Positions 1-64,000 are shown, counted from the first letter of the stretch. The stretch is 64,000 bases of DNA from a virus (IMGVR_UViG_3300018063_000004:369-64368), one strand, 5' to 3'. The notes: generated from the sequence alone by a model not told the origin. Made by a program: numbers and translations.

Positions 1-66
1 GATCCCAATCTTGCACGACGTCGCCGTTCAGCCCGCGGCGCTCTTTGGTGACGATCGGCCGTATGG

Positions 67-657
67 TTACGTGGCCGGGACGGCGTTCGCCCTCCTCGTT
101 CTCGAGCCCGCAATTCCGCTGCGCGCGCGTCGCTTCGGGACAGGTGCGACAGTCCCAAGCGGGCTCGTGTGCGACTCGAGCAAAGTGGAGAGCCAGTCGA
201 AAAAACGTGGATCAATCTCCGACTGCGCGGAAATCCGCGCGACGGCGAGCGCCAGCTCATACGACAACACCGGCCAGAACCCGCAGATCATCGAATATTC
301 AAATCCCGTCTTGATCGGGATCTGGCTCGTCGGATCCAAGCCAGGCGGGATGTCTGCGATCAGGCCACGCTTTTTGCAGAGCACCGCCGGCGCCGTCAGA
401 TTGCGGACCGCCGTCACGCCTTCGGCGAAGACCGCGGCGCCGGTCTCGAACGCCTTGATCACGGACTCTTGGACATCCGGCGTCCATGCGCCGCCTTCAG
501 CCAGTCCGTGTGTCGCCACGATGATCGATTTCAGGCGCGCGCGCCCTGGCCCGCCGACGGCGCAGAGATCAAACTCGGTCGGTGCGTCGGTTGTGTCATT
601 GCCTTTGATGCACAGCGGCCGGAAGGTTTCCGTCGTGAATGGAATTGAGGCAGACAT
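67..657 (-). CDS. Tail assembly chaperone (gpG-like), with -1 frameshift extension running off the window start
   Basis: Follows the tail tube gene; ATG at 657 with GAGGAGG upstream; T-TTT-TTC slippery heptamer at 199-205. Confidence 0.8.
   Translation of the reverse strand: MSASIPFTTETFRPLCIKGNDTTDAPTEFDLCAVGGPGRARLKSIIVATHGLAEGGAWTPDVQESVIKAFETGAAVFAEGVTAVRNLTAPAVLCKKRGLIADIPPGLDPTSQIPIKTGFEYSMICGFWPVLSYELALAVARISAQSEIDPRFFDWLSTLLESHTSPLGTVAPVPKRRARSGIAGSRTRRANAVPAT
199..205 (-). other. Programmed -1 ribosomal frameshift site (T TTT TTC)
   Basis: In-frame XXXYYYZ heptamer (CGT TTT TTC); -1 frame is open to position 1 (RLALHFARVAHEPAWDCRTCPEATRAQRNCG...). Confidence 0.8.
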
Positions 658-805
658 GGCGAGAGGTTCCTCCTCTGCAAAACACTGACCGGCGCGAGCA
701 CTCGAGCAGGACGCTCCGAGGCCGGGGCAGCCTCGGTTCCCAGTGCCTCCTCTCGAATAGCTCGGCCGATCAGCGACGTGAACGAATCGCGCCCCTCCGA
801 AATTC

Positions 806-1951
806 TTAATGCTCGCCGAGGAACATCGCCGCATTCCCGAGCCCTGGATCATAGGCGACGCCCTCGATCGTCACGATCTTCGGTCCGCCGGTTGTCGGAA
901 TAGACGGAATCTCGAACTCGACGGACGGCAGGACGCACCCAACCATGAGCCCGTTCGCGTTACCCACGAGCAACCGCAGCACGGCTTTCGTGAAGGTCTC
1001 GGCTTTCGCGATCAGGTTCACGTCCTCGAGGTAGAACTGCACCGAGACGGTCACGTTGCGAAAATCCGTATGGTGAATGATGCCCGAGGCGACCGAGCTG
1101 CCGAGTTCGCGGTTCCGCAGCTCGCTGTTGTTCTCCATCGTGATTTCGGCGGAGATGACGAGAAATGCCGTGCCGTCGACGAACAGATTGCCCACGAGAC
1201 CACTCGCCGGTGTGCCGACGGTCGTGAAGCCAGCCGGCGGATTGAAGCCGGTCCGGAACTTGTCCTTTGACGGGCCCGAGACCGCGATGCCGACTTCGCG
1301 CGAGCCGTCGAAGGTGAGCTGGATTCGATTGACGATCGCGCCGTTGACCGCTTCCTTGAAGGCGCCGGCCGTATGGAATTTGAAGACCCGGAGGCTGCCA
1401 GGATGCAAGCTGGCCAGCTTGTAATTGACGCCAGAGACCGCGGCGCCAGGCACATCAGGCGCCACGCTGAGCGCATCGAACGTGATCGCCAGGCCCGCGA
1501 CTGTTTTGACGCTCGTGATCTCACGCCGCGCGCCGGCGGCCACGGTGAACACGATCGTATCGCCGACAGCCAGCGTGCCCGCGCTGATCAACGTGGCCGA
1601 CGTGGTCGTCGGCGCCGGCGCCGCGTTCACGGTCGTGGCGAGGTTGACAATCGTCCGCGTGCCCATCCCGTTCTTGAGGAACTTCGACAGATAGGACTGC
1701 GTGCCGAGTGTCCCACTCGGTTCCCAGAACGCCGTGCTCAGATCCCAATTGGAATCTGGCCGCCGCGGCAAACTCTGCGAGCGATCCGGCGTGCCGCGCT
1801 TCTCCGGCGATGGTTCTCGATTGTTCTTTTTATCCAGGTCTAGCTCCTGGTGTCGGAAGCCATCGGTCGCCGACGGATCCACGAGGGTCTCGCCGTAGGC
1901 CCCCTCTTCGACAACATAGGCTTGCTCAAGTAAGGTCGATTCCACGGTCAT
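806..1951 (-). CDS. Major tail tube protein
   Basis: 381 aa beta-rich protein; position between the tail terminator region and the chaperone; no sheath gene seen. Confidence 0.8.
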   Translation of the reverse strand: MTVESTLLEQAYVVEEGAYGETLVDPSATDGFRHQELDLDKKNNREPSPEKRGTPDRSQSLPRRPDSNWDLSTAFWEPSGTLGTQSYLSKFLKNGMGTRTIVNLATTVNAAPAPTTTSATLISAGTLAVGDTIVFTVAAGARREITSVKTVAGLAITFDALSVAPDVPGAAVSGVNYKLASLHPGSLRVFKFHTAGAFKEAVNGAIVNRIQLTFDGSREVGIAVSGPSKDKFRTGFNPPAGFTTVGTPASGLVGNLFVDGTAFLVISAEITMENNSELRNRELGSSVASGIIHHTDFRNVTVSVQFYLEDVNLIAKAETFTKAVLRLLVGNANGLMVGCVLPSVEFEIPSIPTTGGPKIVTIEGVAYDPGLGNAAMFLGEH

Positions 1952-1995
1952 GTGCTGTTCCTCAAGAAAACAGATTTGGAGTTACCCTTGCGGGC

Positions 1996-2715
1996 ATGAA
2001 GGTGAACCTGCCCAAGATCGGCGCTCGGTTTGGACGTTGGACAGTCCTCGGACGGCCTCGGGTCTGGAGCTACCGGTGGTCTGTAAATTGTCGGTGTCGA
2101 TGCGGAACGCGCCGCCGCGTGAAGGTCCAGAACCTGACGCGCGGCCTGAGCCGATCCTGCGGCTGCCTGAGCCGAGAGATTCAGCGCCGTCTGAAGACGC
2201 GTTATCGAGTGCCGCGGAAGGGCACGCAGTTTGGCCGACTCGTCATTACAGGCGGCGCGATTCGTGACGCCGGTGATCGGAAGATCCGGGTTCCGTGTCG
2301 TTGCGCCTGCGGCAAGAAGTGCGTCAAGGATATCTACTCGCTGCGCTCTGGCGCGATTCGATCGTGTGGTTGCCGACGAGGCAACATCACACACGGTGAA
2401 TCGAGACGAACCGTCGAATACCGAGCCTGGCGCGGCATGCTGACGAGGTGCTACAACCCAAAAACGCAGTTCTGGCGCTACTACGGCGGCCGACGGCCGC
2501 CAGTTCGCGTCTGTGCCCGCTGGCGCAAGAGCTACGAGGCCTTCCTGGCCGACGTGGGTCGTCGGCCGAGCCGCCGGCACTCCCTCGACCGCAAAGACAA
2601 CGACGGCCATTACGAACCCGGCAATGTGCGCTGGCGAACGGCTACACAGCAGGCCCAGAACCGCCGCCCCATGCGCCGATCGAGAACTGGTCGAACGCTG
2701 CATCGTGCTCCCTAA
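1996..2715 (+). CDS. HNH homing endonuclease inserted antisense in the tail operon
   Basis: Two FGRW/L..CxCxCG..SCGC repeats, THG, MLTRC, YGGR, SLDRKDNDGHYEPGNVRW; TACCCT -10-like box 7 nt before ATG (possibly leaderless). Confidence 0.9.
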   Translation: MKVNLPKIGARFGRWTVLGRPRVWSYRWSVNCRCRCGTRRRVKVQNLTRGLSRSCGCLSREIQRRLKTRYRVPRKGTQFGRLVITGGAIRDAGDRKIRVPCRCACGKKCVKDIYSLRSGAIRSCGCRRGNITHGESRRTVEYRAWRGMLTRCYNPKTQFWRYYGGRRPPVRVCARWRKSYEAFLADVGRRPSRRHSLDRKDNDGHYEPGNVRWRTATQQAQNRRPMRRSRTGRTLHRAP

Positions 2716-2790
2716 AACAAAGAGCGCCCGGGCGGCAATCTCAATTGAGATCGCCGAACCGGGCGCTCGGGTCCTCCGTCACGCCCATGC
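2713..2790 (-). promoter_or_regulatory. Attenuator copy 1: CGGAGGACCCG hairpin overlapping an intrinsic terminator
   Basis: GGGCGT-gaCGGAGGACCCGa-GCGCCC competes with GAGCGCCCGG..CCGGGCGCTC-TTTGTTTT. Confidence 0.8.
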
Positions 2791-2809
2791 GAGATCGTGT
2801 GGCGCCGGC

Positions 2810-3100
2810 TTACGCTGCCGGCTTCGTGAGAGCTTTCTTCTTACCCGCGCCCTCCTCCGGCCCGGGCTCAGTCGGCGCCGGCGGCGCGAGTCGCTCACAC
2901 CGGAAGTGCGGCGCCAGACTACTGTCCCGTTCGATCCCCACGGCAACTTCGGCCGGCACGTCCTGTGGCGAGCCGGGCGCCTCTGGTGTGCCCTCGTCCC
3001 ATTCGAGCGATCGCCCGATGGGATTGAAAAAGATTCGCCAGGATCCGGGCGGGCTCTCCGGCGCGCTCGTGATTCTCGACACGCGATGCGTGTAGCTCAT
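2810..3100 (-). CDS. Small tail-region protein
   Basis: ATGA overlap with upstream gene; 96 aa. Confidence 0.65.
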   Translation of the reverse strand: MSYTHRVSRITSAPESPPGSWRIFFNPIGRSLEWDEGTPEAPGSPQDVPAEVAVGIERDSSLAPHFRCERLAPPAPTEPGPEEGAGKKKALTKPAA

Positions 3101-3588
3101 GGGGCCACCTGTCCGATAAAGCGGCACGTCAGCCGCGCGTAGTGAACGTGATAGAGACTCGCCAAAATCAAATACCCGAAGCGTTCCCATTGCATCGGGT
3201 CCTGGTGCACCACGTCGACGGTCAAGAGTCCGACCTTGTTGAACTCGAGCGCCACGGACCAGCACAACGTCCGGAAGGTTTTCTCGCTGGCCGCAACATC
3301 GTCGATGCCGAAGACTCCTTCAACCGCGACACCGAAATCGGTCAAGACGCGCCCGGCCTGGCCGGACCCGACGGCGCCGAAACCTGGCCCGCGCGTCGAG
3401 CGCGCCGGCGGTTCGGCGAGTGTCACGCTCCAGGCATGGATCCGACCCTGGCCCGTGTGATACCACAGCGCCCGCGCGCCTGGTTCGTCCCGGACCTCGC
3501 GCCGGTAGTCATAGACCAGCCCGACGCCGGCGATCGATTCGAGCTTGATCTTGACGGCCGTGATCAGACCATCCGGCGTGAGCGCCAT
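3097..3588 (-). CDS. Tail terminator / completion protein
   Basis: 163 aa; synteny after gp10-like neck gene. Confidence 0.65.
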   Translation of the reverse strand: MALTPDGLITAVKIKLESIAGVGLVYDYRREVRDEPGARALWYHTGQGRIHAWSVTLAEPPARSTRGPGFGAVGSGQAGRVLTDFGVAVEGVFGIDDVAASEKTFRTLCWSVALEFNKVGLLTVDVVHQDPMQWERFGYLILASLYHVHYARLTCRFIGQVAP

Positions 3589-4178
3589 TAGGCCACGCCG
3601 CCGCCCTGGCCTTCCGGTTCTGTGAGCGCCCGGCCCATCGCATCGGCCATGATCTCAAACACCCCCTCCACGTTCGGGAGCGCGTTCTTCAGTCCACGGT
3701 CCACGAAATGCCGCGCCTCAATGCCTTTTTTCGCGATCGATTTCGCGATCGCCCATGCCGTTTCCTCGAGTTCAAAATCATCACTCTCCGCAATCCCGAG
3801 CACACGTTCGACCCACAACATGATCGCGTCGACCGGAGGCATTCGTTGGCCTGGCGTCCGGCCCTGGTCGATCACGATCGCATACGGGAGCGAGCTGAAT
3901 ACGCGGCCGTGAAGGTCCTCGATCGTCTGCCCGAGCAGCTCGATCCCTCCCGTGACTGCCGCCGGCGACGCGCCGAAGCTCTGCGCCAGGTTGCCCGTCA
4001 CGCCCACGGGCGCCTCGTCGCTGATTCGGCCGGCGATTTCCTGAAGCGCCAAACTCATATACGCCCGACCGATAGTCGCCAACACGCGTCGGGCTCGAAC
4101 CCCTTCGAACAGCGGCACGTCCCGATACCGAATCTCGATCTGGTCGCCGAACTTCCGGACGATCACGCCGCCAGCCAT
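3588..4178 (-). CDS. HK97 gp10-like neck/tail completion protein
   Basis: APVGVTGNLAQS, PYAIVIDQG, RHFVDRG motifs. Confidence 0.75.
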   Translation of the reverse strand: MAGGVIVRKFGDQIEIRYRDVPLFEGVRARRVLATIGRAYMSLALQEIAGRISDEAPVGVTGNLAQSFGASPAAVTGGIELLGQTIEDLHGRVFSSLPYAIVIDQGRTPGQRMPPVDAIMLWVERVLGIAESDDFELEETAWAIAKSIAKKGIEARHFVDRGLKNALPNVEGVFEIMADAMGRALTEPEGQGGGVA

Positions 4179-4180
4179 GA

Positions 4181-4924
4181 CTAGACGTGCCACAGTCGCC
4201 CGCGGCCGTGCCGCGTGGCAATCTCGAACTTCTTGATCACGTGCGCACCCGGGATCTCGCCGGCGTCGCCCTTCCCGACGAGCGCGTTGTAGGCCTTCAT
4301 CAATTCTTTTGCGCGTGAGGCCATGATGTCTGACTGCGTCCGCCGATCGATGGTTTCGTTCTGAAATGTGCTGGTGCCCGTGTTTTGCACGTATCGCCGC
4401 GCCGTCATCTCGCAGAGCTTAACCGCGTCCAGGACGATGAAGGCTTTCACGTCGCCAGCGAGAATCGAGGATTGCGCGATATCTGTCGCGTGAATGACGT
4501 GCGGCCGGACATACTCGAGGCGGAGCACACCAGAGGACGGCGTCAACGACAGCAGTTTCAGAACGACCAGCGCGCTCGGTTCCCGCTGGACGAACCAGTG
4601 ATTGCGATCGAGTGGGTCATTGTCTTGGCTGGTGATGTCGAACGGGTGAAAGACGTCCTCGAGACGTGAGCCGCCATCGATCCATTGATCGAGTCCGCTC
4701 GTCGGCAGGATGGTCCCGGCGCCCGAGAGCACGAACCGGAACGCGGCGCTTGGCACGGTGTAGTGAAAGATGCGGAGATTCGGCCGATCGGTCTTGAAGG
4801 TCTCGAGCGCCTGATCGATGGCGAGGTCGTAGTCCGGATCCGCGAGGAGCAGCTTGGCGCCGCCGCCGGGATCTTGCGCCACTTGTTTGGCTTCGGCCGT
4901 GACGGTTGTGCGTGCGACGGACAA
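4181..4924 (-). CDS. Head-tail adaptor
   Basis: Synteny downstream of capsid and decoration genes; 247 aa. Confidence 0.65.
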   Translation of the reverse strand: MSVARTTVTAEAKQVAQDPGGGAKLLLADPDYDLAIDQALETFKTDRPNLRIFHYTVPSAAFRFVLSGAGTILPTSGLDQWIDGGSRLEDVFHPFDITSQDNDPLDRNHWFVQREPSALVVLKLLSLTPSSGVLRLEYVRPHVIHATDIAQSSILAGDVKAFIVLDAVKLCEMTARRYVQNTGTSTFQNETIDRRTQSDIMASRAKELMKAYNALVGKGDAGEIPGAHVIKKFEIATRHGRGRLWHV

Positions 4925-4945
4925 ATCAACATCTCCAGACCATCA

Positions 4946-5230
4946 TTAGACGTAGACGATGCAGCTCGCGCCGGCGCCCGTGACCGTCACGTGTAACGCC
5001 TTCTTGAAAATGACCGGGATCGTGAGTTCGTCATTGCCGTTCACGACCGCCGCCAGCTCCGCGATGATCGCGCCGGCGCCGTCCACTTCACGAATGACCA
5101 CGGTCGCCGCCGCGGCCGCCGCTACAACGTGCGCCCCGAGCATCACCAGATCGAGGTTGCCTCCGGGGCCCGCGTCAAAGACGATTGCACCAGCGCCGGC
5201 CGCCTGCCGAAATGGTCTGCCTGGTCTCAC
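4946..5230 (-). CDS. Small beta-sandwich virion protein
   Basis: GGAGG RBS; A/V/G-rich beta pattern. Confidence 0.65.
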   Translation of the reverse strand: MRPGRPFRQAAGAGAIVFDAGPGGNLDLVMLGAHVVAAAAAATVVIREVDGAGAIIAELAAVVNGNDELTIPVIFKKALHVTVTGAGASCIVYV

Positions 5231-5249
5231 GTCCGAATCCTCCCGTCGT

Positions 5250-5288
5250 CGAAAACGACCGGAGTGGTGTTATGCCCACCCCGGTCTC
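5250..5288 (-). terminator. Intrinsic terminator-like hairpin
   Basis: GACCGGGGTGG..CCACTCCGGTC followed by GTTTTC. Confidence 0.55.
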
Positions 5289-5330
5289 GCCGCCCGCGCT
5301 ATCTTCCGCGGGCCTCAGCCGCGACGCGCG

Positions 5331-5744
5331 TTAGTCGCCGAGTGACACGTAATCGATCTGGAGCGTGGCATCCGAGTAGGTCGGCGCCGTGCCGCCCGCC
5401 TCAGCCAACACGATCGACAGCACACTGTCCTTCGCCACGGAGGCCGCGCCGCCGGCGAGCGCCGTGCCCTCCTTGTCGACCGGCGTGCCCGCGGTCAGCG
5501 CATCCACGTCAAACACTGCCGCCAGCAGGCTGACGCCATCGTCGAGCACGTCGACTGAGCTGTCCACGTGCGTGCCGCCTTTCACGCCGACATTGAGCGT
5601 CATGCCGATGATCTTGCCTGTTTCGGGCATCCGCACTTTCGCCGTATGCGCCGCAAACGCGACGAGCGGGCCCATCGCCGCCAGCGTGATCGGGCCGATG
5701 GTGTTCACCCTCCCGACCGCCAGACTGAATGCTGGTCTTGCCAT
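5331..5744 (-). CDS. Capsid decoration/cement protein
   Basis: Directly after the major capsid gene; strong AAGGAG RBS; beta-rich 137 aa. Confidence 0.65.
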   Translation of the reverse strand: MARPAFSLAVGRVNTIGPITLAAMGPLVAFAAHTAKVRMPETGKIIGMTLNVGVKGGTHVDSSVDVLDDGVSLLAAVFDVDALTAGTPVDKEGTALAGGAASVAKDSVLSIVLAEAGGTAPTYSDATLQIDYVSLGD

Positions 5745-5765
5745 GTTCTCGATCTCCTTCTGTGA

Positions 5766-5800
5766 GAAAGTTCGCCGGCCGCATCTTCGGGCGGCCGGCG
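5766..5800 (-). terminator. Hairpin after capsid gene
   Basis: CGCCGGCCGC..GCGGCCGGCG then AACTTTCT. Confidence 0.45.
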
Positions 5801-5843
5801 GTGTTTCAAGCGTTCAGCATCGATCAGGTCGCCGCGATCCACC

Positions 5844-8531
5844 TTACGGGACGATCGCGCCGGCGAATGGCCGGAAGTCCATGATCGCGCCGCCGTAGAT
5901 TTGGCGGATCTTATACGTGAGCTGATCGTTCGAGAACATCGACCCCTGGCTCGGCAAATCCTGCACGAACAACTCCGGGGTTTCTTGGCCGTCCAGGAAG
6001 CCGATCTCGAGCATCGGCGCTTGATCGATCGAGGCCGAGACCCAATAGTTGTTCACGTCCGACCAATATTCAACTACGATCGTCGTGAGATTCAGCTTCT
6101 TGACGAAGTTCGGATCATTGTTGTTTGAGCCGAGCACGCGATCCGACGTGGTGAGCTGAAACGCCAGCTCCTCGAGTTCCGATGGCACGATCAGATAGCG
6201 CGCCGCCAGGCCGATGCGCTTCGCGTTCGACATATCGGCTTGCTGTTTGATTCGCAGCCGGAGCGTCGAGACGTTCGCGCCCGAGAGCGCCGTGGTCACG
6301 ATGTTGTTCCCGTGGCCGGCCGCGGCCAGCGCCACGCCGTCATAGATGAGCGCGTTGTTGTTCAGGAAATCCCACGCGAACTCATGCAGCGTTTGCGCGG
6401 CCGCACGCGCGAGCTTGTTCGGGACTCGGCGGACGGCGCCGACATCGTCGTTCTTGATCATCTCAAGCGTGATCTGCTCGGTCCCGCCGCGCTTCGCCGG
6501 CGAGTAGGTCGCCTCTTCGTCCGTCGGGCTCGTCATGGACGGATACGGCCCGCCCTGCGTGACGATCGCGAGGTTCCCGTAGCCGCCGAACCGCATACGC
6601 CGCACGGTCCGGAAGTCGGAGAGTGGGACGACCTCGGCGATGGTGCCGCGCCAATTCGCCAGGCCGCTATCCGCGTAGTCCTTGAGCATCCGGCGCGTGA
6701 TGCTATCGCCGAGGATCTGATCGAAGCTCGACGTCGTGAGCGATTCCGTCAGTCTGATTTCCGACAAGCGCCGCAGAACAGCTTCGCTGATCTTGCCGTT
6801 GACCTTTGTATCGCCCGTGATGTCAACGTAGATTTCCTTGAAGCTCTGGAGCGGCTTCATCGGATCGAAGAAGTTGGCGAGCCGTTCCCGGACTTTGGCC
6901 GTCCCGTCCGTCACGATTTGCACGCGCGGGAGGCCGACGTGTGGCATGACGAGGTTCGCTTCGCGCAGCGCGCCCACGTCCTCGACCGCTTCCTTGATCG
7001 CGAGTGTGACCTCGTCCTCGGTCGGAAGCTGGCCTTTGCCGATTCGCTCCGTGAACTTTTTCCGCAGACGTGTTTTGAACACGTCGGGCAGCGCGCACTC
7101 GAGCAGCGATCGCTCGAGCATCATGCCGGCGAAGTTCCGAGCCCCGGACTGATTGCTCGTCTCGAGTGCCGTGATGCGCTCGAGCAGCGCGGTGCGATCG
7201 GCCGCCTCGGTGATCGTCGCGGTTGCGCCGGCAGCCGGCACGGCGGCCGCGGCAGGCACAACAGCAACGACAGGAACGACAGGTCGAGCGGCGAGCGCCT
7301 CAGTGAGCAGACGAGTCGCCGTGGCCTCGTCGCACCCTTCCGGCACGGTCACGCCGGCCTTTTTCAACGACTCGATCAAATGCTGCAACATGCGAACGTC
7401 CTCCTGAAGCTGTGGATTGGCCGCTTCGGATGCCACGAGACGGAGCACGCGCCCGCCCGCGGACGGATTCAGAACCCAATCGACCGATTCGACTTTGCGG
7501 ATGGCGTTGACGTCGTAGGCCGCGCCGTCGGCGAGCTGCACGACCTGGCTCTCGGCCCGCACGTCATGTGAGAGCCCGAAAAAGTCGGGATGGCCTTCCT
7601 GGTAGGCGTCGAGTAATTCCTCCCGGAAGTGTTTCTTCGTGACAACGGCGGTGCCCGCCAGCGCCAGAAGGCTGGCGCCGCCATCGGCTTCGGTGGTGCT
7701 CGAGAGCACGACCGGCCGGATGTTTTTCGCGAAGCCCATCGCTTCAGCGCCCGAGCGGCCGAACGGCCCGGTCTCGAGCTTGTGATCGAGAAACATCCGC
7801 GCCTTGTCGTAGAGCGGCGCGGCTTCGGCCAGGACCTTCCGGTTGTAGCGGTTGCGGTTCTTGCTCATGCCTTCTTGAATGAGCAGCACGTCCCACAACT
7901 TGCCCGTTGGCGCGCTCCCGGCGGCCTCCGCCACGGGCCCGAGGACCTCGGCCTGGATCCGGATCAGGTTGCCGGCCGCGGTGGTGATGATGGACTCGAG
8001 AAAAGCGCCCTCGCGCACGGGCGCGTATTTTTGAACGACTTCGATCGGTTCGCCCTTGAGTTCAACCGTGCCATCGATCGTCCAGGTGTAATCGATCCGC
8101 CAGAAGCCTGGCTTCCCGACGCCGATGCTTTCCTTCCGGAAGATGACGTAGTCGTCATAGGTCGCGACGGGCCAGACATAGCCCATGCGACCGTTGTCTT
8201 TGGGCAGGAAGCGTTGCCGAAGAGCATCCGACACGCGCGACAGGCGTTCGTCCAGCGAGAGCCCGTTCTTCGCCTCAGCCGTGCGTTGAAGGATCGCTTC
8301 GAGGATCCAACTATTCACACTCGACTCCTTGTTGCGTCGGATGAGGTCACCGATTGGATTGCCAGCACGATCGAGGACCTGCACAGAAACCATGTCGGCG
8401 GCGATGATTTCTTCGGCTTCCGCCTTCGCTTTGATCGCGCCGCAGATCCGACGCGCGCGCTCGGCCGATTTGCCCTGACTGACGTGATCGGCCACGCACG
8501 CATCAAAATCCGTGTAACCGGCAAACGGCAT
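5844..8531 (-). CDS. Prohead protease-scaffold-major capsid polyprotein (Mu gpT-like capsid)
   Basis: Protease-like region (MFLDH, FGLSHD, SVDWVLNPSAGG), helical scaffold, capsid motifs (SDFR, ITLEMIKNDD, YLIVP, GFLDG..PE); likely ATG 8531 just after the terminator U-tract. Confidence 0.9.
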   Translation of the reverse strand: MPFAGYTDFDACVADHVSQGKSAERARRICGAIKAKAEAEEIIAADMVSVQVLDRAGNPIGDLIRRNKESSVNSWILEAILQRTAEAKNGLSLDERLSRVSDALRQRFLPKDNGRMGYVWPVATYDDYVIFRKESIGVGKPGFWRIDYTWTIDGTVELKGEPIEVVQKYAPVREGAFLESIITTAAGNLIRIQAEVLGPVAEAAGSAPTGKLWDVLLIQEGMSKNRNRYNRKVLAEAAPLYDKARMFLDHKLETGPFGRSGAEAMGFAKNIRPVVLSSTTEADGGASLLALAGTAVVTKKHFREELLDAYQEGHPDFFGLSHDVRAESQVVQLADGAAYDVNAIRKVESVDWVLNPSAGGRVLRLVASEAANPQLQEDVRMLQHLIESLKKAGVTVPEGCDEATATRLLTEALAARPVVPVVAVVPAAAAVPAAGATATITEAADRTALLERITALETSNQSGARNFAGMMLERSLLECALPDVFKTRLRKKFTERIGKGQLPTEDEVTLAIKEAVEDVGALREANLVMPHVGLPRVQIVTDGTAKVRERLANFFDPMKPLQSFKEIYVDITGDTKVNGKISEAVLRRLSEIRLTESLTTSSFDQILGDSITRRMLKDYADSGLANWRGTIAEVVPLSDFRTVRRMRFGGYGNLAIVTQGGPYPSMTSPTDEEATYSPAKRGGTEQITLEMIKNDDVGAVRRVPNKLARAAAQTLHEFAWDFLNNNALIYDGVALAAAGHGNNIVTTALSGANVSTLRLRIKQQADMSNAKRIGLAARYLIVPSELEELAFQLTTSDRVLGSNNNDPNFVKKLNLTTIVVEYWSDVNNYWVSASIDQAPMLEIGFLDGQETPELFVQDLPSQGSMFSNDQLTYKIRQIYGGAIMDFRPFAGAIVP

Positions 8532-8610
8532 GGCCAAAAAAAAGAGCGCCCGAAGGGCGAGCTGTGAAGCTCGAGTCCTTCGGGCGCTCGGGTCCTCCGC
8601 CGCGCCCGGC
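8532..8610 (-). promoter_or_regulatory. Attenuator copy 2 upstream of capsid gene
   Basis: CGGGCGC-ggCGGAGGACCCGa-GCGCCCG versus terminator GAGCGCCCGAAGG..CCTTCGGGCGCTC-T8. Confidence 0.85.
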
Positions 8611-8629
8611 GGGATCACGATCGATCGAC

Positions 8630-8830
8630 TTACGCGGCCGGCAGCGTGTAGCGCCCGGTCCGCATCATCTCAACCGCTTGCGGATCCTCCACGGGAAGGC
8701 CGTCGGCCTCCCACGTTTCCTCTCGCTTGACGATCCCGATCTGGCCCTTGCGGAACTGAATATGGATCGTCCCGTAGAAGTCCCGCCGGACGCATTCGAG
8801 TAAGAACTGCACAAGACGCGCGAAATGCAC
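8630..8830 (-). CDS. Small DUF2292/YezD-like protein, candidate RNA-binding regulator
   Basis: 66 aa; FYGTIHIQFRKGQIGIVKREET resembles the YG.V.I..QDG.V.QIE..EK pattern; stop lies about 20 nt before attenuator copy 2. Confidence 0.55.
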   Translation of the reverse strand: MHFARLVQFLLECVRRDFYGTIHIQFRKGQIGIVKREETWEADGLPVEDPQAVEMMRTGRYTLPAA

Positions 8831-8833
8831 CCG

Positions 8834-9244
8834 CTAGACTCCGGCCAAAAAATGCACCCGCGAACACTGACACCCGAAGCCAGGATCTGGTCCGCCAGCG
8901 TCCTCTCTGAACAAAATCTCGCCGCACGCACCCGGGATGTCCTCGGTCATCAACACCTTGACTGTGACCCCAGTCGCCGCGTCGACGACCTCCCGCGGCC
9001 GCTGCCGGCGTTGCTTGCACGCCAGAATGAGCGCGAGGTCTTGTCGATCGAGTTCTTCGGCCAGGCCGACGAACATCCGACGGACTTTCTTGACGAGCAC
9101 AAGGCGCCGGCGGCCGTCCCCATCCCGACCTCCTTCGGCCGCCTTGCCGTCCTCGGTGCCGCCCTCTGGGAGAGCAGCCAGGTGCGCCGGCACAATGAGA
9201 CCGCTGGCACGTTCGGCGAGTTGTCCCGAGAGCGACGCGTTCAT
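8834..9244 (-). CDS. Hypothetical protein with possible Zn site
   Basis: Coupled ORF; C..C..CxC residues. Confidence 0.55.
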   Translation of the reverse strand: MNASLSGQLAERASGLIVPAHLAALPEGGTEDGKAAEGGRDGDGRRRLVLVKKVRRMFVGLAEELDRQDLALILACKQRRQRPREVVDAATGVTVKVLMTEDIPGACGEILFREDAGGPDPGFGCQCSRVHFLAGV

Positions 9245-9753
9245 GTCACACGAGGATCGCGAATGAGATACGCGCGCAACCGTTGCCGGGCCCTCGAGAG
9301 CGCCCGTCGGTCGGTTGCGTCATGTGCTACATAGACCGTGCCGAGCCCCAAACTGTGACAGATCAACGTTTTGTCATGGGATTTCAACCGGTTCAGCGCG
9401 TCCGTGAAGGCCTCGTGCCGACGTGCGTTTCGGAGATGTTCGTCTGGATCGACCACGGCCTCATGGGGATTCGTGAAGGCCGCCAGGCGGTCGCGCGTGC
9501 GCTCAAATCGGGCGCGGTCCGCGTGCGTATCTCGAGCGACAGACACCGTCACGCGGTAGATCCAGGTGCGAATGGCGCCCGGATCCCGAAGGCCGTTCAT
9601 GCTCTGACAGAGCCGGAGGCCGACCTCGGCGACGACGTCGGGCGCTTCATCGTGCCCAACCTCCTGCACGGCAACGGCTTCCACGAAGCCGCGGTGCTGC
9701 GCGAACACGTCGCCGATGCGTTTGCGATCGGCTTCATTCAATCGCACGCGCAT
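9241..9753 (-). CDS. ECF-type sigma-70 factor
   Basis: Region 2 (APDVVAEV..L, TWIYRVTVSVARD) and region 4 end (LSRARQRLR). Confidence 0.75.
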   Translation of the reverse strand: MRVRLNEADRKRIGDVFAQHRGFVEAVAVQEVGHDEAPDVVAEVGLRLCQSMNGLRDPGAIRTWIYRVTVSVARDTHADRARFERTRDRLAAFTNPHEAVVDPDEHLRNARRHEAFTDALNRLKSHDKTLICHSLGLGTVYVAHDATDRRALSRARQRLRAYLIRDPRVT

Positions 9754-9822
9754 GATGATATCTGATCTCTTCGGCCGGAACCCGCACGCGGTCAGCGAGT
9801 TCCGGCCTGTTCGAATCCCGTT

Positions 9823-10449
9823 TTACCGGAGCTTGCCAGCGTCGCGCAGCGCCTTGAGTGTCGCCCGGCGTGCGGTCTCTGCCTTCCCGCCTTCCTTGAG
9901 ATAGCCGGTCCGATATTGATGCTCCGTCGATCGCACGATGCCGTCGACTTGTTCCCGTGGCAACGTGAGATTCTCCGGCAACGGCAGCACGACGCGCGTG
10001 TGCGTTTTCGGGTCCTCCCGGTAACAGTTGTACACGACGCGGAGCCGCTCTTCGGTCTCGTTGTCGATCGGGTAACGGATCTTCACGCCGCCGCCCGTCA
10101 CGATCGACACGCCGGCGGGGATCGCCGGCGTGCCATTCGGATCGCCCTGATCGAACCGATGCGCGAGCAGCTCCCGCGGCTTCACCCGCGGATCCGGATT
10201 GATGCCGAAGACGTAGCAGGCCTCGGCGAGCAGCTCGGCATGCACGGGCGAATCGATGAACACACGATCGGCTTTGAAGGCCTCGCGCACGTCGGGCGGG
10301 AGAATCTTGTCGACGAGCGTTGGTTCGCTTGGCGCCGAGGCCTCACCCTGGCCCTCGCCGGTGTCGCCTTCGTCCTCGCCCGGTTTTCGAAGCTCAGCAT
10401 CCTCGGCCTCGGCGGCCTGGCGCCTGGCTGGTGCTTGACGTGGTGCCAT
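9823..10449 (-). CDS. Hypothetical protein
   Basis: GGAG RBS before ATG 10449; 208 aa. Confidence 0.65.
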   Translation of the reverse strand: MAPRQAPARRQAAEAEDAELRKPGEDEGDTGEGQGEASAPSEPTLVDKILPPDVREAFKADRVFIDSPVHAELLAEACYVFGINPDPRVKPRELLAHRFDQGDPNGTPAIPAGVSIVTGGGVKIRYPIDNETEERLRVVYNCYREDPKTHTRVVLPLPENLTLPREQVDGIVRSTEHQYRTGYLKEGGKAETARRATLKALRDAGKLR

Positions 10450-10568
10450 ATAGAAATCGACTCCTGCCGGCGTGAAGGTGGACTGTCGAGGCCGCGCACA
10501 CGCCAGCGATCGGCAACCTCGAGACGGTCGAGTTGACGTGAACCGGGCCATATCCTACGCTCCGAGGC

Positions 10569-10805
10569 ATGGCCGTGACGATCCAGAATGGCAACGATCA
10601 GGCGACGTTCGATAACAGCCGATGGACCTCGGCCGATCCCCGGCTCGAGGCGTTCCTGAACAGCATCATTCCGATCGATCGGATCTCGCCCTCGGTCGGC
10701 CGGCCTGATGTGTTTGTCGCCAGGGACGCGATCGCGCGTCTCGGCGATGGCGCAAAGATCGTCACGGTCAGCACAGAGACACTCCCTCCGGACGCCATAC
10801 CCTAA
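10569..10805 (+). CDS. Small convergent protein, candidate immunity partner of the MuF peptidase
   Basis: 78 aa globular-looking ORF filling the gap; stop overlaps MuF stop; TATCCT -10-like box upstream. Confidence 0.6.
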   Translation: MAVTIQNGNDQATFDNSRWTSADPRLEAFLNSIIPIDRISPSVGRPDVFVARDAIARLGDGAKIVTVSTETLPPDAIP

Positions 10806-12757
10806 CGGAACTTCCCGCGCAGTAGCTCGAAGATGAAATCGAAATACTCCGGATCCGCTTTGGCGAGCGCCGCCGGATCCGCAAAGAAATATTCGATGCC
10901 CATCGAGACGATCTCCGTAGCCTGCAGACCGTAGTCCTTGCCCATATAGGGATCGAGGAACTTATCCTTCCGCGCGCGCTCGTGCGGTTCATAGCCGTAG
11001 CCTGGCTTGAGCGTCGACAACGGCGTGAGCGCCTCGCCCTTCGTGCGCGCCTCGAGGAACCGGAACGCCGCGGCCTTCACGTCCGGCGCGTTGAACTCGA
11101 GGATATGCCCGATCTCATGCGCGATCGTTCTGGCGGTTTCGTTCATGTTCAGATTGATCGAATTGTTTTGCTGCCTCGCGAATGCCCTCGAGACGAACGT
11201 GCCGGACCCATCCCGCGCGCGATCGACGACGATTGAGCTGATCGTGCCGTGGCCAACGAGCTTTCCGACTTCCTCAAGCGTTTGACGGATCCGCTTTGTG
11301 ACTTCAGCGCCGTTAATTGGCCGGAACCGGATCGTTCGTTTATTGAATGCCTGATCAGTGCCAAACTCGGCGCCGGGCGCGATGTGAAATTCGATCGTCC
11401 GCCGGTCTGTAACCGGAACGGCCAGGCGCCGACGAAGCGCCCTGGTTTCTGCGTCAAGGTTCGCCTTGAGCTGTCGCTGGAGCCGGTTCATTTCTCCGAG
11501 GAATCGATCCACGTCCTCAGCCGCGGCGATATAGCGTGGATCGGCACGAATCACTTCATCGGCGAGCTTCTCGAGGCGCGTGTTGGCCGCCAGCCATTCG
11601 TGTTGCGCGCGTAGATGACTGTCCGCCAGGTTGCGGCGTTGCTGATCAAACCGATCGGCGACCTTCGTGAGCGAGTGACGCACGTCGGCCGCTGACCGCG
11701 GCGGCCGCGGTGGCCGCGGCGCCGGCCTCGGCACGACGGGCGGTTCCCCCACCACAGCGGGCGACGGTTCTGGGGTGACACGGCTCCTCGAGGTCGAGAA
11801 CGCCCGGAGTTCGTCCAGGTTGAAATCGACGAAGGCTCCACAGCGGCACATAATTGTTGCCCCCGCGGCCAGCCGGCCCGCCGGCGTCGCGTCTGGATCT
11901 ATTGGAAAACGCAAGAGCGCCACACCGAGCAGCTTCGGCGGTTTGCCTGGCGCTTCGCTGTGAACATTGATCCGGAACCGATCACGCACCGGGATCCCGT
12001 GCCCGCGCGCGTAGGTCTGCGCGGCCTCCAGATGCCCCTGACGCACCCGCGCATCTCGAGCGGAACGCCAGCCCTTGCGGAGAAAGGGGAACTGATTCGC
12101 CAGGCCGAGCAAGCGATCGAAGGTGGATTCGTTCAGCACGCGACCAAGTTCCGTTCGCACCATTCGCTCGGCCTTGAATTCGGCCGCATCGAAGCCCGCG
12201 TCCCCGATGTTCGCGGCGAGCTTCCGGAGTTCATCGAAACTGGCCTCGCCAGCGATCGCCGCACGCCGCACGCCCTGGACGAGCTGATTCCGGAACCGTT
12301 GCATGGGTTCGGAGAGCAGATCGGCCGTCAAGTCAAACGCGCGTGTGGCCAGCGCGCGATCGAGCTGCGGCGCCCGGCTGAGTGCCACGCGCGCTGCCCG
12401 AAGCGGTTCATCCGCGCTCGAAGCTCCGAGGTCCTGTGCCTGGCCGAAGGCAGCCTTGGTGCCCGCGAGGAGATCGGCTTGCGCTTCGGCAATCAAGCGA
12501 TCGATATCAAGGATCAGACTCGAGGCCGTGAAGCGTCGGAACTGGGAGGCCCCGGCGGAGGCGAGCACGCCCTGCAGCTCGCGCTTGAGTTGCTGAAGGC
12601 GAGCCAGTAGTCGCTGGACGACGTCGCGCTCGAGCCCGAGCGCGGACCGTTGGACCTCACGTCCAGCCGAGGCGCCGGCTGCCGCCCGCCTGGCCGGCGA
12701 GTTCGGATCAGAGGCCTCATAGGCCGGCGCGAGCGCCAGGTTGCCCCGTGTCAACAT
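10802..12757 (-). CDS. MuF/gpF minor head protein with C-terminal zincin metallopeptidase
   Basis: AERMVRTE, KGWRSARDARVR..H, IMCRC; Pro-rich linker; AHEIGH and ATEIVSMG. Confidence 0.85.
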   Translation of the reverse strand: MLTRGNLALAPAYEASDPNSPARRAAAGASAGREVQRSALGLERDVVQRLLARLQQLKRELQGVLASAGASQFRRFTASSLILDIDRLIAEAQADLLAGTKAAFGQAQDLGASSADEPLRAARVALSRAPQLDRALATRAFDLTADLLSEPMQRFRNQLVQGVRRAAIAGEASFDELRKLAANIGDAGFDAAEFKAERMVRTELGRVLNESTFDRLLGLANQFPFLRKGWRSARDARVRQGHLEAAQTYARGHGIPVRDRFRINVHSEAPGKPPKLLGVALLRFPIDPDATPAGRLAAGATIMCRCGAFVDFNLDELRAFSTSRSRVTPEPSPAVVGEPPVVPRPAPRPPRPPRSAADVRHSLTKVADRFDQQRRNLADSHLRAQHEWLAANTRLEKLADEVIRADPRYIAAAEDVDRFLGEMNRLQRQLKANLDAETRALRRRLAVPVTDRRTIEFHIAPGAEFGTDQAFNKRTIRFRPINGAEVTKRIRQTLEEVGKLVGHGTISSIVVDRARDGSGTFVSRAFARQQNNSINLNMNETARTIAHEIGHILEFNAPDVKAAAFRFLEARTKGEALTPLSTLKPGYGYEPHERARKDKFLDPYMGKDYGLQATEIVSMGIEYFFADPAALAKADPEYFDFIFELLRGKFR

Positions 12758-12791
12758 AGGTCTTGAATATCGCGCGCGAGCGCGGTCGATT

Positions 12792-13160
12792 TCATAGCTC
12801 TCCCAGGAGAACGATGATGTCGTCGTCCGCTTTCAGGCTCGCACGACCGCGCACCGGGATCCGTGTGCTCTCGAGCACCACGCCTTCGTCGAGCAGCCAG
12901 CCCTGGAAGGCTTCCACCCGCACGCGGATCGGCACAATCATCGCGAACAGTTCGAGCGCCTCGCCGACGAGCGCGGCCGTGTGGCTGTGAATGCGACGCC
13001 GGACCAGCTCACTTGAGAGCGTGACGGCGTCGGTGTCGAGCTGGCCGAGGAACCGATGGATCGTGAACCGAACACGCGCGATCGGACGCCTGAACAGATC
13101 GCCGGCGCTCTGACCGGCTGAGACGACGACTTCCCACAGCGAACGGAGCCCGAGTAGCAC
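12792..13160 (-). CDS. Hypothetical head-region protein
   Basis: GGAG RBS; in operon. Confidence 0.55.
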   Translation of the reverse strand: MLLGLRSLWEVVVSAGQSAGDLFRRPIARVRFTIHRFLGQLDTDAVTLSSELVRRRIHSHTAALVGEALELFAMIVPIRVRVEAFQGWLLDEGVVLESTRIPVRGRASLKADDDIIVLLGEL

Positions 13161-13171
13161 TATGTCTCCGT

Positions 13172-13759
13172 TCAGATGATCGTCAATTCGATACGCACCG
13201 TCGTTAGGCCCACAGGCGCCAGTGCCGTCGTTTTGACCATGACGCCTTGGCCTTCTCGCAACACGATCGGTTGACCGCCGCTGTTCTGAAACTCGTAACA
13301 GGGTGGCGGGTTCATAATCGCCCGCGCTTCTTCCAGATCCGTCGCACAGCCGCCTACGTCAAAGGTCACCACGGGATCGGTCGTGCAGGTATGGGACGAC
13401 GTGATCTGCGCGGGAACGGCCGGGTTTTGCGAATCCAGCGGCTGGATCGTGATCGCCGTGCAGGTCGTGCCGACCGTAGACGTGACCGAGTAGGTGAAGT
13501 GCGCCGCGATGCCAGTGACTGTGGCCGTATTCGCCGGGCTGATATAAATCCCGACAATGCGGACGATTCGCCCAGACCCACTGTCGTTGAACAGATTTAA
13601 ATAGTCTTTCGACGCCGCCGCCGTCGCGCTGATGATCGTCGTGTTGTAGGTAGGCGCTTGACTCGGGTAGGTCGCTTGACTCTGGCCAGGCTGAACGCCC
13701 TGGGCCACCAGAGCAGCCATGCACACAACGAGCGCGATCATCCGTTGGAGTCTCGTCAT
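13172..13759 (-). CDS. Secreted jelly-roll-like protein A
   Basis: N-terminal signal peptide (GQS|Q); LFNDSGSGRIVR..PIVLREGQG; 4 Cys in mature part. Confidence 0.75.
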   Translation of the reverse strand: MTRLQRMIALVVCMAALVAQGVQPGQSQATYPSQAPTYNTTIISATAAASKDYLNLFNDSGSGRIVRIVGIYISPANTATVTGIAAHFTYSVTSTVGTTCTAITIQPLDSQNPAVPAQITSSHTCTTDPVVTFDVGGCATDLEEARAIMNPPPCYEFQNSGGQPIVLREGQGVMVKTTALAPVGLTTVRIELTII

Positions 13760-14343
13760 CGAATCTCCACCATCATCGTCTTCCGCACGAATCCTGATTC
13801 AGAAGAAAACAAGTTGTGCAACATGGCCCCTTCACCAGGTCGAAGAATAATCGGCGTTTGTCCTTTGACTTTGTAGTCAAAACACCAAAAGGGCGGGGCC
13901 TTTGTCGCAGATTCTTCATTCAACAGGCTGCACCCGCCATAGCGAAAGACCTGTGTTGGGTTCGCGGTGACGCAGTTGCCTCTGCTAAACGTCACCCCGG
14001 TCACGCTCGGATTTGTCGAATCAAGCGCGTTGACTGGAAGCGTGACGCAATCCACTCCGGCAGTGGAAATGTGCGTCAGGGTGTAGACCACCTGGACGCC
14101 AGCATTCACGCCAGTCGGCTGCGTCGCCATGTGAATCCCTAAGAGGCGCACGACCTTTCCGGAACCAGCCGTGTTGAAGATGATCAGGCAGGGAAGGACG
14201 GGACAGCCGACCGTAGACGTAAAGGTGTAGGTAAACGCCTGCTGCCGCGACCAGTCCGGCGTCAGTTGACCGCGCGCAGGCCGGACCAGGGCGATCCCGA
14301 GTCCGACGATGACCAGCGCCGTCGTGAATCGCGTCCAGGTCAT
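13756..14343 (-). CDS. Secreted jelly-roll-like protein B (paralog of A)
   Basis: Signal peptide (ARG|Q); IFNTAGSGKVVR..PIILRPGEG; 6 Cys. Confidence 0.75.
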   Translation of the reverse strand: MTWTRFTTALVIVGLGIALVRPARGQLTPDWSRQQAFTYTFTSTVGCPVLPCLIIFNTAGSGKVVRLLGIHMATQPTGVNAGVQVVYTLTHISTAGVDCVTLPVNALDSTNPSVTGVTFSRGNCVTANPTQVFRYGGCSLLNEESATKAPPFWCFDYKVKGQTPIILRPGEGAMLHNLFSSESGFVRKTMMVEIR

Positions 14344-14999
14344 TGCTTCCCCTTGAATGCGTAGTTGATGACTGACGCGGCACCAGCCTGCACGCGGATC
14401 CCGCCGGTGAAGATTTTCCCGTTCGGGTGCCATTCGATCTGCGAGTTCGGCGGCACGAAAATGCTGTTCACGTAGGTGAACGGCGTGCCGGCATTGTCCT
14501 TGATGATCACGGTCGTCGTCTGCGTGCCGATGTTCGTCACGAACATCCAGTCCAGGCACGTCGCCGTGGCCGTGACCACCGTATCGGTCGAGGGCATCGC
14601 CGCGTTCGTCTCAAAGTTCGTGGACCCACAGCCGGATGGATCGCCGCCGGCTCCCGACAGCACTTCCACTTTGAAGCCCCCCGCCGCACCCAACGCCGTC
14701 GGTAGGGGCACGACTGTGCCGCCGGAAAAGAGTTCCGACGCCAGATTGAAATTCGTAGCCGTTTGCTTAAGTTGTTGCCCTTGCGATCCGAAGACGACAC
14801 CCAACAGCCGCGCCCCCCGATCCGACACATCGCGCGGATCGATGTGCGCCCCGCCAAAGACGATCTTGAACGGCCAGGCGTTCGCGTCCGATGTCGTCGC
14901 CGCTTCGCCTTGACCGACGACTTGCGCGTGAGCGGCTGCGGCGAGCAAGAAGAAGAGTCCGAGCACGATTGCGACCATTCGATAAATCGCGTTCATCAT
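14340..14999 (-). CDS. Secreted fibre-like protein
   Basis: Signal peptide (AHA|Q); AWPFK..IDPRDVSDR fibre-like segment plus beta-sandwich; 2 Cys. Confidence 0.7.
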   Translation of the reverse strand: MMNAIYRMVAIVLGLFFLLAAAAHAQVVGQGEAATTSDANAWPFKIVFGGAHIDPRDVSDRGARLLGVVFGSQGQQLKQTATNFNLASELFSGGTVVPLPTALGAAGGFKVEVLSGAGGDPSGCGSTNFETNAAMPSTDTVVTATATCLDWMFVTNIGTQTTTVIIKDNAGTPFTYVNSIFVPPNSQIEWHPNGKIFTGGIRVQAGAASVINYAFKGKQ

Positions 15000-15475
15000 T
15001 TCTCTCCTACTAATTGCGCGTTGACGGCTGGCGCGCTCCCGGCGTTCCATTTGGCCCCGACCATCGTCGCCCGGCCAAGCAGCTTGAACTCGGTCATGTT
15101 TCGTTGCAGCTCATACTCGTTCAGGTAAAAGCTTCCGGCCGTGTTCGTCAGCGTCACCTTCTGTTTCGTCGTGGTTAGGTTGCAGAGCAAAATCCCAATC
15201 GCTCGGATTGTGTCGGTCGTAATCGCGGTCAGTGCAGCCGGTAGAGTTGTGATCCCGCTGTCGTAGCCTGGCGCCACGTCGCGCACGGCGGCACCAAAAT
15301 CCGTCGGCGCTGGCAGCGCGTTCGAGACTTTCTGGCGTGCGCCGGCTGTTTCTGGATCCCCGACCGAGACGACTTCCCGTTCAACCTCGCCCGCGGCGGT
15401 CGTGAGTCGAACCGTCTCCATTTTCTTGCCGGTCGAATCCGGCGCGACTTGAATGAAGGATTCCGTCACGGCCAT
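14996..15475 (-). CDS. Fibre-like virion protein (no signal peptide)
   Basis: QVAPDSTGKK..VSVGDP; C-terminal domain resembles that of 14340-14999. Confidence 0.65.
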   Translation of the reverse strand: MAVTESFIQVAPDSTGKKMETVRLTTAAGEVEREVVSVGDPETAGARQKVSNALPAPTDFGAAVRDVAPGYDSGITTLPAALTAITTDTIRAIGILLCNLTTTKQKVTLTNTAGSFYLNEYELQRNMTEFKLLGRATMVGAKWNAGSAPAVNAQLVGEK

Positions 15476-15479
15476 GCGC

Positions 15480-15920
15480 TTATCTCTGTGTCAAGACGAT
15501 CGTGATCTTTTCGAGATCGCCGATGTGCTCGACCGTTCGCGGCGCCGGAACTAACAAGCCAGTGGCTTTGTCGAGTGTTGTGAATTGTTCGCCGCCGACC
15601 AGTAGGACCGTATCTTTGGTGACGATGAAATAGCCGGCGATCGGGCGATTCGTTGGACCCTGAAACATGAACACGACTTCCGGGTAACGCGCGATCGCCG
15701 GCCGATTCGAGCGCGCGTCGTCGATCGTCCATTCTCGAGGATCGAGACGGACCGCGGCATAGCCCGGGCCCTGGACTTCGGTATAGCGCGCCGCGGTATC
15801 GGTCGGTTGAGGCGTGCGTTCGTTGGTGAAGAGCTTCAAGATCAATTCTTCCGGCTGCCGGCGCGCGAGCTGCACCTCGAGCCGGTAGGTCGTCCAGGCA
15901 TGCGTCGTCATGCCTGGCAT
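15480..15920 (-). CDS. Virion structural protein
   Basis: LKLFTN..P..YTEV..GY..VF..IAGYFI pattern of phage structural/fibre-base proteins. Confidence 0.6.
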   Translation of the reverse strand: MPGMTTHAWTTYRLEVQLARRQPEELILKLFTNERTPQPTDTAARYTEVQGPGYAAVRLDPREWTIDDARSNRPAIARYPEVVFMFQGPTNRPIAGYFIVTKDTVLLVGGEQFTTLDKATGLLVPAPRTVEHIGDLEKITIVLTQR

Positions 15921-17723
15921 CTACAACTCCTTGACATTCTCGGAGCCAATAATCTGGCCGTTGCTATCCCTCACGACCTTTCTCGGCGGCGACGTGAGAT
16001 CGACATTCACGCGAGCGCCCTCCACGGTGACGGCCGCCGGCGCGACGTTGACGGTAATCGGCGCCGCCTGTGCCGACCGCCGGTCAGCGAGACGGCCCCC
16101 GAGGTCCTCAAGCTGCCGACTGATGGTCTCGAGCCTGCCGTGGCCGTTCCCGCCATGGGGTTCCAGCCGCTCCGCCTCCTCCCGCTGCGCGTCCTCATCC
16201 GGATCCGGCCGGCCGAAGGGGGGATTCGTCGGCCGCCCAGGCCGAGCGGCCGCGGCCGCGGCCATGGCTGCTTGCATCTCGTCCGCGCGCCCCTGGCGTT
16301 CTGCGGCGTCCGCGTCCGCCTCGTCCATGACGTCTTGCGCTTTGAAATCGAAGCCCGATCCGAGATGTTTCGTGAGCGCCAGCGTGATGATGGACGCGAC
16401 ACGCCGGCTGATCGTCTTGTTGTTCATGGCCGTATCCATCGCGGCGACGATCTGCGAGAGTGCGCTGCCCACGCGCGAAATGTCCTTCGCCGCAATCTCC
16501 GGCATGTTCACGCTGAATACGTCGGTCGTCAGATGGCGGAACAAGATCGGATTCAACCCGCGCTGTTGCTCGATCCCGAAGCGGAGGATCTGAGTCAGAA
16601 ACCCGCCGAACTCCTTCTGCCGCGCCGCCGGCGTTTTCATGGCCACGTCGTTCTGTCCTTCGATGGTTGCGCGGTTGCTGTCCTGCCAGCCGAACCAGGC
16701 GATCGGCATGCCGAGCGAGCCGGCAATATGGATGGTCAAGAGGCGCGCGGTTTCTGATCGGTCCGTCGCGTTCAAGGCGGGCGAGAGTGCGGTGAGCTTC
16801 TCGTGCTGATTGCGGCCGAACACCGAGCCGGCTGATGGCGTGCCGATCTCGGCCATGCGCTCGGCGATCTGCACTTTCGTGGCGTCCTTGATCTCGAGAT
16901 CCCACACGAAGGCGGAGAGCAACCGGACGCGCTCCACCTCCGCAAACATATATTGATCGAAGAGATCCAGCCAATCGGCCAACGGGAGGTAGTCCGAGCG
17001 CCCGCGGCTCGAGTTCGGCAGATTGTTGATCGCGAAGTAAAAACACTCGCCCTCGAGGCGGCCGGTCAGCGGATTCTCCTGGATGATCGTGATCCGCCGC
17101 GACTCGGCCTCATGCGGTTGTCGTTTGAGCCGGACGAACTCTGGGACGAGGACGTTATCCGGGCGCGTCTCGACTTCCTCAATCTGATAGGGATCGATGA
17201 ACCCGATCGTCGGCACACCCGTCACGTCGTTGACCGCCACGGGCAGGACCAGTTCGCCGTTCAACATCAGCGCATTCGAGAGCTTGCGCGCGCGTTCGCC
17301 GAGCCGATTGATGGGATGGTTCCAGACCTTGCCGACCGCCTCCGCGATCTTCGGGTCTTGCGCGTCAAAGCTGAGGCCTTCGCCCACGACCAGGTCGGTC
17401 TGAGCGGTGATCAGGCGGCGCGCGAAGGGATTCGTTTCGTAGAGAAACCAGGCGATTTCCAGCATCCGATCTTGTTGCATGGGCTGGAGATCGCGCTTTT
17501 TGAACTTCGTCCCGCTCGAGAGCCGGCGGAATTGATAGTCGTCGCTATCGATCATGCCGGCGATGGGTGAGAGCGTGAGCGCCTCGGCGCGCCTGGCGGC
17601 CGCGGCCTCTGACGCCTCCGACCGCCGGAGCGGCAGATCGAGGAACGGTTCCTCCACGGTGGCCACCGCGGTGACGAAGATGGGCGGATGCATAAACGCG
17701 CGGACGCGATCGCGAAAGCTCAT
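15921..17723 (-). CDS. Portal protein
   Basis: Downstream of terminase; NPFARR, NGE, RGRSD motifs; 600 aa. Confidence 0.88.
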   Translation of the reverse strand: MSFRDRVRAFMHPPIFVTAVATVEEPFLDLPLRRSEASEAAAARRAEALTLSPIAGMIDSDDYQFRRLSSGTKFKKRDLQPMQQDRMLEIAWFLYETNPFARRLITAQTDLVVGEGLSFDAQDPKIAEAVGKVWNHPINRLGERARKLSNALMLNGELVLPVAVNDVTGVPTIGFIDPYQIEEVETRPDNVLVPEFVRLKRQPHEAESRRITIIQENPLTGRLEGECFYFAINNLPNSSRGRSDYLPLADWLDLFDQYMFAEVERVRLLSAFVWDLEIKDATKVQIAERMAEIGTPSAGSVFGRNQHEKLTALSPALNATDRSETARLLTIHIAGSLGMPIAWFGWQDSNRATIEGQNDVAMKTPAARQKEFGGFLTQILRFGIEQQRGLNPILFRHLTTDVFSVNMPEIAAKDISRVGSALSQIVAAMDTAMNNKTISRRVASIITLALTKHLGSGFDFKAQDVMDEADADAAERQGRADEMQAAMAAAAAARPGRPTNPPFGRPDPDEDAQREEAERLEPHGGNGHGRLETISRQLEDLGGRLADRRSAQAAPITVNVAPAAVTVEGARVNVDLTSPPRKVVRDSNGQIIGSENVKEL

Positions 17724-18079
17724 GAAGCCCTCTCCAGTGTCAAGACCGCGATCGCTTTTCGGCGCGCGGATTTCTCAAGTTTCGAGACGGTGACAATCGA
17801 GAGCTGAAGACGTCGCACGATTTGCGCCTGTGTGACTGGCACATCTGACCCAATACCGAGCCGCAGCTCGAGCACGCGCGCTTCGTTCGCCGTGAGGCGT
17901 GTCTTGATCGTCGGCCAGTGCGGCTTGAGGAAGGCGCGCCAGCGCCGACGGGAGGCTTCGCGAGCCGCGGTAGTCAAACGCTCCCCCCTGGTCAGAGAAG
18001 GTCCGACGCCCGCGCGAGGTTCTTCCTGTGGCGCGTTCGTGGAAGGATGTCGGCTGAGTGTAGCAGAGCTGTCTCGCAT
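17720..18079 (-). CDS. Sigma-70 region-4-like HTH protein
   Basis: LTANEARVLELRLGI..TQAQIVRRLQLSIVTVSKLEKSARRK. Confidence 0.7.
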   Translation of the reverse strand: MRDSSATLSRHPSTNAPQEEPRAGVGPSLTRGERLTTAAREASRRRWRAFLKPHWPTIKTRLTANEARVLELRLGIGSDVPVTQAQIVRRLQLSIVTVSKLEKSARRKAIAVLTLERAS

Positions 18080-18083
18080 GGGC

Positions 18084-19658
18084 CTATCGCCGGCGATTAC
18101 CGAAGATGAATCCGGACAGCCGTCGATAGTTCTGATCCGCACGTGGCGCCGGCGCCGGCGGCGCAAACGATCCGACGGCCAGCGTGGCGCCCGTCGATGC
18201 GTGATACGCAATCACAACGGCGTGCGCGCGATCTGGTGAGGCCTTCAGCCCCTTCGGCATATCGGCCGCGGCAATACTCGGATCATCCGGATCCTTGATC
18301 GCGAGCTGGCCCTTCGGCATGTGCCGCGTCCGGAGGTTCGAGAGCTGGCCCTTCAGGCGATCGTCGTCGCAGAGCCCGAACGTCCCGACCTCGCCGCGCT
18401 CCCGAGCCCGGAAGTTGTCCTCGAGCGCCATGCGGAACTTCCAGCAGAGCCAGGCTTTGTTATTCTGGAAATGTTCCTTCCGATCGTCGGTATCGAGCGC
18501 GGACTTCGATCCAAAAATCACGGGCATCGTCGGGATCTGGTGCAGTTTCATGAGCATATCGGTCACGCCGCCGCCGAGGCCTGTGTCATCCACGCCGATC
18601 GTTTGCGCGCCGAGCGCCTCGCCCTCATACAAATCGACGAGCCGCTGCGTGGTCGTGACCAGGTCCGTCTTCGTCCACGTTTTGATCCAATCGATCCGCG
18701 TGCTCGAGCCGAAGGCCGTGGCCGTTTCGTCCACACCGAAGCGCGCCACGTCGCACCCGAGGACCTTGCGCGAGGCGTGCTTGATCGCCGGCTCGAGCGT
18801 CTCGTGCTCGCACTCGCCCTCGAGCTTGCCGCACGTCGCGCAGCGTTGCGCCTGGCCGGCCAGCTCGGCGGCGAGGATCCAATCGAGCCGGATCAGAATG
18901 TCATCGCCTTCGTTCGGGAACTCGCCGAGGACTTTTGCCTGGTAGATCGGCGACGTGACGCCCCATTCCTCGGCTTTTTGCGCCAGCCACTTCCGATCGA
19001 CGCGCGGCGCATCCTCGCCGTTGATATGAATCTGCCGAAAGAACTTCGCGATGCGGCCGAAATGTGATTCATAGAACTTGCCCTGGCGGGATCCCGGCGT
19101 CGACGTATAGAGCCGCTGGCCGCCGGTGGTGAGCGCGCCATCGATGGCGTCATAGATCGGATTCGACACGCCCTTCGCTTCGTCCACAATGAACAACACG
19201 AACGGCGCGTGGAAGCCTTCCATGTTTTGCGGCTTGTTCGACGCGATCCCGATCGCGTGCCAATCGGCTTCATGGCCGCGCACGCTCATTTTCGTTTTCG
19301 AGAGCACGAGATGCTCCTTGAGGCGAAAGCCTTGATGCCATTTCGCGATCTCGGCCCACAGAATGTCTTTGACCTGGCGGAGCGTCGGCGCCGTCGTCGG
19401 CACTTTCGAAAACGGCCGCGTCAGGAGATACCAATAGACAATGAAGGCATCGACGGTCGTTTTCCCCACGCCGTGTCCGCTCCGGACCGTGACGTCGTCG
19501 CCCGCGGCGATCCCCTCCATGATCGCCGCCTGATAGTCCTCGAGTTCGACCGGTTGGCCGTTCTTGTCGCGGAAGAGATCGTGGACAAACGCCCGCGGAT
19601 TCGCGTGATAGCTCTTCCACTTGGCGACCGCAAAGTCGCGGACCTCCGCCGTCAACAT
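18084..19658 (-). CDS. terL: Terminase large subunit
   Basis: SGHGVGKTT Walker A, IVDEA Walker B, STP motif, GCDVARFGVDET, SPDRA. Confidence 0.95.
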   Translation of the reverse strand: MLTAEVRDFAVAKWKSYHANPRAFVHDLFRDKNGQPVELEDYQAAIMEGIAAGDDVTVRSGHGVGKTTVDAFIVYWYLLTRPFSKVPTTAPTLRQVKDILWAEIAKWHQGFRLKEHLVLSKTKMSVRGHEADWHAIGIASNKPQNMEGFHAPFVLFIVDEAKGVSNPIYDAIDGALTTGGQRLYTSTPGSRQGKFYESHFGRIAKFFRQIHINGEDAPRVDRKWLAQKAEEWGVTSPIYQAKVLGEFPNEGDDILIRLDWILAAELAGQAQRCATCGKLEGECEHETLEPAIKHASRKVLGCDVARFGVDETATAFGSSTRIDWIKTWTKTDLVTTTQRLVDLYEGEALGAQTIGVDDTGLGGGVTDMLMKLHQIPTMPVIFGSKSALDTDDRKEHFQNNKAWLCWKFRMALEDNFRARERGEVGTFGLCDDDRLKGQLSNLRTRHMPKGQLAIKDPDDPSIAAADMPKGLKASPDRAHAVVIAYHASTGATLAVGSFAPPAPAPRADQNYRRLSGFIFGNRRR

Positions 19659-19664
19659 AAAAAA

Positions 19665-20663
19665 TCAGTGTGTCCTCGGCGGCGGGTGAGTCATGGCCAT
19701 CGCGTGAAGAGGGAGATTGCGCCATTGCAGCGTGTGCCAGACCGGATCGGTCCGGGACGTGCGGGCATCGTAGAGACCCCATCCGTTCTGCCCATCGGGC
19801 CCCTGGTCCGCCTCGAGCACGAAGTGCCGCGCCCCGAGCTGCCCGGCCTGTGTGTAGGCCTCCAGGATCCAGCGCCGGCGGATGCTGCGCGTGAGGCACT
19901 CGGAGGCCTGAACGGCGTCTGAGCGGCCGGCCCACGCCAGACGCGCCCATTCCTGGATCCGCGGCCAGGTGGCCAAGCGTTCCTCGAGTTGCCAGCCGAT
20001 GCGGGTGAACGTGATCGGGAGATTGAGCCGCTTGCCGACCATGTAGCGGACCGCGGCGAACAGCCGCCGGCGGAACGGTCGGCCGGGTGTCACGGCATGG
20101 CAGGACAGGCCGTGACAGCGCGTCACGAAGTCCCGGACGACGCCGGCCGTCGCGTGCGCGCGCGCGCAGCGCAAGAGCCCTATCAGCCAAGCCGAGGCCG
20201 CGGGCGATCCGTCAAACCCGGCGCCGAGCAGGATCGGCCGGTTCACCGTAAAGGCGCGAACGGTCGGGATCTGCGGATCATGCGCGAAGGCGAGCAGCTC
20301 GAGGACGGCGGAGGCCTGGTCGACAAAGGCGAGTGGCGAGAGGTGTCGCCACGGCACGCAACCGATCTCGAGCCCGGCTGTCACGCCAAGGCCATGTGTC
20401 GCAATCAGTCTGGCGGCCAGGCGTGCGCCGGCGACACCGATGCACTCCACGGGTAAGCACCAGAGCACATTGAGCTGGTGCGTGTCGGCATGGCGGATCC
20501 AGGTGAGGGTATTCGGGGGATCGCACAGCACGTGCCGGACGATCGTCGGACGGAGGCCGAGGACCGCGGATCGATCGAATCCGATCCCGAGCCTCGGCGC
20601 ATGGGCGAAATTCACACCGAGCTGCATGGATGACCTTTGTTGTGGAACCAGCCGGATGTCCAC
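19665..20663 (-). CDS. Clan GH-A TIM-barrel-like protein, apparently catalytically dead (alternative start 20627)
   Basis: GVNF, LEIGCVPW (for EIGNEP), LSCH, ITFTRIGW (for ITExGW), WGLYD. Confidence 0.55.
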   Translation of the reverse strand: MDIRLVPQQRSSMQLGVNFAHAPRLGIGFDRSAVLGLRPTIVRHVLCDPPNTLTWIRHADTHQLNVLWCLPVECIGVAGARLAARLIATHGLGVTAGLEIGCVPWRHLSPLAFVDQASAVLELLAFAHDPQIPTVRAFTVNRPILLGAGFDGSPAASAWLIGLLRCARAHATAGVVRDFVTRCHGLSCHAVTPGRPFRRRLFAAVRYMVGKRLNLPITFTRIGWQLEERLATWPRIQEWARLAWAGRSDAVQASECLTRSIRRRWILEAYTQAGQLGARHFVLEADQGPDGQNGWGLYDARTSRTDPVWHTLQWRNLPLHAMAMTHPPPRTH

Positions 20664-20697
20664 GAGAGACGGCCGATCGCCGACCCCGGGTCGAACG

Positions 20698-20895
20698 TCA
20701 CGCGCGGGTCACGTGTGTCGCGCGTGGACCCTTCGGGCTCTTTTCGGTCTCGAAGGACACGCGCTCGCCTTCCTTCAATTGATCGAACAGCGTGCCCGTG
20801 CAACCGGACTGATGAAAGAAATACTCCGTGCCGTTCTCGGCGGCGATGAACCCGAATCCTTTGTCTGTCAGCAATCGTTTAATCGTGCCTGTCAT
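20698..20895 (-). CDS. csp: Cold-shock domain protein
   Basis: KGFGFI (RNP1), YFFH (RNP2), KGPRA; AAGGAG RBS. Confidence 0.95.
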   Translation of the reverse strand: MTGTIKRLLTDKGFGFIAAENGTEYFFHQSGCTGTLFDQLKEGERVSFETEKSPKGPRATHVTRA

Positions 20896-20958
20896 CGATC
20901 GTCGCTCCTTTGGATGATCGTCACAGCTATCACAGCGCCTAACCGCCAGGCCGAACAG

Positions 20959-21030
20959 TGGAGCGGACGGAGAGGTTCGAACTCCCCTCTGCGCTTGGAA
21001 GCGCCGCAACGCCTTCTTTGCTTCGCCCGC
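20959..21030 (-). tRNA. tRNA-Gly(TCC)-like gene with aberrant anticodon arm
   Basis: Acceptor GCGGGCG/CGTCCGC-T-CCA, D stem GCAA/TTGC, T arm GGGAG-TTCGAAC-CTCTC; anticodon arm GCGC-TTCCAA-GCGC is short. Confidence 0.7.
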
Positions 21031-21060
21031 CTGCACGGTCTCTTGTCTTTCATGCCCGCG

Positions 21061-21273
21061 TCAATCGCTGGTCGGTTCCACTTGTGAGACGGTCCGCTTC
21101 ACGTAGGACGGCAAGGCCGGTTCGCCCTTCGCTTGGCGCGTTTTGTTTTCGCTGATCACGCGATCCTCGGCTTGCTGTTCGAGCGTCTCCACGTGGCGTT
21201 CAGCCTCGGCCTGGTTTGGCGCGTTGATGTCGAGCGTTGAATCATCGGAGAGTGTTGCGCGAAACTTTGGCAT
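21061..21273 (-). CDS. Hypothetical protein
   Basis: AGGAG RBS; 70 aa. Confidence 0.65.
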   Translation of the reverse strand: MPKFRATLSDDSTLDINAPNQAEAERHVETLEQQAEDRVISENKTRQAKGEPALPSYVKRTVSQVEPTSD

Positions 21274-21284
21274 GTTGGCTCCTG

Positions 21285-21584
21285 TCAGAATAATCGGCGG
21301 AGAAGTTCCGCGATTAGAAGTGGCACGACGATCGCTCGTAGGCAATAGACACACAGACAGCGGCCTGGATCCCCGCAGTTCACGCACGGCCGGTTCCACC
21401 AGCGGGGCGCGATCGCCCCATAGGCATCCCGCACGGCAATCACATCTTTTTTCCACTGTTCGTTTGCGAACCACAGCCAGTCCCGAATGTGCGCCGCGCG
21501 CGAGAGTTTCCAGATCCCGAGGATGATGAAGCCGCCGGCGGCGCCGCCGAGCACGTTGATCGCGAGCAGCTCGGGCCAGGTCAT
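21285..21584 (-). CDS. Small membrane protein carrying a tape-measure-identical peptide
   Basis: Two hydrophobic segments, Cys cluster, NEQWKKDVIAVRDAY. Confidence 0.7.
   Translation of the reverse strand: MTWPELLAINVLGGAAGGFIILGIWKLSRAAHIRDWLWFANEQWKKDVIAVRDAYGAIAPRWWNRPCVNCGDPGRCLCVYCLRAIVVPLLIAELLRRLF
21420..21464. repeat. 45-bp direct repeat, copy 1 (copy 2 at 60735-60779)
   Basis: 43/45 identical, both mismatches synonymous Lys codons. Confidence 0.95.
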
Positions 21585-21799
21585 TCGAACCCTACTGTCC
21601 GCGCGTCCTGGAACTCTCGTTCGAGGATCTGTCGGAGTGTGTCCGCAAACAGCCGCGCCGCTTCGAGACGTTCAATCGTCAGCACGCCGAGCGGTTCGAT
21701 TTCGATTTCCGCTCGTGCCTTGATCCTTCGACCGAATGCTTGATCGCTCTCTAATTCAATCGTGAACGTCGCGCCCTGTTGTTTTACGAAGATCGCCAT
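21581..21799 (-). CDS. Hypothetical protein
   Basis: GGAGG RBS; coupled to next gene. Confidence 0.6.
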   Translation of the reverse strand: MAIFVKQQGATFTIELESDQAFGRRIKARAEIEIEPLGVLTIERLEAARLFADTLRQILEREFQDARTVGFE

Positions 21800-21822
21800 A
21801 TGCCAGCCTCCTGAAGCCACGG

Positions 21823-24800
21823 CTATCGACGGCCAAGTGCAGCAACTTGACGCCGGCGCGCTCGAGCCTCGAGGATCTCGAACGCCTGGCGGTCCGCCAG
21901 TTCGTAGATCCCGCGGATCGTCTCAGCCGCCATCTGGTCGTCGAGTTTGATCTCCACACAGACGTGAACTTCCTCCGTCGCAATCCCGGTCGGTGTCGCG
22001 CCGCCGACGATTCGCTGTTCGTGTCTCATGCCGTGGTCGAGCCTCGAACGCAAGTCATGTGCAACGTGGTGAGCCTGCCGGCACAAATAGCATGCCTTCA
22101 GCCCAGATTTCCTTCCGAACCGGCACAGAGAGGGTTAGGTTGATCAACTTGATGCCAGCGTCCCAATCGGTCGGACGTTTCACGAGCGGGAAGCCTCGAT
22201 AGCTCTCGGCCTCATATCCAGCCGTCTTGAGTTCCGTGATCACTAACTCAGTCCAAGCTTTGAGAGTCATCGGCGCGTTGTCGCTTTCCGGATGAAGGTG
22301 ATGCGTCATGCGGTCGGCCTTTCGAGTAGTCGTCGCGCTTTTCCGATCGCCAGACGGACACTGTCTCGTTGCGCCGCCTCGTTCGTGTGAGGTCCAAAGA
22401 GACCAGCGGTCGTCATCGCTTCGCAGAGCTGATTGAGCTGCGCGCGCCCGGCGTCGGTCACGTCCTGGGCCATACTCGGCGCGCCCTGCCAGGCTTCCGG
22501 ATGCTTGAGCAGCCAGGCAATCCGGTCGTCATGTTTTCCCCACTTCGACCTCGAGGCCATCGAAGAGATCCTTTTTTGGTGTGCGTGGCGTCTCGACCAC
22601 GCGCACGCCGGCGCCGAGACCGATCAGGGTCTCGGGATCTTTGTTCTTGAAATAGACCGTGGCTTCTTCGCCCTGGCCGAGCGCAAGGCGGAGGCCGTCG
22701 ATCTCCACAAACGACGGCGCCAGCAACGTATTGAGCGCCGTCAATTCGCCGTTGCTGAAGTCCTTCGCCCGAAACGTATACGCGATTGGTTTCCCGCGGA
22801 TGGCATAGTCGAGAAACCGTTCGATCTGCGATTTCACCTCAGCCGGCCAAACTTCGGATGCCTACCGAAGATCGCCTGCAGCCGGATCTTTTCTATGATG
22901 GTCGCTTTCAACCAACGTGCGAACCGTCGGTTCCATTTTCGATTACTGGAACGACCCATCGTTCAACACCCTTTCGCCAACATGAACCCGAGCAGCATCG
23001 CGATGAAGGGCAGCGCAAGCAGCTCGCCGCCGGCGCCTCCTTCGCGCATTTCGCGATTCGGTGGAAACTCTGGCCGCCGCGGGCCACGCCAGCCTGGAGG
23101 CGGAGGCGGAGCCGGAGGCCTCCTCCCGGGCGGAGGCGGAGCCGAAGGCCTCCTCCCCATCAGAGCATCAGCCGCGTCGGAATGACGGCGGCCAGCTCTG
23201 GTCGCAGCGGCGCCGTTTCCTGGAGCGCGATCTCGAACTCGCTGCTGTCCTCTGTGCGCTCGACGCCGATCCGCGTGATGTAGGCGTGACACGGGATCCC
23301 GTGCTCAGTCGTGCCCTGCCAGATCCGCGCGGGCACGCCGTTCAAGGTCACCGTCCGATCCGTGGGTTCCAGCGTGACTTTCATCGCTGATCGCTCCTTT
23401 CCGATTCATCTTGTTTAGGCGGCGCGTTGCCATACGAACCGCCGCGGTGTGTTCAGAATCGGGCCCGCGGCCCGTGTGTAGATCCGACGTGCCTCAGCGC
23501 CGGCGTCGTGACCCTCACGCCAGAACCGTTGCCAGGCGCGCGAATACGTGACGCCCCGCCGATTGTTGGTTCGATAGTCTCGATACGGATTCGCCGCGTT
23601 GACCTTGAACCATCCGACGACGAAGGCCTTGTGGAAGGCGACAAAGAATGGCGACGCGCCGAGGCGCCGAGACGGCATGAGCTTCGTCCAGGCCTCTCGC
23701 TCGGCCAGATTCGCCGCGGAACATTCCGTGCAGACCATCTGATTGGAGCCGGCCGCCCAATCGCAACCTTCCGGACAGGGATCGAAATGGGAACAGCCGC
23801 AGAATCGACACACGCCTTTCGTCATGGAATCCTCCTTTGTCGCTGAGCTGTGAGACCGTTGGCCTCAATCCAGACGCGCTGGCCTTTCTGACGAAGCATG
23901 ATGGCAATCGAGAACATCTCCTGGCGATACCCGAAGGGTCCGAGTGCCAGCGTGCCTCGTGTGGCACCAGGCTCGAGGCGCATGATCAGAAACAGGCCGG
24001 GCCCACAGAGAAGCCCGTGCGTGCCGCGGCGGATGCGCTTCACGATCACTTCACCTCAGTGTCAGGAACCGGCACGCACCCGGCCGTCTCACACAAAAAG
24101 GTTCGCGGATGCGGATTGAACCGATCGCCCTCCACGCCGATTTCATACATGAGCGGCGGCTCATCGACACGCTCGAGCGCCGACGCCGTGACTTCGCGAA
24201 CGTCGTCCGGATGCGCGCCGGCGAGCGCCCCTACGGTTGCCAGATTCGCTTCGATGAGTGCCCGCTCGAGCTGCGTGAGGAACTCGACGCACGCGATCCC
24301 ATCATCGGTATAGCCCATCAGCTCATGCGAGAACCGACGGACCACGGCAGCCGCCATCGTTCGCGGAATGCTGATCGTGACGTGAAGCTCAATTGCTGGC
24401 TGACGGCCCTCGTGTGCCACGGTTGCCTCCTTACGGTTTCACGAACGGCCGAACCGCATCGCAGAGCAGACAGCGCGGCTGTTCGTGCGGCGACCACCAT
24501 TCGGCGCATTCATGGCCGGCGCCCTGACTCACGGCTTGCCGGAGTTTCGCGATCTGCGTCAACGGGATCGACGTGTCATCACGCCGAATCGTGAGTCGGC
24601 CATCCTCGCCGCGCCGGCGGCCGGTCAGAAGATGTCGCGTCCAGCCATCAGGTTCCCCCTCGCCGTTCCAGGTATTCATGTCCTCGAGCGCCGCCGCCCT
24701 GGAGGCGTAATCCCACACGTCGTTGTAGCCGCTGTTGAAACTCTCTGCGGATGTATCGCCGGGGAGCTGTGAAAGGGCGAGACGCGCACGCTTGAACGTC

Positions 24801-25331
24801 TGCGGTTCCACGGCCAGCCAGAATCCGGTTGCGTTGCCGGCGTCGAGCTGGCGCGTGCCATAGAACCCGAGGTCGTCGACAGGCCCCTCGAGGCCGAAGG
24901 TCTCGGGATCAGCCGCGGCGAGTTGCTCGAGATGGTCCTTCAACGCTTGATCAGACACGGACTTCTCTCGTCAGCAATTGGAACGCGGTCTTGGCGTGCG
25001 CGATCGCTTCGGGTGTCGAGCCGGCGAATGTGGCGATGCTGTGCAGCCAGGCCAGGACATCGCCGCGTCTAGTTACGTCCTCCACCAGGCGATCGGTCTC
25101 GTTCATGAATTCCTGAACCGGATCGCGGCCGGCCTGGAGATCCTCCCATCGGCGTTGCGCGCCTTTTGCGGCGCCGCCGATCATCTCGCCGATATTGAGC
25201 GTGAGGCAGACGACGACGCCGTCCGGGAATTCGAGCCGGAGATACGGCTTGCCGGTTCCCGGATCGGATTCGGTGAGATCCATCTGACAGACACCATGAA
25301 TGATCGGCATGTGTGCTCCTTTTACCGTCAC
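21823..25331 (-). other. Chain of about 12 small, mostly translationally coupled hypothetical genes (e.g. 22055-22309, 22306-22560, 22529-22837, 22963-23160, 23160-23384, 23415-23825, 23822-24049, 24046-24420, 24431-24958, 24951-25331)
   Basis: Abutting or overlapping stop-start junctions and RBSs; no family recognised. Confidence 0.6.
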
Positions 25332-25897
25332 CTCGATTGCGGTCCCGGCTGTTGTTTGTCCGCCTGTGCGAGTTCGTAGGCTTCCTGGATCAGACTCACG
25401 AGATCAGAGCCCATGCCGCCGCCGCCCTCCGCGTGAATATGCGGCCACAGATGCGCGATCGCCGCACGAATCTGCACCCGTTCATCTTTGGAATCGAGCA
25501 GTCGACCGAGCACGCGCGCCGCGTGCGCTTTGTTCTTGTCGAGCACTTCGATCGCGGATCGATTCGCCTCATGAATCGCCCGCTGGAATTTGGCGGCATT
25601 GATCCGCACATTGACGGCCTCACGACCGAGCCCAACGATTTGGCCGATCTGCTCCTGCGTGAGTTGTGGCTGTTGCAGAAGCAATCCGAGGATCGTCGCG
25701 TCGACATGATCGAGTTCGAACGCCGCCCTGGCGATCGAGGCCTGGCGGCGCGCTTCAAAATCCGCCCGTTGTTTCTCGAAAAGCCCTTTCGCGGTCTGCT
25801 CCGGAGTCTGCGGCCCTCGTGCCACGATCCGGAGCGTGCGTCGTCTCCGGGATCTGTGGCGTTGTGTGGTTTTGCGTGACCCGCGTTTCTTGCTCAC
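25328..25897 (-). CDS. HTH protein, probable terminase small subunit
   Basis: AsnC-like HTH (LTQEQIGQIVGLGREAVNVRI) then AARVL..LL.S.DERVQIRAA helical region; start uncertain. Confidence 0.55.
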   Translation of the reverse strand: MSKKRGSRKTTQRHRSRRRRTLRIVARGPQTPEQTAKGLFEKQRADFEARRQASIARAAFELDHVDATILGLLLQQPQLTQEQIGQIVGLGREAVNVRINAAKFQRAIHEANRSAIEVLDKNKAHAARVLGRLLDSKDERVQIRAAIAHLWPHIHAEGGGGMGSDLVSLIQEAYELAQADKQQPGPQSR

Positions 25898-26081
25898 GTG
25901 AGCGCTTTCCGCTTCCGTGGTGTCCAGATCGGATCCCGCGAACGCTTTTTCCCTGGCGTCGGTTGCGCCACGAGTTTTGCCTGGCGGGCCCGTGTCCACG
26001 TGGGTTGCGGCAACTTCGCCACGCGCTGACAGAGATCGCACTTCGGATCATGGCAAGTGCCGAGCGCGCAGCAGCCCATCG

Positions 26082-26276
26082 CTACGTCGTCATCGCTAGC
26101 CGCTGAATCTCTGCATCGATCAGCCGTTGGCGATCCTTAGACAGTGCGAGCACAACCAGAATCAGTGCTTCCTCATGTGTGGCGTGCCCACTCTCCACCA
26201 GCGTGATTGCGTGATGTAGGAATGGACAGCGCAACGCAGCAACCTGAACATCTAGCCAAGCGTTCTTCTCGGTCAT
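26082..26276 (-). CDS. Hypothetical protein
   Basis: Short ORF in operon. Confidence 0.45.
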   Translation of the reverse strand: MTEKNAWLDVQVAALRCPFLHHAITLVESGHATHEEALILVVLALSKDRQRLIDAEIQRLAMTT

Positions 26277-26318
26277 AAGGCCCCGCAACCGTTCGAGCGC
26301 GCCGCGGCCGATAGCTGA

Positions 26319-26570
26319 TTACGGTTCGCCGTCGACGTAGTCGGGGATCTTGCTGCCGTGCGTCGCTTGCCAGGCGCGCATGTCCTCCGCAATCTGCCGA
26401 GCCCGCGCGACTTTCTTTGGATTCACGTTCGCCACTTCCGCGTGGTTACACCAATCGTCGACGCGGCCTGGCGCGAGCACGTCATGGCCGGCGAGCAGGA
26501 ACACGGGTTCTTCGTCCTGACACCGATTGATCGTGCTGTCCAGCCGTCCGAGTTCCTCGCGTTTCGTCAT
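26319..26570 (-). CDS. Hypothetical phage protein (DEEPVFLL type)
   Basis: GGAGG RBS; DEEPVFLLAGHD..AP motif. Confidence 0.65.
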   Translation of the reverse strand: MTKREELGRLDSTINRCQDEEPVFLLAGHDVLAPGRVDDWCNHAEVANVNPKKVARARQIAEDMRAWQATHGSKIPDYVDGEP

Positions 26571-26615
26571 GCCCCTACCTCCTACATTCATCGCCCGGTT
26601 TCGCTCAGGTGCGAC

Positions 26616-26662
26616 TAGCCTTGCGGCACGGTCAGTATGCGGCGTCACGAATCCTCCAGCAA
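26616..26662 (-). promoter_or_regulatory. Sigma70-like promoter with downstream operator
   Basis: TTGCTG-N17-CATACT followed by CCTTG-CGG-CACGG quasi-palindrome (26619-26631). Confidence 0.6.
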
Positions 26663-27905
26663 GCTCAGTTGCGTCACCGTTGGCAATTCGGCCTGCGATT
26701 CGAGCCCTTCACATAAAGCCAACATGGCCGGCCGTTCGGTGGCCGCGATGCGGCGGCGCGCAATCTCGAGATACTCCGCCTCGCGCTCGATCCCGACAAA
26801 CTCGAGACACTCCAGCTTGGCGGCCATGCCCGTGGTGCCAGAGGTGTTCCGGTATTGCGCGAAGGCGACCGCCGACGAGCTCGGCGACAGGACAGCCCGG
26901 CACGCATTGCCAGGCCTGGACGCTTTCGCCGTCGGCCGAACGCGACGTGAGCCCATCCTGGCCAGGATGGCCGCCATACACGCCGGCGCCGCCTCCGCTT
27001 GGCGGCCGTTTCGTCGGCCAATGGCCCGAGACCGTGACCGAGACATTCCAATCCAGCGGCCGGCAGTCTGGCATGTGCGACAACAGCACATTGGGCGGCC
27101 AGCGGCCGATCTCTGATTTCACCAGGCTATCGCCTCGAGGTTCGATCCAGCTTCGGAGGCCTTCAGCCCCAAGCCGGCAGGCGTCCACCTGAAGCCCGCC
27201 GGTGCCTGAGCGCAGCAAGTTGGCGCCGAGCGTCCCGCTGAAGGGTTTGCGCGCGACGACAATCGGTTCATGCGCCGGCTTGAGCCCAGAACCGACGCCG
27301 TCGAATTGTTCCGACTCGGGTGACGGTTTACACACGTGATCGCCCGGCTGCAGCATATGCTCCGCCGGCAGCTTCCGGAGGAAATGCCGACCAGTGTCCT
27401 CGCAGAGACAGCGCGCCGCCTCGCGTTCGCCGTCGATCGATTTCGGAAAGCCCGTGCCATAAATCCAATCGATCGAATCACGGATCTCAAATCCCGCGTC
27501 CTCGATCGCACAGACCATCCGGTGATACGTGCGTGCCCCCCCAAACGCCAGAAGATGCGCGCCAGGTTTAAGGACGCGCAACACAGCTCTCGCCCATTGT
27601 TCACACCACACCTGGAAAGCCTGATTCCCTACAAATGAGAAATCATACGATCCAGCTTGGCTCGCGCGATTACCAAACGCCGATGAACTGCGCGGCGCCG
27701 TCCGGCCAGCGCGTGAACTCGAATGTGGCCCTAGTGAACAGCGCCGTTCGACATCTTTTAGAGCCGCTTCGTCGATCAATTTGCCATCCCATGCTTTTCC
27801 CATAAATCTGATCCCGTAGGGCGGATCGGTCACGCAGGCATCGAACGTCTCAGCCTCGAACGTTTCGAGGACCTGAAGACAATCGCCGAGCAGAATCGTT
27901 GACAT
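26645..27905 (-). pseudogene. N4/N6 DNA methyltransferase disrupted by deletion, inversion and frameshift
   Basis: GDC, TDPPY, LKPAHEP in one frame; SGTTG..GIE..Y.EIA..RI in another; FRYCAKA on the opposite strand; HPTxKP and LDPF missing. Confidence 0.8.
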
Positions 27906-28182
27906 CCGGTTTGTCCGTCTGATGTTTCGGGCAATGATCGCGATCGTCGCCGACGCGCGTGCGATGTCGTTCACACATCGGCGCGTCGCAGGTTGACGCC
28001 TTGCCGCCGCGAAGGTGCCCGACGACGAAATCGCAGAGATACGGTGCCATTCGCCCGCAACGTTCACCGACTTCGAGATTGTCGCCCTCGAGCGCCGGCG
28101 ACATACACGACGCCGGCGAGCCCTTGCCGCGAATCAGCAAGTGCATCGTGCCCGAGCCGTCCTCAGTCCGATACCAGGGCAT
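27850..28182 (-). CDS. Cys-rich Zn-binding protein
   Basis: LCDF..TCDAPMC..H..DHCPKH. Confidence 0.6.
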   Translation of the reverse strand: MPWYRTEDGSGTMHLLIRGKGSPASCMSPALEGDNLEVGERCGRMAPYLCDFVVGHLRGGKASTCDAPMCERHRTRVGDDRDHCPKHQTDKPDVNDSARRLSSGPRNVRG

Positions 28183-28884
28183 CAACGATCCTCTTCCGTG
28201 GCCGGCGTCGTCAGGCGCGCCTTCCACACGTCCGCCGGCGGCGCCGTGTGTTCCTCCTCGAGGATCTCGCTCTCGGCGTTTCGCCAGCGAATCAACACCG
28301 TCTCGCCGACGTGCGCCTTCACAGCCCGAACGATTGTCTGTGTCATCGTTGGAATCGTCAGAGCGTCCGAATCCCGCACAGATTCTCAACGAGATCGGTG
28401 AGTTGTGAGATCGCCCGATAGAGATGCGCTGTCGGATCGAGGCGCGTCCGGACGTATCCGAGGTCCTCGGCACGCTCGAGCGCCCGCAACGTCTCAACGC
28501 CGAGCGCGCCTTTCGCCAGTTCGAGCTGCTCGCGCACGCGCGTCAGGTATTCCTGTTGAACCATGTCGCCTCCGTCGTCCTTTCGATGAATGGCGCACGG
28601 GACCGGTAACTGATGCGCCGCGCACCAAACGTAGATGCAGCTCACTGTCCCGTCATCTTTTCGGCGACCAGACTGGCCGCGTCAACGTAACGTGAGACGG
28701 TTTGGATTCGGCCGCCGATACGAGAGAAGTCGAGCGTCAACCGCACACGGGTCCGCGTCGGTGAGTGTCCGATCACGATTCCTTCGATCCGGCCATCAGC
28801 GCCGAGCACGTCCTCATAGCCGAATGTGCCGGATCCAGGCTTGTAGCGGACCGCCTGCCCGACAGGTAATCGTCGCGCGCTCAT
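28182..28884 (-). other. Three small hypothetical genes (28182-28379, 28358-28645, 28642-28884)
   Basis: Coupled ORFs. Confidence 0.5.
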
Positions 28885-29138
28885 GCGCGGGCCTCGGCCA
28901 GCCGACGATCGAGATAGCTCCGCACGTCGCCGACCGTGTAGAGCGTCCATCCTTCGATCTCTTGATCCGAAATCTCGATCCCGAATTCCGCTTCGAGCGC
29001 CATCCCGATTTCGACCATATCGAGTGAATCCGCGCCGAGGTCCTCGACGAGCGTCGCCGTCGCCGTGAGCGCATCAGCTTCCACGCCGAGCGCATCGATC
29101 AAGACTCTCCGAATGCCCGCCTCGCGATCGATCGTCAT
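28881..29138 (-). CDS. acpP: Acyl carrier protein
   Basis: EDLGADSLDMVEIGMALEAEFGIEISD..TVGD; phosphopantetheine Ser intact. Confidence 0.92.
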   Translation of the reverse strand: MTIDREAGIRRVLIDALGVEADALTATATLVEDLGADSLDMVEIGMALEAEFGIEISDQEIEGWTLYTVGDVRSYLDRRLAEARA

Positions 29139-30490
29139 CGTCGCACCGCCTTTCTCGGCCGCTCATGCGGCCGGATTCGCCGGGCCCCATGCACATGTGT
29201 AGAGGTCTGGCCTTGTCCTTCTTCGAGTTTGTCGGCTTGCTTCCCGGTGAACGTTTGCCAGCGTTCGACGCACACTTGCGCGAAATAGGGCGATAGCTCC
29301 ATCGCGTAACACGTCCGGCCAACCTGTTCACACGCGATGATCGTGGAGCCGGAGCCAGCAAACGGATCGGCGACAATTCGCGCCATGCCGGTCACGTCGA
29401 GGATCGTTTTGAGTAGCTCGACTGGTTTCTCCGTCGGGTGATGTTCGTTCCCCGATCGATCGCATCGGACGACGTTCCCCTTCGCTTCCTTGTGGGTGAA
29501 TGGCGCCTTGACGCGCGTGCCGCACGCGACCAGCTCATGTTGTGAGCGCCAGCCGATCCCCATGCCCGGTGTGCCTTTGTCCCAGACCACCATCGCGCGA
29601 ATCCCGTAACCCTGGCTCTCCATGAGGTCGGTGAGGTTCGTCCACATCCGCCAGTCGGTGAAGATGTAGGCGAGTTTCGCGTTCCAGGTATCGAGGACCG
29701 ACTTGATCAGCTCTTTATAGCCGCGCGTGCTGAGCACGTCATTCGCGATCGAGACCGTCTGGCCCGTGAAGTCTTTTTTTGTGGTCCCGATCGATCCCTG
29801 AATCCGGTCCGCTTCCTGGAACCCGCCGGAGCAATAGGGCGGATCGGTCAGCAGCGCGTCGATCTTTTCCCCTTGCGTGAGGAGTCGCACATCGAATCGT
29901 TGCGTGGAATTACCGCAGAGTAATCGATGGTTGCCGAGGCCGAACAGATCGCCGACCTTCACCCACGGGTCGATCGGCATCGGCGGCGCCATGGCGCTGC
30001 CTCGCTGTGTTTCGAGATTCGCGATCAAGTCTTGGACGTCGTTGGAATCGAACCCGACGCCGGCGAGGCCTGCGGCCGTGCCCTGAAGCGAGACCAGCAC
30101 GTCCTTCAGGATCGGATCGATGAACCCGCCGGCAATCACGGCCTGATTACTCGCGACGAGATAGGCCTCGTGCTCGCCGTCATCCTGGAACGCGACGCCC
30201 CGCACGACTGGAATCATCCACTCGCCATCCTCGCGCACTTGAATGTGCTCGGGCGCCTCTTCGCTGGAGAGTTTCATGGCGTTGAGTGTTTTGAGGCGGC
30301 CGTGGCCCGCGGCCAGGCGCCCGGATCGTTCGTCCACGAGGATCGGCTCCACGAACCCGAACCGCTTGAAGCTCGAGTTCAGGAGGCCGAGATCGTGATC
30401 CTTCGGATTGCGAGGCCATTCCAACACATCGGCGAGCGGCCAATATTCGATCTGGAGCGCCTCGCCCGTTGCCGGCCGTTTATTGCTCAC
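29135..30490 (-). CDS. ParB-like domain plus N4/N6 DNA methyltransferase
   Basis: NPK.H, FGFVEPI, AGHGR; HRLLCG, TDPPY, HPTEKP, DPFAGSGST. Confidence 0.9.
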   Translation of the reverse strand: MSNKRPATGEALQIEYWPLADVLEWPRNPKDHDLGLLNSSFKRFGFVEPILVDERSGRLAAGHGRLKTLNAMKLSSEEAPEHIQVREDGEWMIPVVRGVAFQDDGEHEAYLVASNQAVIAGGFIDPILKDVLVSLQGTAAGLAGVGFDSNDVQDLIANLETQRGSAMAPPMPIDPWVKVGDLFGLGNHRLLCGNSTQRFDVRLLTQGEKIDALLTDPPYCSGGFQEADRIQGSIGTTKKDFTGQTVSIANDVLSTRGYKELIKSVLDTWNAKLAYIFTDWRMWTNLTDLMESQGYGIRAMVVWDKGTPGMGIGWRSQHELVACGTRVKAPFTHKEAKGNVVRCDRSGNEHHPTEKPVELLKTILDVTGMARIVADPFAGSGSTIIACEQVGRTCYAMELSPYFAQVCVERWQTFTGKQADKLEEGQGQTSTHVHGARRIRPHERPRKAVRR

Positions 30491-31071
30491 GGATGCGCCC
30501 TTCGACCACTTCAGCACCCGTCGCTTCGACCAGCCGAGCGCGGTGAACGACATCGCCAGGGCAGAGCCAGACGATCATCGATCCCGTGCGGAAGCGTTGC
30601 CAGCCCGCAGCGAATGCGAGATCGACGGTCTCGAATATTTCTTCCTTCAAACAATGCCAGCAGCGTGTTCCAATCGTCATGTGGCATCCTCCGCGGCGAA
30701 CCCGCGCCGTGCGTTCGATCTCACGATCCCTCCCGTTGAAGTTGGCCGCACGCCGGCCAGAAGGCGCGCCAATCGCTGCCTTCATACCCGTTCACGTTGT
30801 AGAGTTCGCACTTCAGAAATGTCTTGCCGTGGAGGACCTGGCCGGCCCGTTCCGCTGATCGTTGCGACATGCCCCCATGCGCGGCCTTGCGAATCAGGTG
30901 CGCGCATTCCTTACACGTGACGCCTTCGGGCCCATGTCCATGTTTGGCGTGCATCGATCCGAGGCGACGGAGCTGGCCCTGGCGATCCGCCTCGGTGCGT
31001 TTCGAGACCTTGCCCGGGAGAAACCGGATCAAGGATCCGCCGGTCTCGAACAGGCGCGGCTCGTCGCTCAT
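30480..31071 (-). other. Two small Cys-containing genes (30480-30680, 30721-31071)
   Basis: CxxC motifs; operon position. Confidence 0.5.
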
Positions 31072-33047
31072 TGGAAAAACGTCTCGGCCGCGCGAAGGCC
31101 GCCGCCGCCACTATCTTCAAGCCAGCCGAGCTTGAGAAACTTCGCAATCGCCGTAGACGTGTCGCCGCTCTGTTTGTAACCGGCGTCCTCATGCGCTTGC
31201 TTGCGGCCAACGACATGCGGATAGGCGTTGAACCAGACGCCGAGAAGCCGACGTTCAGCTTTGTTGAGTTTGCCGGCGCCATCCAGGAGATGTTCCCGGA
31301 GCGCGGCGCCGGTCGGTAACGGCTCATACGGCCCGAGCACGTCGAGGCCAACTGCGGAGATCGCCAGAGTGAACCCGCCGCTGAGCACGATCCAGCCACA
31401 CTCCAGCATGGCGGCGATCGCCGTGGACGTGTCGCCACTCGGTTGATAACCGGCCAGGATCAAGAGCTGCGTCCGCGTGAGCCCCTTGCCGTGTTGTGCG
31501 AGCGCCGTGAGCATCGCTCGCGCGTGGCGCTTCAAGTCCCCACTGCGACTGTAGACCGCCGCGCCACCTTCGCTGGCCTCTCGAGGAACACTCGGCCGCG
31601 GCGCCGACGGCGGCGGAGGTACTGGTGCAACATCACGCTTCATCGGCGGACCAGGCCGGCGAAGAAACGGCGCGCCAGGCTCGGCGATCGCCGGCGTCGG
31701 CACGTGTGCGAGCGCCCGCTTGACGCTGGCGCGATCGAGGACCGTCTCAATCGTCTTGCGTGCTCGATCAGTTTCGGCCGTGATGTTCGTGTTGATTTCC
31801 TGTAGGCTGCCGTGAACCGCGTTCTGCGTGCTGACGAGCACGTTCTGTGTGCCGGCAAGTAGATCAACCAAATTTTGATGAAATAACATCCGGACTTCCT
31901 CGATTCGGATCGTGAAGTCTTTAAGGACTTCACGATCGCGATCGGTCAAGGCCGGCGCCGGCGGCTTCGCTTTCTGTTGTGAGACGCCGAGTTCGAGGTG
32001 TGCCGCGTGAATCTGAAGATCGGCGTGTTGTTTTTCAAGCTGCGCGATCCGCTTACTGGCGAGTGTGCGTTCTTGCTCGAGCTGCGCACGAAGCTTCCGT
32101 GGATCGGAGGCCTCGGCCTTTTGAATCGTGTCGGCCATCCGAGCCCGGTAATGATCGAGGTCCGGCTTTTTCGCGCGGCCAGCCAGGCGTTGTTCGGTGC
32201 CTGTCGGCGTTTTTGAGCTGTCAAAGGTCTGACGGAGGCGGATGCTGGCGACGCCTTCGTAGTGCAGCCAGCCCGGCGAGACGACAAGCGCCTGACCGCG
32301 CGGCAGTTTCCGGAGCTGTTCGATCAGTGCCTTCCAGCGGCCTTTCTCGACATGTTCGCCGAACCAGTCCAAGATCGCCTCGACCGAGTTTGGGCCGATC
32401 GTCCGAAAGGCAATCATCAGCTCGGCCAGCTCGGACACGCTTTTCGCCATCCGCGCCGATCGCTGCGTGATCAATGTGACGCCGACACCGACGTTCCGGC
32501 CCTCTTCCACCAGGACCTCGAGCGCGCCGAGGCAACGCGCCTGGTCGACGGCGCCGTGCGGAATCGTTTGTGGCGCGAACCTGGCCGCCTCGTCGATCAG
32601 TTGCATGAGCGGCCGCCGGCGTTCGCCCTGGCGTTCCATGAGACGCGCCAGGTAATCGGCCACGAATCGGATTTTCTCGCCGATACTCCATCGGCGGCCG
32701 TCGGCCCGGGAGCTGATATCCACCAGGACATTCTCGGATTCATCGACGACAAAGTCGGCCACGACCGCGCCCGCCGTCGGCTCGATCGGCAGATCGCCGT
32801 GCCGGCCGCCGAGAATCAAAATCTTGAGGCCTTCGCCCTTGCCGTCCGCCGAATGCCGGAGGCCCCATGACACGCCGACGGGATCAAGGAGCGCGAACCG
32901 GAAGCCGGCCGCGGCGAGTTCCTCGCAGAGCACGGCCGCCAGATTCGTCTTCCCCATGCCCTTGCCGCCGTAGACGACGATCGTCTGCGTCACGGCCTCG
33001 AGCGCCGGCGGTGTGATTTCCGCGGAGAGTTGGAGTCGCTTCGCCAT
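31068..33047 (-). CDS. HerA/FtsK-like ATPase with coiled coil and two C-terminal wHTH-like repeats
   Basis: GGKGMGKT, LLDPVG, IDEAARFAPQ, ITQR; repeated AGY..SGDTSTAIA. Confidence 0.8.
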   Translation of the reverse strand: MAKRLQLSAEITPPALEAVTQTIVVYGGKGMGKTNLAAVLCEELAAAGFRFALLDPVGVSWGLRHSADGKGEGLKILILGGRHGDLPIEPTAGAVVADFVVDESENVLVDISSRADGRRWSIGEKIRFVADYLARLMERQGERRRPLMQLIDEAARFAPQTIPHGAVDQARCLGALEVLVEEGRNVGVGVTLITQRSARMAKSVSELAELMIAFRTIGPNSVEAILDWFGEHVEKGRWKALIEQLRKLPRGQALVVSPGWLHYEGVASIRLRQTFDSSKTPTGTEQRLAGRAKKPDLDHYRARMADTIQKAEASDPRKLRAQLEQERTLASKRIAQLEKQHADLQIHAAHLELGVSQQKAKPPAPALTDRDREVLKDFTIRIEEVRMLFHQNLVDLLAGTQNVLVSTQNAVHGSLQEINTNITAETDRARKTIETVLDRASVKRALAHVPTPAIAEPGAPFLRRPGPPMKRDVAPVPPPPSAPRPSVPREASEGGAAVYSRSGDLKRHARAMLTALAQHGKGLTRTQLLILAGYQPSGDTSTAIAAMLECGWIVLSGGFTLAISAVGLDVLGPYEPLPTGAALREHLLDGAGKLNKAERRLLGVWFNAYPHVVGRKQAHEDAGYKQSGDTSTAIAKFLKLGWLEDSGGGGLRAAETFFQ

Positions 33048-33056
33048 AGCTGGTCC

Positions 33057-33678
33057 TCAGTGCTGGCGCACGTTCGTGAGCATGTCCTGGATGATGCCCG
33101 CTTCTTCCGTATAGAGCACGGACGCCAGGACGATCGCTATGTACTGAAGTCGAATTCCATCACCATCGAATGTCGCCATGTGATCCACGATCTCTTCGGC
33201 CATCGTCAGCGCCCGGAGGTATTCCTGCGGCGTGAGTTTCGCGCGGAGCGCGGCCAGGAATGTCTCGGCATTCGCCGACATCATCAGTTCCGATAGGCGC
33301 CCTGCGCGAGCGCCAGGCGCCCTGGCACCGGGCAGCGTGATTCGTGCCCAAGGCCAAGCGTGACCCGACCAAGCCATCGATTGTGCGGATCGACTGGCGA
33401 CGTGTAATACGCGCCACACATGAGGCACGTGATCTCGAGTCGATCGACGCCGCCGTCCTCGGTCGTCGGCCAGACTTTCACGGCGAGCCACGGCGTTCGG
33501 TTCACCATGGCATTCGCTCAAGGCGACGCCGCCGCGATCGCGCCTCAGCCCGGCCGAGACCGTAGCGGCGCAGCTCGCGCCCGAGCTGCCAGCGCCGCAG
33601 CATTCGCACACATAGGTGCCGCGCCAGGAGCAGCCCGATCAAGAGCATGATGGCTGTGATAATCCACAATGCGGTCAT
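33057..33678 (-). other. Small hypothetical genes (33057-33284, 33284-33508, membrane protein 33502-33678)
   Basis: Coupled ORFs; 33502-33678 reads MTALWIITAIMLLIGLLLAR... Confidence 0.5.
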
Positions 33679-33782
33679 CAGCGTTCCTTGCTGGTGAGTT
33701 CGAAGCCGCCGCCGAGAAATGATCGCCGCGTCGCCACATGCGCGCGACAGCGTTCATGCGCCACGTTCGCCTCCTCGCCGGC

Positions 33783-34727
33783 TCATCCGGCCCTCTCCGT
33801 CTGACTCCTGGTGCGCAGCGCGAGCGCGATCTGTTTCAGGCACTCGTCCGTCGTCGAGCACGCCGGGCCATGCGGACACCGCCCGACGTAAACCCGTCGC
33901 CGATAGCGGCCGGCTTCCTTGAGTTCGGTCTGGCTCACCGGCGCGACATCATCGGTCGCATCGGTCCAGCGGCGGTCCTTCAGCCAACGCCACAAATGCG
34001 GGATGAATCGCGGTTCGCAGCCGCCCCAGACCGTGCGCTTCTGGTGCTCCACGGCGGCGACCATTTGGTCGACCTGGGCGTCAGTCGGCTTGAGGCTGAG
34101 GAATACTCGCCAGGCCCGATCGAAGGCGGCCCCACGCGGGTAAATGGCGGTCAGGCGGTCGAACCGGACGCGAAGCCCGTGCTCGACGTCCCCTTGGGCG
34201 GCGTCGGTGGCTTCTCCGGGGATCAGCGTGAACGCGGGCGCGTCAGCGCCACGTTCTTGTTTAACTGACGGATCAGATGACGGATCTTCCTTTAGAGCGA
34301 TACGTGTTTTTTCACTATTTAGTGAAAAATCCTGCACGATCGGTGTCGCCGTTTTCACTGTTTGTGAAATCTTTTCACTCGCCGACCGTGAAATCTTTTC
34401 CCTTCGTGGGAAATCTTTTCCCTCTGGCGGAACATCTTTTCCCTTCACACACCGCACATGGATAAAGGTTTTGGGCACATACCCGCCTTGGACTTCCTTC
34501 CGATCGACGTTGGGCTCGATGGTAATTTCGCCAGTCGCCTCGAGCTGCTTCAGGATGAACCGGATCGCCCGCGTGGTCATCCGGCTCTTGGCGGCGAGGG
34601 TATTGATGGTCGGCCAGGCGTTGCGTCCATCGTCATGGGCATAGTCAGCAATCGCGAGCAGCACCAGGAGCGGCCCGCCTTTGGCCTTCGAGGATTTCCA
34701 CACCTGACTGATGGCTGCCACACTCAC
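33783..34727 (-). CDS. Replication initiator (HTH_36 / lambda O-like)
   Basis: LVLLAIADYAHDDG..WPTINTLA..S; C-terminal FD....YPR..A..F and FIPH..RWL...RW.D. Confidence 0.85.
   Translation of the reverse strand: MSVAAISQVWKSSKAKGGPLLVLLAIADYAHDDGRNAWPTINTLAAKSRMTTRAIRFILKQLEATGEITIEPNVDRKEVQGGYVPKTFIHVRCVKGKDVPPEGKDFPRREKISRSASEKISQTVKTATPIVQDFSLNSEKTRIALKEDPSSDPSVKQERGADAPAFTLIPGEATDAAQGDVEHGLRVRFDRLTAIYPRGAAFDRAWRVFLSLKPTDAQVDQMVAAVEHQKRTVWGGCEPRFIPHLWRWLKDRRWTDATDDVAPVSQTELKEAGRYRRRVYVGRCPHGPACSTTDECLKQIALALRTRSQTERAG
34305..34448. repeat. Probable replication origin: iterons inside initiator gene
   Basis: Four GAA(A/CA)TCTTTTC(A/C)CT repeats at 34366-34446 next to an AT-rich TTTTTCACT..AGTGAAAAA palindrome. 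Confidence 0.75.
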
Positions 34728-35074
34728 GGCGATCGGCTCCCTTTCCCTCTCACGTTCGAACGGGAGGGTTCCGCTGCCCCGTGGGTGTGGCGATCCGCCT
34801 GATCGGTCGCGGGAACGCCGCCTGGGTGCGGCGTGTGTCCTGTGCGAATCGATCCGGATGACTGCCCGTCGTGCTCACGGAGGACCGCGCGCCATTGCCT
34901 CGTGCTCGGTTTCGGATAGCGCCCGGCTTTTGCGGGACCGGATACTAGCGAGTGAACCCCGGTCTCCCGTCCTCTGACGTCTCTACCTGTGACTCGTTGT
35001 CCTACCTGTGTCGCTCGATCAACATGCCTCGTCTTTCGTCATGATCCCGGCCACGACCCCGGCGCCTCTGTTCG

Positions 35075-37045
35075 TTACGCTGTCACGGTGGCCAGCGCCG
35101 AGGCCACAACCGTGACGTCGTCGCGCAGCTCGAGCCGATACATGGCCACGCCCGCCGGAAGCTCCGCCGGCATTTCGTAGTCGGGATCCTTCGTCGCCGC
35201 CAGAATGATCTGTCCGGGCCAGCCGTCGATCACGTCGGCGAGAATCGTGCGCCGTTTACTATCCAGCATATCGACGGCATCGATCGCGACGAGCCAGGTT
35301 CCGGTGATTTCCGCGATCGCGAGCTGTAACGCCACGCCCGCCCGGAGCCGCTCCGAGACGGCGAGCTGGTTGGCTTTGCGGCCGTTGACGCGCACGGTCC
35401 ACGGATCGATTTGAAATTCGAGATGGTATCCCCATTTGTCGAGCGCCTGATTGACTGTCTGTTCAAACATCACGCGCGCCTGTTCGAGCACGTCCACGAT
35501 CACGCCTTTCGGTCCGAGCTGATCGCACAGATGTTCACACCGCGCCACGCGCTGTTCAAGCTTCAGGCGTCGTGCAGAGGCCTCGCGCCAGGCGCCCGCG
35601 GCCGTCTGATAAACCTCCACGTCGCGAATCAATTGCTCGCCGCGGAGAATCCTGTCCCGGATGGCAACGATCCCTGACGGGAGTTGCACGTCGCCGATGG
35701 TCGCCAGGTCGCTGTCGATTCTGGCGAGCTGTGCCCGAAGGTCGGTGAGCCGTGCCGTGTCGTCCTGGAGGCGCGTGAGCGTTGACCGGAGAGTGCTGGC
35801 CTTCAGTTCGAGCCCGCGGCGATCGCTGTGGGCTTGCTGGCGCTTGCGCGCGGCTTCCCGATCGGCGGCGATTTGCATGTCTAACTCAGCCTCGATCTCG
35901 GCGATTCTGGTTTCGGCGGCCTTGATCGACTTCTGAAGTTCGCGCCGATCTTTTTTCGAGTCGGTCAGGTAATCCTTGAAGTCCTTCGCCGGCGTTTTGC
36001 AGGGAATCCCACCCTGAAGGACACACCCTTTGGCCGGATCGTGTTCCTCCACACGCCCGATTAAACTTTCGAGCATCCGGAGGCGTCCGCGTTCGTCGGC
36101 GAGCCCACTCTTCGTGTGCTCATGTTCATGCTCGATCGGATTCTCAGCCGGCGCCGCCTCGTCATCGATCAGGCTGCCCTGTTCTGGCGTCGCGCCATCG
36201 GTCATCAGTGCCAGGCGTTCGTCGAGTTCGTCGAGTTGTGTATGGATGTCGTGTTCGCTGTAGGTCGGGAGTCGGCGTTGAATGTCCGCGATCGAGGCCT
36301 GCACGTCGTCTTTGTTGAGCACCAAGGCCTCACGCCGACCGCGCGTCTCGGCGTTGTCGGAGAACAGCGCCCGTTCTTCGCCTCGGACTCCCTCGAGCTG
36401 CCGGCGGAGGTCCTCCACGGGCGGAGGTTCGTCGCCGCCGAAGGCCTGAAGCGACGGCTCGGCCGGCATGAGCTGTTGCGCCAGCGTCGCTTTTGCCCCA
36501 CGCCGATCGGCCATGACCGATTGATACCGCGCGTCAAGTTCGTCCGGAGAGAGCGGGCCGGCCACGCCGAGCGGCTCGAGCGCCGCGGCCGGAATCCGGA
36601 CGTTCAACACACCCATGATCAATCGCTTGGCGTCGGCATGATGCAAATTCAGGAAGGCGGCGTTATCGAGACACGCCTGCAGGACCGCTTCGGTTGTCGC
36701 GAGTTTCTCGTAGAGCGCCTCCTGTTGTTTGGCGTTCGGTCCTTCCCATTCCTTCACTTTCAGGAATACTTCGCGCCCGTTTGTTTGCCGTTGCACGCTG
36801 CCGAAGTCCGCGAGCGTCACACGCACGCCGAGGCCGGTCTGCTGCCCTTCCCGGACCAGTTCGGCCATATCTCGATTCGATCCGTCCAGGCCGCGGCACC
36901 GGCCGGTCAGCGCCCACAGGAGCGCGTCGATCGCGGTGCTTTTGCCGGCGTTGTTTTCGCCGACGATATACGTCTGTTGTTTCAGCGTGAATGTCGCGCG
37001 TGCATAGCTCCGAAAATTCACCAGCTCAAGTGTGTCAATCCTCAT
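35075..37045 (-). CDS. Rad50/SbcC-like ABC ATPase
   Basis: NFRSY, GENNAGKST, coiled coil with Cys hook, degenerate signature, AIDAVDMLD. Confidence 0.85.
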   Translation of the reverse strand: MRIDTLELVNFRSYARATFTLKQQTYIVGENNAGKSTAIDALLWALTGRCRGLDGSNRDMAELVREGQQTGLGVRVTLADFGSVQRQTNGREVFLKVKEWEGPNAKQQEALYEKLATTEAVLQACLDNAAFLNLHHADAKRLIMGVLNVRIPAAALEPLGVAGPLSPDELDARYQSVMADRRGAKATLAQQLMPAEPSLQAFGGDEPPPVEDLRRQLEGVRGEERALFSDNAETRGRREALVLNKDDVQASIADIQRRLPTYSEHDIHTQLDELDERLALMTDGATPEQGSLIDDEAAPAENPIEHEHEHTKSGLADERGRLRMLESLIGRVEEHDPAKGCVLQGGIPCKTPAKDFKDYLTDSKKDRRELQKSIKAAETRIAEIEAELDMQIAADREAARKRQQAHSDRRGLELKASTLRSTLTRLQDDTARLTDLRAQLARIDSDLATIGDVQLPSGIVAIRDRILRGEQLIRDVEVYQTAAGAWREASARRLKLEQRVARCEHLCDQLGPKGVIVDVLEQARVMFEQTVNQALDKWGYHLEFQIDPWTVRVNGRKANQLAVSERLRAGVALQLAIAEITGTWLVAIDAVDMLDSKRRTILADVIDGWPGQIILAATKDPDYEMPAELPAGVAMYRLELRDDVTVVASALATVTA

Positions 37046-38189
37046 GATCGCCGCCTTCCTCCTCGCCGTTCTCGTCGTCCGGAGCCATGTTGCCGAGTTT
37101 CTTCGCTGAAAACTTCGTCTTGCTCTCTGAGCGCGCCGCCGCACGTAGGATGGTCACCAGCTCGGGATTCGATCGTTCCATGCGCTTGGTCCCGATCAGC
37201 GGTCGGAGGATCGTTTTACCGCATTCAAACCGCGGAGGGGTAATCTCCGCTTTCGCACATTCCGCCAGGACGAGCGGAACCGGCCAGCGGAGCCGGTCGC
37301 TCGGCCGGTGTGCAAACTCCATCGCGCCGGCGCGTGCCGGTCCTTCAGTCATCGTCCAGGTTCGCAGCGTCGTCTCGTCCGACTTGAGCATCCGCCGGAG
37401 CACGAGCACGCGGCCGGCCACAATACTGGCCTCCTCAGCACTCAGGATCCGCCGATCGAGCACGCGCGGATCGTCGGCCACGTCACACTCCAGGCGACAG
37501 AACCCGCAATGTTCACCCGGTTGTGCCGGCCAGTCGCCGGTCTGTCGCGCATCCTCGATCGTCGCAAGCGTGGCCTTGACGCGGCGTTCGAGACTTTCAA
37601 GATCCTCTGGCGTGTATTCCACCGGCACGGTCACCCCGTAGCGAACGAAGGTCATCGCAAATTCATACACGTCGAAACCAGGCCAGGCCTGCATGGCGCG
37701 CCAGATATAAAATTGCCCCTGAAACTCGCGCCGGACGGCGTCCTCGTCCAGGATGGCCCAATAGGTTTTCAGGTCCTCCACGCGCAGCACGGAGCCGCGC
37801 GGTGTGAATTGGTGCGCGAACGTGAGATCCGGCTTCCACGTATACCCGTCGCCGCGTTGCCGCTGTTCGGCAGCCATGAAGGCCTCCAGGTCCAGGCGGA
37901 AGTTGATCCCCCATCGAAAGACGATGTCTTCCACTTCCCGGATCAAGTGCGCCGGCGTGTGACTCGCCACGATCCCACGTTGGAAGGCCTTGCTCAGTTC
38001 GTCCGCATCCTGCTCTCGTTCGAGCTGCACGAGCCGCGGGATATATTCTTCGAGCGCGATCCGATGAAAGGCCGAACCGCGGCGCGCTTCGTCGCTGTTT
38101 TCCTCGAGGCCGAGTTCATAAATCTCGTGATAGCGTTTCAGACAAGATGCGGCTGCGATCGCGCTCTGCCGGAGTTCGATCGTCTCCAT
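37035..38189 (-). CDS. PD-(D/E)xK Cas4/RecE-like exonuclease
   Basis: RGSAFH, KPD, EDLKT, Q..FY, PGEHCGFC..C. Confidence 0.85.
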   Translation of the reverse strand: METIELRQSAIAAASCLKRYHEIYELGLEENSDEARRGSAFHRIALEEYIPRLVQLEREQDADELSKAFQRGIVASHTPAHLIREVEDIVFRWGINFRLDLEAFMAAEQRQRGDGYTWKPDLTFAHQFTPRGSVLRVEDLKTYWAILDEDAVRREFQGQFYIWRAMQAWPGFDVYEFAMTFVRYGVTVPVEYTPEDLESLERRVKATLATIEDARQTGDWPAQPGEHCGFCRLECDVADDPRVLDRRILSAEEASIVAGRVLVLRRMLKSDETTLRTWTMTEGPARAGAMEFAHRPSDRLRWPVPLVLAECAKAEITPPRFECGKTILRPLIGTKRMERSNPELVTILRAAARSESKTKFSAKKLGNMAPDDENGEEEGGDHED

Positions 38190-38605
38190 AGAGCCCTCCT
38201 TCGATAGCCGGCATCGCGCCGGCGTTTACAGGTTCGACAGATTCGTTTCCGCTTCCAGCGGTAAGTATTCTCGCGCGTGAATGGATGCCCGGCGAGACAG
38301 CCCTTCAACCCCTGATAGGGTGTGCGGATTCTCCGGCCATTCTCGATCGCGTCGCGCGCGTTCCTGCTCTGTGTGGCGTCATACACATGTCGCGCCGAGA
38401 TTCGGACGCACGCCGGCGTATTGCATTTGTGGCAGCCGTTGAATCGCGGCCAATGTCCACGGATGAGCTTGTAGGCGTAGCGGTGAGCCCGAATGCGCCG
38501 GCCCTTAACGACCACAAGGCCATAACCATGAGATTTGGCACCGAGCCAGAGCCAGCACGAGCGCGTCCGCCGAACCTTCGACCAGAACGTCGCCGGAGTC
38601 ATCAT
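38138..38605 (-). CDS. HNH homing endonuclease
   Basis: FWSKV..CWLW.G..GYG..AHRYAY..CHKCNTPACV; C-terminal C..GH..NTY..CRTC. Confidence 0.85.
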   Translation of the reverse strand: MMTPATFWSKVRRTRSCWLWLGAKSHGYGLVVVKGRRIRAHRYAYKLIRGHWPRFNGCHKCNTPACVRISARHVYDATQSRNARDAIENGRRIRTPYQGLKGCLAGHPFTRENTYRWKRKRICRTCKRRRDAGYRRRALWRRSNSGRARSQPHLV

Positions 38606-39819
38606 CAGATCCGGAAGCGGCCCTGGCCGCCTGACGTGTGAGTTTTTCCGCCTTTCGTCTCTGGATTTGGCGCTTTCTGTTCAGGCTCCGAGGTTTTTGT
38701 TCCAGGATCCGCGGTTTTCGTCTCAGTTGCCGCTGGTTCGCTGGTCCCGGATCCGGCCGGCTTCGCGCGCTTCGCTTGTTCGGCCTGGAGCCAGTCGGCC
38801 AGCTCCGGCAGCCGGCCGCGAAATTCCTGCATCTTGACCGTGCGTTCCGCCTGTTTGAATCCGAGCGCGAGGAACAACCCATCGAGTTTCTTCACCAGCT
38901 CGGGATCGCTTGGCTCGCTCTGACCGTTGCCTTCCGGTTCGTCCTCGTCAGTCGCATCGAATGACATCCCGAGACTTTCCGCGGCCAGGATCCCGAGGTT
39001 CTGTGACTTGCCGGCGATCGCGCGTTCCTCGAGCGAGACGGCCATCTGAAGCTCGATCGAAAATGGCAACAGCTTCGAGCCGCGGCGAATCGCGGTCTTG
39101 GTCCGCATGGCGTCCGGATGCTCGATCCAGGTGCCGGTGATTTCGCCCTCCTGTGTTCGTGACTTCGTGAACTGTTTGGCCTTGTCCAGCTCTGGCCGAG
39201 CCATCACGTGAAACTGAAAGTCTCGGCCCGTCGGTGCGCCTGAATAGAACGCGATCATGTAGGCCGCGATCGTTTCCGGTTCGGCGCCGTTCTTCGTGAC
39301 CATCGGCACATAGATCCCGGTTTTCTCATCGAGTTTCATCCCCATCGCCGGCTTGTGTTTGAGGAATTGCCCGGATCCGTATTCGTAATCAAAGAGGTCG
39401 CCTTCCTTCACGACGCGCGCATCGAATGCTTTGATCTCCTTCGATCGCCGCGCAAGCATCATCAGCCCGCGATAGCCCGGGATCAGATTGCACTCCATTC
39501 GATTGTTTTTGGTATTCCAGAACGGCACGAGATAGGCCTGGCCCGTGATGTTGTCGGGCTCGAGACCGAGCTGCGCGCTCTGCATGATGGCGCCGACGAC
39601 CGTGACCGGGTGACAGGTCAAGAGTTTCGGCACGCGCTGCACGGTGGTGACGGCCACGCGGATCATGCGGTCCGCCGTGATGAATTTCGGCAGCGCCGCT
39701 TCGAGCTGCTTTTGCATTTTCTGGAGCATGTCTTTGAGGGTGACGAGATTCTGCTGTTGCGCCGCGGCGCGCGCGTCCTGACCGCCCCGCGGGCGTTCTT
39801 GCTGTTGTGGTTGAGCCAT
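38605..39819 (-). CDS. recT: RecT single-strand annealing protein
   Basis: AQLGLEPD..GQAYLVPF, GYRGL..LARRS, M..KTAIRR..K.LP.SIE. Confidence 0.95.
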   Translation of the reverse strand: MAQPQQQERPRGGQDARAAAQQQNLVTLKDMLQKMQKQLEAALPKFITADRMIRVAVTTVQRVPKLLTCHPVTVVGAIMQSAQLGLEPDNITGQAYLVPFWNTKNNRMECNLIPGYRGLMMLARRSKEIKAFDARVVKEGDLFDYEYGSGQFLKHKPAMGMKLDEKTGIYVPMVTKNGAEPETIAAYMIAFYSGAPTGRDFQFHVMARPELDKAKQFTKSRTQEGEITGTWIEHPDAMRTKTAIRRGSKLLPFSIELQMAVSLEERAIAGKSQNLGILAAESLGMSFDATDEDEPEGNGQSEPSDPELVKKLDGLFLALGFKQAERTVKMQEFRGRLPELADWLQAEQAKRAKPAGSGTSEPAATETKTADPGTKTSEPEQKAPNPETKGGKTHTSGGQGRFRI

Positions 39820-39915
39820 CGCTGATCCTTTCGGATGTTTACGCCGCTCGTTCGATGTCCTTGACGACTGCCTGGTCCTCGGCGAGCGCGCCGCCGCCGC
39901 GCAACGTCAGCGTGA

Positions 39916-40236
39916 TCACGTGGGCTTCGTCCAGGTAGCTGCCGGCGTGCTTGATAAGGAGGCGAGATTCAATTTACGCTCCCCGTCCTGAGCGCCTGGC
40001 GCCTGCGGGACGTGTCTCTTCGCCAGCTCGAGGGCCCGATCGAGATCGTCCTGGTGGAACCGAAGCTGCCGCCCGCCGCGGAGGCGGTAGGGAATGATCC
40101 CCATCCGGGGATAGGCGAGGTAGAACGCGTGGAGTGTGCCGTTCCCGGACTCGAACCGGAGGTAGGCCGCGGCTTCCTCTGCCGTGAACCACGGCGATTG
40201 GATGGCCTTGCCGCTGACGGTGGCGACGGCCCTCAC
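39916..40236 (-). CDS. Excisionase-like HTH
   Basis: WFTAEEAAAYLR..LRF..DDLD. Confidence 0.75.
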   Translation of the reverse strand: MRAVATVSGKAIQSPWFTAEEAAAYLRFESGNGTLHAFYLAYPRMGIIPYRLRGGRQLRFHQDDLDRALELAKRHVPQAPGAQDGERKLNLASLSSTPAATWTKPT

Positions 40237-40529
40237 CGTGCGGCCCCCGATGATCGCGACGTTGTCTTGGGTTCTTGATCGCGGACTGTTCGCGCGCGGC
40301 CCTGCGGCAATCGGCTAGCCTCACGCTGATGGGCGAGAAAGCGACGGATGCGATGCAGGCCAATTTCGTGGTGGAAGTTCTTGTTTCGGATGGCGGTGTG
40401 AAGCGTCCGCATCGGGACCGGAAAGCCGGCGGCCGCCATCTCAGCCGCCAATCGTCGGAACGTCAGGCCGCGATCGAGCCGATACGTTGCGAGTTCCTGC
40501 AGCTCGGGGAGTGGAAGTTCTGGCAACAT
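40233..40529 (-). CDS. Cro-like HTH regulator
   Basis: YRLDRGLTFRRLAAEM; divergent from repressor. Confidence 0.7.
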   Translation of the reverse strand: MLPELPLPELQELATYRLDRGLTFRRLAAEMAAAGFPVPMRTLHTAIRNKNFHHEIGLHRIRRFLAHQREASRLPQGRARTVRDQEPKTTSRSSGAAR

Positions 40530-40556
40530 TGAGAAACCACCTGTTCAGCAAGTGAT

Positions 40557-40602
40557 TAGCCTTGCCGCACGGATAGTGCCATGGCATCGGCCAGCACGTC
40601 AA
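40557..40602 (-). promoter_or_regulatory. Lytic promoter with operator
   Basis: TTGACG-N18-CACTAT (TG extension) directly followed by operator CCTTG-CCG-CACGG (40560-40572 on +). Confidence 0.6.
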
Positions 40603-40727
40603 GCGCCCCCTACACTAGCGGCACAGACACGCGTGGCATTACAAGATGGCGGCCCGGGTGTGGAGCCGCCGCCGGCCTGATTGTGGGAACACCTGAGCGG
40701 AAGGAAGACGCTCAGCCGGGACACGCG

Positions 40728-41117
40728 ATGAACCGAACCACACACACGGAACTGATCCAGCTCCTCAAGGCGGAGATCGACAAGCGCGGCAGCGCGCGCG
40801 CCCTGGCCAAACTGATCGGCCTGACCGAAGGCCGACTCGGGCGCGCGCTGCGCGGCGAATTTTCCTTGAGCGTGGAGAAATGTCTGCGGGTCTCGAAGAT
40901 CGCGGGGGAGCCGCCCTCGCGCGTGCTCCGGGCGGCCGGCAAGGGCGGGATTGCCGACCTGATCGAGGACCTCTATGCCGTCGGCGACGATCTGATCAGC
41001 CCGTCGGAGCGCGATCTGCTCGCGCGGTTCCGCGTGCTCGGCCCGAAGGCGCAGCGCACGTTGCGTGATCTCCTTGACGAACTGCCGGACACCGGCTCAC
41101 GTCAGAAGCGCGCGTAA
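40728..41117 (+). CDS. CI-like repressor (HTH plus short helical C-terminal domain, no S24 peptidase)
   Basis: SARALAKLIGLTEGRLGRALRG; C-terminal ERDLLARFRVLGPKAQRTLRDLLDEL. Confidence 0.8.
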   Translation: MNRTTHTELIQLLKAEIDKRGSARALAKLIGLTEGRLGRALRGEFSLSVEKCLRVSKIAGEPPSRVLRAAGKGGIADLIEDLYAVGDDLISPSERDLLARFRVLGPKAQRTLRDLLDELPDTGSRQKRA

Positions 41118-41375
41118 CACGATGACGATCGATGAGGCGAGTTGCGAGATGAGGGAGCGCACGATCCGCTTCACGCGGGGAGAGAGTCGCGCGAAGTCTC
41201 GAAGGGTGTCTCGATCCTCGCGCGTGGCGACGCCAGTATTCTGGCTCGATTTGAACGGCACGATCGTCAGAGGCGCGCGGCGTCGCTGAGAGCGATCGGG
41301 TTCGACGTTCACGGGCGCGGCAATAAGGCCCATAGACAGATTCTCGGCGCCGGGGGCTCGCATATGTATACTCAA
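41097..41375 (-). CDS. Small protein resembling repressor C-terminal domain
   Basis: DRDTLRDFARLSPRVKRIVRSLISQL; upstream TTGAAA-N18-TATACA; start uncertain (perhaps 41333). Confidence 0.55.
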   Translation of the reverse strand: MSIHMRAPGAENLSMGLIAAPVNVEPDRSQRRRAPLTIVPFKSSQNTGVATREDRDTLRDFARLSPRVKRIVRSLISQLASSIVIVLRALLT

Positions 41376-41465
41376 GACAAGCCCGGCTTTTCAACCCACG
41401 GTTCTGTAATCCGATTGTCGATCTTCGTGAACCACGTTCACACTCGTGTAAGATTCTCTCTGGCA

Positions 41466-41500
41466 GCGCGCGGAGGACCCGCGCCCGTATGGGCGTTTTT
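41466..41500 (+). promoter_or_regulatory. Attenuator-like copy at the integrase start
   Basis: GCGCGG-AGGAC-CCGCGC hairpin overlapping GCGCCC-GTAT-GGGCGT-TTTT. Confidence 0.6.
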
Positions 41501-42592
41501 ACTCGCCACGATTCGCCGTTCTACTGGATCTGGCTCGAGCGGCCTGGCCGCAAGGGCAAATCCGAAAGCACGAAAGTGCCGATCGGCGCGCCCACGCCAG
41601 GCCAGCGTCGCGATCAGCGGTTCCTCGCCGCGCAAATCTATCGCGCGCGCATGACGGACCTCGCGCGGCAACGCCATCGGATCCAGGCCGGCGAGCGCGT
41701 GACGATCGGCTTTACCGCCTACGCCGAGTGGTATCAGGCACACTTTACGGTCCACAAGCGCACGGCCGCGCGCGAACGGTCCGCGATCAAGAACCTCATC
41801 GCGCACTTTAAGCCCTACGATCTCGACGAGATCGATAAGGGGACCGTCATCGAATGGCGCACCTTCCGGAAGCGCCACGTCAAGGCCTCGACGGTCAACC
41901 GTGAGCTGGACGTGCTGAAGCACATGCTCAAGGAGGCCGTCCCGACCTATCTCGACCACTCGCCGATCGCCGGCCTCAATCGACTACGCTCCGCGAAGGC
42001 CGCGATCCGCATTTTCACGACCGAGGAGGAAGTGCGATTTTTCGCCGCGACGAAGGACCTCGAGGAAGCGGCGATCATGTTGATTGCGCGGGACACGCTC
42101 ATGCGGTTGTCAGACGTGAAGAGTCTGCAATGGGCGAACTGCCGCGGCGACTACATCATGGTCATCGATCCAAAAATCGAGGCCTATACCGCGCCGGTCT
42201 CGCCACGGCTGCGCGAAGTCCTCGAGGCGCTCCCGCGGCGCGGCCGGTTCCTCTTCCCGAGCCGGCAGTCCGGCCCCGGCTCGCTGTCGGCGAACACCGT
42301 CCATCGGTTGTTTGTGGAGATTTGTCAGCGGGCAGAGATCCCGCAAGGACGGAAACGCAATGGCGTGACGTTTCATTCGCTCCGCCACACGGGGACGACG
42401 CGCGCGCTCGAGCGCGCGGTGCCCGTCCGCGGCGTGCAAGCGGCCGGCGGCTGGCAGAGCATCAAACAGCTCGAGCGATACGGTCACGTGACTGATGAGA
42501 ACGTGCGCCTGTTTCGTGAGCGCATCGGCCAGGGCGACGATCTGACGCAGATTCTGCGCGATCGGATTGACGGCAAGACCTCGATTCACTGA
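41489..42592 (+). CDS. int: Tyrosine integrase
   Basis: STVNREL, TLMRLSD (R), PK, HSLRH, GW, ERY catalytic set. Confidence 0.95.
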   Translation: MGVFTRHDSPFYWIWLERPGRKGKSESTKVPIGAPTPGQRRDQRFLAAQIYRARMTDLARQRHRIQAGERVTIGFTAYAEWYQAHFTVHKRTAARERSAIKNLIAHFKPYDLDEIDKGTVIEWRTFRKRHVKASTVNRELDVLKHMLKEAVPTYLDHSPIAGLNRLRSAKAAIRIFTTEEEVRFFAATKDLEEAAIMLIARDTLMRLSDVKSLQWANCRGDYIMVIDPKIEAYTAPVSPRLREVLEALPRRGRFLFPSRQSGPGSLSANTVHRLFVEICQRAEIPQGRKRNGVTFHSLRHTGTTRALERAVPVRGVQAAGGWQSIKQLERYGHVTDENVRLFRERIGQGDDLTQILRDRIDGKTSIH

Positions 42593-42890
42593 GCGCGGCG
42601 CTGCGGCCTACGTCCCACCTACGCGGTCCGTCGCCCGTGGCGAAAAGGCCAGAAAACCCACTCGATTTCTGTGGTTGATTGTGCGTTGGGGACGCCAGCC
42701 TTCCCCCGTCGCTCACCTACGGATTGTCCGAACGAATCCGCGCGATCGTCAATAGAATCTCTGGGAAACTCGGCGATCGCGAGTGCTCGGGAGTGTGGGC
42801 GTTCTTCTCAGGAGTTCTCTGGAGTCGCCTACGCCGCGCCTACGCCGGAATGATTATGGGTTGTGATTATTATTATTAATGCGCCGCTCG
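42593..42890. mobile_element. Probable attP region
   Basis: Non-coding, downstream of int; CCTACG at 42607, 42618, 42716, 42828, 42839; AT-rich patch 42850-42880. Confidence 0.6.
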
Positions 42891-42969
42891 ATTTGGCCGA
42901 CCTTGCGTAGTCGGCCGCTCCGGTGCCACCGGAGACGCCTCGCAGGCCCAGAGGCGGGCGTGGCGAAGA

Positions 42970-43272
42970 TCAGACGTGCCCGTGCGAGGGCAGCACCCGG
43001 ACCAATTGCGGGCGCTCACCTTCTGCACGCGGAGCGGGCACGACAATCAACTGATACCGCTGCGGGCTCGGACCTCGATAGCGCAACGCACGAGCGCCAG
43101 CGGTGTTGATTGGGACGGGCTGGCGGCCGCTCGCGATCGTCGTCTCCGCCATCGCGATCAGCGCCTCGCTCGCGCGATCGAAAATCGGTCCCTGGGTCAC
43201 GTCGGGCTGGCCCGTCAGCGCCAAGTAGTCGCGGACGGCACGCACCGAGATATACCAGGGACCGCGCATCAT
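42970..43272 (-). CDS. Hypothetical protein (possibly RNase/toxin-like fold)
   Basis: WYISVRAVRDY..LRYRG..YQLIV..QLVRV. Confidence 0.45.
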   Translation of the reverse strand: MMRGPWYISVRAVRDYLALTGQPDVTQGPIFDRASEALIAMAETTIASGRQPVPINTAGARALRYRGPSPQRYQLIVVPAPRAEGERPQLVRVLPSHGHV

Positions 43273-43423
43273 GATAGGCTCGTCCTTGCTCCGCGCGCCA
43301 TTTCCGAGGCGTGATCGGGCCGCGCGCCTCGGCCCCATTAAAGCGCTGTGTTTGCCCGTTTCAAGCTTTCTCGTCGCACGTGATTTCCGGGGCACCGATC
43401 GTCAGGTGCCCCGGCCCTATTCC

Positions 43424-44462
43424 TCACACCCAATATTCCCCGCACGTCGGACACTGCACGTCGCGCTGAGGGTCGTCTGTCTGCCAGCGGTGCCCATTGT
43501 CGCACTCGCATATCTCTAGGAGCTGGGCTGGCGTCTCGCTTCGCTTCGGCGCAGACCGCACGAGCAGGACACGGTCGGCGTGCCGCCGCATGTAGGTGAC
43601 GGTCGAGTCCCCGATGTCGGCCGGCACGAAGGTCAGCTCCGCGTGCTGCATCGGGTGCATCGAGCCCGGCTCATCGTAGCGGACATACCCATCCCTCAGC
43701 CTGCCTCGCGCGTCGACGCTGATACACACGAGGCCGTGGCAGTGATCGACCCACGCCTGAGCGGCATCAGGGAGGATTCTTGTCTCGGTGGCATGTATGT
43801 AAGGATTTGCGAGGTCGAGACCATCATGAGCCAGCGCCTCCAGGATGCGCCACATATCGGTCGTCTCAATCCGGGAGCGCCGTCCTACGATGCGACGCAC
43901 GGTGTCGAGTGTGCTTGTCCGATTTCTCATTTGATCCTCCTGTCGGCTGGCGGGCCGACTCAATAACCCATCTCCGCTTCCCCGCGCTCGTCACGGTAGC
44001 ACGGACAGCGGATAGTCGGCGCCCTCATCGATCCCAATCACCTTCCGGTGCTCCGTTCAGCGCGTCGTAGCGGCGTGCCCATCGCTCGCGTGCTTGCTGC
44101 CCGCGCCGGCTCTCTGTCCATTCCACCGCTGGCCGGCATTCCTGCGGCCCGAGGTCAAGTGCTAGTTCGCCCCTGAGTGGCCGCCCGGCCGCGTGTGCAG
44201 CTTGGCGCGCCTTTCGCCGTTCGCCCTTCGTCATCATCATCACTTAGCTCCTCGAGAGCGCCCATGCGGTCATGTTGATTTCGATCGCGAAGTCACAGGA
44301 CGAACAGAGTGCCGCCGGCGCCCGTCTCGAGTGCCGCGGTAGTTCGGCGCCGATCACGTGAGAGCTAGAGCCGGCAGCGTAGGTCTCGGACACTTTGCAG
44401 CGCGTGACGACCTCGAGCCGGCCTCCACACTTCGGACACGGGAACGGCGCCGCCGTCGTCAC
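43424..44462 (-). other. Early hypothetical genes (43424-43930, 44025-44243, 44244-44462)
   Basis: RBSs; Zn-ribbon CxxC motifs. Confidence 0.55.
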
Positions 44463-44779
44463 TTGGCCTCCGCCGATCGCTCGAATGCGAGATACGCCTC
44501 GAGGATCAGATCGCGGATCCGTTCTTGCGCCGCGACGTCCACGATCGGGCGGAGGAGCGCGAATGATCGCCGCTCGCCATTGACCGAATACTGGCGCGCT
44601 GGAAAGGTGACGTTGCGACTGCTGCCGCGGCGCTCCCAAACGGCGAAGCCGATCAGCTTGAGGCCGGCAAGGGCGGAGCGCGCGATGTCGAGTGAGTCCT
44701 CTTCGAAGTGCAGCTCCACATCGGCGAGTTTGCCGGGCGGATTGCCGCGATCGTTCGGCGTGATCTTGATGGTCATCAT
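44459..44779 (-). CDS. SpoVG-like nucleic-acid-binding protein
   Basis: KLADVELHF..GLKLIGFAVWERR..NVTFPARQY..IRDLILEAY; GGAGG RBS. Confidence 0.7.
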   Translation of the reverse strand: MMTIKITPNDRGNPPGKLADVELHFEEDSLDIARSALAGLKLIGFAVWERRGSSRNVTFPARQYSVNGERRSFALLRPIVDVAAQERIRDLILEAYLAFERSAEAK

Positions 44780-44805
44780 GCTGTCCTCCTTTTTTCTGAT
44801 CTGGT

Positions 44806-45057
44806 TCACTGGCCGGCGCCTTTTACCTGGATGCCGCGGTCTTGGCCGTTGACGACGAGGCGGTAAGAGGTTCCGTCAACGTAGGGCATAAGCGCGCGCC
44901 AGAGCGCGGACTTCTGCGGTCCGCAGACGTTTGATCCGAAGCCGCCGCCTTGCGGGTTCGTCACGAACCAATACCAAGTCGCGCGCTCCTTTCGTAGACT
45001 CACAACCGGCACACCCGCGTCATTCGCGATCCGTTCTGTTTCTCTTGATGTCATCAT
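44806..45057 (-). CDS. Hypothetical early protein
   Basis: Begins at the duplicated promoter block. Confidence 0.55.
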   Translation of the reverse strand: MMTSRETERIANDAGVPVVSLRKERATWYWFVTNPQGGGFGSNVCGPQKSALWRALMPYVDGTSYRLVVNGQDRGIQVKGAGQ

Positions 45058-45188
45058 GCCTAACCTTGCTGCAAGGCACAGTCCAGGCCTGCCGAACGCC
45101 GATTGCGGCCGAAATAGAGGCCATTCGCAAGGCAATCGCCTACTTGGCGTGTGCAGAAATCGGTCGAGGAATCACGAACTCGGCATCG
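45050..45188. repeat. About 140-bp duplicated promoter/operator block, copy 1
   Basis: Aligns with 47798-47936; contains CCTTG-CTG-CAAGG (45064-45076) and GGCGTGTGCAGAAATCGGTCG. Confidence 0.85.
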
Positions 45189-45193
45189 CGGAT

Positions 45194-45760
45194 TTATTCG
45201 CCCGCCCGGTCCTTATCGCGCAGCCGGCGCTCCACATGTTCGGCCTGTCTGAGATCGCCGCCGGCAATCTGAAACCGGCAATGATCACAGAGCCCGTCGT
45301 CGCCCGTTGCCAGATTCGAGCAGGAATCCGAGGCGTTCCGACAGACGCGATGGCCACACGTCGGACAATTCATCGTGGGCGAACCATCCATAAACACGCG
45401 CCGCGAATCGAGGCAGTTCAAACAGTCGATGTGCAGCGTCGTCCGGATTGCATCCAGTGACAGGCGGAGCTGCTCGGGATCGAGCGTCCAGGGTGCGTCA
45501 CCAGGAAGATGCGCAAGGACATCGAACTTGAACGCCTGATAGACGGCCGCCGGCGGATCGAAGCCGAGGAAATCCGCCAGGAGCGAGCGCGCCAGGTCCG
45601 CGGGCCCACTCCCGCCGTAGCCCCAATTGAAACCCGTCGGGGAATGCCGCACGAGATGTTTCAACGGCCGCTCGACGCCGGCGATCGATGTCCGACAGAC
45701 AAGCGCCGTGCCATCTTGTGCCCGTTCGCCGCGGTAATGCTTCGCTGCATAGATTGTCAC
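45194..45760 (-). CDS. DUF6166-like protein with Cys-rich tail
   Basis: HSPTGFNWGYGGSGPADLARSLLAD. Confidence 0.7.
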   Translation of the reverse strand: MTIYAAKHYRGERAQDGTALVCRTSIAGVERPLKHLVRHSPTGFNWGYGGSGPADLARSLLADFLGFDPPAAVYQAFKFDVLAHLPGDAPWTLDPEQLRLSLDAIRTTLHIDCLNCLDSRRVFMDGSPTMNCPTCGHRVCRNASDSCSNLATGDDGLCDHCRFQIAGGDLRQAEHVERRLRDKDRAGE

Positions 45761-45852
45761 TGGTCCTCCTTCGCGCCTGGAGAGTGTCGGCCTCGCCGGC
45801 GCCGGTTCTTGCCGCGACGCGCGGCGCGCTGGTGGATCCGGAGCCCACACGA

Positions 45853-47775
45853 TCACAGTTCAAACGGGAGCGCGATCGACCGTTGCTTTGGTCGGCGCTT
45901 CCGCTCCTGCGTGTGCAGTTTCCGGTCGGTAATTTTGTGCGGGTCATCGTCCGGGAGCTGCTCGAACAGCTCGCGCGGCGCGTCGGCCGAGAGCCGTCCC
46001 TTGCCATGCAGGGCGCCGCCACAGCGACAACGGCAACGCGGATGCTCTGCGTTCTCGCAACGGCGCGCCTGTCCCTCAGTCAATCGTTTCATCGTGCTCT
46101 CTCAGCTCACGGCGGCGCTCAGCCTGTTCTTCGTCATCATCCGGAACAAGGTCGCGCGAGTCTTCGTAAGCGTTCGCGTGCTCGGTCTCGGCCCATCCGG
46201 TATGCGGATCGGCGTAAAAGCTGAGCGCCTTCCGGAGCCGAATCACGACCGCGCGGAGTTCCGCGATCGTCGTTGTGTCATTGGCTGACATTTGCAACCT
46301 TCTTTGGCGCCTCGAGTGTCGCGAATATTTCCTCCCACGTGTCGCCGTAAGCCTTCGGCCTGGAGATCCTCAAGCCGCCCATGGCATCGGTTGTCCCGAC
46401 TTCAAAGCGCCAATAGGCAACCCGGCCAGATTTGCGGAGATGCTCGCGCGCGTCGTGATTTGTTTTGTATTCCGCCTTGATCGCCTGATAGTCGGCGTCG
46501 GCTGCCAGGACAGTCTCGCGCCGCACTTTCATGCGCTCCTCGATGTCAACCTGTGCCGCTCGTAATTCCTTCCCTTTCGTGCTGGCGGCCTCTCGATCCT
46601 CCGGCCGACTAAGCCGCTCGCCGATGCGCCAGTAAACGTTCGGCCCGATGATCTTCCGAAGTTTCTTGATCGCTTGTTCGCGCGTCATGCCGAGGCCGCC
46701 TCCTCGATCGGCTCGAATGTCGTGCCGACGCTCGGCGCCTTTCCAGGCGGACAACTAAAGCCCATCTTGCCGTGCTCATGCTTCGGCCGCCGGCAATGCC
46801 GGCAGATAGCGTCGTCGGCCGCTTCGCTCGCCCGCTGGAATCTCGTGTTCATGCGCTCGCCCTCAGTTGCTCGACGTGATCGAGTTGCCGATTGAGAAGA
46901 ACCAGGCACTCTGCACAAATCCCGTGCGACAGGTGGCCATCGCGCGGGCCTTCCGTGATCACGACGGCCGTCACGTTCCGGAGTGTCGGACAATACGCGC
47001 ACACGGTCAGCATGACTCGCCCCTCGCGCGTGCCTGGCGCGCGGCCTCGGCCTCCAGGTCCGCTGCATTGATGACAAGCTGCGGCGCCGCGGTCCATTTC
47101 AGATTGCCAAAATACGGCCATTGTGAGCCGAACTGAAAACTCGCCATGAGTTCGCCGCGCGGCTCAAAGACACGGACCGTGCCGGACTCCACGCCGGCGT
47201 CACAGAGGTCCTGACACGCCAGCCAGATCGCACTGGTTAAACTCCGCGTCTGGACAATTTCCCCATCGCCAAACATCCGCCCATCAATCGTGCGCGCGAA
47301 ATAACCGGCGCCGTGTGTCGCGCCGCCATAAAGGCAAATATCCGCAACCGGCGCCCTCTGTGTTTTGGTCCTGGCCATCGCTGTGCTCCTGGTCTCGAGT
47401 TCCGTGTTACTTGGATGCTTCGGCGCGCAACCGATCCGCCAGGTCTCGCAGCAACGTGCGCGCGAAGGCCTCGGCGGCCGGTTTGCCGGTGAACATGCCG
47501 GCGACGTCGTCGCCCTTGAGTCCGCCGCGGAATTGCAGTTCGAGCCGTTGCGCGTTCGCCTCAAAATACAGATCCTCAAGCGTGGAATAAGGCGTCGGCT
47601 TCGTCACGATCCACAGCGACGAAATCCGGAGGCCTTCCGCGATCGCCTCGAGCACGGGATCGCTGCTCTCGGGAACCGTCACGCTCACCATGCGGCCGTG
47701 GCGATTCGCCACCTTGTAACGTCGCGCGTCGACCTTCGCTGCCTTGATCCCTTGGTCGCCTGGTGTCATGGCCAT
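45853..47775 (-). other. Chain of small early genes (45853-46092, 46076-46297, 46278-46688, 46685-46852, 46849-47013, 47007-47378, 47407-47775)
   Basis: Coupled ORFs with RBSs. Confidence 0.55.
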
Positions 47776-47797
47776 CGTCTCGCTGCCTTTCCTTTGC

Positions 47798-47936
47798 GTC
47801 ATCATGGTCTATCCTTGTCGCAAGGCACGATCCAGGCCGCCGAACGGCAAGTTCCTTCGGAATACAGGGTCATTCGCAGCCCAATCGCCTCTCGGCGTGT
47901 GCAGAAATCGGTCGTTCGATAACGGAGTCGGAATCG
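47798..47936. repeat. Duplicated promoter/operator block, copy 2
   Basis: Contains CCTTG-TCG-CAAGG (47813-47825). Confidence 0.85.
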
Positions 47937-48094
47937 GCTTCCCGGGGTGTCGTCGGTTGGAGCTGTTCGAGGATCTTGAGGACTACACGTTGCGCGCGCG
48001 GGTTCAGCACCCGGAACAGTTGCAGGATCAGCGCGGGATCGATCGAGCTTGGCGCCTGGCGTTCAACCGGCCAGGGCAGGACGCGGGCGGGCAT
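47870..48094 (-). CDS. Second repressor-C-terminal-domain mimic, candidate antirepressor
   Basis: AGGAGG 7 nt before ATG; LILQLFRVLNPRAQRVVLKILEQL versus CI DLLARFRVLGPKAQRTLRDLLDEL. Confidence 0.7.
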   Translation of the reverse strand: MPARVLPWPVERQAPSSIDPALILQLFRVLNPRAQRVVLKILEQLQPTTPREADSDSVIERPISAHAERRLGCE

Positions 48095-48342
48095 CTTGAG
48101 GCCTCCTGGCGCGCGGAAATCGCGCCAAAGGCCGGCGGGCCTGCGCTATAGTGCCGGCCAGGTCCGCCGGCAGGTAGCTGCTACCGGCTGGCTCAGGACC
48201 GTTCGGCGCGTCCCCGCGCGCCGGCGGTCCGACTTTCTGCCAGAGAGACCAATTGACTCTCTCGTTATCGCTCGGAAGTCAAGCCTAAACAGCACAGGCG
48301 GCATGACCGATAACCCCTTCGTCCCCGCGAAAGGAGGTTCTG

Positions 48343-48711
48343 ATGGTCAGCCGCGTCTCTCTCATCGTCGCGTGCTCGGTCTTGCTCGGCGCGTGTTTTC
48401 ATTCCTCGCCGACCTCGCCGTCCTCAGCAACGGCCAGCGTGGAATATCGGATTACCGGATCCGCCGTGTCACGTGTCTCGATCACGTATGAGAACGCGAC
48501 AGGCGGCACGTCGCAGATTTCGAGCGCAGCCCTGCCCTGGTCCTTTTCCCGATCAGCGAAAACGGGTGATTTTCTCTATGTGTCGGGTCAAATCGCTGAG
48601 GGGACTGGGACGATGACGGTGTCGGTTTACGTAAATGGATCGGTGTTCAAGACCTCGACCAGCTCGGGGTTTGCCGCAATTGCCACGGCCTCTGGATCGT
48701 GCTGCTCCTAA
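48343..48711 (+). CDS. Lipoprotein with MmpS-like Ig fold (moron; possible superinfection exclusion)
   Basis: AAGGAGG RBS; lipobox LGAC; VEYRITG..ITY..LPWS..V.VNG. Confidence 0.75.
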   Translation: MVSRVSLIVACSVLLGACFHSSPTSPSSATASVEYRITGSAVSRVSITYENATGGTSQISSAALPWSFSRSAKTGDFLYVSGQIAEGTGTMTVSVYVNGSVFKTSTSSGFAAIATASGSCCS

Positions 48712-49071
48712 CCGACGCCACAGGCGGACCGGCGCCACAATAACGGCGCCCGCTCGCACGTGTTGACGCCTTGGGTCGATCGCTGACGTGGGTGAAGGAT
48801 GGGACACGTCCGCCAGCCGCGCGCGTTCCTGGAGCCGCTGAGCGGTCCGGCTGCACAAACGGCACAACTTCCCATTCGCCGCACAGTCCCCGCCGGCACA
48901 TCTCGAGCTGAAAATCGAGCGACGCGATCAGCTTCTCGAGCCTCGCCAGACGCGCGCGCAGCTCGGCAATGCAATCGTGCGGCCCCTGGACCTCGAGGCC
49001 GCACGCCTCGCATGTCATCGCCACGGCTACGGCGTTCGCACGATTCGGAGCACGGCCGGGATCACGAAATG

Positions 49072-49419
49072 CTAGGGCGGTGTCACGGTCACGTTGCGTC
49101 GGAGACCGGTGGACCCGACGCAACTATCCTCGTCGAGGGCGGACACGACCAGGTTGTGTGTGCCCGCCACACGGGGGAAGTAGCGGATGCCCGCGATGAC
49201 GGCGTCTTCGTCGTGCGTTTCAATGGTCCAGCCGGCTCGACCATCGCCGATCAAATCTGCGGTGACGCTCTGAATCCGTGTCCCCGTCGGGGATGTCACC
49301 TGGAACACGACACGCCCTGATTGTCCCATCAGGACCGTGGGCGTGTAGCTTTCGACGGTGATTACCGGACCCGCGTGTTCACAGGGACAGGCGGCGGCGT
49401 CAGGGCACGATCGAAAGGG
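49072..49419 (-). CDS. Ig-like domain probably appended by -1 frameshift to the upstream secreted protein
   Basis: C CCT TTC heptamer at 49413-49419; -1 frame open to 49072. Confidence 0.6.
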   Translation of the reverse strand, partial: PFRSCPDAAACPCEHAGPVITVESYTPTVLMGQSGRVVFQVTSPTGTRIQSVTADLIGDGRAGWTIETHDEDAVIAGIRYFPRVAGTHNLVVSALDEDSCVGSTGLRRNVTVTPP

Positions 49420-49817
49420 TTGCTGAGCGTACTCCAGGCGCTCGTCACGGTCGCCCCATTGGCTCTGCTAGCCGCTCGATAAGCCGTTCCAATCGGTAAT
49501 GCCGTGACCTGTGGAGCTATCGTAAACCGGCAGTCCAACGTTGCGTTTGATGGATCGTCAAATCGCGCCTCTGTTGGGTTGCTGATCGTCACGGGAGGCA
49601 CGATCTTGGGCTGGCCGCACGTCACCTGTGCGACCGGATAGACGACAGGCGCAGCGACCGGCGGACCGACGTTCGGATCGGTCACGGTTGACGCAAAGAT
49701 GCCGAGCGAATACGAGACGGTTGGTTCGACCTGGGCGGCGGCGGGCGTGACCGAGAGGAAGAGCAGAACAAGCATGGTGATCAGACGCAGAGCGATCGCG
49801 AGCATGCGGATCCTCAT
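49362..49817 (-). CDS. Secreted FN3/Ig-like protein
   Basis: Signal peptide (AAA|Q); SAWSTLSNPF; 2 Cys. Confidence 0.75.
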   Translation of the reverse strand: MRIRMLAIALRLITMLVLLFLSVTPAAAQVEPTVSYSLGIFASTVTDPNVGPPVAAPVVYPVAQVTCGQPKIVPPVTISNPTEARFDDPSNATLDCRFTIAPQVTALPIGTAYRAASRANGATVTSAWSTLSNPFDRALTPPPVPVNTRVR

Positions 49818-49877
49818 CGACGTGTTCTCCTTGACATTATTGCGGCCGGCCTATCCGGCGCACAGGCAGTCGTGGCC

Positions 49878-50069
49878 TTAGACGCCGGCGCCGTGTTCGG
49901 CTTCGCGCGCAGCGATCGCCGAGGTCAGCCGTGCGTCCAGGTCGGCGAGCTGCTCGTCGGTGGCGCCGGCGGACACGAACCAGGCGCGGATGGTCGATCC
50001 GATCACCTGACCCGAGTTGACGAGCGCGGCCAGGAGCAGCATGTAGGTTTGAAATTCCTGTACGTTCAT
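49878..50069 (-). CDS. Small lysis-module protein
   Basis: AAGGAG RBS; amphipathic helices. Confidence 0.6.
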   Translation of the reverse strand: MNVQEFQTYMLLLAALVNSGQVIGSTIRAWFVSAGATDEQLADLDARLTSAIAAREAEHGAGV

Positions 50070-50136
50070 CGGTCTCTCCTTTGAAATACGCGCGCCTCGA
50101 GTGAGCGGAGCGCGAGCACACAACGATCGCCTGGCG

Positions 50137-50862
50137 TCAGACGATCGCCGCAGTCAGATCCTCGAGCCTCGGACGCACAGAGGCTCCGATCCACGTTGTG
50201 ATCGCGGCTCGCACCGTCGCAATGGCTTTCAGTAATGGATCACGGACACCGTCAATCGCCGGGAGCGCCTTCGTCAGATCGTCCAGCGCCGCCAGGACGG
50301 CCACTTCGGCGACCGTCAAGGCCTCGGTGCGCGTGTTCACGCCTTCAGATATGGCGGCCGCGGCCCGTTCAAACGCGCGCGCCGCATAGAGCACGCGCAA
50401 GACGATCGCGCCGATCCGATCATGATCGGCTTTTGTGTAGCCCGTGAGTCCGGCTGCATAGACCTGACGCTCAACCTGATCGATCGCCAGCGCGGTTTCA
50501 CCGATCGACATGGCCGCGACGCGGATCTGTGCGCGAGGTCCTCGAGCGGCGCACGCTGCGAAGCTCGAGGCCGACAACGTTAGAATGACGAAGGGAATGA
50601 CGACCCGACTCGCCGGCCCAGAGCTGCTGATTTCATCTTCTGGTGTGCCCGGACTCGCGTCGAGCGCATTCAAGAACTTGATGCGGCTCTTGTATTTGTC
50701 CCACAAAGACCAGCCGACGCCGAGGATCCCGAGCGAGAGGGCCATGATGTAGTCGTTTGCCTCGGCTGTCGTCCAGATCCCCTTCGAGACAAAATAGCCG
50801 GCGCCGGTCGTCAGCACGTGGCGCACGATCGATCCGAGGGCCTTTTGAAGTGTCGCGTTCAT
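50137..50862 (-). CDS. Holin-like N-terminus fused to lipoprotein-like helical domain
   Basis: SIVRHVLT..G.F..KG..GWS..DK; internal hydrophobic stretch ending FAAC. Confidence 0.65.
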   Translation of the reverse strand: MNATLQKALGSIVRHVLTTGAGYFVSKGIWTTAEANDYIMALSLGILGVGWSLWDKYKSRIKFLNALDASPGTPEDEISSSGPASRVVIPFVILTLSASSFAACAARGPRAQIRVAAMSIGETALAIDQVERQVYAAGLTGYTKADHDRIGAIVLRVLYAARAFERAAAAISEGVNTRTEALTVAEVAVLAALDDLTKALPAIDGVRDPLLKAIATVRAAITTWIGASVRPRLEDLTAAIV

Positions 50863-50907
50863 CGGTTCTCTCCTTGTGTGTGTTTTAGTGGTCCTTGTCT
50901 GTCCAGC

Positions 50908-52545
50908 TCATCGCTGTTGTCCTTTCAACAGCACCGCGGTCGGAACGCCCTCGAGCGTGAACTCCTGGCCGGCTGCCAGCTCGAGATGGCGGAGGACTTC
51001 GCCGGTTAACGGATGGATCACGTCGAACGCGATGGCCGCGCGAGGCCTCGCCGTCACGGGCGCGCGGATCCCGAACACCGCGACAACGAAATCGGATCCG
51101 CGCGTGGCCGCATAGGCGCGCACGATGCGGTTCTCGTCAACCGCGCGGTCGAATCCGCTGAAGGGAAATGAGCCCCACTGCGCGTTATGCCTGGCCCAAT
51201 TCGCCACGCCAGGCGGAAGCGCGGCCGTCATCGCACGGAACCCGCCGGCGATTTCGGACCAGCCCGGCAGCTCCCAAAAGTTCGCGTGTCGTGGCGGAGC
51301 ACGCGCCAGGTCCGCGGCGCCGCCGCCGCGGATCCCGGGCCCGGCATGGAACACATAGCCGCCGTTTTGAGCGATGAAGGTGACGAGATAGGCCGTGACG
51401 AGATCGATCGGTTGATCGTCGGCGTTGATCGAGGCCTCCGGCCCGATCGGTTCGTTGTTCAGGACGACCGGCGGAAGCTGGCCGTTGCAGCTCGCGTCGT
51501 ATTCATCCGGATAGCCCCACGGCTGCCGGACCGGACGAAATTGATATCGCTGCCCGTTGAGCGTGAAGCTATCGCTTCGATCATCCCGCTCATAGTGCAT
51601 CGTCGCCGCTCGAGCGCCGGCACCGGCATAGGTGTCGCACGCATCGGCGGCATTTTGCGGAGCCGTGAGCGCGACGATATTCGGGACACGATCCTGAAGG
51701 CGTCGGCCGAGCGCGCGCAATTCGGCGTGTCCGGGGCCGCCGGCGAACCCGTTCTGCCAGCCTTCGTTCGCGACTTCATAGGCGAAAATCTTGTGTTCCC
51801 GGCCGGCCGTCATCGCGGCGAAACGATCGACGACTTGCTGGCGAATCAGTCCGCTCGGCGTGTGTTCCGATCCGCCGAAGATCGTCCATTGCACGCGGAG
51901 GCCGAAACGGTCATACGCATAATCGGTGAAGCCGGCGATCGTCTCGTTGTAATCCGGCCAATTGATATCCGTCGTCCGGTCAGCCCATCCGCCGACGGGC
52001 CCGACGGATCCGAGCACCCGGAGATACGCAACGCCGGCATCCTTTAAGGTGGAGAGATTCAGATCGAGGCGATCGCGATCGAACTTGTAACCCCATGCGC
52101 CCCAAAACACCGTGGCGCCGAGCGGATTGAAACAGCCATCGTCATCGCACGCCGCGTGCGCTTCGCGACGGACGAGCCCGCGGCGTGCCGACGCCGCCGG
52201 AGGTCCGCGCGGTTCGATCCCAATCGGCACGTCCATGTTCGCGACGAAGGGATCCGCCGAGACTGTCCGTTCGATGTAGCCATCGCGCGTGATCGTGACG
52301 CCCCGGCCGCCGATCTCGAGTTCCCATGCGAGATAGCCGTCGCCGTTTGTCGTGCCGGTCTCGCCCGTATGCAAGGCCACCGCGGCGCCCTCGAGCGGAC
52401 GGCCGCTCCGCGCATCCGTGACGATCACGGCAAGCGTTGCGCGTGCGGGTTCTGGCGGAAGAGGAGGCGGGCGCGGCCCGGGATTGATGGCGCAGCTTAG
52501 CGTGACGCTCAGAATGGCAAGCGGACATGAGACACGACGGAGCAT
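50908..52545 (-). CDS. Lipoprotein with beta-sandwich and GH5-like glycoside hydrolase domain
   Basis: Lipobox TLSC; YLRV, YEVANEG, MHYER, NNEPIG. Confidence 0.7.
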   Translation of the reverse strand: MLRRVSCPLAILSVTLSCAINPGPRPPPLPPEPARATLAVIVTDARSGRPLEGAAVALHTGETGTTNGDGYLAWELEIGGRGVTITRDGYIERTVSADPFVANMDVPIGIEPRGPPAASARRGLVRREAHAACDDDGCFNPLGATVFWGAWGYKFDRDRLDLNLSTLKDAGVAYLRVLGSVGPVGGWADRTTDINWPDYNETIAGFTDYAYDRFGLRVQWTIFGGSEHTPSGLIRQQVVDRFAAMTAGREHKIFAYEVANEGWQNGFAGGPGHAELRALGRRLQDRVPNIVALTAPQNAADACDTYAGAGARAATMHYERDDRSDSFTLNGQRYQFRPVRQPWGYPDEYDASCNGQLPPVVLNNEPIGPEASINADDQPIDLVTAYLVTFIAQNGGYVFHAGPGIRGGGAADLARAPPRHANFWELPGWSEIAGGFRAMTAALPPGVANWARHNAQWGSFPFSGFDRAVDENRIVRAYAATRGSDFVVAVFGIRAPVTARPRAAIAFDVIHPLTGEVLRHLELAAGQEFTLEGVPTAVLLKGQQR

Positions 52546-52590
52546 GGGATCCTCCTCCCAATGCCCGCGTCGGGTCCTCCGTGCGCGGCG
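52546..52590 (-). promoter_or_regulatory. CGGAGGACCCG hairpin copy without U-tract
   Basis: CCGCG-caCGGAGGACCCGa-CGCGG followed by TGGGA-GGAGGA-TCCCA hairpin over RBS and start. Confidence 0.7.
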
Positions 52591-52617
52591 GCTGAACGAA
52601 AACGAGTGTGGCCTATG

Positions 52618-53145
52618 TTACGGCACTTCGAGCAGCGAAAAAGTTAATGCCCGATTTTCTAAGCCTTCCTCAAATTTCTTGTCGACGCTCCCGCCTGGAT
52701 TGGTGCTCATGTCGATCATTTGAAGACGCGCGCCGATCAGCGCCTGGTTGACAAGCCACTGGTCCGCGTTCGTGAGCGCCGCGATGGTCGGCGCGTCCAT
52801 CTTACTCGAGCGCGCCACGCGGAGCACGCGCTGCAGCCAGCGGATCGCGAGGCCTTCACCGGAGTTGTAAGCCATATCGATCGCCTGCAATCGCAGCGGC
52901 TCGAACGTGATTCGATCAAGGCCGGCCCGGTTGGCGAGCTGGCTGAGCTTCCACCGAACGATCGGCCGAGCTGTGTCGACAGCGAGTGCCTTGAGTTCGG
53001 CGAGGGTCGCAGGCCGCCCGAGATATTCCGAGAGCGTCGGCAAGATGATTCCTCCAGCTCCGGTGGGTTGGTCGATTTCCGGCGGTTCTGCGTAGCGATC
53101 CCCTTCCTTCCGGAACACGTCATCGATCACTTGCTCGATCGTCAC
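52618..53145 (-). CDS. Endolysin, GH108-like
   Basis: EG..Y..P..D..T..GI; DMAYNSG..AIRWLQRVL; KF..G..NR. Confidence 0.8.
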   Translation of the reverse strand: MTIEQVIDDVFRKEGDRYAEPPEIDQPTGAGGIILPTLSEYLGRPATLAELKALAVDTARPIVRWKLSQLANRAGLDRITFEPLRLQAIDMAYNSGEGLAIRWLQRVLRVARSSKMDAPTIAALTNADQWLVNQALIGARLQMIDMSTNPGGSVDKKFEEGLENRALTFSLLEVP

Positions 53146-53381
53146 TTCGATTTCCTGTTTGATCGAATACTGATGATATGCGCGATGAGATTACTCACGA
53201 GCGCCACGATCGTGGCCGTCTGATAGTTGTCGATCCGATCGAGTCGCAGCGTGATACCCGCCATGCGTTCCACGAGCGTCGCGTTGATGGCCTCCTGGCT
53301 TTGACCGGCCAACACGACGGTCAGGATAAAGACTAAAGCGAATCCCACGAGCCAGAGCTGCGCGCGATCGCTGTTCGTCAT
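53142..53381 (-). CDS. Small two-TM protein, holin-like
   Basis: Hydrophobic ends, basic C-terminus, overlaps endolysin start. Confidence 0.55.
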   Translation of the reverse strand: MTNSDRAQLWLVGFALVFILTVVLAGQSQEAINATLVERMAGITLRLDRIDNYQTATIVALVSNLIAHIISIRSNRKSK

Positions 53382-53416
53382 AGGGGGATCCTTTGTCACG
53401 AGTCGCCCTCCAGGAA

Positions 53417-53704
53417 TCAGAGGCCGAGCGCCCGATCGAGCGCCCGACGATCGGCGTCCGCTCGCTCGACGTATTCGAGCCACTGTTCAAACGGCCGGCA
53501 CGTCAGCGTCCGCGTCATTTCCTCTCCGCAGCGATTACAGATCGGCGCGTTGCAGCGACCGCAATAGCTGCCGGCGTCCGTCGGGTCCTCCTTCGGCCGG
53601 ATCGAATAATGCCGGCCACAATGCGCGCATTGGACCGTGTCTTTTTCGATCGTCGTGGCCCGATCGCCCGACGTGGAAATGATGTAGCCGTGCGGTTTCA
53701 ACAT
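53417..53704 (-). CDS. Zn-finger protein
   Basis: CAHC..CGRC..IC..C..C. Confidence 0.6.
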   Translation of the reverse strand: MLKPHGYIISTSGDRATTIEKDTVQCAHCGRHYSIRPKEDPTDAGSYCGRCNAPICNRCGEEMTRTLTCRPFEQWLEYVERADADRRALDRALGL

Positions 53705-53707
53705 TTC

Positions 53708-54139
53708 TTAGAGGCCGCTCTTTCCTTTCAACGCCACAGTCTCGAACGTATTGATCCCGGCCGCGGCGGTAAATTCAATCGTCATGGCTGTCGCCGGTGA
53801 CCCGACGAGAGTCAAGCCGCACAATTGAATCGGCGGCGCCGAGCCGCCAGCCGAGACCGTGAGTGCCATCGTGCCTTGCCAGATGATCGTGCCGGCGCCG
53901 CTCGCGCCATCACGCACGACGAACGTCACCTGGACAGCGACCGGCGCGACCGCCCCTGCCGTAAGCGTCACCAGGATACATTCGCTGATATGGCGAACGC
54001 CGGTTGCGCCGGCCGCTTTTGTGGCCGTGGCCTGTGTATTCGCCGCCGGCGCGTGAGAGATCGTCCAGGCTCCTTCTTGCGCGCCGGCAACCGAAGTGTA
54101 GAGCAGACACAGCCAGACGAAACACGCGATCCGTTTCAT
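53708..54139 (-). CDS. Secreted beta-sandwich virion-like protein
   Basis: Signal peptide (AGA|Q); 2 Cys in mature part; VVRDGASGAGTIIW. Confidence 0.7.
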   Translation of the reverse strand: MKRIACFVWLCLLYTSVAGAQEGAWTISHAPAANTQATATKAAGATGVRHISECILVTLTAGAVAPVAVQVTFVVRDGASGAGTIIWQGTMALTVSAGGSAPPIQLCGLTLVGSPATAMTIEFTAAAGINTFETVALKGKSGL

Positions 54140-54140
54140 G

Positions 54141-54590
54141 TCAATGCTCCCGGATATACGCGTTGTACACGACGCTCGACGCCGGCCCGACCGGCGTTTC
54201 ATAGACGAGTCCATTGGCGCCCGTCGCCGGCGTGAGGATCTCCCGCCCGGGAACCGCCGTCCAGCGGAAGGAATTCCGTTGATGCGTCGGTTCGTCAATC
54301 ATTTCGCTGTTCGCCGTGATCGTCGGATTGACGGTGTGATTCTCGCCAGCGTCGAACTCGGTCTGGAACTCGGCATCGTCGATCCGTCGAGGCGTTGTGG
54401 CGGTCGACGTGCCGGCGGTCGTGCAACGTCGGACGCGCGCGCGGAACATGTTATCGGCGGGCGAGGCATCGCAGCCAAACATGAGATCCCACAGCTCGAG
54501 GCGCCGGGCCCGTGTGGCATCGGCGATCGTATTCCCGACAATCAACGTATTGTCGGCCGTGCGTCGCATCGGAACGTGAAAGTCTGACAT
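54141..54590 (-). CDS. Jelly-roll-like virion protein (no signal peptide)
   Basis: AAGGAGG RBS; RCTTAGTSTATTPRRIDD resembles proteins at 13172 and 13756. Confidence 0.65.
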   Translation of the reverse strand: MSDFHVPMRRTADNTLIVGNTIADATRARRLELWDLMFGCDASPADNMFRARVRRCTTAGTSTATTPRRIDDAEFQTEFDAGENHTVNPTITANSEMIDEPTHQRNSFRWTAVPGREILTPATGANGLVYETPVGPASSVVYNAYIREH

Positions 54591-54604
54591 GACAGCCCTC
54601 CTTT

Positions 54605-57600
54605 TTAGGCTTCAAGCATCGGCGAGGACGCGGACGCCGCGGCCATGCCGGCAGTGAACGGCCGCGCTGCGCGCTGGACGTTGAACGTCCATTCAGGCAA
54701 CCGCGGCATCGGATGCGGTGTGCGATCGATAAATTGCAAGAGCGCCGGCGGCAGACCGATCGAGGCCTGCGCGGCGCCGCGTGACATCGACGGCACGGTC
54801 CGCTGCATCCGTGCCCGAGCGTTGACCGTCACCGTGGTCGAGCTGCCGGCAAGCAGCCCAAAACTCCAGGTATCGCCGGCCTGACCTGTGCCCTTGGTGA
54901 TGAGGAAGTCCACGAACCGTTGCATGTCGTAGGCTTCGAGATACACCGACCAGGTCTCGAGGTCCAGCTCATGCCGGAACAATCGCGCCGCGTGATTCGT
55001 CCAGCCGATCGAGCTGACGCCGCCATAGTGAGTCAAGAGCAGATTCTGTCCAAGCTCGAGATTCGATCCGGAGAGCGGCATCCGGAATTTGATCAGCCGC
55101 GGCGGATTGAGCGATCGCGCGAGCCGGCGCGTGATGATATCGGTTGCGACGCCAGGCGCGCGCACCATGAAGAATTCGAGCACGTCGGCGATCTTTTCCT
55201 CACCGAGTTCCTCCGCCGCGGCTTCATTGAACATTTCATCTTCGTGTTCCCATCCCTTCTGGCCCCTCGTCACCTTCACCTTCACCGGTTGACCAGGGAT
55301 CGGAAAGACTAATCCGCCAGACGGAAGAAAGTGCATCGTCAGCTCTGACGACGCGCCAGGTCCGGCTTCGACCGTGACCGGCTCGGTATAGTCCTGACCG
55401 AAACGATAGGACACTCGATTGAATTGCTCCTCGATTTCATCAGTAATGTCGAACTCGCCGCCGACGATGTCGAGCACGTCGAAGATCGGCACGCCGGCCG
55501 TCAACGCGGCCACGGTCTCATCGATCATGGAGACCATCCACTGACATTTCCGATTGAAGCCGCCATCCACATCGAAACTCACGTTGAACCGCGCGAGCAG
55601 ATCGCGGGCGCCGAGGCGTTCCCCGTCATTGCCGACGATGAAGGCGCCCACATAGCCGCCAGACACGCGCGCTTGGCCGATCGTTTTCGCTGCCGCAAAA
55701 CTCGTCTCGTCGATGAGTTTGACTTCGGCATCATCTGCAAAGCGTGGCGTCGACAGCCAGGCGCCAGCGTCATAGTTCTGGAGCACGAAGTTTTGCAAAC
55801 AATGAAGATATTGATCGAGGCCATCCGCGATGAGCGTGCCGGTGCCATTCCCGACCGTCTCGATCCCGCGAAAGTTGACGGTCAGCGTTTTCTCGCCCGA
55901 CGCGATCTCGTCACCCTTCGAGTCTTTTTTGAGGTAGAGCAACGTGTAGCGTCGGCCGTTGAAGTCGCGATACGTCGTGCCGAAGATCGCCGTCCAGCCA
56001 GGAAAGCCCGGAATCAGATAGTCGGCGCCGCTGTCGGCTGTCGAATCCTGTTCTCGGACGCCGTCCAGATACCAGCTTGTGATTGGCTTCGTGCCCTGTC
56101 CGGCATGGCCGCAGATCACACACTCGTGGTAGTCAGTGCCATTGATACGTCGGAGGCCCGTAGAAATGACCGGGACCAGTCCGTGGCCCGTATCTATTTT
56201 GATCGTGGAGTTTGGCGTGCCTGGATCTCCAGATACCACGGTCTGATTGGTCGCCGGCGGATGCGAATCGGTTTTCTCGACATCGATCTCGGTCCGCGTC
56301 GGCGCCGGCGTGCCGCCAGGCCCGCCTTGCGGTCCGGCGCCGTCCCGATAGCGTTCCTCGTTGCCGGCCAACGCCGCGTTCGCCGAGTCGAGCAGGTTGA
56401 GGTTCGTGGTCCCACCAGGCGCGCGGCCGTAGATCCGATAGTGATGCGCGCCCGGCACGCTGTTCCAGTCGAGCTGGACGTAGCGCGAGACACTCGCCTG
56501 ACTGGCGCTTGGCGCGTTCGTGACGGTCACATAGGCCGCGTCCGTCTCGCCTGCATGATCGGCGCGTTTGGCAAACTGATTCCATTGGTCGTGGCGGTTA
56601 TCGAGCGCCGTGACGCCGTAGGTGTAGGTCGAGGTCCCGGCGGCGCCGACGACGACCGCGGTCAAGTTTTGCGGCTTGTTGAGACCGACAGATGCCGGCG
56701 TGCCGGAATCTCCTGGCACGACGATGTCGTGTTCGTTCCGATCGGAGAGTTCGCCATAGATGAACGGCACGGCGAGCGAGTCCTGGCCCTTGCCGGCAAT
56801 CGTCTCCGGCGCGTTCGGGAAATCATCATGCGTGAACACGCGCTGCGGAATCTGATCTTTTTTGTTCGCGGATTCAAACCGCACCGCGAGCGTATCGCGC
56901 CCGGAGAACTCAAACGCCAGCTCGGATTCGATCGCATAGCCGCGAACGAGGCCTCGCGCCACGGTGCGCGGGGTGAGCAACGCGCGGCGATCCTTGTCAG
57001 GAATGGCCCGCACGACGGCCGGCCGATTGATAAATGTTTTTGTGGCCGTCAGCCCGAGGAGGCCGCGGAATTTGCGGTCCACGTCGCTGGCGCGCCAGCC
57101 GAAGGTGAGCCCTTCAAATTGACCGAAACGATCCGAGAGCGCACGCCGGACCGGGTGCCAGCGCGTGACGCGATCCTCTTTGTAACCGCCAAAATAGGTC
57201 GCCGGATCCGGGAGCGTGACTTTCGACATGAGATGGAGCGCGCCCGCACGATCGGTGAACTCGGCCCACGCGAGACCTATTTGGGTTTCGGCGACGCCTC
57301 CCGGTCCAGGCGGCGTCGGACCGCTACTGAAGGTGACTTCGCCTTCCGCCGGTCCACCGAGCACTTCGAGCAGAATGTTCTTGATCGTGAGCGTGCTGCC
57401 GCCCGTGCCGACCTTCCCGCCGAACTCGAGCGCCGCAAAAGCGGCCGCAGACAGCGGCGCTTCCTGATAGGACTTGTCCGCGCGGTTCGTCGACGCGTCG
57501 GAGTCCCCAGTAAAGGCGTTGAAGTTGAACGACGATTCCTGAGCCCCGATCACAATCTTGTGCTGATTGCCGTTGCTGGTCGCATTCATGTAGCAACGCA

Positions 57601-58798
57601 CGTGATAGACCAGATCGCTCGCATTGGCGAGCGACGCGTGTCGGTAGGTGGTCGCCTCGCCGAGCACGCTCTCTGAGACGCTCGCAACGTTGTCTCTCGG
57701 AATCTCCGCCACATTCGCAAACGCACCTGCTGGACTGAATTGATCGAACGCGCCTTGGCCGGTGACGGGGAAGGGATACACACGAACAAACGTCGGAATG
57801 TGGGCTAACGCCGCATCTGCGCCGGTGCCGAGATCCCAGATCACGTCATCGTAATTAATCTCACGGTTGCAGGACGGACCGGCGCCGACCTGGCCGCACC
57901 TAACGACGTCCGGCATCGTAAACGAGCTGCTGTTGTGAAACTTCTCGAGCGCGATGCCTTGCACGGTTCCGAGTTCTCTGAAATGCACGTCCTCGCCGCT
58001 TGCTGTCTGAGTCGTGCAACCGAGAGTTTTAATCATGGAATGAAGAGGGAACGTATCGACGGTCCATCCCCCTCCATTCGCCAGGGACAAATTCACCGAG
58101 TCGAGCAAATTAATGTCATATCCGCTGACCATCGCCGCGATTTTATCGAACTCGAATGTGCCGCTCGGTGGAGTCAATCTGGCAGCATTGGTCGGCTCGC
58201 TACCGGGGGGAGGACACCCTGGTGCAATTGAGACTGAGTTCAGGTCGGCGAAAATTGATTCGTTCGCTTCACTGGTAAAGCCGACCACGAGAGCCGGGCT
58301 TGCGAGACCGTTCGTTCCCACGTCATACACATCGATCGTTCCGCGAATCCGGAACTCGTTGTCTGTGCCGGCTGTCCGCAAGCCGTGAATCCGAAAATCT
58401 GCGTAATACCATCGGCCAAGAGAGGTCGATCCCTGATAGGCGGATGGCGGCGAGAACCCGCCCGATCCGTTCCTGCGGAGCGCGCCGGTTGTATTCATTT
58501 CCAGGCGCAGTTCTGGCACGCCGGAGAATACGCCCACGTGAAAATCGGTCACGCTTGGGAACGTGATCGGCTGAAAACAGATACGGGCCCGGAGGTCGAA
58601 CAGCTCGCTGGCGTTCAGTGTCAACGCGGCGAGGTTCACGTTGACGCCTCCATTGACGGTCGGCGTCGTGATCTTTCCGTTGTAGCGCCAGTTCCCAGAA
58701 CGCGCCAACGCGGCATCATTGATGAGGCTGCCGCCGAACATGGCGACCCCTGATTGATCGCCGGCCTCCGCGCCCCAAATACCTCGGACTCTCGCCAT
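54605..58798 (-). CDS. Tail tip / hub protein with fibre and Ig-like domains
   Basis: 1397 aa after Dit; VPFIYG, FN3-like segment (WNSVPGAHHYRIYGR), LELGQ. Confidence 0.8.
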   Translation of the reverse strand: MARVRGIWGAEAGDQSGVAMFGGSLINDAALARSGNWRYNGKITTPTVNGGVNVNLAALTLNASELFDLRARICFQPITFPSVTDFHVGVFSGVPELRLEMNTTGALRRNGSGGFSPPSAYQGSTSLGRWYYADFRIHGLRTAGTDNEFRIRGTIDVYDVGTNGLASPALVVGFTSEANESIFADLNSVSIAPGCPPPGSEPTNAARLTPPSGTFEFDKIAAMVSGYDINLLDSVNLSLANGGGWTVDTFPLHSMIKTLGCTTQTASGEDVHFRELGTVQGIALEKFHNSSSFTMPDVVRCGQVGAGPSCNREINYDDVIWDLGTGADAALAHIPTFVRVYPFPVTGQGAFDQFSPAGAFANVAEIPRDNVASVSESVLGEATTYRHASLANASDLVYHVRCYMNATSNGNQHKIVIGAQESSFNFNAFTGDSDASTNRADKSYQEAPLSAAAFAALEFGGKVGTGGSTLTIKNILLEVLGGPAEGEVTFSSGPTPPGPGGVAETQIGLAWAEFTDRAGALHLMSKVTLPDPATYFGGYKEDRVTRWHPVRRALSDRFGQFEGLTFGWRASDVDRKFRGLLGLTATKTFINRPAVVRAIPDKDRRALLTPRTVARGLVRGYAIESELAFEFSGRDTLAVRFESANKKDQIPQRVFTHDDFPNAPETIAGKGQDSLAVPFIYGELSDRNEHDIVVPGDSGTPASVGLNKPQNLTAVVVGAAGTSTYTYGVTALDNRHDQWNQFAKRADHAGETDAAYVTVTNAPSASQASVSRYVQLDWNSVPGAHHYRIYGRAPGGTTNLNLLDSANAALAGNEERYRDGAGPQGGPGGTPAPTRTEIDVEKTDSHPPATNQTVVSGDPGTPNSTIKIDTGHGLVPVISTGLRRINGTDYHECVICGHAGQGTKPITSWYLDGVREQDSTADSGADYLIPGFPGWTAIFGTTYRDFNGRRYTLLYLKKDSKGDEIASGEKTLTVNFRGIETVGNGTGTLIADGLDQYLHCLQNFVLQNYDAGAWLSTPRFADDAEVKLIDETSFAAAKTIGQARVSGGYVGAFIVGNDGERLGARDLLARFNVSFDVDGGFNRKCQWMVSMIDETVAALTAGVPIFDVLDIVGGEFDITDEIEEQFNRVSYRFGQDYTEPVTVEAGPGASSELTMHFLPSGGLVFPIPGQPVKVKVTRGQKGWEHEDEMFNEAAAEELGEEKIADVLEFFMVRAPGVATDIITRRLARSLNPPRLIKFRMPLSGSNLELGQNLLLTHYGGVSSIGWTNHAARLFRHELDLETWSVYLEAYDMQRFVDFLITKGTGQAGDTWSFGLLAGSSTTVTVNARARMQRTVPSMSRGAAQASIGLPPALLQFIDRTPHPMPRLPEWTFNVQRAARPFTAGMAAASASSPMLEA

Positions 58799-58801
58799 AG
58801 G

Positions 58802-59608
58802 TCAGACCGCGCTCGGTGTCGGTTTCAAGCCGCGACTGATTTCTTCAAAAAGAAACGGCAGCGTGTTCCGATCGAGAAAGACGTAGGTTCTGGTTTGTTT
58901 CGGATCGATCAACCGCCCGAACCAGGCGTCGTTCTTCGCCGGATCCGGCACAGCCAGGAACCCGAGGCCTCGGCCGAACGCCCCGCGGCGCAACGAGAGA
59001 AAGTCATTGGCGCCTGCGTCCGTCGTGTCGATTTCGCCGCGGAAGTTCCGCATCTTCGTGCCAAAGCTGTAAATCGTTGAGACACCGTAATCGGTTCGAT
59101 GCTCAATGTGCGGATGATCTTCTTCGTCCTCTGCGCCCCAGATCACGTTATGCACGAGCGTGCGCTTCGTGCCGAGGATGATGATCTCGCCAAGCGCGCA
59201 GATCACCGGATTCGTGCCGACGACGACCAGCCGCCAGAAGCGGAACGTTCTCGAACCGATGCCCGTCAGGTCCAGAAACGGATTCACCGGGAACCCGTCC
59301 TCGTGATAGGCGGGAATCGTGAAAGCTTGATCGATGGTCGGCGCGCCCCAGGAGTCCGTCGCGTTCCCTTGCCAGCGCACGTTGAGACCGGCCTGGAAAT
59401 TGTGATGAATCAGGGCGACGACGTCGACCTGTTTGGCCGTCGTGAAATCGAACACCCAATTACCAGTCGGCGTCGTGAGTTTTGCCGGTTTGGCCGGATT
59501 GAGATCGATGAGATTCGTCGCCGGATAGGCGGCATCGGCCGCGCTTGCGACAATCGTGGCTGTTGCCGCGATATTGTCCGTCGTCCGGCCATAGATCAAT
59601 GTCGCCAT
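58802..59608 (-). CDS. Distal tail protein
   Basis: Directly after tape measure; YPATNL..P, ALIHHN. Confidence 0.7.
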   Translation of the reverse strand: MATLIYGRTTDNIAATATIVASAADAAYPATNLIDLNPAKPAKLTTPTGNWVFDFTTAKQVDVVALIHHNFQAGLNVRWQGNATDSWGAPTIDQAFTIPAYHEDGFPVNPFLDLTGIGSRTFRFWRLVVVGTNPVICALGEIIILGTKRTLVHNVIWGAEDEEDHPHIEHRTDYGVSTIYSFGTKMRNFRGEIDTTDAGANDFLSLRRGAFGRGLGFLAVPDPAKNDAWFGRLIDPKQTRTYVFLDRNTLPFLFEEISRGLKPTPSAV

Positions 59609-59609
59609 C

Positions 59610-62600
59610 TCAGCGGACTCCCAGTGCCTTCTGTGATCGCGTCAGGATTTGATCCCGGTTCGTTTCGAGCGCCTCGAGATAAATCGGAATGCCGCGCCGG
59701 AGGAACCAGCTTTCGAAATTGTCTACGTCGATCGCCTGGACGTTGAAGTTGACGACGGACGGTCCGCCGGCGCCGCCGCCTTGCTGACCGCCGATCCCGA
59801 GCGAGCTGAAGATGTCCTTGAAGAACCGTTGCGGTCCGCCCACTTCGGCCTCGCCGCCTTCGCCGAACCAGGTCAACGTCGGTCTGTTCGCAAAGATCCC
59901 GTGTTGCGCGCCTGGAGGCGGCTCACCGTTCCCATTCGGCGGAGGCGTGAGATCAGGCAAGGGAGGGATATCCCAATTGATCTCCACGTCGATCGGTGGA
60001 ATGTCGATATTCTCAAAGGCGTCAGCGATTTGCCCGGCAGATTGCAACGCGTCGTTCGCTAGGAGATCAAACTGTTTACCGAACGGGCCCACGATCCCGC
60101 CACGTCGGATCCATTCTTGAATTGTCCTAGAAATCGTCTCGGTGAGTTTCTCGCCGCCGGCCTCGCCAGCTTCCTTGAACGTCACCTCGCCAAGTTCAGT
60201 AACGTGTGTGCCCGTGTCCTCGATCGCTAAACTGATCTGCTCGAACCCTGTGAGAATAGGATCGAGCCCGGCCGGCGCGGACTCGCCCACGGCGGCAATC
60301 TGTTGTTCGAGATCCATCAGACTCTTATTGAGCAGCGCGATTTGTGCCAGCGTGCGTGCCTCGATCACGCCCATTTCGCCGGGCAACGTGATGATCCCGC
60401 CCTTGCCGGATCCGGTGTGACGTTGAAGAACGCGGGCCTGTTCTGGCGCTTCATTGGCAAGGCTCTCTATGAGTTTTTGCCGTTCAGCAGCCACGCCGGC
60501 CAATTGCGTCGAGAGTTCATCGAGCCGCGCGGTGCGCGCGGTATCGGCCTCCAATTCCACGTGCGCCGATTGGTCAACGATCGCGGCCATGTCGATCTGC
60601 TTCTGTTTGGCCGCGTCGATCGCCGCGGCCAGCGGTGCAAAGGCGGCGGCGACGGCCTCCGGCCCTTGTTTCGAGGCCGCCCAAAACTGTTGAACATCTG
60701 CCAACGCTTGCTGTTCGGATTTGCCCGTGGCGAGATAGGCATCCCGCACGGCAATCACATCCTTCTTCCACTGTTCGTTCCCGGCTTCGGCGCGCTGTTG
60801 CGCTGTGAGCGTGGAGTCGATCTGTTCTCGGATTTCATCCACGGCGAGGCGGCCGGCTTTTTCTTTTTTGCCGGCGCCGAACAATCCGCCGATCACGCCA
60901 GACAGGCCGCCGATCAGTGCGCCGACCGCCGTGCCGATGCCTGGCACGATTGAGCCGATCAACGCTCCTGTGGCCGCCCCGCTCAATCCGCCGCCAACGG
61001 TGCCCGCCGTCTTGCCAAACTTCGAGCCCAGAAAGGTGCCGAGACCGAAACCAGCGCCGCCGGCGGCCGCGCCGCCAAGGAGTCCTGAGACCGCAATGCC
61101 GCCGAGTGATCCAAGCCCGCCGGCGGCGCCGCCTCCGCCGGCCCCGGTCACGGTCGCCGCGCCAGGCAAGGCTCCCGTGCCAAGCGTCGGAATGGCCAAG
61201 CCCGCGCCGCCCCCGCCGCCGAGCCCCGGGATCCCCCCTTTCAGGATGTCACCGAGGCCTCCGGTGATCCCGGCTTTGCCGCCCGTGATCGCGCCGAGGA
61301 TCCGGTTCAGGCCGAACTTGATGAAATCGTTTGCGATGTCGTTGAAGATGTTCAACAGCGAGGCCTTGATCGATTTCCAGATATCGACGAAGCCTTCCTG
61401 GAAGCCCTTCGCGCCAATCAGCATTTGCGCAAAACTGCCCTCGATGGCGGTTTCGAGATTCTTGAGGCTCGACACGACACCAGGCACGACTTGCGTTTGC
61501 CAAAAACTTGGGATCTCGCCGTTCGCCGCGTTGATCGCATCCTTCGCTTTCTTGAAGGCCTCTTTGATCTGCGCGGGTGTCGCCTCGCCAGACGCGCGGA
61601 TGATCTCGTAATTCCGGACGGCCGCGTCGGCCGTGTCCTGCAATTCCTTCCGCGTCGAAATGCCGAAGGCTTTGAAGGCGCCTGAGAGCTGCGCCGTCTG
61701 TAACTCCGCTTTCATCATTTCCGGCGTGATCATTTGAATCCCGGCGAACACGCTCGGATCGAAGGCGCGCGTCGCGTTGCGCTCCCACTCGGCGATGTCA
61801 TCGATCATCGGGTTCATCGTGCGCCGCGCGGTTTCGAGTGCCGCGGTCGCCAGATCGACGCCGACGCCGGAGAGCTTCGCCGCCTTCGCGAGCGCCTCGT
61901 ATTCCGGCCAGAGCGCCCGCACGACGAGTGTCACGTCCGCGCCTTCGATCCGGGCCCGTTCGACGAGCGTGTTCAGTTCCTTCAGCCTGGCCTGCACGCC
62001 AGGCAGCGTGACGATGCCGAGCTGTTCGAGGGCGTCGCGTTGCTTCTGAATTTCCGCCGCGTATTCCTCGGCCGATTTCTTGCCGGCCTTTTGCGTTTCG
62101 CCGAGTTCCTTCGATTTCTTCTCGAGGAACGTCGTTGCCTCGGCCGAGAGGTTCAGGCTTTTCGGTAGTTCGATCCCCGCTTCCTTGTATTCATTGAACT
62201 TCTGGATGAGGTCTGGTAGCGCGAGGCCGGTCGCGCCAATCTCTCGCGCGACGCGGTTTTGCGTTTCGGCCAGGGTTGTATTCACCAGCGCTCGGTTCTG
62301 CGCGACGGTGAACATAATTTTTTCGTCCTCGAGCGCAATCCGCCGGCGGATGGCTTCATCGGCGGAAATCTTGCCGGACCGCTCAAGAATGTTGATCTCG
62401 GCGGCCTTTTGCAGAATCGTGCGGCCCGCCTCGTTGTTATATTTCTGCGTCTCGAGGGTGACAAACGCGATCGCGTCCGCATACTCGATATGTTTGCCAG
62501 CGCCGAGCGAGATCGCGCGATTGATCACGTCCTGGACGGCGCCAGCCGTTTCGGCGGCCACACGCGCATCCGCCTGTGCCTGTTTCCAGGACACCAACGC

Positions 62601-63773
62601 CACGGCGCCGGCGATCGCGACGGCGCTCACGCCAAGAAAGGCCAGGCGGAGCGCGCCCAGACTGGTGATGAAGCCTGCCGAGGAAGTCGCCGCGGTCCGG
62701 AAATTCGCCCCCAGACCGACGAGTGATCCCGTGAATAATTGGATGACGCTGCCCACATTGAGCAACGCGAGCGCCTTCATGTGCGTGGCCACACCGCCGA
62801 TCACGCCGCCCAATCCAGTGAGGCTCGGAATCCCCAGCGCGGCCGCGGCCCGCATGGCGACCAGCGGCCCAACCAGCGCGCCGACGGCAATCCCGGCCGG
62901 CACGAGCACGGGCGCCAATGCGCCGACGCCTTGCACAAATGGGGTGAGGACCGTGAGCACGGCGCCGAGCACGGGCTGCAGGCCTTTCCCGATCTGTTGC
63001 TGTGCGATCGTGACTTGACTGCTGAATTGGGCTTGCGCGCCGGCGGCCGTTTTCAACAAGCGTTCGGTATCGCCGAGCTGTGGATTCGTTTCCTTGAGGA
63101 TCCCGTTGAACAGCGCCTGCCGCACGCCGGCGTCGGTCGTCGCGCGCGAGAGGTCCTGTGCGGAGAAGCCGGCCTCCGTCAAAATGATCGACAGGTTTTT
63201 CGTGACGCCGGCGTTGTCCACCAGGATCGAATTCCCGTTCTTGATCCCTTCTGTGGCGCTCACAATGGCCTGGCCGAAGTCGAGCGAGCCCTGCCGACCG
63301 AACGCCGCCGAATCCTTAAACCGATCCATCAGCACGATCGCTTGATCGAGCCCGAAGCCCGCGGCGAGGAGATTCTTGAGGCCGGAGGCCGCTTCCCCGA
63401 CGTTGAGCAAGCCATCCGAGGCCAGGCGTTTGGCCGCGTCCTGTGCCAGACCAGCGTCCTGGCTGAAGGCCCTGGCGACGCTCGACAGGCCGATCAGGCC
63501 CGCGTCCAGGCGGTTCGCTTCCACGATCGAGGACTTGAAGGCGCCGACGAGGCCGCGCCCGACCCGTTCGGCGAGCACACCGAGGGCCACGCCGGCGGCC
63601 GTGGACGCGACGCCAGTTCCTCGGATGCCTTTTTCCGTATCGGCAAGTTTCGGCGCCGCCTTCCCGGCCTCGCTGCCGACTTTGCCGAGCCCGCCAGAGA
63701 ACAGATCAATGCTCTGCTGGCCAGCGGCCCTCATGTTGAGCAGAACTTGGACTTCGGTTTGCGAAACAGCCAT
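59610..63773 (-). CDS. Tape measure protein
   Basis: 1387 aa helical A/G-rich; LVDNAGVTKN; Gly-rich hydrophobic segments. Confidence 0.95.
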   Translation of the reverse strand: MAVSQTEVQVLLNMRAAGQQSIDLFSGGLGKVGSEAGKAAPKLADTEKGIRGTGVASTAAGVALGVLAERVGRGLVGAFKSSIVEANRLDAGLIGLSSVARAFSQDAGLAQDAAKRLASDGLLNVGEAASGLKNLLAAGFGLDQAIVLMDRFKDSAAFGRQGSLDFGQAIVSATEGIKNGNSILVDNAGVTKNLSIILTEAGFSAQDLSRATTDAGVRQALFNGILKETNPQLGDTERLLKTAAGAQAQFSSQVTIAQQQIGKGLQPVLGAVLTVLTPFVQGVGALAPVLVPAGIAVGALVGPLVAMRAAAALGIPSLTGLGGVIGGVATHMKALALLNVGSVIQLFTGSLVGLGANFRTAATSSAGFITSLGALRLAFLGVSAVAIAGAVALVSWKQAQADARVAAETAGAVQDVINRAISLGAGKHIEYADAIAFVTLETQKYNNEAGRTILQKAAEINILERSGKISADEAIRRRIALEDEKIMFTVAQNRALVNTTLAETQNRVAREIGATGLALPDLIQKFNEYKEAGIELPKSLNLSAEATTFLEKKSKELGETQKAGKKSAEEYAAEIQKQRDALEQLGIVTLPGVQARLKELNTLVERARIEGADVTLVVRALWPEYEALAKAAKLSGVGVDLATAALETARRTMNPMIDDIAEWERNATRAFDPSVFAGIQMITPEMMKAELQTAQLSGAFKAFGISTRKELQDTADAAVRNYEIIRASGEATPAQIKEAFKKAKDAINAANGEIPSFWQTQVVPGVVSSLKNLETAIEGSFAQMLIGAKGFQEGFVDIWKSIKASLLNIFNDIANDFIKFGLNRILGAITGGKAGITGGLGDILKGGIPGLGGGGGAGLAIPTLGTGALPGAATVTGAGGGGAAGGLGSLGGIAVSGLLGGAAAGGAGFGLGTFLGSKFGKTAGTVGGGLSGAATGALIGSIVPGIGTAVGALIGGLSGVIGGLFGAGKKEKAGRLAVDEIREQIDSTLTAQQRAEAGNEQWKKDVIAVRDAYLATGKSEQQALADVQQFWAASKQGPEAVAAAFAPLAAAIDAAKQKQIDMAAIVDQSAHVELEADTARTARLDELSTQLAGVAAERQKLIESLANEAPEQARVLQRHTGSGKGGIITLPGEMGVIEARTLAQIALLNKSLMDLEQQIAAVGESAPAGLDPILTGFEQISLAIEDTGTHVTELGEVTFKEAGEAGGEKLTETISRTIQEWIRRGGIVGPFGKQFDLLANDALQSAGQIADAFENIDIPPIDVEINWDIPPLPDLTPPPNGNGEPPPGAQHGIFANRPTLTWFGEGGEAEVGGPQRFFKDIFSSLGIGGQQGGGAGGPSVVNFNVQAIDVDNFESWFLRRGIPIYLEALETNRDQILTRSQKALGVR

Positions 63774-63866
63774 AAAAAAAGCGCCCGGCGCGAGTTACCG
63801 ATTGGCAACAGATTGTTGCCACTGGTAAGTTCACGCCGGGCGCTCGGGTCCTCCGTGACGCCGGCG
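63774..63866 (-). promoter_or_regulatory. Attenuator copy upstream of tape measure
   Basis: GGCGT-caCGGAGGACCCGa-GCGCC versus long terminator AGCGCCCGGCG..CGCCGGGCGCT plus T-run, directly followed by ATG. Confidence 0.85.
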
Positions 63867-63904
63867 AATAACTTCCTACGTGAGAAGCGCCGCTTACGAC
63901 TTCA

Positions 63905-64000
63905 TCATCGTTTCTTGCCTGGCATTCGCACCAGCGGGATACTCGACAGCAAGGTCGCGATCATCGTGAGCTGGCCGGCCTGATCTCGTTCCCGATCGAT
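63905..64000 (-). CDS. Probable C-terminus of the frameshifted chaperone (partial)
   Basis: Open frame IDRERDQAGQLTMIATLLSSIPLVRMPGKKR*; expected position before tape measure; frame not certain. Confidence 0.45.
   Translation of the reverse strand: MDRERDQAGQLTMIATLLSSIPLVRMPGKKR

Follow-up and report, generated by a model that had tools for sequence, protein, structure and literature searches.

The window, by which we mean the whole stretch of DNA analyzed here (64,000 nucleotides), covers bases 369 to 64368 of a 64,368-bp IMG/VR virus record that has direct terminal repeats and is rated 100% complete. Its GC content is 62.7%, it carries no tRNA genes, and nearly all of its genes lie on the minus strand. 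One of its proteins (600 aa) is 33.5% identical to a protein of a Microcystis phage, the sole named-phage relative that was sought. DNA of the window occurred in only two sequencing runs, both of them freshwater-sediment metagenomes and one probably the source of the record, and the listed carriers included no RNA runs. The genes and features considered here, a 74-aa ORF (ORF74), the CI-like repressor of the same phage, a second small ORF (ORF92), and their surroundings, are as follows.

40233-40529, minus strand: first gene of the recognizable early operon, cro-like (98 aa) and divergent from CI
40728-41117, plus strand: CI-like XRE repressor of 129 aa, with weak HTH_3/BetR and phrog_638 matches
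41001-41081, plus strand: CI residues 92-118, the C-terminal two-helix hairpin ("tail"; AF2 helices 92-102 and 106-118)
41097-41375, minus strand: ORF92, a second stand-alone tail-like ORF, 92 aa from a TTG or 88 aa from an ATG at 41363
41489-42592, plus strand: tyrosine integrase, int (PF00589, E 1.1e-17; phrog_1, E 4.5e-44)
42970-47805, minus strand: 14 small ORFs downstream of ORF74 and running towards int, several with overlapping stop and start codons
47870-48094, minus strand: ORF74, a 74-aa orphan ORF with an ATG start (48094-48092)
47960-48037, minus strand: ORF74 residues 20-45, a predicted helix-turn-helix hairpin matching the CI tail (single-sequence AF2, BLASTP)
48095-48342: 248-bp divergent intergenic region between ORF74 (minus) and a lipoprotein gene (plus), the presumed ORF74 promoter region
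48100-48133, minus strand: stem-loop in the ORF74 leader with the Shine-Dalgarno sequence in its 3' arm (MFE -23.9 kcal/mol)
48102-48107, minus strand: AGGAGG Shine-Dalgarno sequence of ORF74, read from the sequence, with a 7-nt spacer to the ATG
48343-48711, plus strand: gene for a lipoprotein-like moron, transcribed away from ORF74 (PF05423 Mycobact_memb, E 1.7e-6; 28.4 bits, cut-off 21)

The CI gene lies upstream of the integrase gene, and the early operon runs from 40529 downwards on the minus strand through genes with family matches to cro-like, HTH_17, RecT, exonuclease, SbcC-like, and replication initiator proteins. In 6 of 8 viral loci, a homologue of the cro-like gene adjoins the CI homologue. 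The preliminary description had placed ORF74 at the head of the early region, which has to be corrected, as the recognizable early operon begins beside CI and ORF74 lies beyond int, at a distance of 6.75 kb from CI and not convergent with it. The genes for lysis and the tail (endolysin at 52618-53145) and the plus-strand lipoprotein-like moron, which has its own AGGAGG 5 nt before the ATG, precede ORF74, which heads a separate block of 14 small ORFs between that moron and the integrase gene. The only families recognized in the block are DUF6166 (45194-45856, E 1.7e-21) and one weak zinc-ribbon match. No relatives of its members were found in the 8 CI-bearing viral loci, and the 132-aa neighbor of ORF74 has no close relative in viral contigs.

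The 74-aa ORF at 47870-48094 stands as originally described, with the addition that it is on the minus strand, which had been left unsaid, and the perfect AGGAGG ribosome binding site (RBS) is indeed there, at 48107-48102, 7 nt before the ATG. The two strands of the window hold 39 AGGAGG sites, and in 18 site/start pairings the site is followed after 4 to 10 nt by a start codon that opens an ORF of 50 aa or more, several of these pairings falling at called gene starts (the lipoprotein gene, a 545-aa gene, and the exonuclease gene). GC at the three codon positions of ORF74 is.72/.48/.71. A codon model gave the whole ORF a minimum margin of -0.043, with the antisense frame slightly preferred, on a scale where 130 of 130 true-frame 75-codon windows were positive and the conserved cro-like gene reached only +0.031; the hairpin-coding part alone scored +0.089. 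ORF74 is the first gene of a tightly packed co-directional block, with the next start 64 nt on. We regard it as a real-looking small gene because of its RBS and ATG, its position in the block, the codon margin of its hairpin, and its protein-level match to CI. The second freshwater-sediment run contained an identical 268-nt contig spanning 47780-48047, with no variants in ORF74.

ORF74 had been described as lacking a helix-turn-helix (HTH) domain, and it matches no HTH family, nor any other family, in Pfam (at E ≤ 10) or PHROG. A word-indexed search for homologues returned only ORF74 itself, as did an exhaustive phmmer search of 1.84 billion representative proteins, apart from two matches (797 and 2110 aa) that were set aside as tandem-repeat artefacts. 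There was no match in the PDB by sequence at E ≤ 10. Protein Atlas matches all fell under the 0.9 bar (best feature score, 0.84), and the structural rows below that bar (TM 0.38-0.49) included the non-HTH part of two HTH_3 clusters and DUF2281. Single-sequence AF2 of ORF74 (pLDDT 65.5 overall) predicts only two helices, at residues 20-28 and 32-45, with a pLDDT of 81 to 85 in that block.

The 248-bp intergenic region upstream of ORF74 contains GC-rich palindromes. A scan for sigma-70 promoters and terminators inside this region returned nothing. The sequence upstream of ORF74 (48080-48360) and the CI/cro region (40500-40760) had no 14-mer of note in common at up to 3 mismatches, and no repeat. 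The two copies of a 16-nt direct repeat on either side of the CI/cro gap are the only ones, and neither this repeat nor a unique GAGAG...CTCTC inverted repeat at 48243-48263 exceeds chance expectation. Of six LexA-box consensus types, none occurs upstream of ORF74 save a spurious match on the lipoprotein RBS, and Rfam models found nothing in the region save one sub-threshold match at 48868-48932. The stem-loop at 48100-48133 is not unusual for its composition (z = -1.43; 16 of 200 shuffles fold as well), and the 221-nt ORF74 leader as a whole is unusually structured (z = -3.04; 1 of 200 shuffles folds as well). A structured leader with the Shine-Dalgarno sequence inside a predicted stem hints at separate control of ORF74.

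CI is an XRE-type HTH repressor with a five-helix domain of the HTH_3 type. Its Pfam HTH_3 match is sub-threshold (E 0.0062, 17 bits against a cut-off of 23), and its family profile matches HigA/XRE chains in the PDB (best E 5.2e-5). The AF2 model of CI from a 17-row alignment (pLDDT 87) has six helices up to residue 83, a low-confidence linker at residues 84-91, and the hairpin, and its best fold matches are XRE domains (Z 8.4, rmsd 2.6, 70 residues aligned), with SinR (1b0n_A, Z 6.7) and 9iaq_A (Z 6.6) among the matches to the N-terminal domain (NTD). Alignments from structural searches with this model (Foldseek, VIA) cover essentially only the NTD, residues 1-77, and barely reach the tail. 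The layout of XRE HTH domain, linker, and two helices is that of the SinR/AimC type. CI has seven close homologues, and 8 viral loci bear a CI; the tail is conserved in the seven and variable in distant homologues. No CI relatives were found in genome contigs, and metagenome contigs gave one, on a contig of 1027 bp. The claim that CI has no RecA-cleavable S24 domain holds, there being no Peptidase_S24 (PF00717) match anywhere in the 64,368-bp record; the record also has no ANT domain (PF03374) at E ≤ 0.1, and its only Peptidase_M78 signal, within an open frame of 676 aa, is sub-threshold (12.1 bits, cut-off 22).

The central observation of the preliminary description, a resemblance between ORF74 and the CI tail, is real at the sequence level. 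Both of the peptides that it quoted are present in the two translations, and the motif FRVL occurs four times in the six-frame translations, twice in CI and ORF74. In BLASTP, ORF74 residues 23-52 align to CI residues 97-126 without gaps, with 13 of 30 residues identical and 20 of 30 positive (pairwise E 1e-6). This alignment, which sets ORF74 residue 23 on CI residue 97, brings the predicted hairpins into register (ORF74 20-28/32-45, CI 92-102/106-118). The polar identities (R, P, A, Q, R) are as well matched as the hydrophobic face. By codon position (1/2/3), 17/21/7 of 30 nucleotides agree, and a shared codon encodes just 4 of the 13 identical residues, so the match is one between proteins and reflects neither repeated DNA nor a recent duplication. 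Upstream of ORF74, no frame shows any trace of the CI HTH. Across the CI family, ORF74 scores highest with the CI of its own phage (66, followed by 53, 49, 46, and 42), and ORF74 has Leu where the 8 closest CI tails all have Arg (R113 of alignment A2).

In a six-frame search of the phage's own genome, the ORF74/CI match had an E value of 7.4e-4. In reciprocal phmmer searches of 3505 six-frame ORFs, ORF74 and CI were each other's only non-family match (E 0.008-0.009), and with 6118 ORFs the E values were 0.014-0.016. The Smith-Waterman score of ORF74 against the CI tail was 66, with runners-up at 54 and 51 among 1195 window ORFs, and the CI tail reached a maximum of 49 against 4203 six-frame ORFs of five other phage genomes (GC 66-68%). 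Only 1 of 20000 shuffles attained 66, a test that overstates significance because shuffling destroys helical periodicity. Profiles built without the phage's own CI gave E 0.0091 of 6118 for ORF74 with the tails of 16 other CIs (noise from 0.29), E 0.16 of 1195 with the full-length family, and E 0.67 of 6118 with the tails of the 7 close homologues. An hhalign comparison of ORF74 with the whole CI-family alignment (A3, own CI included) gave a probability of 9% and E 0.0037. The match is thus modestly significant and method-dependent, with mixed outcomes in the profile tests, and we consider the relationship between ORF74 and the CI tail likely to be real. Predictions of a complex of CI (alignment A3) with ORF74, run without controls, scored ipSAE 0.13 and 0.14 against a mark of 0.32 and count neither way.

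ORF92, which the preliminary description had missed, is convergent with CI and overlaps the last 21 nt of that gene in antisense. Its residues 54-79 match CI residues 94-119 (10 of 26 identical, pairwise E 3e-4), with nucleotide identities that favor codon positions 1 and 2 (13/15/7 of 26), and it also matches ORF74 residues 24-45 (9 of 22 identical, E 0.001). All three profiles rank it above ORF74 (E 0.0075 of 6118 with the tail-only one), and it retains the CI-family Arg that is absent from ORF74. Against the window's own CI it is the weaker of the two (score 51 versus 66; phmmer E 0.5-0.8 of 6118). The codon model gave ORF92 a minimum margin of +0.094, and the source's gene caller also called it, as an 88-aa protein. 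Neither of its starts has a Shine-Dalgarno sequence upstream, and it has no homologue and no Pfam family. By its gene layout, ORF92 is at least as good an antirepressor candidate as ORF74.

Ten records were screened for similar ORFs: the window, five related phages in whole (G001 to G005), three records in part (L003, L004, and L007), and only 1 kb of another (L012). Over 6118 ORFs, the tail-only profile ranked 11 CI homologues first, then four non-CI ORFs, with noise beginning at 0.29. The four are two ORFs of G002 (L017 10257-10598, E 0.0036, and L017 11483-11749, E 0.017), ORF92 (0.0075), and ORF74 (0.0091), and three of them lie within 1.5 kb of a CI gene. In G002, a minus-strand array runs from CI paralogue 1 to the integrase, with tail-only ORF b (66 aa) between the two CI paralogues and, after CI paralogue 2, a ClpX-type zinc-finger protein (PF06689, E 1.2e-12) followed by tail-only ORF a (86 aa), an arrangement suggestive of co-expression of some tail-only modules with the repressor. 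The G002 tail-only ORFs are closest to tails of the clade of the window's CI (59 with P0004 and 53 with P0003), scoring only 36 with their own CI1. Compared with each other, the stand-alone ORFs score 31 to 44, within the null range (maximum 49). Stand-alone tail-like ORFs were present in 2 of the 10 records. Among the complete or near-complete genomes G001 to G005, none of six CI tails had a look-alike above the null in its own genome; a look-alike in G003 was set aside as an overlapping-frame, Gly-rich artefact, and an extra G003 match from the second profile iteration (L019 7421-8203, E 0.0089) was rejected as two weak fragments inside a longer ORF. What is new here is the occurrence of several stand-alone tail modules around CI genes in a little-sampled phage group.

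Known switches offer points of comparison. SinR, SlrR, SinI, and SlrA form a network in Bacillus subtilis in which SlrA and SlrR are paralogous to SinI and SinR. The sinI and sinR genes are adjacent; by contrast, ORF74 is 6.75 kb from its presumed target. According to the part of a preprint available to us, SinR is an XRE HTH repressor with a C-terminal helical oligomerization region, and SinI is a small, helical protein that resembles this region and forms a heteromer that blocks SinR tetramerization (bioRxiv 10.1101/2025.11.23.689978). ORF74 is SinI-like in being small and predicted to be helical, with the sequence of the CI C-terminal helices and without an HTH, and CI is SinR-like in joining an XRE HTH to C-terminal helices, through which it presumably oligomerizes. 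Unlike a phage switch, SinI/SinR is a bacterial chromosomal switch for biofilm formation. At E ≤ 10, the 64,368-bp record contains nothing that matches the Pfam SinI family (PF08671), and neither ORF74 nor CI residues 84-129 match any Pfam family at that threshold. ORF74 is not in the Pfam SinI family, nor in any Pfam, PHROG, or PDB-represented family, and it may act as SinI or AimX does with no relationship to either.

The phage repressor AimC is described in the same part of the preprint as an HTH domain, an unstructured linker, and a two-helix C-terminal oligomerization domain (CTD), and its antirepressor AimX as a highly divergent, mostly helical protein of 29 to 80 aa that was modeled in place of the second AimC CTD; the aimX ORF is convergent on aimC and overlaps its end by 30 bp in antisense (bioRxiv 10.1101/2025.11.23.689978). 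This layout is shared by ORF92 and CI, with their 21-nt overlap, and not by ORF74. The PDB chain 9iaq_A links this system to the CI NTD (Z 6.6). Among the differences, no aimR or aimP of an extended arbitrium system was recognized beside ORF74 or ORF92 from the Pfam and PHROG matches of their neighbors; AimC, as described there, has a β-hairpin between its two helices, and none is predicted in CI; and the hosts of AimX/AimC phages are Bacillus, whereas the phage here has a GC content of 63% and comes from a freshwater-sediment metagenome. In the available part of that source, sequence similarity between AimX and the AimC CTD is not mentioned, whereas for ORF74 such similarity is the evidence (bioRxiv 10.1101/2025.11.23.689978).

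The TF-smORF modules of linear plasmid-like Vibrio and Aeromonas phages, as presented in the part of the paper available to us, encode small orphan proteins without homologues or predictable domains that inactivate their cognate cI without proteolysis and with strict specificity (PMC10432266). These smORFs pair divergently with a transcription-factor gene, whereas the divergent neighbor of ORF74 is the Mycobact_memb lipoprotein-like gene, and their target repressors are autoproteolytic, whereas CI here has no S24 domain; mimicry of the repressor is not mentioned for the smORFs in that part of the text (PMC10432266). Between them, the available parts of the two sources document small orphan antirepressors of about 30 to 80 aa (bioRxiv 10.1101/2025.11.23.689978; PMC10432266), and the latter states in general terms that antirepressors and proteolysis are routes by which repressors without S24 are inactivated (PMC10432266). 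Such routes include the classical antirepressors (P22 Ant/ANT-KilAC, 186 Tum, and those of Gifsy) and ImmA/ImmR proteolysis; ORF74 matches no family at all, and the record is without ANT and has M78 only below threshold. CI, at 129 aa with a two-helix tail and no S24, differs from the autocleavable LexA/lambda-cI type.

We tentatively propose that ORF74 is an antirepressor of the SinI or AimX kind that pairs with the CI tail, a role that we consider possible rather than probable. CI would most likely dimerize, or form higher oligomers, through its C-terminal hairpin, and the look-alike hairpin of ORF74 would substitute for the second CI tail. A CI:ORF74 heteromer formed in this way, with a single DNA-binding domain, could not hold the operators, and repression of the cro-like early operon would be relieved without proteolysis, as by SinI acting on SinR and AimX on AimC. 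In this scheme we infer the oligomerization through the CI tail, the binding of ORF74 to it, the sign of the effect, and the timing of ORF74 expression. A SinI-like antirepressor is a reasonable reading because ORF74 resembles the tail, its folded part is in register with it, CI is of the SinR/AimC type, and no S24, ANT, or above-threshold M78 was found. It agrees with an ORF that has an ATG and an AGGAGG at 7 nt; with a tail match to its own CI of 66 against a maximum of 49 in 4203 foreign ORFs; with the protein-level character of that match, the hairpins in register, and ORF74 being closest to its own CI; and with the tail-only profile that omits that CI (E 0.0091 of 6118). The recurrence of stand-alone tail-like ORFs beside CI genes (ORF92 and the two in G002) and the precedent of documented small orphan antirepressors point the same way. 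Against it stand the modest and method-dependent significance (E 0.16 of 1195, 0.67 of 6118, hhalign 9%), the Leu in place of the conserved Arg of CI tails, the orphan status of ORF74 and its ambiguous whole-ORF codon model (-0.043), and the absence of own-genome look-alikes for all six CI tails of the five related phages. The G002 tail-only ORFs are arrayed with CI and int, which suits co-expression better than an induction trigger, and are closer to the CI tails of other phages than to their own. Nor did the ORF74 upstream region share an operator-like motif with CI/cro or contain a LexA box of the six consensus types, and ORF92, which holds the aimX-like position, may be the actual antirepressor.

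Several other accounts of the same observations have to be weighed. ORF74 might be a true CI-tail module that modulates or buffers CI oligomerization, or partners ORF92, and does not trigger induction; it would then be one node in a small network of one-hairpin proteins comparable to SinR/SlrR/SinI/SlrA. This is unlikely in our estimate, although one phage has three hairpin-bearing ORFs (CI, ORF74, and ORF92) and, in G002, two CI paralogues, two tail-only ORFs, and int are co-directional in what resembles a lysogeny-side operon, where the tail-only ORFs match foreign CI tails best (59 and 53, versus 36 for their own CI1). ORF74 lies outside the CI/int array, heading a separate block with its own leader; it is most like its own CI, and the similarity of the stand-alone ORFs to each other (31 to 44) is within the null. 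We give about as little credence to chance or convergence between two amphipathic helix-Pro-helix hairpins, in which case ORF74 would be an unrelated small accessory protein encoded among other small accessory genes. In favor of this account are the genome-scale E value of only about 1e-3 to 1e-2, the lack of significance in two of the three profile variants, and the inflation of the shuffle test by the loss of helical periodicity; ORF74 has no homologues, its 14 neighboring ORFs are all uncharacterized, and its best Atlas score (0.84) is under the 0.9 bar. Chance accounts poorly, on the other hand, for ORF74 outscoring every other non-self match to the CI tail in 1195 ORFs of this phage and 4203 of others, by 17 raw units over the latter, or for polar identities (R, P, A, Q, R) that match as well as the hydrophobic face, and the placement of three of the four non-CI profile ORFs (E 0.004-0.017) within 1.5 kb of CI is unlike noise.

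That ORF92, and not ORF74, is the antirepressor of this phage, leaving ORF74 as an additional, diverged copy whose role is minor or of another kind, seems to us rather improbable. Its 21-nt antisense overlap with CI recalls the 30 bp by which aimX overlaps aimC in the available part of the preprint (bioRxiv 10.1101/2025.11.23.689978), it keeps the CI-family Arg, does better in all three profiles, is positive in the codon model (+0.094), and is in the source's gene calls, but it lacks a Shine-Dalgarno sequence at either start and has no homologues, and its match to its own CI is weaker than that of ORF74 (51 versus 66; phmmer E 0.5-0.8 of 6118). Least credible to us, and very unlikely, is that ORF74 is non-functional, either what decay has left of a partly duplicated CI 3' end or an open frame that arose by chance within a long regulatory gap. 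The ambiguous codon model of the whole ORF (-0.043) and its orphan status would fit a relic, and tail-only ORF b of G002, flanked by two CI paralogues, could have arisen by truncation of a CI copy. A consensus RBS at ideal spacing, of a kind that often marks gene starts in this phage, speaks against this, as do the positive codon margin of the hairpin-coding part and the lack of any CI HTH trace upstream in any frame; moreover, the 17/21/7 pattern excludes a recent DNA duplication, and a neutral relic that old would lose its open frame.

A broader, speculative extension of the antirepressor reading, and one that we think improbable, is a lysis-lysogeny switch run by interchangeable two-helix tail modules, with CI carrying the module fused to an HTH, ORF92 and ORF74 carrying it free-standing, and G002 as a second instance. 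Competition among hairpins would then set repressor activity in a phage counterpart of the four-protein SinR/SlrR/SinI/SlrA network. ORF74 would contribute from the head of a distant operon, behind a structured leader that sequesters its Shine-Dalgarno sequence, and those tail-only modules whose best matches are foreign CI tails could target the immunity of competing phages.

Overall, the resemblance of ORF74 to the repressor tail is probably genuine, and an antirepressor function is plausible. Both SinI/SinR and the phage pair AimX/AimC are established precedents for the mechanism, so what would be gained, if the proposal is true, is a variant detectable from sequence, perhaps a multi-member network, and not a new principle. 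To our knowledge, metagenomic temperate phages mostly have short XRE repressors without an S24 domain, and their route of induction is mostly unknown. If stand-alone tail copies are antirepressors, a search of each phage with the tail of its own repressor could pick out candidates from sequence alone, which, if true, would provide a simple and testable rule for orphan small genes.

A second open reading frame resembling the tail of CI (the predicted C-terminal two-helix hairpin of this XRE-type repressor) lies immediately beside the repressor gene:

41097-41375, minus strand: ORF92, an orphan ORF of 88-92 aa

ORF92 is convergent with CI and overlaps its last 21 nt. Judged from the amino acid sequence, it contains a putative CI-tail-like hairpin, with 10/26 residues identical to CI and 9/22 identical to ORF74, the 74-aa orphan ORF that is the candidate antirepressor, and it matched the tail profile with an E value of 0.0075 of 6118. 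No Shine-Dalgarno sequence was found in the sequence upstream of ORF92. The arrangement of ORF92 and CI matches that in extended arbitrium modules, in which the antirepressor gene aimX converges on the repressor gene aimC with a short antisense overlap.

Between the starts of ORF92 and the integrase gene (int) is a perfect 15-bp palindrome (41427-41441; 6-bp arms, 3-bp spacer), the sole perfect copy within the window and a candidate operator. A 16-nt direct repeat (40528-40543 and 40680-40695; 75% identical) flanks the intergenic region between CI and the divergent cro-like gene; it has no third copy and is at the level expected by chance from shuffling.

In the related phage G002, one tail-only ORF of 66 aa and another of 86 aa alternate with two tandem CI paralogues in the immunity region (locus L017, 8986-12702). 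The region also encodes a free-standing zinc-finger protein of the ClpX type (PF06689, E 1.2e-12). These genes all run in the same direction as int; a cro-like gene is transcribed divergently.

The leader of ORF74 (48095-48300, minus strand) is more structured than expected (z -3.0; 1 of 200 shuffles folded equally well), and its predicted fold comprises four GC-rich stem-loops, with the Shine-Dalgarno sequence inside the last. Divergent from ORF74 is the following gene:

48343-48711, plus strand: lipoprotein-like moron (Mycobact_memb, 28.4 bits versus a cutoff of 21)

Very few genes in the gene map lie on the plus strand, and between int and the tail genes this is the only one. At its 3' end it overlaps an ORF on the minus strand (48647-49123). 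Elsewhere, a subthreshold Peptidase_M78 match (12.1 bits, E 0.0065) within a 651-aa protein (10802-12757, minus strand) is probably noise.

The gene map also includes the following block:

42970-47805, minus strand: 14 small ORFs, several with overlapping stop and start codons and several with CxxC pairs

None of the 14 is common to related phages, and DUF6166 (45194-45856) is the sole recognized family among them. The 106-aa ORF at 44459-44779 (minus strand) had no match in Pfam or PHROG searches. The stretch 44505-44775 is covered by numerous short, diverged contigs from the two metagenomes, with a summed depth of up to 59 versus 8.4 for the phage contig; this ORF therefore holds a segment widespread in the community.
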